Assembly: GCA_030265395.1 (NCBI GenBank)
Contig: JARFYF010000029.1
Location: 25,768,480-25,832,479 of the forward strand
Source: Rhina ancylostomus
Taxonomy: Eukaryota
Direction of reading: 5' to 3'
DNA: 64,000 bases
A model generated the notes under the pieces. That model had not been told where the DNA came from, did not search any database, and saw nothing but the letters and a program-made list of their open reading frames with translations. Positions 1 through 64,000 of this stretch are shown here, piece by piece. Positions within the stretch are counted from its first letter, which is position 1, and each line of letters opens with the position of its first letter. The position numbers and the translations under genes were made by a program.

Positions 1-1057
1 GCAAGACCAATTGACATTGGTTTGCTCATTCTTTCAGTGGATTTGGAATGTGGCACTGAGAGTAGTAGAATGACAATTCCAATTCTGACTTGCACAGGCC
101 AGCTCATCTGTACTTAACGCATGATTGTCAGTTACTGTTATTGATTTAAAAACTATTGCAACATATAGTTTATTTACACTTAAAACAAATGGATTGTAAT
201 TGAGTTATTGTATATTTAAATCCACGTAATACTTCTCACAGCTGTTCTTGGCCATTTCAAGTAAATGCAGTCCTTGAACCTGCATACTGATGCAAGGACT
301 GTGGGCAGGTATCCCATTGGTGGGCTCCTTGACATTTTGGATTCCTGTTCAGACCTATCTTTGTGCATGCTTGCATAGGAGCTCCTGACTCTGCAATTAT
401 GCGAGTCCACTTGGAGTGCTGGTTTTTAAACAAGTTTCAGGCCATGTGTGCTTATGATGTTAAAGTGCAGAGAATAAAAGGAGTGTTCAGGTTTGTGCCA
501 TATGTTCCAAAATTCTTTTGTTTTGCTTTGCCTTACTGATTACTTGTTTCATAAATTAGCCTTTTTTTTAACATGCATTTTATTTGCAATCCCACACTTT
601 CATTTCCTCCTCTTTAATCTATGCTGAAATTGTTTCATTTTTGCATACTTGCCTGATATCCTAAACACCATGTTTAGTATTATTGATTTGTCTGCATTGT
701 GTTCTGACTGCAACGATTTGTTTCTTTCAGCACCCCAGCATCAATCACTTTGGCACTCCAGTGCTGGTGGCTTGTCATTCCGACAGGTACCAATACTTAT
801 AAATCTGGCTTAATAGTTTGCTATCTGTCCCAGTGGCACAATAAGCTTTCTATTCTGTTTATGGGCCAGGTTTTAGAGTTGGGGTTAAATGATAATTTTT
901 GCTTTCAATTACAATTAAATTTATTGCACTGAAAAGAAACTTCATTCTGTCCCAGAGCTCTGCAGCTTATTTCTGATTTCATAGCACTTATTAAAGAGCA
1001 TTTAACACATGAAAAGAGGGAGTCGTTGATCTCTACTATTCGGTGAGAAGTATTAAA

Positions 1058-2250
1058 GGTTCAAGATTTACTTTATTGTCATTTCTCTGAGTATTTACAT
1101 ACACAAAAAAACTAAATACTGTTTCTAACCAGCTCACATTAGTGCAACAAAAAGAACAGTGATAAATATCTAAAATAATCTATAAAAACATCTCTAAAGC
1201 AAAACTAAAAATGTATCAACACCACATATTCATATCTGTTAAAGTGCATTTATTTATTAATAAAAAAGTGCTTATTCAGTTCGAGGTGAAGTTCAAATTA
1301 TCAGGTAACTATCAAACTGTTTCTGTATTGGTGGTGGAGTGAGAAGGTTAGGGAGGGTGTGTGTGGAGGGAGAGCTTGTCAGTGGAAGGGAACACAGTCC
1401 ATTTATGATCCTGACTGCTTGTGGGGGGAAAAAGCTGTTCAGCATCCTACTAGATCTAGAGCAGNNNNNNNNNNNNNNNNNNNNNNNNNNNNNNNNNNNN
1501 NNNNNNNNNNNNNNNNNNNNNNNNNNNNNNNNNNNNNNNNNNNNNNNNNNNNNNNNNNNNNNNNGTCACTGACGAGATCCACCACTGTTGTGTCATCAGT
1601 GAACTTAATGATGTAGTTGGTGCTGAATCTAGCAGTACTGTTGTGTGTGAGCAGACTAAACAGTAAGGGGCTCAGGACGCAGCCTTGAGGTGAGCCTGTG
1701 CTCACCGATATGGTTCCTGATGTATGACTGCCAACTCTATCTGCTGCCACTGCGTCAGGAAATTGAGGACCCAATTGTAAATGCCAGTGTCCACCTCTAA
1801 CAGCCTCAGCTTTTCCACCAGCTATTATGGAATGATCGTGTTGAATGCTGCGCTGAAGTCAATGAAGAGGATCCTGGTGTATGTATTCTTCCCCTACAAA
1901 TGTGACAGTGTGAGGTGGAGCAAAGTGGAGATTGCATCCTCTGTGGATTGATTGACTCTGTATGCAAACTGTAGGGTGTCTAAGTTTGCAGGGAAACGGG
2001 TCTTAATATGCTGCATGACCAATTGCTCAAAGCATTTTATTATTATTGGTGTAAGGGCCACAGGGCAGAAGTCATTCAGGCAGGCTGGGTTTGACTTTTT
2101 CGGGACAGGAAGGCACTACTGCCTGGCTGAGCGAGATACTAAAGGTGTCTGCAAAGTCATCCTTCAGCTGCTCTGCACAATCCTTTAAAACACGTCCAGG
2201 AATGTTGTCTGGCCCCGCAGCTTTACATGGGTTGATGCTGGTGAAGGCCT
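1058..2250 (-). mobile_element. Rex1/Babar-type non-LTR retrotransposon, RT and 3' end fragment
   Basis: Minus-strand ORF 1439..1774 reads STGSPQGCVLSPLLFSLLTH...IIKFTDDTTVVDLVS (Rex1/Babar RT motifs). A C-terminal NSFF..QAVRIIN-like motif lies at ~1403-1440 and a tail gacaataaagtaaatcttgaa at ~1060-1080. Interrupted by an N gap. Confidence 0.85.
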
Positions 2251-2719
2251 GTAATATAAGGGAGAATCTGAAGTATCAGAAGGGTAATGAACAGCAAGAA
2301 TATTTTTCATATTTTCCTTTGCTATGTGGGCAATGATAGAAAGACCAAATTTACATTCCACTCTGCAATGGATTGGCTTGCTCAGTTACTTTGGAAGGTA
2401 TTAAGTATCATATGCAGACCAGTCTGGAGCTTTCCCCTCAGGGCAAGTACTTGATCTTTTAGCAGCAATTATTGTCATTTATTTTCTGGCACCACCCCAC
2501 AAGTTAAGTGTTTAATTCTGAAAAGATCAGTATTTTCATGAGGCACACGTTCACTTTGATCTAATTGGTAACCACTTGCCATGAAAATGTTTTATGGGTT
2601 TTAAATGCGCTTCTTCATTTGTGTGCCTTTTTTGGGTCTGGTGTTTCCGAATGCTTTCCATCAAAGGGTTAGAGATGAGGATACTCCCTCATCCCACTAT
2701 ATTTAATTTCAGTCACAAC

Positions 2720-3460
2720 TCCTCCACAAATGAACAAGCCCATGCCTGCCTGCATCAAGACCTAGGTAATGTTTAGGCATGGCTGAGAAGAGGCAAGTAA
2801 TAACTGTATCATAAAAGCACTACATTTCCAACAAGGAGAGTATAACCATCTGTTATTGACATTCATTGGCAATATCTTCCCCCATTATCAATATCTTGGT
2901 GGTTACCATTAATCAGAAAGTCAACTAGAGCAACTGCATAAATACTGTGGTTTCAAGAACAGGTCAGATGCTGCAATTCTATGGCAAATAGCTTGCCTCC
3001 TGACTCCCCAAAATCTTCCACCATCTGTGAGGCACAAGGCAAGAGTGTGATGGAATGCTTCCATTTTGCCTGGGTGAGTTCTAGAGCAAAGCGGCATGCT
3101 TGATTGGCGCTCCATCTGCCACCCTAAGTATTCATTCCCTCCCCTAACAGTGCACAGTGCCTATACACCATTTACACAATGCGTTATTGTTACTTGATCA
3201 GGCTACTCCAACAAGAGCTATAAAGGTGGATATAACCCACAGGTTTCTCTCCAGGTCACACCATCCTGCATTGGAAATGGCTGTTCCTTCATCATCACTG
3301 GATCTAAATGCTAGAATACTGTACTGTGAGAGAATCTTCTACAGAAGAAAGTGCAGCAGTTAAGAACCAGTTAGTTCACCACTAACACCTTAAGGGCAAC
3401 TAGAGATGGGCAATAAATACTGGCCTTGCCAGTTGCACCTAATCTCCCAAATGAATAAAA
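2720..3460 (+). mobile_element. Degenerate CR1/L2-clade LINE 3' fragment
   Basis: Ends in aagggcaactagagatgggcaataaatactggccttgccag...aatgaataaaa. The same 3' motif recurs at ~20283-20330. Confidence 0.6.
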
Positions 3461-6400
3461 TCTATTAGATATTAACGAGTTCATGTGCCAAACAAAACAG
3501 AAGTTAAAAGCAGCAGTGTCTCATTTGCAAAGTTGAATGTTTTGGAGCATTAATTTTGTTGCAAAATCTCTTGTGTGAGAACTGTTAATGCCTCTGAGTT
3601 GACATTTAGGTTTCAGATATATATCTCTAGTCTCTGCAGAAGGCTCACATTTTCCATTTTGACTGTAGCATTTGGCATTCGTAAAATGGCAAAACTTGGA
3701 CCTGTTTTGGATATTATCTACATATTTGTACCACTGCTGATGGGACCTCCTCAAGCCTCCTGTATTTGGTGTGCCAAGTGTTAACTGAATCTTTGCATTA
3801 TTAATTGGCTTCAGAGAAAAATGAAGATATTTATGTCCATTGTTCAAAAGTTTAATGCAGCAGGATTTTGATGGGCAACTATGAAATAACTCCAGCAGTA
3901 TTTTGTTGTTTGCATTCTGTGAAACTGTGGCAGTTGATTTTCCACATCTGTTTGTGATTTTGAGATTTAATTTTCCTGAAAACAAAGTCTCCCTGTTCTG
4001 CCGGAGCAATGGAATTTAGCTTGGAGATGGTTAAGAAGAGTGCCCAGATCTCAGCAAAGGGCAGTGCAGTGTATGGAAAACATTTGAAAGTCATTATTTC
4101 TATGACTCTTCATCATAAAAACAGGCACATGCCAACAACATGGGGGCCAGAACTTTTATTTAACCTGAACTGCAAAGTTGGTCTATTTGAAGTCTTGATG
4201 CCAACATTTTTCCTTCAAGAATGAGTGGAATGGGTAAAAGACTGATTTCACACAGCAAAGAATGACCTCTTTAAATGGGAAGGATTCAGAAGATTGTTCT
4301 TTGGCAAGCTGTTTTGCATGGTGGCCATGTGCACTTCCAATTACCAGCACAGTGGGAGCGAGTAGTTTCATAAAGTAACACAGACTTTTAAGCCTTGTTA
4401 ACTGCTGAACATTTATGCCATTGCATCACCTAGATCTGATGGGACTTGAGTTGTATGTTTAGTGTACTTGTGGCAAAATATTTATTCACAATTTGTTGCA
4501 AGAGCAAAGGGTTATCAAACAGGATATTACCACTGTTTTTATAATCTATGAATTTGCATATCATTTGAAAAAGTGCTGTCTGAACAGAACATGTTTTGCA
4601 TTTGTGTAAGTAAATGCCTAGAAATAACATGATTATGAAACCAATGGGAAACTTTAATCAAGCTAAGCTTTCCTTTGTACAGGGCATTTTGGGTTTGATG
4701 GTTGGAGTTTCATTTGCAACAGCTATTTAAAGTTGGGTAAAGGTGAAGGTAGCCTAAAGGGAGTATAGTACATCTTCTAATATAGCCACAAACCATTTTT
4801 TTTAAAGGATTTTCTGAACGAAAATTAGTAGTTTAGGACTCTTCTCCCAAGGAGGTTCTGTAATAACCTTAGCTGGTCAACTTTTGAACTTTGTCGATGA
4901 GTGCTCTTATCGGTTGGTAACTTTTCCTAAATTCTGAGCTGATCTTGTAAAAACTGCTGGAATATGACACTTGCGAATTTCATGTCTTTTGAGATGCTTG
5001 CTAAAATGTCAAGTAATTCCTCAATTTTGGCATTGATATGGGTTAACTGTTTGCCTTTATTGCAATCCATAACACAGATGTTTTCCCCACTGTCCTTCTA
5101 AAGGGAAATCTGACTTTGGATCCAGTCAAGAACAAAATGATACTGATTAAAGCTGATGATAATAGAGCACTTTTCTGGATGTTACGTGACCTGAAGTACT
5201 AAGGGATGGGCTAAATTTTAATGGAACTACATTTTGGAAGAAGAATGTGATAGGTGGCTCCTACAATTTTGCTTGTTTGGTGCAAGCACCCAAAGACGTA
5301 TCTGTATCCTGTTGACTTCCATCGATGTCGTGTGTTGTTAATTGATTGGAATTCTCTCTCTTCAAAATTACACCACAAAACATGAGGAATCAATGCAGTT
5401 CTTTTTAAATTGCATCCTTTTTGAAGTATCTCTTAGTGATGTACCAGATGTGATTTTTAAAATCCCAACTAAATGCTTGTCTAGTGTTCTAAGACCAAGT
5501 TTGATAGCATTTGTTTGAGAAAGGTAGAATGGTCACTCTAAATTGGGCACACATCAACAAACATAAATGGACTGAACTCCTCTTGTAGTTAAATCCAGTC
5601 CATGTCAATTGAATTTTTCTTTTGCCACTTGCATTGAGAACATCATTAGGAACAATTATTTTGTGATAGTGGGACTGTTTATGGGGACCGAAGGGGACTG
5701 ACCTATCTCGTTTCATTTTGTGGCCCAGTTTAATTTTTGCAGATGTGGCCAATGCTTCTGCCATGCTATATGACAGTCCATTAATAGAAGAATCACACCT
5801 ATTGTGCTAATTAGTTTTCCACTGTATCTTTATTATCAACACTATATCTAGGAGAAACTCAGGCTGTCTAGCAAGAACCTAGCAGGACAACAGAAATTAT
5901 CATTCTTATTACGTTGAGTTAAAATTTTCATAATGTAATGTGGCATCTTTGTCTGGTATGGGATTTAGTTATCCCTGTGTGCCTGGACAGCTGCAAGATA
6001 AAAAATAATGATTTCTTTGACATATTTTGTTCCTGTAAGCATGAATACTTGAAAATCCAGATGTACCATTTATCCAAGAACTGCTAGTATCCATGATAGT
6101 ATTTTGGCACTGTCTTCTGCTTGGAAGGGATAGATTTTAAGTTTGGAGGGGGAAAAGAGGCTGCAAATGTGGAGCTCTTGTGGTCCAGTTGAATGTACAG
6201 AACTGGCATGATAAACCAATTAATTTGAAAAGTGCATGAGCAGCTGTTTCAATAGGAGCAGGGGTGCAGCTAGGAATATCCTTTTGTGACCAGATTCTCA
6301 AAAGTGGAAGTTAAACATCTGTAACCTCCTATAAACTTCCTCAGTACAGTGTGTGTGTGTGTGAACACTTGCCAGGATTTTGTTCTTTTGAACTGTAAGG

Positions 6401-6538
6401 CGAACATATTATAGAATAAACTGTTGCCTTCAGTTAACATACTATTTCATCCAATTCCTTGTACACAAAACTCTTCCTCTTTTAGAGGAAACTTATTTTT
6501 AAAGTTGTTCAGCAGTATTGACTGGGTCTCCTGCTTCA

Positions 6539-7196
6539 TGTTATGAGCCAGGTTGCTATTTGGTGAGTGTCGCCTTAAGGCACTTGGACAGTAGAGTAGG
6601 TGTGTGTGTGTGTGTGTGTGGTGTCATCAAGACAACAAAACCATAACAACATGCTGGCTGTTTTGCTCAGCGAGTCGAGGAGAGAGAGACACTGACTGCT
6701 GGTCTCTGTATCAATGGATGAAGAACAGTAGCTGTGTCTCTCACTACAATCCATGTATGGATTTCTGGAGCAATCAAGTGGAGTCAACTTTGTCATTAAC
6801 CTGTACCGGAAAACGGGTATTTCTGTGGACGGCCATGTACTGAATGCCTTCAGGTGGCAGATACTTCGGAACAAAGCAGTGGAGATCATCAGAGATTGAG
6901 GTGTCGTATGGGTTCCATCGTGGAACACGTGGATTTCGTAATTTCTCTCTACATTTTCTCTTCAGTCAATGGTGGCTTTGCAAAAGCCTTTGCTCACGTT
7001 TTCACCTGATGACTTGCTAAACTGAACTTTGAGAACTATTCCTTGACTTGGAGTTTGGGAATTTGCCCCAGGGAGCTTATTAGTTTTGGGGTTAATGTTG
7101 AATATCTAATGTTTTTATTATCACAGTAGTTATTAATAAAATAGTTTCTAACACCTATACATGACTCTGTGTTTCTATTGTTGCTCGTACGTAACA
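6539..7196 (+). mobile_element. Solo LTR (Gypsy/ERV-like) with 4-bp TSD
   Basis: Starts TGTTA (6539) and ends TAACA (7196), flanked by direct repeat TTCA at 6535-6538 and 7197-7200. Internal AATAAA at ~7135 and a (GT)n tract. The 3' part aligns by eye with 46290-46443. Confidence 0.85.
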
Positions 7197-8179
7197 TTCA
7201 AAAAATAATGAAATAGCCCTTCATTGTCTATCAGTAGTGTCAGTAATACAGCATTGCAGAAATGTGTAATTTTCTAATGTATTTGGTATAAGGTGCAGGA
7301 TGAATACATTTTGTCACCTTTATTTAATAAACTTGTTTGGTAATAGCTGTGATATTTTCTTTGTCACAGATAAATTCTTTGATTTATATTCTTCCTTTTT
7401 CCATGTGAACCTGAAATAGAAGAAATGGTGTGCTCTCTTTGAAAGAACTTCATTATAAGAAAATAAAAAAAATAGAAAATCTACTGAACTGTTTTGTTGT
7501 TTAAATACATTCTTTTTCAACCTTAGCTGAATGGGAACAGTTTTAGCTCTGTGCCAAGGAGAGTAGCAAGTCTGCTGATCATCGTGCAGAACTACTCAAT
7601 GTTATGGAAATTTTTGATTTTGTTTTTCTCTGAAATAACATTTTTGCAATGGTACTTCAGAACTGAGCATGGTGTTTTTGTTAATATCTGCTAATAGTGG
7701 AAGTTTGCCATACTTTTGCTATCTGTATGCTGAATGACTTGGGGGTAGAAGTGGAATTGAATGGTCTAGAAATGTATTTTGGTTTTCTGGATTGACCTTG
7801 TGCTGTTCAGCTGTTTCCTACTTAAAACTTTTATTTGGGAAAAGAAGTAAGAGAGGAACAGATTGTTCATTTTGAATTGACTCTCTAGTGAAGAGTGTAA
7901 TGTGTGATATTTTAATTTGCATTATTCCATGATTATGTAATGAAGAAAACTATATGAAGATTTATGTATATTCATTGCCAATCTAGATAAATTAACCTTT
8001 TTAAAGACACAGCCCCATAAAATAATTTGGTCTTGAGCACATTAGACAAAAATGTTAAAGTTGTCTAATAACATTTTCTATTGTTGTAGCAGTGTAACTT
8101 TTTAACACCCATGTTTCATGTGTGTTGCAACAACTTTCATGTATAACCCCTTTTAACTAAGTGAGAATTGGATGTTGAG

Positions 8180-8530
8180 ATTTTTTTGTCCTCAGTAAGA
8201 TATGGACGTTGCTGGTGTGGAACTGGGGTTGTGGTGCTTGAGCTCTTCATTCCCAGCAGTGACGAGCCACTCATAATGTTGTCAGATAGGGAGTTCCAGA
8301 GTATTCTTATCTAGTGATGCTGGATATCTATTTTGAAATGGGATACAGTTTGGAAAAGACCTTGCAGGTGGTGGTGTCCCAATTTATCTATTGCCTGCGT
8401 CTTTCTAGGTGGTAGGGCATGCGAGTGTGACATTTCCTTGCGGTGCAGCCCATGGATAGCACATACTACAGCTTTGGTGCAGTAAGGGGGAAAGAGATGA
8501 ATTTTAAGGTTGAGTTTAGGTGCTGACACT
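8180..8530 (-). mobile_element. Degenerate LINE 3' fragment, probably the same family as 2720-3460
   Basis: Resembles the reverse complement of that family's 3' end (ttttttgtcctcag...gggagttccaga...ggtggtgtccc...ctaggtggtag). Confidence 0.5.
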
Positions 8531-8579
8531 ATTACCTATTTCATCCTTCAAGGTTTTGAATTTTGGAGTGGTTTTGGAG

Positions 8580-11000
8580 CTAAGATCAAATAGACATTGG
8601 GGTAAATGACACAGAAGATAACAGACTGAAGTTGGGTTTTGAGGAACTATGTGGGGAAATTATTGAAGTTTGAGTGTTGAGAGATAATGATGCAAGGGTC
8701 CATCACCGATGGTAGGATGGGAATTTGCACAGAAGTCGTAGGTTGGCAGATGTTGCTTGTGAATTGGGAAATGATGTGGGGTATGGTTTCGGAAGAAGAC
8801 TGGGGAAGAGCATGTAGGAATTTAGAGAAGTGAGAATTTCAACAGCATTGTGGTAAGCTGTTTGACTTCATTGAAAAATGATTAAAGCAGGAGTGATCTG
8901 TAAATGGGACTTGGTGTGGGATTTAATTCAAATGGTAATGTTCCAGATGAAGTGGAAATTCGGGTCCCTGTATATTAAGGAATATCATGACCAGTCAGTG
9001 AAGGAGCATTTGGGATGATATTGAGAGTCTTGACTCCATACATTGGGAAGTCACAGAAGCTCTACGTTAACATGTAAGGAAAGCACCATCTTGCAAACTA
9101 TTCATCTACTTATCCTGTCTGCATTTCCCACTTTGACCTGCTCAGTCACCTCAGAACCCACAAAGCTGGAGTGGAACCATGTCCTTGTTGATCTTGAGGT
9201 ATTGCCAAAATGATAGATAAATATCGGTGGAGAATGCTAGAATTAGTATCTTGGTAGTTGGGTTTGGATCGTGGGCACAGTTAAACAATGTAGCAGAGAT
9301 GTATGGAAGTGGCCTGGAAGTATCAGAGAAATTCAGTTTTGAACTACTTTGAATCAAAAAGAACTACTGGTACGTTGTCCGATTTTAAATATGTACATGG
9401 GATGAGTGTGGTCTGAGGGTCAGATTTGTCATTTAGGACCAAATTCATGCAAGTGTCAGTTCTTAGTTCTACGCTTTTAGTTCCATTGACCTCAGTGGAG
9501 TCAAATCTATAGGGGATAACTACAACTGGCAGCAAAATAGCTCACGTTCATTGAGTGTTATCCTCCACTTTGAGAATTGTTCAGCTGGAGAAAGTAGCAA
9601 TTCATTTGTAATTTGGTATCAAATAGTTATGTGGCTAAAACTAAATTTTTAAAAAGATAATGGTGCTGTATTAAGGATCACAGTTTGTAATCATTTTTTT
9701 TAGAAAACATAATTTTTAATAATTCCAGCAGAAGTCCCAAGCATGGATTTTCCTTTATTACATGTCATATTTTGTGGTTACACTGTCGGTTCTCCACATT
9801 CTTTGGCGATATCACCTGGAAAACAAAACATGAGGGTGGGATCCACATGTAATACAGACTGTCAGCTCAACTTAACCATCTCCTCTCTCTACCCCTCCAC
9901 TCTGTGTAAATTGCTAGATTGCTCATCAGGCAAGCATTACATCATTACTCAATCTAATTTGGCTATAAAGTTCATTCCATCCACCAGTGCCATTTCTCTC
10001 CTTGGCAGTTGTCTGAAGCTGAACCAGACCAGTAGTCCAAGATGAAATTCAAAGCACATAGTTATTGCCTATTTTCATTTCCATAATATTTCCCATATTC
10101 TCCCTACTTTAGCTCATGTGCTCAAATCTTTGTCCATAATTTTGGCACCTCAAGATGTGACTGTTCTGTTGAAAAATAGATTTAAAAAAAGTCAAAAAAC
10201 TAGGGAATGTAATACCTCAACACACAACTGGCATTTATATAATGTATTTTAAGTGGTTTCACAGGAACTTTGAGTTTCACACTGAGCTGCAAAAGAAGAG
10301 AGTGCAACTTTTTTTTGCATCTTCTACCCTTTTGAAAACGTGCTCTTCCTAGCCTCCACTGCCCATTTCCTAACAGAACAATTCAATTTACCCATCAGTC
10401 TGTCTAATAGCCATGAGGATAATGGTTACTTTAAGGATAAAGAATAACATCATGTGGTTAATCATTGACACACTGTGTCATGGTTGTAGCTTAATTTGAA
10501 GACTGAATGCCACAATAAATGTTTTGTTTAGACATGGAACATCAAGTAAGTGAATGAGTCAAAGTGGGGCATAGGCTAAGATTGGTTCAGGAGGAACCTT
10601 GGGATACTACGTTGGTGAAAAAATGGGATATAAACATGTCACAGGTTGCTGAAAGTAAGAATGGGTGAGTTTCCAATTTTGTGAAGGAATGGTAAAATGA
10701 AAGGCACTAAAACACTAAGATTAGTGCAGACAAAAGGGAGTTCAATGAGATGACAGAAGTGGCACTTGAGCTATATTGGAAGGTTCAGGGAAACACTAAG
10801 TTGCACTTTGCATTTGTGTGGAGAATTCAGATATGTTTTTTCAAGGTTAAGATGTGTGGGTTAAGTGATGTGTAAACACAAGCCAAACTCTTTAGCACCC
10901 AGCAACTTCTGAGAAAGCAATGCAAATTGCAGTCTGAGAAACCTGGAGGAATTTTGGTCTGTATAAGGTGCAGATGGTAGTTTATTGGGCAAAATTGGTG
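8580..11000. mobile_element. Cluster of highly decayed L2-like fragments on both strands
   Basis: ORF 9743..10045 has DCQLNLTISSLYPSTLCKLLDCSS, resembling L2 RT after the YADD motif. Purine-rich minus-strand blocks at ~8600-9000 and ~10500-11000. Reverse L2/Deu-type tail gcatttatata at ~10230. Confidence 0.4.
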
Positions 11001-13814
11001 GAAGAGTTATAACAGCATCAGCTATGTCTTCTCCATCAGGATCTAGTCAAACAGGAAACCAGCTTATCAGAGGAATGCAAGGCACAGGCAAAGCCCTGTT
11101 ACCAATATCAGGTGATAGCTTCTGTCTTCCCATTTAAAGCAGCTGCTGTTACATAATTGCAGACAAATTGGACACCTGGTGTGAGTTTGCAGTAACAGGC
11201 AGAATGTGGCATGCAGAGAATTGTGATCCATGGTTTGCTTTGAGACGAGGAAAGATGCCTACCAGGGAGGTGCTATGAATACCTTTTGAAGCTATAGATG
11301 TAACTGAGAAATGCATGCTGACTGATACTTGTGCCACAGAATACAATATGACAAAGAATGCAGCAAATTCGAAACTACCATTTAAAATAAAGGTCAGGAC
11401 ATTATAATCAGTGTGGATATTGAAGTAGATATCTCAGTTACAGGTCAAAATAAAACTCCATAGGCTTAATTTTAGACAAACTCCAGAGAACTGTTGTGGA
11501 TAGTCTAAGAAGTGGCATTTTGGCCCAAGGTAATAGGGATGTTGGGCTGAAATAAATGTGGCAGAATACACCTAGAAACTGAAGGTGTTAGGCAGGGTTA
11601 AAGCATTTATGACCAATGCATCTTTTTAAGCTCATCGCTTGATGAAATAGGAAGACTGATCTTTTTCACCAGTCACTTGCTTTACCTTTTGATTCAGCAC
11701 ACAGAAAAGAGATGAGAGAGAGAGAGCTGTTTCTTGCCTCCACTTGTACCATGAGCAGTGCCCAGTAGGTCAGTGCCAGGAAAGAGTGTGGCTGTGTAGG
11801 AAAGCATAGCAGGGTCAGACAGCTTGGAACATGTAGTGTGAAAGCTGCAGCAGAACATGCAAGACAAATAGCTCAGTTGTTTGGAGTAGAGAACCATAAA
11901 GTGTACAAAGAGCCAGTTGAGAGTGGAATGCTACTTAAAGTGACAATGTACCAAGGAAAAGTGGAAAATGATGGTTGTGGCTTTCAGTGCTTGCAGAGAA
12001 CCGAAAACAAGGGAAACAATTCAGAAATCCTCTAACTGTTCTCAGTGCCTTTTTCAGATAAAGGACTGGTAATGTGAGGTTCCTACTTTGAAACTGACCC
12101 TGGGAATGTGTATCTTGCAAGCAAAGAATATTTGGGTGAAATTGAAAGTGGGAGCATGACAGTGTAAGGGTCCAGAAAGACTCAGATTTCATTTGGAATT
12201 GAGAAGTAAGGAGTAGCCATGCTGCAAGTGACAAATGGGACCATTTCACGGAGAGAGTGGAATAAATGCTTCTGAAAGGACCTGCTGGGGTCTCTTGAGT
12301 TTTGAAAGATGACAAAGGCAGCAATAGCATGGGACAAGGCTGATTTTGGATAAGTTGGAACAGAATCTGGGGCCTAGTAGCTCTAATGAAGGAAAGGTTC
12401 ACATCAAGGCTGACAGGGATCTCTCACACAGCCTGAAGCTGTCCTTGGCCATACTGCTAATCATGGAGCTTCTTACAAGCATCAACCAATTGTAGATGGA
12501 NNNNNNNNNNNNNNNNNNNNNNNNNNNNNNNNNNNNNNNNNNNNNNNNNNNNNNNNNNNNNNNNNNNNNNNNNNNNNNNNNNNNNNNNNNNNNNNNNNNN
12601 NNNNNNNNNNNNNNNNNNNNNNNNNNNNNNNNNNNNNNNNNNNNNNNNNNNNNNNNNNNNNNNNNNNNNNNNNNNNNNNNNNNNNNNNNNNNNNNNNNNN
12701 NNNNNNNNNNNNNNNNNNNNNNNNNNNNNNNNNNNNNNNNNNNNNNNNNNNNNNNNNNNNNNNNNNNNNNNNNNNNNNNNNNNNNNNNNNNNNNNNNNNN
12801 NNNNNNNNNNNNNNNNNNNNNNNNNNNNNNNNNNNNNNNNNNNNNNAGTAGGGATGAGCAGCCTCCTCCCTACTGGATGGGTAATGGGTAAAGTGCATCA
12901 AAAGCAGTGAGTGTAGAGGGTTCATCAGAGGAGATGGGAGAACTTGCAAAGATGTTAGTGGGCCTCTAACATATGAATTGGGACAATATTGATTTGAAGA
13001 TCTGGAGCAAAGTGGGGATATAAAACAAAGGGATGCCATAAGGAGGTTTTGGGAGAACTTAAATTTCTTACCAGTCCAGTTTCCATACTTCCTACTGTAT
13101 TTCACCCATTTGTACCAAATCGATCAGCCAATTTCTTAGTGGTACATCATTACAGTTGTTACCAGCTTGCTTTCAGATACTGAGTACAAAAGAACCTGCA
13201 TTGTGTTTAAAGTTGAGTTTTTGTGTCTAAATGTGCAACAATTTCTTGGATGTAATCAGATTTGCAAGTTTATTTCTAAATGTAACCAAACATACACATT
13301 TATAATTGACCTATCTTATTAGTGCTTATTAGCCTTCATTGCAAATATTTGTTTTATCTGATGCTGTGTCTAAGTGACTGAGTGAAAATGATGCTAAGCT
13401 CTAGACTAGTTTAGAAGAACCTTTCAATAGATGACATACCCAAATATGTGCTACTGTCTCCCAGTCTGACTTCACCTCTCTGCTTCTCCATTCATCACCC
13501 CTTCTCCATGATATTCCTTTGAACCTGTCCTAATTAGCTTATCAGCCCTAATGTTCCTTATGCAGCTTGTTAACTTTTTTGCTGATGTACTTAAGACTTG
13601 CCTTGTAATATTGTTGAAAGTTCTGTATATTGGATGAGTCCTTGTTCATTTTCTCAAATGAANNNNNNNNNNNNNNNNNNNNNNNNNNNNNNNNNNNNNN
13701 NNNNNNNNNNNNNNNNNNNNNNNNNNNNNNNNNNNNNNNNNNNNNNNNNNNNNNNNNNNNNNTCTGTATAAATAAAAACCATCACTGAACTTGTCTGTTT
13801 TAGAGTAAAAGCTC

Positions 13815-13836
13815 TGTGTGTGTGTGTGTGTGTGTG
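13815..13836. repeat. (TG)n microsatellite
   Basis: Perfect TG dinucleotide run. Others occur at ~6350-6363 and 6600-6620 (TG) and 46144-46167 (GA). Confidence 0.9.
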
Positions 13837-14460
13837 CACGTGTGCATATGTGGTACAAGTCAGACTTTACAGGCATGTGCTTAGTCAATAGTTTTGCTGC
13901 GCACTTGACATGGCTGCTCTGCGAGCCCTACTGGTCACTCAGTATGCTGGTTTGCAAAGTGAATGTGAACGAAGCTTTTACTGAAGTTTGTCCATTAGTT
14001 TTCCTGAATTTAAAACTAGAAAGAAAAATTGATTTTTGGCTCCTTGTTCGATCACAGGACATCTGAAAAAGCCTCACAGCAAAATTAGCACTTCTGAGCT
14101 GTCATGACTGCTTTAGGGATCTTTCTCTGCTGCCTGTAAAATGATCCAACTTTAACAGCTGCAATTCATGTTTTGTTCTTTTTAAGATTAATTAGGTTGT
14201 GTTTACCCATATCAATTTGTACTAAATTCTGTTGAAACTGATGTTATTTTACATTGAATTTTTTTCACAATATTTTAGAACTCTTCTTTCTTGTTCTGAT
14301 ATGTTGGATTTAAAGCTTCTGTTTACAACAATCCAACTTTTCCTGAAATCCCAAGGTTATAAAAAATTTTTACTATCATTTGTGCCAAGATATTTTTTTA
14401 AAAAAAAAACCTTCTTTGAAAAATAAAACTGAATTTTCACTTTTTCTCTCGTTCTTTCAG

Positions 14461-14721
14461 CTCAACCTCAATCCACTACAGCACTGGAACAGACTGAAGG
14501 GGAAACTGGCAAATTACAAAATAGCTACACAAGTCTGAGTAATGTAAATGGAATCCATAACGGGATCACACATGGGACTTCGGACCACAAAAAGCTCTCT
14601 GCTCCAGTCTCTCAGAAAGTGCACAGAAAACTCCAGTCAAGCCTTTCAGTTACTAGTAATGCCAGCAAAAAAAGCAAATTAAGTTCTACAAATTCTCAGA
14701 AACCAGCATCAACACCAGAAG
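14461..14721 (+). CDS. MDFIC: MDFIC (MyoD family inhibitor domain-containing) internal coding exon, penultimate, phase 1/1
   Basis: Acceptor tttttctctcgttctttcag|14461, donor GAAG|gtatgt at 14721/14722. Open 261-nt exon translating to (x)QPQSTTALEQTEGETGKLQNSYTSLSNVNGIHNGITHGTSDHKKLSAPVSQKVHRKLQSSLSVTSNASKKSKLSSTNSQKPASTPE, matching recalled human MDFIC (KLSAPVSQKMHRKIQSSLSV...KKSK...SSPED). Missing from the ORF track because it has no ATG. Confidence 0.95.
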
Positions 14722-15139
14722 GTATGTTTAACCATCCAGAACTGTGGGGGTTTTTTTGCACACTTCAGTGTATATTTCAAATAATGTTATGAAACGAGGT
14801 TTAAAAGTTAACCACCTATCCCAGGCTAACTTTTTTTGAAAAGGCATTCTTTTACAATTCATCAGAAGAAAATACTTGAGAATAATAGCATTGTTTTCTT
14901 AAGATATTGCCAAAGAAGAATTTATTCGGTAAACTGTTGAAAGCAAATGGAAATAAATAATAGTTTTCTTGTGGTCTTAAGAATAATATTACTTTGGCCA
15001 TCCTGACCCACCAGCAAATAGTAATTGGATGTGTTTCAATATAATTTGGGGATCTGAGATCAAACAAATTTGATTTCTTGTCATGTGATCATCAGTGGAA
15101 AGACAATGATATTTTAAAATACTGTACAACTTTTGCAAA

Positions 15140-15680
15140 AGAATTGAGCAGGTAATCAGCAGCCCCCATGCCAGTTCCACCATTCTATAAGGTTATGGTT
15201 GATCTTACCTTGATGTAACTTTTCTGCACTAAATACCATCCTTGCCTAAAACTCTATCCATTATTCATCTTTGAATGTGCTCGGTGACTGAGCTACCATT
15301 GGCTTCATGGATAGAGAATTCCAAAGATTCATTACCACTGAGTGAAGAAATTTCTTCCTGCCTCTGTTCTGAGCAGTTGATTCCTTATTTTGAGACGAGG
15401 ACTCTGATATAGATGCTGCAGCCATGGGAAATATCATCCCCACACCTACCCTGTCAAGGTCCGAAAGAATTGTGTGCATTTCTCTGATTTGCTTCTATTC
15501 CAATCTTCTAGTCTTAAACCTGTGATTAATCCCTCTTCATAGGACAATCCCACCATCCTTGGCCTCAATCTGGTGAATCAATTGTGAATTTATTCTCCCT
15601 TGGGGGAGATCATGCAGTTTCAGCAGGGTCTTGTAAAATTGGTGCAAGAAGCCGCTACTCTTGCAATAACTTGCAATATT
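15140..15680 (-). mobile_element. CR1 LINE 3' fragment
   Basis: Minus ORF 15261..15479 has RKKFLHSVVMNLWNSLSMKPMVAQSPSTFKDE, the CR1 ORF2 C-terminal motif (FFxQRVVNLWNSLP..VEA.S...FK). Confidence 0.8.
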
Positions 15681-17554
15681 GTATCTAAGCCTGTCCTTAT
15701 TTGACAGCCATTCATAAGGATTTGAACATTTTCACACTTAGGAACTCTGATCTTACCCCCTCCCATCCCAGAGTATGTAATACACCCATCCTTAAGATCA
15801 GCTGACTCGGAGCAGAATAAAATTTGACCTTGAAAATTGCCTGCCCAACATTCAAAGTGACTTTACTGCTTTAGTGCTACTTAAACTCCTAGGATTCCTT
15901 TGAATAGGAAAAGATCTGTCCATAGTAAGAGAGAATCCACATTATTTATGCCCTTGCACAGAAATGGTTTGTTTAGCAATGATTGCAAAGTAATGGGCAA
16001 AATGTATTGGGTCAGAACTTCTTGTCAGCCACAGGTCTGTGCCCGCCATGTGGGGAAAAGTAACATTGTCTCAGACCTCTTGTCTTTATGCCAAGACCTT
16101 ACACTGTTAATACTGTTTAATGGCTGTCCTACATTAAAAGAAATTGTATGGAAACAGCTTTCGCTCCTTGGAGGAAGTGAGTCATCCTTGATCCCATGGA
16201 ACTGCCCAAGAAGAAGGAAGAGAAAAATATGGATTTGCCATCTGCAGCATCCCTGACTTTAAACTGTTAAGTGTTGTTTGATGTTAAGTCATGAGGCTGT
16301 GCACAGAAGTGGAGCTTTGCATGACACTGTGGTTACTTGGGTGAGCCAAATGAGCCTTGTCCATGACATGGTTGGAAAGAACTTTGGCACCTGGCAAAAA
16401 GCAATTGAACACTGAAAGCATTAAACACGTACTTTGTTAAAATGAATTTAAATTATCCTTTTCTTGCTGCTGGCTTTTGCAGCTACTACTGTGTATTCAA
16501 ATAAACTGGCTCCTGTGTTCTTGCACCATGTCTAACCAGGCTTGCAGCTTCTTTCTCAATCCTCTGCTAATTTGATGAAAGTGTGTGCTTTTCCAGTGTT
16601 CGCCATGAGGACACGTTAACTCGGAGTGTACTTGGGGAAATTACCAGTAGAACTTGGGCAGCAAGTGTGGAAGTTTCAAACCTCCTGATATTTGGGGCAG
16701 CAAGTTCTCGAATCTTGATTGATAGAAAACCTATTGGATTTGCTTAATACTCTTGCACTACAAACACTGGCACATTTTTGCCTTATTTTTCAATAGTATG
16801 GATTATTAAAAATGAACCTATGACAGGATTGTATCTAACAATCCAATCCATGGCATTTTTTGGTAGGTAGATTTAGGAGTGCCTCAAGGTGATTCCATAT
16901 TGAGTTGCAATGGCATATTTTGCACAGCTAACATAAAGGCAGCTCTAGAGTAGAAATTGCTCCCTTTTGTGTCTATTTACAGAATAAAAAGTGAGAGTAA
17001 AAAAGATTTTGGCATTAATCTTCCTGCATTACAGTAAATAGCCTGGGTAGCTGCCCAAATTTGGATTTTAGTTCCCCTTGTGCAATTAAATGAAGAAACA
17101 TACTATCTGTTTTATAATCTTCCAGAAACTAGTGGAGCAGAATCTGGGAATGGTCCAATTGGAATTCTTGGCTGGTGCATCCAAGCACCAATTTCAGGGC
17201 CACTTTCAAAATTCTGGATTGTAAATCCATCACGAGATGTGCACCTGGAAAAGAATGATTACCAATTTCCATGCACACAATTTGTTTAACAGAAATGAGT
17301 TGAATAAATGTTTTCAGTCTCCATTGTTCTTTCCACTGTCCTATGATTTTAAATAATTGGACAGTGCAGTATATATTGCAGGTGTGGTAACAAACTGTTC
17401 TCAAAGACCAAATGCAGATGTGCATTATGTGATTGGAAATACTTAGGTAGTGATAGTGAGCATTCCAAGGATACTTGAACACTGATCAAATGAATAAAAG
17501 AGAGTGATGTCATTTTTGCTGCAATTTTTAAACTTTGAAGTACAGTTGGTTTTT

Positions 17555-17872
17555 GAGTTGTGCAGTTATACAGCATGGAAATAGACCCTCAGCCCACTGA
17601 GATGTACTGAATGTCAATCATCCATTTTCTTTACTCCCTATTCTGCCCTCATTCCATTTAACTTCCTCCTGGACTCTAATAATACCAGGGGAAATTCATA
17701 GGCCAATTAACTTGCAAAATTAACTTCTGTGGGAGAAAAATGGAGCACATGGATAAAGCACATGTTGTCATGGAGAAAACATGCAAACTCCACACAGACA
17801 GCACCAGAGGTCAGGATTGAACCTAGGTTGCTGGAGCTATGAGGCAGTGGCTCAATGAGCTGTGCCACTGTG
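17555..17872 (-). mobile_element. tRNA-derived V-SINE (HE1-like) with CR1-derived tail
   Basis: V-domain reverse complement catgcaaactccacacagacagcacc, B-box reverse complement caggattgaacctagg, head end gagctgtgccactgtg, tail reverse complement atacagcatggaaatagaccctcagccc. Confidence 0.8.
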
Positions 17873-18739
17873 TTTGTTGTATATGTACCAGAGTAGCTGT
17901 AAGAAATTTGAGTTTGTCTTAAATATTTCCTGAATTCAGTATATGCTATATAATTGTGGGCTTTCCCATGTCAACCAATACATAATCCAGTGCCATTCAT
18001 ATAAAGGGTAGGAATGTAGTAAAATTATTTTTCGGTGAGAACTGGACGTGTTGAATTTCATATGTACCCTCATGTTCATTTCTCCAGTGTTTTAATTAGT
18101 TGATTAAAACTCTTTAGCGAGATCAGTCAAATATTACTGCTTTGTTGTACAGACAATTGCTGAATCTACAGAGTGCCAGTTATATTCAACTTGCCTTGCA
18201 TCAAGCTATTCCTGAGAATAAGAAAAATATTAAACTCTACTGAGATATCCCAGTTAATGGGTTAAATATGGCAACTTTTCATCATCTTGCAGAGCAGAAC
18301 TTGCAGAGATTTGATCAACCCTGGTCTTGCAATAAATTTCAAATTTCCTTTTTGTTCAACCTTTAGGAGGATCATTTTGATTGGCTTTTCATATCTATTT
18401 GTTGTTCAAAGATGGTGGCCAACCTCTTACTCAATAAGATTCAACAGAAGACCTATCAACACTGGCTCTATTCCAAGAGTATGTTCCCATTGGAGAACTA
18501 ATTGCTGGGATTAGTTGGCATTACCTACTTTCTATACCGTTAATGGTAAAGTGTAGTGGAAATTGATATACCTTTCTTCCATGCCGTGGGAGCTTCAGTG
18601 AATTTTTGTATCCAGCTACCTAAATAATATGGACATGAATTTTAAAATAATACATCTTTTTGAGAAGAAATGATCAAAAAGTAAGCAATTCCTATATTTG
18701 ATATATAGGACAATTGATATATAACTCATATTTACTTGT

Positions 18740-18965
18740 GCATAAATGGAAGCTATTTGGCCCAGTGACTCTATGCCAGCTCTCATATCAATCCCATTTT
18801 CTCTCTTTTCCCTCCGCCCCCCAACTTATTTCCCTATAAACTATTATCTCTCTCATACCCATCGACACCAACCGACCACCTACAGAAAGGATAATGTGCA
18901 GGAGCCAATTGACCCACCAATCAGCACACCTTTGGGAAGTGGAAGAAAACCAGACCACCCTTGGC
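18740..18965 (-). mobile_element. Truncated V-SINE/HE1-like copy
   Basis: gaagctatttggcccagtgactctatgccagc tail and gccaattgacccaccaatcagcacacctttgggaagtggaagaaaacc body. Confidence 0.6.
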
Positions 18966-19259
18966 AAATAAAGATCAAGTTTTAAATTTGCATGATCACT
19001 TTTTGTTACTACTTCTGGCTACATTTGATTGTTGGGGATTTCTGGAATTTTGTTCTCTTGTTTATGCAGAAGATGTAACATTTGAAGCCGCTGTACCTTG
19101 TGCTCTTATCTGAATTTTACTTCCAAGTGGAGTACAAAGTCCAGCTTCCACTGCACTCCACACACAATTCAGAGGACTAAGGATTAGTTTTTACCTTGCT
19201 TTCTCTCTCTGCCCTAAACTAAATTATATAGGAGCCTGGCCTACTTGGGCAATGCCACA

Positions 19260-19405
19260 CAATTTTAAATCCTCTTGATTGGAATGTGGGAAGAATAAAA
19301 TGGCTTGGGGTAGTGTTAGTGTAAAAAAAAATGGGTGATTGATGGTCAGCAAGGACTTGGAATTGAAAGGCCTGTTTCTATACGTTACTCTCAATAACTC
19401 TGACT
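19260..19405 (+). mobile_element. SINE/CR1 3' tail fragment
   Basis: gattgatggtcagcaaggacttgg...gaaaggcctgtttctatacgttactctcaataactct, the same tail as at 34480-34530 and 48460-48510. Confidence 0.6.
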
Positions 19406-19949
19406 GACTCTTGCTGCCACTGCTAAGACTGCAATGTCTCAAACGTAACTATGGACAATTAAGGATTTTAAGTTTTGACCTAGTGTAAATTTGGTCGTAT
19501 TTTCCAATCCAATGTTTCTAGGACGAAGCAGAGGGAGCATTGCACTGCATTCAGTTGTTAATGTAAAGTGAAAATTCAGTGAAAGGTGCTCAGAGGGTCC
19601 TTTGAATTGATGGTATACTTAAAAGTCTAAACATTGAGAATTTAATTGTTGGAGAAGGAGTACTATACGTAAGTGTCAAGCTGTGACTGTGTTCAAAAAG
19701 ATCAGTCTTGTCACCTCCAGAGAGAGTCTCGTCACTTCTGCCTGATTGTCTGTGGAACTACCATTGCCAAACTTTGCATCATCTTCCTGGAAGGAAGAGG
19801 GTGTGGGCCTGTAGACCTTGTATGGATCAACCATACAGATTTTGTAGCTTCAAGAGCAAATCAAATTCTTGTTATTCTGTGGCGAATAGGTCACCTATCT
19901 GCATAAAGCCTTCCCTCCTCTTGCCTGGATAAGGGCAGTGCTAGAGTTG

Positions 19950-20340
19950 TTTGGCATAATCCAGGCCAAAACCACTTGCGTAATTAGCATTCTATTCACC
20001 ACCCTAACAGTACCCTTCATCCATCAATGGCACATCAAAGTTGCAATCTGTACAATCTACAAAGTGCATGAACTTGCTAAGGCTTCTATGCTTGGTCTGG
20101 ATCTGTATACCTAGGAGGGCAAGGGCAACAGGCACATAAAAATGTCATACGTATCATGACTGGAAGTACATTGCTGGTTCTTTATCCTCATAGGGTTAAA
20201 AATCATTGAACACCTATCTAACAATACTTAACATCCCCAAAAGGACTGAAGCAGATTGGCTGGTGACTGAGTTCCACCTTTTGAAGGGCAATTAGGGATG
20301 GGTATTAACTATTGGACTTGGTTGTGAAACCACTTCCTGT
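19950..20340 (+). mobile_element. Degenerate LINE 3' fragment (family of 2720-3460)
   Basis: gaagggcaattagggatgggtattaactattggacttgg tail, preceded by ctaggagggcaagggcaacagg. Confidence 0.6.
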
Positions 20341-21530
20341 AGTTTTCTTTAAATTATAAGCAAAATTCACCTATCAAATAGAGACTCCTATCCAGATTTG
20401 ACATTCTTAAAAGCAGAAATTTGTGTTGTGCAAACCCATAGTCTTAAAGAGAAGTATGTCTTGCTCGCTTAACTCTGCTGATCATCAAATGGCATTCAAT
20501 GGTGCTATAATTTGTATGGTACTATGCATATTTTTGAGGCATAACTAGGTGTTCATTTTTTAAAATTTTGATCTCTGCTAGGGTTCATATTTATGTTGCG
20601 TAAATATAAAAATCTCTGAACTGGATCCCTTCCCTAGGTTTAAAATATATGGGATTAATCAAATGCTTAGTTAGCTCCTTTTCTAATTTGCATTTAAACG
20701 GAGAATAGTCTGTTCAGTTTCTGATCTGCATTGAATAAAAATGTGATTTATTCATATGTGCAAATTTCTCTTTCGGTTAAACCATAGCCAGTAGTTTATT
20801 TTACCAGTGCCTTATTTGCATTTAATAATAGAGCATGAGAGTAATTTCCTGAATTCATATTTAACCAATGAAATTCCAGTTAACTCCTGTCCTTGGTGTG
20901 TTTTTTGTTTTTTTTCGAATCACTTCAGGTTTAGTGAAGCTAGAAAGTACATTATAGTGTTTTAATCGATGTCATGAACTTGGATAATACCTGAAAGTGG
21001 AGATAAATTGATGAGTCAATTACTGCTTCTGCCTTCGGGGCCTAACAGTCAGTTATATTAACGATAATTAATAGGCTTTAGGGAGCAACTAATTTTTCAG
21101 GAAATCCAAACAGGATGTACAAGACATAAAGGAAGTGAGCTGAGGACTCTTTGAAATAGCATGTTAATGACTGCATTTTTTCATAAAGAACAAAATCATT
21201 GATTGATGGTCTTTGTGGACTTAATATTCCAATGTTTTGAGGTAAAAATTAATAGATTCATATGAATTTGTAAAATAATTACAAATATTCTAGGATTTTC
21301 AGAACAAAAATACTCAGATTTTATGCTTTTTGTTTTGTGGAACCTATTCTGCCATAATGATTTATATCTGAAAAAAAGTTACTAGAAGTACATTCATCAC
21401 TGCTTTATATTGTGGTGAATTTCCAGGATTNNNNNNNNNNNNNNNNNNNNNNNNNNNNNNNNNNNNNNNNNNNNNNNNNNNNNNNNNNNNNNNNNNNNNN
21501 NNNNNNNNNNNNNNNNNNNNNNNNNNNNNN

Positions 21531-21665
21531 CCTGGATCCACCTATCACCTGCCAGCTCTTGCTCCACCCCTTCCCTCCACCTTTTGATACTGACCAATTT
21601 GTGTCTCTCTTTCAGTCGAGGTGAAGGGTCTCAACCCAAAATGTCGCCTGTCCATTTCTCCTCCC
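21531..21665 (+). mobile_element. Penelope-like element terminal fragment
   Basis: ccacctatcacctgccagctc...gtgaagggtctcaacccaaaatgtcgcctgtccatttctc, a typical PLE end motif (tgaagggtctcgacccgaaacgtc). Abuts an N gap. Confidence 0.6.
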
Positions 21666-23689
21666 TCCTCCCACTGCCCCCCCCTCCCATGTTTCTATAT
21701 TCCTGTGCTTTATAGTCCCATTGTTTGAACTCCTATTTGGGGTATCAGCCATAATGAAGTTGCAGTTATTGTTCTTTCATGTGCTAAGCAATGAATGACA
21801 ATTGTCATAACGCCTGTACCATTGGTGAGTCAGTGAATTTGAATTTCTGCTTGTTTTGGTAGTAAGTTAAAAGTGAAATGTAGGGTACAACAGGGGGTGC
21901 TTCTGAAATCAGATGTGCAATGTGTGAAGTACCCTGAAGCAAACTCATTGCTGCAATGAGTATGACCAACTGCAGCTGGTGGTGCTGGCAGTATTTAAGA
22001 GGAAACATCCAGTCAGGCTTAGATTTCTGACCACAGATGTGCTCAGACCAAAGTACATTCAGCCACTTGTTATTGCAGATCTGAGTAGGTGGCTTTACCT
22101 TAATTGTCAGAAGACTGCCAGGGTCTGATAGATTGGTGGGTGTGCGCTGTGCCTTACTTTACTCATTGAAATCATTGGAATATAATGTGACATTTAAGGT
22201 CAGTGTTTCACTAAGCCTGTGGGTTTCCTAGTCAGTGAGTTAGGATTAATTTCCCCTGTTTTTTTTTAACCTCCTACTGATTTGCCTTCTATCTATTCAA
22301 GTAATGCTGGAATGGGGGAAGTTAATTTGCAGTAGAGTGCCTCTTCTGCATATACCCCTTGTGGGTAATCTTGCAATCTTAAGCACCATTTTGGTATCTA
22401 CTTGTTTTAGACTCAAAGTACTGAGGCTGCAAAATTCAGTTTATTTTCTCTGGCCAATAGATTGGCAAATCAGTGATTGTGTCGTGAGTCATCTTAAAGC
22501 AAGAGGTGTGGTTTACCATTGTAACAGAATAGAAGAAGCCTTATTGTACATTTATTATTTAATGTGCATGATCTGATTTGGGACACCAAATGGAAAATAT
22601 TGATCTAGATGTTTGTTCTTGTAAAACCATCAACCTCACAGTACTGGAAGAGTTGATGCCAAAATCCTAAGGTTGAAATCAATTATTCCCTACTGTTTCT
22701 TGAAGTAAGTTCTTTTGCAACCTTCTCCAATGTAATTGAGAAGTTGGTCCTCTGAGAACTTAAGGTACATATGACCTAATAATGCTATAAAACACCCTGA
22801 AAATATTATCATTTTACATGAGGTTAAGTGAGTTATTAATGCCATGGTAAGTCACAGAAAGGGTTGCACCACTTTTGTCCCTTTAAATCCTAATTTTGTA
22901 TGTGTGGGTTTTAATTCCCTCTGATAAATCAAAACGTAATAAACTTGATTCTTAAAGTTTGACATTTTAGCTTCTACCTTGTATATATTCCAATCTTAAT
23001 ATTGTGCTCTATAATTTTTTTGTTTAAATTAATAATTCTACTTTTTAATTCCTTGCTGATGTCTGAGAATTCTTCAATGTAGTTGCTCTACTTGTCAAAT
23101 GACATGATCGTTGTTGAAATTGAAGGATCCCATGAGAACAGTTGTGATGCAACTAAAGGAAGCTCAAGTTACTGAGCTGGCCAGGTGCTTGTGGGAAGTT
23201 TTGGTCAGTAATAAGCATTGTTGTTTCTTTACTGATTGCATAATCCAGGCCTTTAATTTCTCCAGCACTGGAAAATTTCACCATTTAGAGAGCAAATAAC
23301 ACTTGAAATCATTTTGATTGTTGTTTCTGCTCCTATTAAGTTCTGCATTGTAGTTTTTGCTGACATTTTTTTTTGTGAAGAGGGCAGTGTTATCTGATTA
23401 GAANNNNNNNNNNNNNNNNNNNTGTTTAGTTTGGTGTTTTCTCACACTGTAACCTGGAGGGCCAGTTGATGGATGGTAAAAGCATGATTTGGATATGTCA
23501 CCTTTAGTTGAGGCTCCAGCTAACTGTGGAAGGTGCCATTCAGTTGTTCACCATAATTGTTGAATTGGAAACTTGGAATATTTATTGGGATGTACACTTG
23601 TCTATTTTAAAGTTGCAAGGCTTCTTACCACTATTCTTTTTTTCTATCCTACACAAGGCTAAAGTCAAATATTTGAATTAAAAACAATG

Positions 23690-23835
23690 TATTTTGTACT
23701 CTGCAGGTCAGGCACCTGTAGAGAGAGGAATGCATTAACATTTCAAGTCAGTGACTTGAAGCATTAACTCCATATTTTTACCCACAGGTTCTGCCTAACC
23801 TTACAAGTATTTCTAGCACTTCTCTGTTTTTGATT
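23690..23835. repeat. Short imperfect palindromic repeat (Penelope/MER6-like)
   Basis: The left arm ctgcaggtcaggcacctgtagagaga is roughly complementary to the right arm cccacaggttctgcctaacctt...tatttctagca. Confidence 0.55.
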
Positions 23836-24027
23836 TGGGTTTTCAGAATATTTTGCTTTTGTCATAGTTATGTGAATATTTAACTTGTAATTTTGTGTGC
23901 TGCAGTATAATATGGATAGAAAAGATGGGTTGAAAATATGGGAAAAGTTTTGAATAAACATGCTTTTTTTTCAGTGAAGCTGTATTTACTTTATTGACTT
24001 TGTTCAAACCTTTTCTCTCTGCATCAG

Positions 24028-24299
24028 ACTGCTGTGCTTCTTTGGTTCTGGCCTGTCTTTTCTGTCACTGCACCGAGCTCACCCTTGGCCTTCTTCAGGT
24101 TTGCTCCTTCTGTCAGCATGGTGTCTGTGATTCCTGCTGTGGTTGCTGTGGCTGTTGCTGCATGAGCCTTCAGGAGACTCCTGCTGAGGATCTCAACTGT
24201 GCCTGTGACTTCGATTTTACACTCTTTGATTCTTGCTGTGAGGCAACTGAATGTCTGGAAATATGTTTCGAGTGTTCTGAACTCTGCCAGCATGGCTAG
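24028..24299 (+). CDS. Second (alternative) I-mfa-domain-like C-terminal exon within the last MDFIC intron
   Basis: Branch-like ttattgac (~23991-23998), pyrimidine tract ccttttctctct, cag|24028. Phase 1, so G(14721)+AC gives Asp. Encodes DCCASLVLACLFCHCTELTLGLLQVCSFCQHGVCDSCCGCCGCCCMSLQETPAEDLNCACDFDFTLFDSCCEATECLEICFECSELCQHG* (90 aa, 23 Cys) with no stops or frameshifts. Shares LACLFC, NCxCDxD and CCExxxCLEICxEC with the canonical exon. Confidence 0.85.
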
Positions 24300-25224
24300 C
24301 TAAAATCGACCAGGACCAAGGTTTGTGTTGTATATGTGATGTTATGTTAACGTCTTGTTCAATCTTAAACTAGCTGTTGAGGGGAAAACCCTTGAATTTG
24401 ATGCTGAAATGTAGAGTTCAAATCTTTGCTTCATTCAACTTGTATACTAAACCCATTTATCTTCAAATCTGGCATGTCCAAGAGTTGATTTTGGACTGTT
24501 TTTAGCTTAACAGCTATAACTTTCAAAACTGCAATTAACTTGGGTAAATCATGTTTCTGTTCTCCTTTTTAGCAAGGTTATGCAAGTCCTTTGTGTAAAA
24601 TTTCTAGTTGCATGGAAGAAACACAAAATTAGAATGTTAGTACAAATGATCAAGGAACTAGATGATGTAGTGGTTAAAAATGTGACCTTCACATTTACCT
24701 CCCAAATTAAAACTGAGCCCAGACTCCTGAGGTGTATATATGTATCATCTGCAATGTGCAAGGGTCCTCTGTAAAATGAACTCTTGTCTCATGTTTAACC
24801 TTCATGGACCTACAGCCCAATAGCAGCTTAGCACAGTTCGAAAGTATGCATGAAGTTTTGCTGGGGTGAAGTTTTATAAAGTGTCGTTATATTTAAAACA
24901 AAGACAGTTTAAGTTAACATTTTGAAACTTGAGCAAAAGCTTTAAAATATAAATGAAAGGAACACCGGCTGGAATTGAATTTGCAGTTCCTACTTGACTT
25001 TATATCTCTAGTTGGATTTGAGGAATGTTATTGATCTTACTGTGCTGTGGCTGACCAGGAAGTGTTTGTTTCTGACCCTGAAGTACCCAAATCTAAAGCA
25101 TTGTGTTGGCCAGCACAAAAATAATACAACCTAAATTCAGTCATTTAATTTCTTGGAATGAAATTTAGCAGGAATTTAGCAGTCGTGAGTGATTATTGTT
25201 TAATGTGCAGATTTCAATGTAGCC

Positions 25225-25410
25225 AGAAATAAAGTGCAGAATCCTTGAACTAGCAGGTCAGGTAGCACCTGTGGAGGGGGATAAAAAGAATTAATGTTTT
25301 GGATCAATGATGTGTCAAATGAAAGGCTGCTATCAAGAAACAATAACTGCTTCTCTGATCATAGATAGTACCTATCCTGCTGAGTATTTCCAGCATCTGT
25401 ATGGTTTTAT
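25225..25410. repeat. Short imperfect palindromic repeat (Penelope/MER6-like)
   Basis: The left arm agcaggtcaggtagcacctgtgga is roughly complementary to the right arm catagatagtacctatcctgctgagtatttccagca. Confidence 0.6.
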
Positions 25411-26036
25411 CCTTCAATAGTGCTATTTTCTCATCTGCTTCCTATTTAAGGCCATTAATTTCAGTGTTTGCTATAGTTCATCACCAGTCTTATGGCATGC
25501 CATGCTAACTACGATTCTAAAGAACTCCATCGTATGGATTGATTTGAGCCAAATTGTTGTACGTTAATGTACGACCTTTTGGGACTACAAAAGACATTGA
25601 AAATGTTGGGAAAGGCTTTTGAGGTTATTGCTAGTAGTAGTCATAAGTATTTTAAAGCTTGACAGTCCTGCTGTTTTGATTTTTAACACTTCAAACTAAC
25701 AACATGATATTTTTAAAAAAATGAAACAAAAGTGGTGTTTCAGTCTCTATCACCAAGGCAAGATTTTATGTCAATGTGATATTGTCTAGTTTTGTTTCTG
25801 TGGGATGGGTGTGAATGGTGGTGGGGCAGTGTGATGAGGCATGTAGCAAAGAATACTGAGTTTCTTAGCTATTTCTGTCAGATGTTACCTATATTAATGA
25901 TTGCAATAAATGATGAAGTATGGTGTTATGGAATAAAGGATAGTTTGATCTAGCCTTGCTTTAATATGACCTGCTTTTTCTTCCCTTTCTTTCCCATTTT
26001 ATAATCTGTTGGATGGATGGCGATTTACACTCGAAG

Positions 26037-26291
26037 ATGGTTGTGTGCATTGCATTCTTGCCTGCCTATTCTGCGAATTCGTCACCTTTTGCAACATTAT
26101 TCTGGGACAAGCTTCATGCGGTATCTGTACATCTGAAAACACTTGCTGCTGTTGTGGACCAGATGACTTTGGGGATGACTGTAACTGCCCGTGTGACATG
26201 GACTGTGGCATAATGGATGCCTGCTGTGAGTCCTNNNNNNNNNNGCTTGGAAATTTGTATGGAATGCTGTGGGATATGCTTTCCTTCGTGA
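26037..26291 (+). CDS. MDFIC: MDFIC canonical terminal coding exon (I-mfa Cys-rich domain)
   Basis: aag|26037, phase 1. DGCVHCILACLFCEFVTFCNIILGQASCGICTSENTCCCCGPDDFGDDCNCPCDMDCGIMDACCES[N-gap 26235-26244]LEICMECCGICFPS-TGA(26289-26291), nearly identical to the recalled human MDFIC C-terminus. The apparent frameshift is at the 10-N placeholder gap. Confidence 0.96.
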
Positions 26292-27900
26292 TCATCTGAA
26301 TTAACATGATCTTTAAAACAAGGCTTAAAAAAATAGAGATAACAGAGATAATGTCTCCTCATGGACATGAGGTACCAATGTGCCGTGATTATTCTCAGCA
26401 GACCAGATACACTCCAGTTTTTACATTGGTATTAAAAACAATTACTGTGGAAATGTATATCATCTCTGAACTAATATGGGCAATAGATCTGGCATGTTTA
26501 TTTGTTAAACGTGCAGTACAACTTCACAATTAAAGCTTGCGAGTTTTGCTTTATTATTAGGCAAAGATGTTGCTGTGGAATATTGTACATGTCCATGATT
26601 AGATTACATATAGTTTCAAAACCCAGAGCAATTCCTGCACAAACTTTTATATGTATTAATGTTTTGTATTGTTATTAAATATGTCTTAAGTAATTGGATT
26701 ATACACTTAATGGAGTTTACAATCCAGGCTAGTGGCTTTCTGTTCTGATTTTTTTTTTGTTTTAATTCAAATTAAAGGAAGGGGTTTGGTTGCTGATTCA
26801 ACTAAATTATTAATTATATGCTCATTAATATAAACAAAGTGTATAATCTTTGTGTTTAGTGCCTTAATTTCAAAACCAAATTTTGTAAAAGCTTTTTATT
26901 GTATCCAACAAACAGGAACAATTGTTACAAGTCTTCATCTCTGCTTATTTTCCTGAATGAATTGTTTTAAATTATAAATTTACTTAAGCATACCTGCATG
27001 GGGAATTGGGAGGGCTTTTGAATACACATGTATTTCATTAATTTAAGATCTTTTCTGGAAACTTATTGAGTAGAATAGCAGTGAACCAAATGAAGTTGAA
27101 CAGCAGTGCAGCATTGCACGATAGAAATATTTACTTTGGAAAAAACAAATTACGTTTTAATTTGTATGTAGTTTCTCTTTCTGAGAGAAACCAAGACTGA
27201 CCATATATTTTTATAGCTTGTTTTATTTTTACAGACTAGAGCATTGGTCCAAGCCATGTACTTAAAACCAATCAAGACAAATTAAAAATAAAAATAATTA
27301 GATTCAGTCAAAACATTGGTTACATTTTATTCAAAATGCATGAATACACAATCTAGTTAACATATTGAATATGTTGTGCACATTTTGTTCTCTTAATGAT
27401 AATAACTTGAAAGATTTGCTTCTAATTTTAGTTTTATGATGGAAGAGATGAATTGAGAACCATGTGGCAATTGGTTTATGATTTAACAGAGTCCTGAAAG
27501 AATTTGTGCAAAGGACATTGTCTTGAACATATATACTTTCACATGTACACAGCTTTGTTAGACAAATTGCATTTTGCCATCTTAAATTGTTTTATGGGAG
27601 AATGATGGAAATTTAATTATGTGATTTTTAGATTTGGAGCTTGACTGCACACTTCTATCAAAGAATATTGGTATTTATCCATGACATTTGACTTGTTATC
27701 ACCTTTGTATTTGAAAGTTAGTTTGTAGGTAGAATGGGGGAGACCATAATTTGGTGTCCCATATTTTAATATATAATTAGGTAAAGATTTACCATAGTAA
27801 CAGTGTACATGTGTATTGCAAAGAAATCAAAAATACCATCAATTTTTGAATATATTGTACTTTCATGAATTTGTTATGAGTAATAAGGTTCTACATGGTC
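26292..27900 (+). other. MDFIC: Probable MDFIC 3' UTR (end not determined)
   Basis: AU-rich sequence with no repeat that I recognised after the stop codon. Candidate poly(A) signals include ATTAAA at 26529-26534 and AATAAA at 27287-27292. The real 3' end needs transcript data. Confidence 0.5.
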
Positions 27901-30900
27901 AATCTTTTCATAATTTTGCCTCATGGGAAGTTAGGCTCATTCCCTGAGGCCTGTGAATTCAGAAGAAATGTCATCCTAGTATAACTACTTGAATTGGAAG
28001 TGAGAGTTTGGTGGAGGTTGAGTGAAATGAGCTCAACTTTTGAATGAATTGTCTTTATTCCCAATTTAATCAAAGGAGTTATGAAGTTTGCAAACATGTT
28101 ACAATATTTGCCTATTTGCCTTCCCCCTCTTTATTATCAGAATACTTTCAACCTGCTAGTGGCATAGCAAAAAGACTTGTACAGAATTTACAATGGAATC
28201 CAGTTTGGTTTTTGAATTCAGGATGCCCAAAGTCAGTGGTTCAGAGGAAATGTTTCCAATTGACAACAGATTACGATTCCATATGTGGTGTAATCTGTAG
28301 TGGGTTTACTATTCATTAGAGTAAGAATTGGAACACAATGGCTTTAGATTGCAAGTTCACTTCGGAATATCTAGAAATTGGATTACACCCATTTTTGGAG
28401 TGCTAATAATGTGAGATACTTCCCAGTGAACCATAATTCCAAATTGGGGATCACTTGGGGGTGGGTGGGGGGAGCCTGGAATATCCTTGTATTACTTGTG
28501 ATTTCCTCCCTTTTCAAGTGCCATTAAAACCTGATTACAGTTAAACAGGCAGGCAAATTATCATTCAGGTGCTGACTCATGGGAAGAGCTTTTGCTATAG
28601 GAGCCATGGGTTGCCATGAAAATGAGAGAAGGGGAAGAGGGCAGTAATAGGGCACAAGTCTCCAGCTGGAGTCCCCTTCTTTGACACACAGCCCAAGCAA
28701 ACACAGGCAGTGGCAGAGTTGGGCCACAGATAGAGGTAGGTACAACCTGAAGTTGTTGACTCATCAATGCTTTACTCTGCTCAGGGCAACAGGCAATAAA
28801 ATGTGTAATAACTTGAACTAACTGCATAGATAGGAAGAAGGCAACAAAGTACATAAATCATTCCTGTGCTCAAACTACCTTGTACCTGAACCTTGCAGAA
28901 TAGAAATGTGCAGGGTGCTCTTTCTTTCAACATTTACCTATGCCACCTGTTGGAGATGTAATTGGATTCCTTCACTGGATTTTCACTACATTGTGTTGTC
29001 TGTGGCAGTGAAGGTCATTGTGGCTATACTCTTTTCATGCAAACTGGCTTCTTGCAAACTGCTTTTGGTTATGTTATAGCATTAATTAGTTGCACACAGG
29101 AATCCAGCAGTTCACAGATGTATTCTTTACAGGGTAATGGTTCATTTTCTTACCCCTGCAGCTATTTGGGATAAATGAGCACTGCTATGTTCCTGGAGGT
29201 TGGCTGGAGCCCTCTGTTTTCTACCTACCCAACTCCCCACATCATTGATTCTCAATAGGAAATACTTCACTTTGTTCAACTTTCGGTCCACGTGGCTGGT
29301 TATTATACTGACACCCAACTTAGAAAAATGTTTTCTGACTTGGAAATATACTGACTGCCATCTTCATAATTTCATAATCTTGAAGTGCAGAATTTCCTAG
29401 CAGAAGGCCTTCTTTGCACCCATGATAAATTCCCTTTTTATTACATTCAGATTACTGGGCAGAAGCCTGGCTACAGGAGGACACGGCCCATCTTGTTCTC
29501 AAGTGATCTCTGATTCCACCCATGCCTGTAATCCTGGGATAAATCAGCCAATGTTAAGGGCTCTCAGAAATCTGCTTCTGAACGATTTGGGTGGGCATTT
29601 TGGTGAGATGCCAGTAAGGTTGAAAATTGCTTGCTGATTCTCGCAATACATAGGAGTATTGCCTGAGAGTTTTGAGTAAGAGACAGAAAATGCAGGGTAA
29701 TTTCTCATAGCAGCAATGCTAGAGGTTTTAAATTAGGTAATTATTGATGAGAGATTCTCCTCTCATATTCACCCTCTCCCCAGTGCACACCACTCCTTCT
29801 GACCTAGATCTGGCACTTACCGCAATGCCTTTACATTGTACACTTTATGCCTGTAACTGTTACATTGCTATAATTATGAATCCAACAGCTGCACCGAATG
29901 GTACAAGCACTTATTTATTCCAAAGGGCTTCAGTCATGTTAGCTAGAAATCACACTTGTGCAAACACCTGGTGCCTAACTTCTGTATTTGGTTTCATATT
30001 CTAATTCTTATGAGATTGTTCTCCAATGGCTGTAATAAAGGATCGCTTCACCAATGGGTCTTAAGATGTCTGTGTTGGCAAATTCAAGCAACTCTGGCTT
30101 TTAAATACCCTGCTGCAATATATTTAGGAACATGTGATCTGACATCAGCAAATTTGAATGCAGGCATTCCATTATCCTGAGAGGCCAGCAGTTGGCTCTG
30201 CCATGGAGCCAAGGCGACTTAGAAGACTGAAACTTGGCACTCCCATTGCTGCTTGCAATCATGTTGGCAAATTCTTCAAGCCCTTTTCTGTCAGCCAAGT
30301 ACCTTTAAAGCTTCCATTGGAACAGACAGTGCCGTCAGTAAAGACTATTGTTGTGGGGCCTCCTTCACTGACCACTGGCTGTGTGATTGATGCTGTGCAC
30401 GTAGAAAGCATGCAGTTTGGAACTAGACTGTTACCTGTTCTACAGTTTTCAATGTTGTTGGGCAGCAGTTGTGTGGAATGTTATCATTCTTCTCAGCAAC
30501 ATTGGTGTCTTGCTATCTTCATCTCTATCCTCTGCCACAGGCACATGATACAAGTTCACCTACCAGTGAGCTGCTTTTTAGACTATTCTATCTCCCTGAC
30601 CTTGTTGCTGATTACTGGTAAAGACAACATTCGGGCTCTTTNNNNNNNNNNNNNNNCTAGAGCTGGTAGTCTCTGAGCTGGTGTCTGGAAGAGCAAGGTT
30701 GAATGACACTTCCTGTTCTACAGTGTTAGGCACTCTGCTACCTCAGGAAGGAAAGAGGGATTATTGACAACCTGCAGCTAAGCAGACTTCTGTTTTAGTA
30801 GATGCCAAATGCCATTTAAACTGAAGAGCCAGGGTTGATACTCTTCAAGATAGATAATGAAATGTTGAGGTAGCACCAACATCTCATCGTGCATTATTTT

Positions 30901-31879
30901 AAACTACCAGGGATTAAATTTAAGCCTTTGATGGACTGTGCTTATTCCTCACCTTAAGCACTGGTTTAAACCAATTTTTACTGCCTGATATGGTTCCAGT
31001 GCAACTTACTGAAATTTCATCTTATACATCAATGAATATTTTGGATTTTTTGACATGATAGAAAACAATTCTAAGTAAATGTTAAATACAGGTTGTGAGG
31101 TATTGTATTTCTTTTCAAAAGTCTACTATGTCATGTATAATTAGTCTATTTTGGTAGCACTTTCTTTAGAATTCCCAGTGGTGCATGAGCTCACCAAGTT
31201 CAATGGGGTTGTAACCTGGAAGTTTGAGTTGAGGGTGATGGCACTTGGTCAATTCAATTCTGCATCTTTTTTTATTTACCTACTCCTTTCATTCTAACAC
31301 TAGTTCATTGTAGATTCGATCAGGTTATCACCAATCCATACTTCCAACAGTTTAATCCTGTTCTGTTGTAAAAATACCACTCCTCTGAAAGTTGTATAAA
31401 ATAGATTAGCACTTATGATCTGCTCATTAAGAATTTTGAAATTTTCTGCACATCAAATAAAACTTTGACTTTCTGTATTATTGACAAGTATGATTAAAAG
31501 CATCCAGTTTCTGTCTTGCATTACACATGGAATGAGTACTTATGGAATACCATTGTTCTGGTGCAAGAATTTCTGGAAAATACCGAATAATGATGTGAAT
31601 TCCTTGCAAAAGAATATCAGGAAGGAGAAATTGAAAATGAGAACCTGGCTAAGGTGAGAAAATTGAATTATTTCAGAAATTGTATTCAATCTCATGGTGT
31701 TGCAAATGTCTAATGATATGTCATTCGCCTGTCTTGGACATCTTTGTGCTGGTGATACTCCCTGGCTTGTTTTGACTCTTGCATGCTTTTATTCATTTAA
31801 CTTTCTGTGCTTTCCTTCCAATCTTCCTGGTTTTTTTTCTTTTCAGGCAAAAGTTGGGGTTGAAGGTTAAGTGTGACCT

Positions 31880-32120
31880 GCAGTCTTTCATAGCTGTTTG
31901 CTTTATCATATTAGACCATACTGCAATCTCCTACCTGGCCTTCCTCTCTGGCATGTTCTTTACTCATTCAGTTCATTTTCAATTACCTTCCATCTTCCTT
32001 CCTCCAACGTTACCTTAACTTTAACCCTCCATGTCTCTTTACCTATTCCAAATTACTTAATCAAACCAAAGGAGGGTGCTGTGAATCCAGAGGACTCCTT
32101 TACCCTCAATCAATGTCCTT
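31880..32120 (+). mobile_element. L2 LINE fragment
   Basis: ORF 31898..32122 has RPYCNLLPGLP, resembling the L2 motif RLDYCNSLLxGLP. Confidence 0.45.
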
Positions 32121-34029
32121 AGCTACAAAAATATAGAAAACACATTTTAATTCATACAAGCTTATATTTCTAACTACCTAGATCTGTTTAAACTCTCTTG
32201 TGCATTTTGTATGTGCTTTATTTTTATCTGGCAAATTTCTTTCTCCATGGATAAATCTACTATCATTTTTTCTTTTCATATACTGCAGTATTGTGTGGAC
32301 AAACAAGTGCAAAATCAAGATAAGTAGATAAAGTACCTGTTAAGTATCTGGACCTGTTAACTATTCTGCAAATTCATTTGAACTGTCAATTAATTAAATT
32401 TAAAAGCAATTTTTACCGCAGATTGGACCTTACAGTTGATAGAATGTTCATTAAAGATTGCTTATGAGAAGCAATACACATGACAATCAAATTTCAGTTT
32501 TGCATGATGGATTTATCTCTTCGTTGTTAAGAATCAGATTGTGATGTCAAAGCTTGGCATGAAAAATAGGCTCAGATTTCTAGTACTCCTCAAATGTGAG
32601 TGATGTTTTCCTGCTAACTATGTGTACATCTTAAGTTGCTTTTGGCAGATTCTGCAGATCAGGTAAATGTTATTCATTTCAATCAGTATAAATATTTTCA
32701 GATGAAAAGGTGCTCTTTCAACATGAGTATGAGAAATTACAAGAGTATTGGAATATAGAGGTCCATAATGAAAGGTGAAGGGCATATTCTACATGCATTG
32801 GAGTACCTGTTGATGACTGCCACTGTGAGAACTTGCAGGAAAGAAAGGTATATTCCAGAAGTAATCTGTTAACTAGGAAATCTTTATAGTCTGAATTCTA
32901 TAGTTTTACAGAAAGATTGTAGTGTTTGAACCATGAGTTAAAAATTGTCACTTTGCTACTAAACTTTAATAGGTAACTATCCATAGGTGTTTTATTGAAT
33001 ACACTTGTATAAGTAATTTGCTGCGCATATGTTATTGTGTTCACAAAGGTAAAGTAACAATTACAGTTTTCTTTGTAACTGCTAAATTGTTTAATATTTT
33101 TACCAGTGTGCATAAAGGTAAAAGACTCCTCATTAAAAGATACCTAATATGACTTGTGTGATTTAAAATTCCTGTCAAAATTATGTTTTTTTATTTCATG
33201 CTTTTTGACTATTTTGAAATGGTCAAAATAATGTTTTAAAAAAATCAAAGCAAGCTGTTATTTTTCTCTTCTAATGAAACCTCTACAAAGTTGGCATGTT
33301 ATCAGAAATTGAGAATATTAATTTACTTAGCGTGACCCACGACAGATCATTTGTTTTAATATAGTGAATAGAAAGCATGCCAACCTAGAGTTGTGTAATC
33401 TCTTGGGAGTGGTATGCACAGTTCAATCATATTACTTTATGGAAAAAATAGATTCTAAGTATGTTTTTCCATTTGTCTCATTAGGCTGCTAACTGAGATT
33501 CAATTCATGACAGTCCGAAATAAATTTGACCCCAGTTTACAAGAAAGCAACCTTTTATCACGTGTTCCAATTTAAGAAGAAAAAAATTTCTGTCTCTAAA
33601 CCATTTCATCTGTATTAGCCTGGCATTCCCATTATGCTTGGGAAATATATTAATAGCTTTGGTGCTATTCAATACATGGAAATATTTCTGATTGTCTATC
33701 TCCTCCTCCTGTGGTATTCATAAAATTTTCCAAGCTTTTGCTGCTAAATATAATTGTGATCATATATTGCAATTCATATAGGTATATATAAAATTATGAT
33801 TTACCAAATTTGTATCTCTTTATTTCAGATATAACCTCCAGAGTAATAGCAATCATCTGCTTTCTTCTTTACAGTGCACCTACTTTGTCCTTTGTCATGT
33901 ATTTAACTGAGCAGCAGCCTTGCACGAGTCTCCAATGTTGTCTGTAAATTCTTGTGGTGTTAGTCAAACATGGGCCTGTAAACCTGATGATTACCACCTA
34001 CAGCTTCCCTCAGTTGATGAAACAGTAAT

Positions 34030-34530
34030 GTTAAGGTGGAAAGAGTGCAAAGAAGATTTATGAGAATATTGCCAGAACTCCAGGGCCTGAGTTATAGGGA
34101 AAAGTTGGGCAAGCAAAGACTTTATTCCTTGGAGTGAAGGAGACTGAGGGGTGACCTTAGAGGTGCACAAAATAAGGAAGAGAATAGATAGGGTGAATGC
34201 ACACAGTCCTTTCCCAGGTAAAGTGAATCAAAAACTGGAGGGCATAGATTTAAGGTGAGAGGGGAAAGATTTAAAAGGGACCTGATGGACAATTTCTTCA
34301 AGCAGAGGGTGGTGCGTATAGGGGATGAGCTGCCAGTGGAAATGGTTGAGGCAGGTATNNNNNNNNNNAATATCTAAAAGGCATTTGGACAGGTACATGG
34401 ATAGGAAAGGCTTTGAGGCATATGGACCTAACACTTGCAAATAGGACTAGCTTTGATGGGCATCTTGGTTGGCATGGATGAGTTGGGCCAAAGGGCCTTT
34501 TTCTGTGCTGTGTTACTCTGTAACTCTATG
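34030..34530 (+). mobile_element. CR1 LINE 3' end, relatively well preserved
   Basis: ggaaagagtgcaaagaagatttatgagaatattgcc (ERVQRRFMRIL), agactgaggggtgacctta (RLRGDL), and tail gggccaaagggcctttttctgtgctgtgttactctgtaactcta. Confidence 0.85.
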
Positions 34531-37500
34531 ATCACTTTGGAAAAAGGCACACGATATTCTCTGGGTGGCTTGGTAGCAGGACCACTAACTGCACTGGGTC
34601 TGCCTTCCTCAAGCAAGCCCAAGTTTCTCACTACTTGTAACACTTTGTATTTCACAAATGTACTTAATGTATCCTTGTTTATTCATTTCATCAATGTTGG
34701 AGTCTACCTGGCCACTGACTGACAAATCCAATCATGCTTGACATTTAGTCAATGGGCATGTCATTTTTATCTTTGCTCAGTACCATTGTTCAGTTCAGCT
34801 CCACTGACTCCACAATTCATCTCTCACATTGTTGTTATTACAGTGACTGTCCCTTGATTAGGTAATATACTGCAATTCTCTCAGTAATGAGGGTTTTGAT
34901 AATAGGTGAGAATACCATATTAACCAGTACTAACACATTAAATCATATACATGTATGTGGACATGCTAAATACTACTATATTATTACAAGGGTGGTGGCT
35001 CTAAGAACATCCTATCCTCAGCAACAGCAGTGTCAAGCAACTGATTGTCAAAGTCCAAGCAACCAGTCTTTCACCACGAGTGTTGAACTATTGATCCATC
35101 TTTGGCCATTTCCTAGGGTTGCGGTCCTTTAACCAATTCGATTCTCTCTGCCTGGTGTCAAGAAGTGACTGAGGGCACTGGATGTAGGAAGGACAATGTA
35201 ACCATTCTGAGATGGGCTATGTTTTGGAAGACTTGTGGTCTATAACTAGTTCAACCCATTCCAATACTGGCACACACTCAACAGTGTGGAAGACCGTCTA
35301 GAATGCCAGAAATCCAGCTAATCATAGTGTGGCATCAAAGAATCCTGGTACAATGGGAATAGAGGGGAAAACTTTCACTGATTTTTCATTTTAAGAAGTG
35401 GTTGTCAGCGGTCCCTTGCATTAGGAGATGTGTATATCCTGGTATTGTATTTAAAAATTAACTCTAAGATTTGAATATGGGTTGCAAGCAATTTTTGGGT
35501 GATAGTCTGAATCTCTGTCTTTCAATCTTTTTCAGTGGATTTTGTCCCTTAATTTGTTTCTCTTTTATAGACTGCAAAGTGTTAACTCCATTTGGATCAG
35601 TATAATTTAGGCTTTAAAGCCTACTTTAATTCCACAAACTGTTTGATTCCTAATGACCACTGTTGTTTGCCAACTCAAGCAATTGTAATTTGCCAAGTAT
35701 TGCTGAACAGTTTTAGTGACTGGCTCCTTCCACTGAATAATTTCCATAACAGCTGCCTCCAATGTCCTCTATAATTGCATTAGTATTTTAAATGTAAAAC
35801 CCTTTCAGATTTTCGGGCTTGATGCAGCTGACTCATTCGCTAAATGATGAGGCTGACAACCAGGAAGTGGAATCAAGGTTCTTGTTGGCAAATCGAGGCT
35901 GTGGGTGCCTTGTTGCCTCTGCCTAAGTGCCTGAAGGAATAGTATAATGGAGAAATGCAGGTCTACTTTGCCATCTTCAAAGCAATACTGACCAGGATAG
36001 TTGAATATAGTACATTACTGGCATCAGGTCATGGAGATCTGGTCCACTTTGTAAAAGATAAGGGCTTTGAAACTGTAGATCTTCAATTTGGAAGATCCTC
36101 AAAGGGCATTTTCTTTCTCTCATTACCTATTTTATAATCTTGTTGTTGACAGAAAATCTTTTTAAAATATGAACAGGTCTCATTTTCAATCCATGTGTTA
36201 ATTTAAGCGACCTGTTTACCTATTTCAACCAAAGTTTGAAAATTAGGAAATCTGAAGGAAGAAGGAATTTTGCAAGGGATTTCTCTTACGAAGGAAGTCA
36301 AATAATTTACCAGAACAAGCTTTCTGGGAAGGCCATTGAAAGAAGGAATGCAAATAATTCAAGAGGGAATTATCTGCAGAAATGCATCTGGATGATATTG
36401 AAGAATGTGGACAGTAGATAAGTCAGTGGGTTTAGAAATAAAACACACCGATTCTTTGTGATTTGTTGTAATGATCTTTCTCTTTTCCTTTTTAAAGTCC
36501 TGATTTTATTTTCATTTATTCATTATGCATAAAATGACTACTTGTGGCTTAGTACAAAGGGTTATTCCAGAGGCATTTCAGCAAGGTGGTGACCCAGACT
36601 GGCATGCTTTTATTAAACATTGTCACAATGTTATCTCAAATAGACAGCTGCTAACATGTGCTTTGGTGCTGCTATTCTTCGCGTACTATTTCAGAATCCA
36701 GGTGCTATTTTTACTGCTGTACTTTATGCATATTTTGTACAGGTAATTGGATGAACCAAGCATGTTGGATATAAACATTTTGATATTTTTCTTATTCTTT
36801 GAAAATATACAACCTAAATCCTACAAAGTTCATAATTCTTTGCTGTTGAGAAAACAATATTGACCTTTTTTTGAGTTAGGGCCACTGACACCTGAACTGA
36901 AGAAAACTATGTATGTTGAAACAATTTGTTGCAACATTGGTTATCAGAAAGGTAATTGAAGTGATAAAACTTCTCTTTCCAAAGAGGAGTGGGTCTTGCT
37001 CTCTTGGACCATTTAGATTGAGATTTTTTTTGTTCAAGAAGATCAACTATTGTTTGATATTAGTTCGTGTCTGCTGTATGTTATTTTGGTTACATTGTGA
37101 TCTGTTTTATTATTGTTTCACACATAGGAAATACAAATCTGAAAATACTTTTTAGAATGATTTCCTTTAAAGCTTACCACTTACAATGTTGCTAAAATTG
37201 CAGATTTAACAGCTATCTTGATATAAAAGTGAATAAAAGAGGGTAAATTTTAGATTTAATATTTTTTTGCTAGTATTTGATCATCTGTAATAAGAAATCC
37301 TGTTCATGATCAGTAAAATACCAGCAAAGAAAACTACCAGCACAAGAGTAAAAAGTTCTTGCTCAAAACAAGTTTTGTCTTTTTTGGATTTGAGTAGCTA
37401 TTATGGAGCTTGGAACTGGATTGCAACTATATTACTTTATATCTTAAAACTTGCATCTGGCACACATCCTACCAATTTTTTTTTCATCATCAGTTCCTGT

Positions 37501-50570: not shown

Positions 50571-52479
50571 AGAAAGATGAGAATCTAGGAGGAGTTGTAA
50601 AAAAAAATCTGTCTCTAAATTCAAAGCAATTTTAGCATTGGAGCTGTTTCTTATATGTATCTTTCTATGTCGGGTAGCACAAGAGGATTAGCTTTAGACA
50701 ATTCCTATTAGCTTTGCTGCATTGGTTGAGGAAATAACTCATCTTGACTTGGTAGATATTGTGCTGGTTTCAGCTAACTTGTAAGCAGTCATTCCACATT
50801 TCCATAAGTGGTACAAGTTTACTCTTGTGACGAATGGGGAATCTCCACTTCGCATCAATGGTCATTCGAAAATCCTACAAACTACTTCCATATGCTATTT
50901 TGAAGGTGATTTAAATGAACTCTGTGAAGTTTCTGACAGAGTACCACTTGACTGCACAATTTAAGACTTTTTTTAATCTCTAAAATATTTTGTTGCTCTG
51001 CTCCTGTGCCAAATGACAAACAAAAAAATGTAGAATTTAAATTGATTTAAAAGTTAGACTGCTTGACAGGTCATTTGAGTGGATGAACTGACAAGGCGGC
51101 CCTTGAATATGGATGGTTTGGATTCCTGCGAACTGGACAGTGTTCAATATTGTGAATTTGAATGATGCGGGCTTTTGCAGCAAACCTGGGGCCAGTAGAA
51201 TTCCCAGCTCCTAACAAGATTCAGTTTAAATGAGATTACAGAGATGGCTGTTGTTTCAGTTGAAATAGTGTTTAAAAATGCAACAAGAATTTGTGGAGAG
51301 ATGAGCTGGACCCCAACAGAAAACTACTGCTACAAGTATTAGGATGATTAGAAAAAGAAACTTATTTATTGGCTTTGATTTATGACGTTGAATCGCCATG
51401 GGTTTTATTTGCAATTACTGATGGTGCATTATTTACAGTGGACAGCTGTGTGATACATTTTCACATTAAACACGGTGCCCTTTTCTGAAGTTAGATACGC
51501 TGAGAGTGCTGTCAGCTTTACGTTAAGCAGCAGCTCAGAACAGTATCATTTGACATATTCCTAGGAGCAGGCTTCTGTTTCTTTGTTGTTGACCTTCATA
51601 ACGTGTTTTGGAACATGAGCTTTGTCAAATTGGTTAGTCATAAAAGTCAAAGCTTGCTTCACTATTCTAGAAATCTAAATCAGATGTCAAACTGTGAATA
51701 GTTTAGATCTAAAAGATATTCTTACAATTTTGATAGAAGAAGCAGACAATCAGATCCAATATTTGTGATGAGTGTACCTGTATGTAAAAAGACAGATGGG
51801 CATTTGATGCTTAACATTCAGGTTGGATTGATAGTAGGTACTAAGTCTCATTTTTATTTATGAATTTTATACAGTGTTAGATCTCCATATGAAGGAACAC
51901 ACAGGTTACCAATATAATGCCTTAAAAGATTTAACTTGATCAGTCCAGCTAAGGCCACCGTAACTTCAACATCAATCCACATTATCATAGGGAATTAGGC
52001 AAAGATTGTGGACGCTTTGGGGAAAAATAGCCCAAGATTATCAGGTAATAACAGGACTTATTTAAACAAAAATTGACCAAGGGACATGTGGCAATGTACC
52101 TTGGTTAAAAAGAAAGGGTAATAATAAAATAAACCAAAATTGTTAATTTATCACTTCATATAACAAAACAACCAAAACAGAAATATTTTTATAGGCAAGG
52201 TAAATGCCTCTAAATATAATTGCAAATTGATATCATTCTCACGGCAATGAAATCTGTCTTTCAGCGGCCTAAACAGGCATAGCAGTGTCTTTTTGCAGCT
52301 GTGCTATAGTCCAGCAAGGCCCCAAGCAAAGTGTTACATGGGAAAAGCATAATTTGATGCACAACTGATTCAGCTGGATGTTGCAAAGAAGCCAATCAAA
52401 TTTTCAATATGGCACAAACATGGGAATAGTCATTATCACCTTTCACTATTTACTAAGTACATACTTAGTCTTGAACAAA

Positions 52480-53000
52480 GATCCAACCAGTTTCCCTCTG
52501 CTCACACACTCATCAGCATGGCAGGATTGTCCTTGCCCTCACAACTTCACTTTCAATTCCTCCTACTTTCTGCATTAGCCATGAGCACTTGCATGGACCC
52601 TACCTATGTCTGTCTTTTTGTTGGCTACATGGTACAGTCCTTGTTTCAAGCCTATTTCAGCATCCCCAATTTCTTTCTCTGCCACATCGATGACTGCATC
52701 AGTGCTGCTTCCAGCACTTGTGCAGAACTTGGCAATTTCATCACCTTTGTCACCAACTTCCACCCTGCCCTCAAATCCATCTGTACCATCTCTGACACTT
52801 CCTTTTCCAGATCTCTGTCTCCATCTCAGGAGATAGACTTGCCTCTGACATTTTTTTGTAAAACCACCAGCTCCCACCCTACCTTCTGGAAGGATGCAAT
52901 CCCTTTCTCTCAATTTCTCCATCTGAAATGCATCTATTCTCAAGAGGCCTTCTGTTCTTAGACTTCTGAAATGTCCTCCTCCTTCTGGAAATGTGGCTTC
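52480..53000 (+). mobile_element. Penelope-like element reverse transcriptase fragment
   Basis: ORF 52518..52961 has AMSTCMDPTYVCLFVGYMVQSLF...FLCHIDDCISAASSTCAELGNFITFVTNFHPALK, matching PLE RT (AMGTxMGPSYACLF..RYIDD..FHPALKFT). Confidence 0.88.
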
Positions 53001-54124
53001 ACTAAAAAAACCATTTTTTACCGTGACTTTACCTCTATGTCACTAAAGTGCTAAAAGGAAAGAACTTGGGCCTTCCCTTAACCATCTGAGACCAGCACTA
53101 TACGCCACACCAGTAACGCCAGAGTGCCCATGTACAACAAGTACAAGTGAAAGATGGAAATGGTTTTTAATGGAATGGAATTAATATATCTTATCAGGAA
53201 CAATGCTGAGTGATGACTTAAAGACAGCTGAAAGGGTTATTTGACCGATGTTAAATTGACTGTGGTCAATTTAAAAACCCAGGTTTTCAAGGCTGTATGA
53301 TGTGGAGGGATGGGAGACTAATTTAGAGGATTCTATTGGAAGGTATCTTACCATCTGCCTGATTAATGCCCCACTGTCTCTGGTGACCTTGGGCACCCAG
53401 CCACAGAAGGTCCAGGTATTTTTATGATTTTTTAAAAAGTTTACTTGTGCATCAGGAGAACCAGCAGTGTGTGAGGACATGGAGATAAAGTAACATCCAA
53501 AGGTTTGAGAATCAATGACATGGAGAAACAACCAACAACAGGGTGGGAATAAAAAGTATTGATAAAGCATTGTAGGTGGTTCATCAGAAGGAAAAGGATA
53601 GGAAAACATTTAGTTAAAGTAAAACATGGTTATCTTAATCACAACTGAAAACAGGCATTTTAAACTGCCTGTTTTCTGAATGCAAGAACACAAAAGTAAA
53701 CAATTGATTAACTGATGCCCAGTGGCTATATGAAACTTCTGTATTTTTGGAGAGAAATATCATCTCCCCTCAGCTGCACATAGCTACCAGTAAAGTTCAA
53801 AAGAGAATTTGAACCTGTTTAGAAATAATTGCACTCCAGTACTATTGTTGCAAATCCGATTGTCATGTTTTCAGAAGTAGATGCTGCTGCTGATCCAATT
53901 TGCAGCATTACATTTTTCACCAGCAGCTGATGTGTTTCTGAAGAAGAGGATGTCATTGTGGATTATTTTTGATTTGAAAATTGCCTCTAATTGTCCACAG
54001 AATTTTGGTACATAAATATTTGAATCTAAATGTTACAGAAAAAATTATAGATTGCTGAAATCCAATCCGTCCATTGTGATTTCTATGGTATGCTATTAAA
54101 TCCAAAACTGAGACCTTGTCCACT

Positions 54125-54166
54125 ACACTTGATAGGTTAACTCTCACACTTGATAGGTTAGCTTTC
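54125..54166. repeat. 21-bp tandem duplication (2 copies)
   Basis: acacttgataggttaactctc / acacttgataggttagctttc, 2 mismatches. Confidence 0.85.
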
Positions 54167-57100
54167 ACTCTGGATTAGATACATTCTGTTTTTTAAAAAA
54201 GTCACCTTTTTAATATTGCTCATTTTTATGTCATTGACATTTTCAAAATGACCCCAAAGTGAGTATTGCCATTATTAACTCAAGTATTTAATTTCTGTAT
54301 GCAATCATGTTGGCTAGTAACATATTTTGTATTATAATTTACTTAAATTGGGTACAACAGTATCATGATTTAAAACTCCATTTTCATTTGTATTCTGGCC
54401 TTCTGCTTTGCGTTGACTTTATTGTGCAACAATATCTTTGCTAAACTTAACTGTCAATTTGGTTTTAATCATCAAACTAAAGTATGGAGATAAGTTAGCT
54501 TTGTACCTGTCTCACCTTTGACAATTGAGAAATGCACGTTTTAAAAAAAAATGTAATGAGAAATAACAGGTGCCATCTCAAATTTAAAAAAAAGTTTATT
54601 CTGAAATTATTTGGGAAAAGGAGAGTTCAGAGTTTGAAATGGTTGGAGGTGGCTATTGATTGATAATAGTGGCATGACAATCATGTTTTGGACCAATATT
54701 AGTTTATAAGTAGTACTATATAATTTCTATTCATGCACTAAGGTTGTTAAATTCTCAGTTAAAATAATCCATGAAATGTGTGTGACTTTTTGGCTGTAAT
54801 GTATTCAGTTATGTAAGTGCTTGTGATATTCCCCGGAAGAGAAGTTAATATACGTTTGTTTTCAAAGTCCATGGAATTCAGTTAAATTGAAGTTACTGCT
54901 GACACCTTTCGCACTGCTGTTGTCAAAGCATTCGTCTTTTTAGCTGACTTTAATCTTCCAGGTGCCAACCTAAACTTCTTTTCTGTCACCATCCTTCATG
55001 CTGCTGTTGAATAGCTTCCTGCCAAAATCAACTGCTTCTAATTGTGGGAAGGCTGTTTCATGCAGAAAAGATTACTTCTCTGAGAAACAACACTTTACTG
55101 CCAAGAATGACTGCTCCCCAAAGGAAAATAACCAATTCTTTTTGATGATAAATGGTTTCCTTACGAAAGAGATTGCCTACCTGCCAAGAACGATCTGTCT
55201 TGCTTATAAACAAAAATTGTGTCAAAAATAATTGCTTTTGTTGATCTGTACTGGAGGGAAACATAGTGAATCTATATGCATGAGCAGTCGTTAAGTTTCA
55301 GAAATTGACCCTGCAAGGTGCTTGCTAAAAGTATGACTGGTTTTCAGTCACTTTTGAATAATTATTAAATGGACACCTAAAGATTGACTGATTTGTATTC
55401 CTCTTTTGTTGGTTATTTCTTTCTATTGATTGAAAGTACACCAAAATACATTCATGTTGCTAGGTGGGAATGGGTTTTGGAGTGCAGATTTAGCTGAATA
55501 CGTTTCAGTTTCAAAAATATCTGTTATGCCTATAATAATCATACTTCTAAAACTTTAAAAATTCCACCCATAAGTGGCTTTTCAACAAGGCTCATGAAGA
55601 AGAGAACATGCTGCTCTTGAAATTCACACAAAGTTGGGAGAATCAACAGGATAAAGCTAGCTTTCCATTCAGACATGGTGTTGTTGAAATACATCATCAT
55701 TGCCCATTCTTCAGGGAGTTGCAAAAGAAGTTTTAATAGACAATCCCTTAGGCCTATCTTTGGGAGATTCCCTCTGACCCTGACAACAACGCAGGCTAAC
55801 CCCAGGTGATGGCAGTAATTTGTATCAAGAATCTCAGTAATCCCTCATTTATCCTTTGCATGTTGGTTTTTCTTCCTCAACTCTCAGGGAGGGTTCCTTT
55901 GAAGGATTGAATTGAATCTGTATTTAATGCACATTTATTAATCCATTTCAGAGGTGCTTATACTTTGTGGAGAGAAATAACCTGTAACTTAATCCATGTT
56001 TTTTAAACTATGTGCTGAGTCTTGATACTTGTCCCTTTACCATTGAGATCAAATAGCCCAAGCACTCAACCAGAACTAACCCGCAAATTAAAGTCTCAAA
56101 AGCCTTAGTCATTATCTCAAAGGTAATAAAAGCAATATTACAGTTTATATGTGGCAATGTGAAACCAGCTGATATCTTTTACCTGTCTGCCGCTTGATAA
56201 TTTTATCAGGTAAATGTGAAATCCCACCAATAATATCCAAATCATTGGAGAACAAAGAAATGAATATGTATTTTTGTCAAGAAACTACAAATAAATGAAA
56301 GTTTACCTTGGAGATTGGTTTATTCATAGCTTCAATGAAGAAATAGCCCAAGACGGTGTCATGCTCACTCTAGAAACTTTTATATAGTTAGAACTCCTAA
56401 TGAGTTTGATGAAATCCATGTTGTAGTCTCACAAGATAGTACCTTAAAGAGGTCAGGGTATTCCTGTCAGAGAACCAGCTTAGAGGAAATGTAGCTGCCT
56501 GATGTGATTTATCAACTGCTTGGGTCCTATGTCAAGTCAGCCCAAGAGGATTTGAAATAATGGTAACAGCAATCTTACGCAGCAGAGAAGCAAAACTCAG
56601 AAGACACAATTGACTGACACAGTTGTTTTCATAAATGCTGTCTCTTGCATAAGTCATTGAGGAACAATTACACTTTGTTTAAACTAAACTTCTCTTGGTG
56701 TGGAAATTAAAGTATTTTTGTCAATGTCCCCATACTTTTCAAAGTGATTAAAAGTGAAGGAGCAATAGTTTTCAGTCGTCAAGATTTTTGTTTTATTCCT
56801 AATGATAAGTTGTTACTGAAATAAGAANNNNNNNNNNNNNNNNNNNNNNNNNNNNNNNNNNNNNNNNNNNNNNNNNNNNNNNNNNNNNNNNNNNNNNNNN
56901 NNNNNNNNNNNNNNNNNNNNNNNNNNNNNNNNNNNNNNNNNNNNNNNNNNNNNNNNNNNTTTTCCTAAAGGCATTTTCAATGATATTTTACATATGTTTT
57001 ACCACCAGTAACATCAGATTAACTTTGCTCTTCAGTGTTGGCTCACTTACTATTACTGCAGAAAATATTTTGTTGGGATTTTATATTGATTGTAAGACAA

Positions 57101-57259
57101 TCCCCTGAAGGCAGATTTCGGATTTGGATTCTTAGATGCTGTGTAGAGGGCTCCTTTTTTATTTTGTGTTACGGGATTTTCATTATATAATTTTCACATT
57201 TTGCCTTCCTTTGCAACAATTCTCATATGTCCCTTGGAGCAAGAGACTGATAAAAACAA

Positions 57260-58650
57260 TATTTTGGCACTTGAGTGAGAATCAAATTACTAGGAGAGAG
57301 AATTTACAAGACTCAAAGCCAGAATATTTACAACAGAGGGCAAAAATAATAGAGAAGGTAGAGGAGAAATAGGGATGGTGCAAACAGATGATATTCGCTC
57401 ATAATTCATCGCTTCCTCCTCCAGAAGCAAACATTAAAGAGGTAATTAAAGGACTTTTAGAAAATTGTAAGACAATTAAGCACGGTGAAAATGATTTTAA
57501 GAAATTGTGTTTGACACACTTTCTGGAATTCTTTGGGGATGTAGCAAACTGGGTAGATATAGTGTATTTAGATTTAGAGAAGGCATTCAGTAAGGTGCCA
57601 CATAAAAGGTACTGCACAAGATAAGATTGCATGGGGTTTGGGGTAGTATATTGCTACAGATAAAGGATTGGCTAATTAACAAAGCAAAGAGTGGGGATAA
57701 ATGGGAAAGTTTTGTTTTGAGAATTGGTAACAGGTGGAGTGTGACTGGAATCAGCTGTTTATAATTTGCTAATGACTTGATGAAGGAAGTCAGTGTACTT
57801 TCACTAAATATGCTGTTGAAATAAAGAATGGGTATTCTAGCAAGTTTGAGGAGGATACAAAGAACCTGCAAAGGGATTTAGACAGGTTCAGGGAGTGGGC
57901 AACAAGTTGGAAAATGGAGTATAATTTGGGAATGTGTGAGGTTACCTACTCTAGAAGGAAGAACAAAATAAGTTTTTGTTTACATAAACAGCGAGACTGC
58001 AAAATGCTGTGGTACAAAGTAATCTGGAAGCCCCAGTGCATGAAACACAAAAGATCAGCATGTAGACACATTAAGTAATTGGGAGGGCTAATGCAATGTT
58101 GGCTTTTTTTTTCTGCAAGTGCATGAAGTATTAAAATAAGAATGTTTATAGAGCAACAGTGAGACTGCATGTGGAGTATAGCTTTGGTTTTCATATTTAC
58201 CAAAGGATGTACTTGCCTTGGAGAGAGTGCAGATAAGGTTCACTAGGTTGATTCCTGTGATAAAGAGGGATTAAGCAGGTCAGCTCTATATTCAGTGGAG
58301 TATGGGAAAAATTATAGGTGGTCTTATTGAAACATGGGATTGATAGAATGGCTATTTTCCCTACTCGGGGGGATCTAAAACTGGTGAGCATAGTTTCAGA
58401 ATAAAAGATTGCTTATTTAAAGCAGAGATGAGGAGGAAATTGTTTTCTTAGAGGGTTGTGATTCTTGGAATTCTCTACCCCACAGAGCTGTGGAGGTGGA
58501 GTCATTGAATATATTCAAGGTGAAGGTTGAATGACATTTGAAATACTGGGGAGTATTTCAGAGAGGCCAAGATTGGATCAGCCATGATCTTACTGAATGG
58601 CAGGTCAGGCTTCCAGGGCCAATTGCCTACAACTGCTGTTTCTTATCTGC
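57260..58650 (+). mobile_element. CR1 LINE RT to 3' tail, degenerate
   Basis: ORF 57388..57624 has LCLTHFLEFFGDV...VDIVYLDLEKAFSKVPHKR. Downstream LQRDLDRFREWATSWKMEYN-like sequence, then the tail gatcagccatgatcttactgaatggcaggtcaggc. Confidence 0.9.
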
Positions 58651-59599
58651 CTTTTTGAGTGATCCATATGGAACTGTCTCTGACCTTCAGTTTGTAAAAA
58701 AGATAAATCTATTCTGAACTATTTCCAGAATTTAGTTGAAAATTATCAAAACAATTCTTTAATAAAAGCCATTGAGATGAGTTATATTATTTGTTTCTCC
58801 TTACCAGCTGGTGTTTAAGAAATTCTAAAAGTGATAGGAATAGAGGTTGGAGTATCTAAATTTATCAAGCCAATATTTTGAGTTTCAGTAACAACTGAGT
58901 TCAGATTCCTCGACCTGCACCCAAATGCTTTCATTCAGATTACATTGCTATCCTGCTAATTGAAACCTTGGACAGGAACAATCCTTCATGTATGCATGTG
59001 AGTTTTAAGTTCATCTGTGGCTTATCCAGAGTTCATCAAAGACCTTTCTGACAAAATATATTGTGTTCTATTCAATTATAAATGGTAGATGGCTCAAAAA
59101 TTTGACCAGATGGATGTGAATTGAAATGGGTAATTTTTAATTCCATGATCAAGTGGGTTTTAAAACAGGTACAGGATTAAATCTGCAAAGAGTATCAGTA
59201 GGTCAGAAAACTTGCGTGATTTTGTTGACTTCTGTATTTAACTGAAGTGTATCGGGTCATAATTGGGGAAACTTTCTTGGGAGAGGAGAGTTGACAATTT
59301 AAATATTGTAATTACTTTTCAGAGTCGAGTGTGAACTTATTGTTGGATGCTTACCTTTTGTGAAACTCGACAATGAAACTATTGCAGGAGCAGTGAGACA
59401 GTTGATGGGGGCTGGAAATCCAATCTTACTACATACACTGCAGTCTCAAAGCTGTTGCCTTGAGTGCCTCTGTGAAAGTTTATCTTCAGAGGGATTGTGT
59501 TGCTTCTCGGGAAAATTTTTTTCAAAAGAAATTAAGTTAAATTTGTGAACTTTGCTATTCAATTTATTCACACTTTTGGAACTGACCTCTTGGTTATTG

Positions 59600-60570
59600 A
59601 TTTGAGCAGCTCTCTGGGTTGTCTTGTTCCTTTTACAGAAAGGCTGTGAGTCCCAGGGAAGGTGTAGGCTGGACCACCACTGGATCTTCAGGAAGAGCAG
59701 CAAGCTCCAGAATTGATAGGTGCAGCTCACAGGAGGCCATGCCCTGCAGGGAGGGTAGACAGCTGTTTTCTGGATACATTGGAAGTTGGATTCTGAGGAG
59801 GGTTAGGCTATCATGCCAGTGGTAGCAGATTTCTGCAGAAGATCTGCCACCTCTTGGACCTGCAGGACACAGTCTGCTCGTGGCCATTAAGTTGACTTCC
59901 CAACCTTCCAGGATCATGATGGCAACAGATGTAAGGTTTTATGATCAGCTAGTTGTAAATGCTTCAGGCAAGTAACAGATGCTTATTTTCAATGGCTGAC
60001 AGTTAACTACCAATAATGAATGAGTAGCAGTTTGAGTTTGCAGCTCCCACTGGTCTCCCATAGCTGCAGGGAATCATCAACTGCACTTGTGGCAATACAA
60101 GCGTAAGTTCACCTCCAGAGCTCTCAGTAACTGAAATGCTTCATTCTGTCAATGATCTGGTGTTTTGTAACTTCAAGATAACCTTTCTCCAGATGTGCAT
60201 GACACCAGGGTGGCTGCCATGATTTGGTCTTCTTGCAGTCATCCACCTACTTCAAGTAACCTGAAGAAATAACTGCTTGAGCATGGCTGATGGTCCCAAT
60301 GAGGAGCTCGGATAATAAAGCACAAAGACACTGGAACCAAAGTCATCTGTCTACCAGCAATGTAATTGAACAAGCCAAATGCTGAAAATGCATTGCGGGT
60401 GTTCTGACTGCTCTGAAGGTGGCTTTTCATGCACATGAGCCAAGGTGTAATGCTCAATATTGTGCCGTCATGAGGATTGGATGTATATACAAGCCTGAGG
60501 TGCCACTGCCTTCTTGAATGAGGAGGAGGAGGAAGAAAATGCAGAGCCTCAGGAGCAGGGAGCATAGATC
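59600..60570 (+). mobile_element. Decayed PIF/Harbinger DDE transposase
   Basis: Collinear frameshifted motifs: LPPLGPAGHSLLVAIKLT (~59845-59898), LQGIINCT (~60064-60087), CHDLVFLQS (~60214-60241) and QRHWNQSHLSTSNVIEQA..MLKMHCGCSDCSEG (~60323-60420; cf. YNxxHxxTRxxIEQxxGxLKxRFRCLD). Confidence 0.75.
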
Positions 60571-60624
60571 CAGGGGTGGTGTCTGGGGTGCCCTCGTAGT
60601 TTTAACATCTATCTTTCTAATCTA

Positions 60625-60850
60625 TTTTTCAGAAAATGGCTATTGCTGGAAAGGCCAGAATTTCCCTTGAGATGGTGGTGATAAAAGTACTTCTGCATAG
60701 TTTTGCAGGGAGTTCCAGGATTTGGACCCAGAGATGATGAAGGAATATTTCAAGAGAAAATACATAAATGTGGAAAAGGAGTGGACTGGAACAGTCCAAG
60801 AGCAGCTGCTGCTAAAAGACTCTTAATCCCATTGGAAGTAAGTTGCATCT
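60625..60850 (-). mobile_element. LINE 3' tail fragment (family of 2720-3460)
   Basis: ttgctggaaaggccag..cccttgagatggtggtg..ggggagttccaggatttggacccagagatgatgaaggaa. Confidence 0.55.
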
Positions 60851-63124
60851 TTCCTGTTGACCAACAGTCTTATAGCTATTTATTTCTGTTAAAAAGCTAT
60901 AGATTCAGTGTACCATTATTGCTGTGTTTTTTCTTCATGTGTGAATGCGATTTCTGCAATTTTAAATCCTGCGTGTATGCAGGCTGCAATGCAGGAACAT
61001 TTCTTTGCAGGGCTTATGAAGAATGGCGAGGTGAAGTAAATCTTTTTATGTAAAGTACTCACCGTTCAGCCTCCTAACATCAGTCCTGGTTGCTATTCAA
61101 ATTCTACCTAGTTCAATCCTTCCATGATAATCTGTTACCCAGTGTTGTTGAACATTAATTTATTGTTCTGTACCCCACCTACCAATCTTGTGGCCTAAAT
61201 CCCACTGGAAACCAACCTGCTCCCTCCCAAATTAATCTCCCAAGTTACCTCTTCCCCAAATTGCCAACAGATATTAGCACACCTATCAATCCCCAGTCCA
61301 AATCCCCGACCAATCCCAACTTGATCCTCTCTTGCTGCTCGCTAGCAGTCTTACCCAATCTCCATGTAATCATTGGGTTTACCCTGTCCTCCTGACCTCC
61401 TAGCCAACCATCCAGCACACTTCCTGGCCCTCCCTCCCTCCCTCCCTTCCCATGAATACTCATAGTGTTCTTTGTGAACTCTGCAATGGTAGACTCTGCT
61501 AAGGAAAGGCCTTTCCCACCCTGTGCCTTGTGCACTTGTCAAATTTGCAGCCACAGGCTTGTTGCTCTCCTCCCCATTAATGGGTCTAAGCAGGCACCAT
61601 CCAATTTCTGGGGAATGGTATGGTTTTCAAGCTGGAACATGCATGTTTGTTCAGAAACATTTCAGTGAGAAATTGCTTTCTGAAATTGTCCTAGGAAGAC
61701 GTGATTGTTGTGTCTGAGAATGGTTAATTGGTAGCCCATGAGCACATAAAAATTACCTAATGTGGAAAGAACTTTGCAGCAGGATGATTGTTCATATTTC
61801 AAAGCAATAAGCAGAAAAAAACTGCAAATAACCAGGAAAAGACATGAAAATACAAATGCATCTGGGAATTCTAAGCAGATTGAGCACTTGAACAGGAGCC
61901 AGGGTTTGGCAAAAAGCCAATCTCTTTGCGTAAGCGTGGAAAGACTTAGTGTTCTAGAGAACTGAGCTGCTTAGAAACAAACTGTGTGGGTGTATTTGTG
62001 TGTTTCCTATAATATTCTGTGCTTGTCTCTGATGAGTAGCTCCAGCTAGCTTGAATATGTACTCGGTCTTGTCAATTTGCAGTAAAATAGTGCATGGTAT
62101 TTCAGGGGAAATAATGATAATAACAGCAAACATCATTAGGAAGAGATAAGGGCATGGGGCAAGAAGCTTTGTCAAAAAGATACACCAGTCTATTTAAGGC
62201 ACAAACCCAGATATGAGTGCAGATCTCATGAGAAGTAATTTTCCTTCTTGTTTCAGTGAATTGCTGTGTTGGCAATACTTTATCAGTGTAGTACGTGGAG
62301 AATAAAGCTGACTGAGCTCACTTGTGACATAATTAAAGTACTGTACGAATCATATTTATCTGTTACTCTACCTATGCAACAAAATATTACCTTTTTGTTT
62401 ATGAATTATACAGATCTTTGAAATGATAATTCCCGGTAGTGAAGTTTGGAAGTGAAGTGGTACAGATTTTGGTCAGTCACAATAATGCTCAAATAATTTT
62501 GGCAAGTAAATAAGAGAAAAGAATCAATTATTTTTAACCTACATTTGAAAATAGTGCTTACAGGTTCCCTTAATTAATAGTTTCATCTTCCTTTTCTATG
62601 TATTTTAGTTTTTAATTTTTCTTTCATTGAGTTGTTAATTTTTCTCTTTTTATACTTTAAATATTCTGCTTTGGAATTTTAAACATTATTGTAAAAGGGT
62701 TAGTACAGTTCTCCAATCGATATTTAGATGTTCACAGATTCCACAGAAATTTCTCACCTGTGAAAATGAAATACCAAACACAAAAAAAATTAGCAATTCA
62801 TCACAGAGTATTCAGATAATTTAAATACTATGGATGGAAGAACAACTTAATAGTGCCAAAGGATTATTTTTGATGATTATTTTTGCTTACGTGCACACCA
62901 ATGTTTAGAAATAGTATTTCAAAGAAGGAAAAAGCCATTACCAATTAATTTGTCAGTACTTATCCTCGGGTTTAAAATACTTTCCTTTCTTGATTGAACA
63001 GGTATTTTTCAAGCTTTGCAGACATTTTTGCCAGGAAATTGTTCTTTGGGTACCAAGAGTGTTGATTTAATTACATTAAAAAAAGAACAAGAAATTGACG
63101 AAGGATCAACAACTTGAGCCCTCA

Positions 63125-63325
63125 AGATCACAAGAAAATAGGAGCAGGAATAGGTCACCAGGCCCCTCAAGCCTGGCCTGCTATTCAACATGATCATGGC
63201 TGGTCTATGTTGGCCTCAATTCCTCTTCTGTGACAGTTCCCCATAATCTTCAATTCCTCAATCTTTCAAATATTTATCTATCTGCACCTTAAAAACAGAA
63301 ATCATCTGGCCTCCACCACCTGTGT
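63125..63325 (-). mobile_element. CR1 LINE 3' tail
   Basis: ataggagcaggaataggtcaccaggcccctcaagcctggcctgctattcaacatgatcatggctg, plus minus-strand VFKVQIDKYLKD. Confidence 0.8.
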
Positions 63326-63339
63326 TATAAAAGTCATAG

Positions 63340-63890
63340 ATGTTTTCTACTTCAGGAGAGTGGAATTCACCTGTTATTGACAGAGGGTCATATGTAGAAA
63401 GACCATGTGGATTTGTGAGGATTTCGGATATCCTGACTGTGAACAGTGAAGATGACTTCACTTATACTACCTTCGGGACACTACATTTGAATGCTGAATT
63501 ATCTGCAGCTGCAAAGACTCTGAATGTGCAGCTGCTCTGTGACCACATTCACAAAATCCTGATGGTCACTGTCAATCCCTGTTTGAGACACACAATGTTT
63601 CAATTTTGTGACAGAATGCTGTGCCTTCCATCTTTGAACAAATGCACCAGACCAAAGGTTGCTACTTGGAAAATCAAGGCTCTCCTTTTGCCATGCTGAA
63701 CTTGTCTCCAGTCCAAAACCAATAGACAAGAGGAGAATCCATTTGTAATTCGAGCCATACTTGTCATCTACATGTAACTAGATCATTGGTAATCTCTAGC
63801 AGCACTTTCATTGTCTGGACTATTTTGAATGTATATCACAGCAGACCAATTTGGCAAACCTGTGTTCACAACCTGGCAATAATGCAGGCT
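63340..63890 (+). mobile_element. Decayed PIF/Harbinger transposase fragment
   Basis: ORF 63340..63699 has ERPCGFVRISDILTVNSEDDFTY..TLNVQLLCDHIHKILMV (cf. GFxxIAGFPxVxGAIDCTH..SLNVQLVCDH). IIGNL*QHFHCLD lies at ~63782-63820. Confidence 0.7.
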
Positions 63891-64000
63891 CTGCCCTTGC
63901 TACCAGACATAGAGCAGGAGGGGAATGAAAAAAAAAAGTTGTTTCACCAAAGTTATATTTCTGGCACATACTTGAAGGTATACAAATTGCCCAGATGTGT

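What the first reader, a model, noticed from the sequence alone, without database searches (positions are those of the whole stretch)
24234..24299. Alternative exon rewrites the PIEZO-binding terminal helix in exact register
Seen: the last 21 residues align without gaps to the C-terminus, CCEATECLEICFECSELCQHG versus canonical CCES(SDC)LEICMECCGICFPS. Six of seven Cys and the acidic residues are kept. One Cys becomes Ser, Gly becomes Glu, and the CaaX-like end CFPS becomes CQHG. Known (recalled): the lipidated amphipathic C-terminal helix of mammalian MDFIC/MDFI inserts into the PIEZO1/2 pore module and slows inactivation, and substitution of the near-terminal Phe has been linked to human lymphatic disease. 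Inference: splicing could switch between two PIEZO auxiliary subunits with different lipidation and gating effects.
Basis: partly seen in the sequence, partly recalled or inferred. Interest (0 to 1): 0.75.

Follow-up and report, generated by a model that had tools for sequence, protein, structure and literature searches.

The report
Conserved exon swaps MDFIC's PIEZO tail
In this ray, and in sturgeon and frogs, the gene for MDFIC, a small partner of the PIEZO force-sensing channels, carries an optional exon that replaces the protein's cysteine-rich tail with a second version sharing features of the nerve-cell paralogue MDFIC2, which likely gives these animals a splice-switchable second way to tune PIEZO channels.

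Summary
The window holds the 3' part of a ray MDFIC gene. Bases 24028-24320 are a 293-nt cassette exon (exon A) coding a complete second I-mfa domain (89 aa, Pfam MDFI above cut-off) with its own stop. Contigs of one run show it spliced onto the canonical exon B, which becomes 3' UTR, and also skipped. The stop lies 21 nt before the junction, so decay is unlikely. Exon A tails occur in MDFIC models of rays, sturgeon, lungfish, frogs and teleosts. None of 67 amniote proteins had an intact one; a bird keeps a decayed relic. The Cys-to-Ser and Gly-to-Glu changes are the MDFIC2 state, and both cysteines MDFIC2 needs are kept, so PIEZO binding is likely but untested. The CaaX argument is weak: 25 of 26 tails end CxxS, and the known lipid is palmitate. 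The real difference is the missing aromatic at human F244. The isoform is in automated annotation; ten paper searches found no description, and the scan's notes had none on MDFIC. New variant of a known kind.

The parts
14461..14721 (+). Exon P: shared upstream coding exon of MDFIC, 261 nt, AG acceptor and GT donor, ends in phase 1
   Evidence: tblastn of ray MDFIC residues 71-160; splice sites; Pfam MDFI 59.4 bits; its 3' end is the loose end of the skip contig
24028..24320 (+). Exon A: 293-nt cassette exon; completes Asp in frame with exon P, codes an 89-aa Cys-rich I-mfa domain, stop at 24297-24299, then 21 nt to a GT donor
   Evidence: splice sites and frame; Pfam; 349-nt contig joined GT..AG to exon B, length predicted exactly; homologues
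24234..24299 (+). Terminal 21 codons plus stop of exon A: counterpart of the PIEZO-inserting helix; Cys 7, 11, 14, 18 on one helical face and Glu 6, 9, 13, 16 on the other
   Evidence: translation and 100-degree wheel; column counts
25953..26036 (+). Acceptor region of exon B: 81-nt AG-free zone, pyrimidine tract starting 61 nt upstream, weak tract next to the AG
   Evidence: any role in the switch is inferred
26037..26291 (+). Exon B coding part: canonical MDFIC I-mfa domain ending CFPS, stop at 26289-26291, interrupted by 10 N at 26235-26244; 3' UTR when exon A is included
   Evidence: acceptor used by both contigs

Best explanation
Exon A is a conserved cassette exon of MDFIC that, when spliced in, supplies a second complete cysteine-rich C-terminal domain with its own stop and turns the canonical last exon into 3' UTR, making an isoform that likely escapes decay, is likely palmitoylated, and likely docks in the PIEZO pore module as MDFIC and MDFIC2 do, with probably different strength or gating effect. 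Shown: exon anatomy, frame, both splice forms in contigs of one run, conservation, and retention of the Cys and acidic positions. Inferred: escape from nonsense-mediated decay (50-55-nt rule, recalled), translation, palmitoylation, PIEZO binding and a distinct effect. My odds: exon structure about 0.92; PIEZO binding about 0.7; a measurably different gating effect, given binding, about 0.65.
For: Splicing: run X1 has a 349-nt contig on 24026-24317 with 2 other letters, joined across 1716 nt with GT..AG ends to exon B, and a second contig whose 25 loose letters before exon B equal window 14693-14717. A k=31 simulation of the two predicted forms gives 349 nt with 27 unplaced letters, and 25 loose letters for the skip form, both as seen. 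Same gene: 5 of 6 same-species pairs (four frogs, sterlet) share 166-168 identical residues up to the switch. Conservation: 15 of 18 candidates hit, 59-93% identical, from rays, sturgeon, frogs and lungfish; teleost tails added. PIEZO determinants: MDFIC2 C176 and C187, palmitoylated and required (PMC13080014 section 10), map to helix positions 7 and 18, Cys in 25 and 26 of 26 A tails. Mouse MDFIC D232 and E239 (PMC12626003 section 6) map to positions 6 and 13, acidic in 26 of 26. MDFI, MDFIC and MDFIC2 all use one PIEZO site, although MDFIC2 keeps about 3 Cys in this helix against 6 in A and 7 in B.
Against: No binding, lipid or channel data exist here. Position 19 is Phe in 10 of 10 B tails and Tyr/Phe in 19 of 19 MDFIC2 tails, and human F244L at this position is listed as likely pathogenic (PMC10333122), yet it is Gln, Glu or His in 26 of 26 A tails. 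The splice evidence is one run of the three 'RNA?' runs laid, from a different organism code than the best DNA holder, and the tool labels it 'RNA? (probably DNA)'. The letters of the exon P to exon A junction were not printed; only their number fits. X2 and X3 do not cover the exons. The AlphaFold model is poor (mean pLDDT 42.8; helix 72-86 lies in a segment under 50). Only B tails came back for catshark, chimaera, coelacanth, three salamanders and two caecilians. The first 68 residues of the domain are also rewritten, so the selected function may involve other partners.
Confidence: 0.62

Rival explanations
1. The A isoform is a real protein but does not slow PIEZO inactivation: it serves other I-mfa-domain partners, or occupies the PIEZO site as a neutral competitor of the canonical isoform.
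For: The aromatic at position 19 is absent in 26 of 26 A tails and present in 29 of 29 B and MDFIC2 tails; F244L is disease-linked. The whole domain differs (42% mean identity to B). MDFIC has other partners, such as GATA2 (PMC11014661 passage).
Against: The terminal helix is among the best-kept parts of exon A, with the Cys face and acidic face intact; MDFIC2 is as far from B and still acts on PIEZO.
Confidence: 0.27
2. Exon A is a poison exon: inclusion only lowers canonical MDFIC through a premature stop and decay, and the peptide is incidental.
For: It is a cassette with an in-frame stop upstream of the last coding exon. The bird relic keeps 22 of 27 terminal residues despite losing three Cys, which could mean constraint on the DNA or RNA.
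Against: The stop is 21 nt from the junction, inside the zone that usually escapes decay (recalled rule). An open 86-89-aa frame with 36 invariant columns across ray, sturgeon, lungfish and frog rows is not expected for a poison exon.
Confidence: 0.07
3. The stretch is a dead duplicate, a nested separate gene or an assembly artefact, never spliced into MDFIC.
For: The assembly has 11 N gaps; public isoforms are automated models; X1 is not on record as RNA.
Against: One DNA contig of X5 runs unbroken over 24041-26234 with no other letters; X1 contigs join both forms at canonical sites; same-species pairs share the N-terminal part exactly.
Confidence: 0.04

Closest known systems
MDFIC (canonical isoform, exon B; PIEZO1/2 auxiliary subunit; PDB 8imz, 8yfc, 9vef)
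   Same: Same gene and N-terminal part; same domain family; terminal 21 residues in register with 6 of 7 Cys; mostly ends CxxS.
   Different: Domain only 42% identical on average and a few residues longer; Ser-Glu for Cys-Gly at 15-16; no aromatic at position 19; made by including a stop-containing cassette.
MDFIC2 (sensory-neuron PIEZO subunit; PDB 9vee)
   Same: Shares 13 majority-residue columns with exon A against exon B, including Ser-Glu at 15-16; both required palmitoylated Cys positions are kept; best PDB match of exon A.
   Different: A separate gene, also present in rays; its own clade (97/97); about 3 Cys in the helix against 6; has Tyr at 19; ends one residue earlier.
MDFI / I-mfa (PDB 9ved)
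   Same: Same domain family and PIEZO site. Alternative C-terminal I-mf isoforms are recalled from memory; the search for them listed 0 papers.
   Different: Its tail is of the B type: 57.9 bits to this window's exon B against 9.9 bits to exon A.

Membership tests
MDFI / I-mfa domain (PF15316) | Score above the curated cut-off | tested here: met
   39.3 bits against 27
MDFIC splice isoform | In frame with the upstream MDFIC exon at canonical splice sites; same N-terminal part as the canonical protein | tested here: met
Alternative terminal or mutually exclusive exon | Exon A is never in the same transcript as exon B | tested here: not met
   A contig joins exon A to exon B at GT..AG; use of a separate polyA site in other tissues is not excluded
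NMD poison exon | Stop more than 50-55 nt upstream of a junction (rule recalled) | tested here: not met
   21 nt; a further intron in the 3' UTR was not tested
MyoD-family PIEZO auxiliary subunit | Cys at the positions palmitoylated in MDFIC2 (C176, C187) | tested here: met
   25 and 26 of 26 tails; positions
MyoD-family PIEZO auxiliary subunit | Acidic residues at mouse MDFIC D232 and E239 | tested here: met
   26 of 26 at both; positions
MyoD-family PIEZO auxiliary subunit | Amphipathic terminal helix | tested here: inconclusive
   The wheel separates Cys and Glu faces; predicted helix 72-86 has pLDDT under 50
MyoD-family PIEZO auxiliary subunit | Aromatic residue after the last Cys (shared by MDFIC and MDFIC2; human F244) | tested here: not met
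   Gln, Glu or His in 26 of 26 A tails; Phe/Tyr in 29 of 29 others. Whether this residue is required for PIEZO action was not found in the papers read
MyoD-family PIEZO auxiliary subunit | Palmitoylation, PIEZO binding, slowed inactivation | not testable with these tools
MDFIC2 orthologue | Falls inside the MDFIC2 clade | tested here: not met
   A-type, B and MDFIC2 tails form three supported groups; rays have a separate MDFIC2 gene
Sister of the MDFIC2 last exon | Closer to MDFIC2 than to exon B | tested here: inconclusive
   Nearer in the PMSF tree (stems 0.59, 0.64, 1.11) and in 4 of 5 quick trees; raw identity is equal (0.41 against 0.42); no outgroup or MDFI row in the tree
CaaX-prenylated protein | Prenylation of the Cys four residues from the end | not testable with these tools
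   Cys at -4 in 26 of 26 A tails, Ser last in 25; search 'MDFIC farnesyl' listed 2 unrelated papers

The most novel reading that the evidence does not exclude
Before the vertebrate gene duplications one gene carried both tails as a splice switch. MDFI kept only exon B, the sensory subunit MDFIC2 kept only exon A, and MDFIC kept both until exon A decayed in amniotes; a teleost duplicate beside a FOXP gene may have fixed exon A again. Fish and frogs would then have a fourth, splice-controlled PIEZO subunit, and MDFIC2 would be a splice isoform turned into a gene.
Probability: 0.4. Interest if true: 0.78.

Novelty: new variant of a known kind. Interest (0 to 1): 0.62.

Why it matters
The papers read treat PIEZO auxiliary subunits as three genes with one tail each. 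A conserved exon that swaps the entire PIEZO-binding domain adds a fourth natural tail, switchable by splicing and present in Xenopus. It keeps the Cys and acidic faces but lacks the aromatic whose human substitution is linked to lymphatic disease, so it is a ready natural probe of which helix features set binding and inactivation. It also offers a testable origin for MDFIC2 and an example of an exon lost on the amniote line.

Tried and rejected
Own-genome search: no genome is held. Run search: no holder on record as RNA; this is no evidence either way. A read lay spanning exon P to exon B gave no result, so the P-to-A junction rests on contig geometry. Only 3 of the 4 'RNA?' runs plus X5 were laid; X2 and X3 gave no exon cover, which proves nothing, and X5 did not close the N gap. 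A depth split of about 14 (inclusion) to 27 (skip) was computed but not used, since contigs cannot show RNA level. 'Exon A is closer to MDFIC2' from HMM scores alone was rejected: the gap comes from the composition correction (42.9 + 24.6 bias against 23.2 + 48.6), and the same bias probably explains why the profile search returned MDFIC2 but no B tails. AlphaFold model too poor for a fold search. ESM Atlas: one MDFI cluster at 0.75, a lead only. No complex job: no PIEZO sequence was held. The first exon coordinates were off by one and were corrected. PMC9004415 names MDFIC2 only as a gene near transposon fossils. Earlier scan notes: none on MDFIC; one note on a mollusc Piezo gene was not used.

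Full report
Observation. Bases 24234-24296 translate to CCEATECLEICFECSELCQHG followed by TAG. They end an open 89-aa frame from 24030 that scores 39.3 bits against Pfam MDFI (cut-off 27). The 21 residues align without gaps to the canonical MDFIC end, keeping 6 of 7 Cys. The exon is 88/89 identical to a sawfish model, isoform X1, so the window is from a ray or close kin.

Anatomy. Exon P (14461-14721) ends in phase 1. Exon A starts at 24028 after an AG, completes Asp in frame, stops at 24297-24299 and has a GT donor after 24320. Exon B starts at 26037. Run X1 has a 349-nt contig on 24026-24317 with two other letters (Gly38 to Asp and one silent change) that jumps 1716 nt between GT and AG to exon B. 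A second contig has 25 loose letters before exon B that equal the end of exon P. Simulating 31-letter unitigs for the two predicted forms gives 349 nt with 27 unplaced letters for inclusion and 25 loose letters for skipping, both exact. Exon A is therefore a stop-containing cassette: inclusion makes exon B untranslated. The stop is 21 nt from the junction, inside the zone that usually escapes nonsense-mediated decay (rule recalled; a further 3' UTR intron was not tested). Limits: one run of three 'RNA?' runs laid, labelled 'probably DNA' by the tool, with a different organism code from the best DNA holder; the P-to-A letters were not printed. Spliced joints and no cover of the unique intron sequence fit RNA. 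DNA run X5 has one contig over 24041-26234 without differences.

Distribution. The exon alone retrieved 15 of 18 candidates at 59-93% identity: 2 rays, 1 sturgeon, 11 frog proteins, 1 lungfish. A profile found 27 of 2088 candidates, adding teleosts. Five of six same-species pairs share an identical first 166-168 residues before the A or B tail; the Xenopus laevis pair differs early, perhaps homeologues, not tested. Of 120 proteins listed out of 186 hits to a frog A isoform, 67 were amniote by name, sorted by hand: 53 ended in B, 13 were short or other, and 1 was A-like. That one, from razorbill, joins exon P to unrelated sequence ending in a relic 22 of 27 identical to the frog tail with three Cys lost; two unnamed Logan clusters show similar decay. 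Against a universal anamniote exon: only B tails came back for catshark, chimaera, coelacanth, three salamanders and two caecilians. These are protein-model searches, so absence is weak evidence.

Relation to the paralogues. In a tree of 46 domains, A-type, B and MDFIC2 tails form three supported groups with stems of 0.59, 1.11 and 0.64. Mean identity is 0.42 for A-B and 0.41 for A-MDFIC2; without Cys it is 0.32 and 0.39. Majority columns: A with MDFIC2 13, A with B 11, B with MDFIC2 7, of 74. Four of five quick trees put A nearer MDFIC2 and one did not. HMM scores favour MDFIC2 only after the composition correction. MDFI could not be put in the tree, but this window's exon B scores 57.9 bits on MDFI and 16.9 on MDFIC2 (65-aa query), while exon A scores 9.9 and 33.2. 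So exon B resembles another gene's tail more than its tandem neighbour. The simplest reading is that A and B split before MDFI and MDFIC did; fast change of A after a later duplication is not excluded. MDFIC2 lies beside foxp1 and mitf in fish (PMC8294118, PMC6173838 passages); the FOXP2-MDFIC and FOXP4-MDFI blocks are recalled. A Tetraodon model fuses FOXP domains to an A-type tail, suggesting a FOXP-adjacent teleost copy; whether such genes lack exon B was not tested.

How it most likely works. MDFI, MDFIC and MDFIC2 bind one PIEZO site through a palmitoylated terminal helix and slow inactivation (PMC13080014 sections 9 and 10 and passages; PMC10531961 and PMC12266723 passages). MDFIC2 needs C176 and C187, helix positions 7 and 18, which are Cys in 25 and 26 of 26 A tails. 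The acidic positions named for mouse MDFIC (PMC12626003 section 6) are acidic in 26 of 26 (two of the first 27 proteins, one mis-ended and one decayed, were left out, the sawfish one was added, and other later cluster members were not counted). On a wheel the four Cys share one face and four Glu the other. Ser-Glu at 15-16 is the MDFIC2 state (19 and 17 of 19), so it should not block binding. The CaaX argument is weak: 25 of 26 A tails end CxxS and MDFIC2 has no such end. The sharpest difference is position 19: Phe or Tyr in 29 of 29 B and MDFIC2 tails, Gln, Glu or His in all A tails; human F244L is listed as likely pathogenic in a lymphatic case (PMC10333122 table row). I infer a palmitoylated PIEZO ligand with altered strength or effect. 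A PIEZO-neutral or other-partner role is the main rival. The AlphaFold model was too poor to help, and no complex was modelled.

Novelty. The isoform is already in automated NCBI models, often as X1. Ten searches listed no paper describing it; most were seen as listings only. The two MDFIC2 papers mention no such isoform in the passages found or in one supplement searched. The original MDFIC-PIEZO1 paper and the lymphatic-disease paper were not read, only cited in PMC10531961, PMC11014661 and PMC11461237 passages; their supplements and bioRxiv supplements could hold cross-species alignments that I did not see. The scan's notes held nothing on MDFIC.

Verdict. A real, deeply conserved tail-swapping cassette exon; a new variant of a known kind. 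Interest 0.62, because the splice switch is well supported while the PIEZO role and the link to the origin of MDFIC2 remain inferred.

Noticed in passing
window 25953-26036: The canonical exon B acceptor has its pyrimidine tract starting 61 nt upstream inside an 81-nt AG-free zone (0.75% of AG-free runs in the window reach 80 nt; exon P has 69 nt), which may point to a distant branch point and regulated choice.
   Followed up: partly
window 24159, 24609, 24847: Three TGCATG words (RBFOX motif, recalled) lie in and just after exon A; the window has 31 in all, 0.49 per kb. A weak lead for neuronal or muscle inclusion.
   Followed up: partly
P0072 and P0132 (razorbill); P0027 and P0205 (unnamed Logan proteins): Decayed exon A relics keep 22 of 27, 34 of 45 and 21 of 24 terminal residues against a frog tail while losing cysteines; why so much is kept is unexplained.
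   Followed up: partly
P0167 (Tetraodon CAF98416.1): A gene model fuses FOXP coiled-coil and forkhead domains to an A-type tail, probably a mis-join of neighbouring genes; the FOXP paralogue was not determined.
   Followed up: partly
P0017, P0019, P0020, P0022-P0024, P0026, P0173, P0198 (teleosts): MDFIC-like teleost proteins with divergent N-terminal parts and A-type tails, many with Cys at helix position 15; possible A-only duplicates.
   Followed up: partly
window 26235-26244: Ten N stand where orthologues imply six bases, so exon B appears frameshifted in this assembly; the DNA run laid did not bridge the gap.
   Followed up: partly
window 1569-2115, minus strand: Reverse-transcriptase fragments of a retroelement (Pfam RVT_1, E 4.6e-07 and 0.0092).
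   Followed up: no
window 25250-25410: A short interspersed repeat between exons A and B that draws many unrelated contigs; one weak second copy at 45025-45086.
   Followed up: no
window, upstream of 14461: No convincing tblastn match to residues 1-70 of ray MDFIC, so the first coding exons lie outside the window, in N gaps, or are too short to detect.
   Followed up: no
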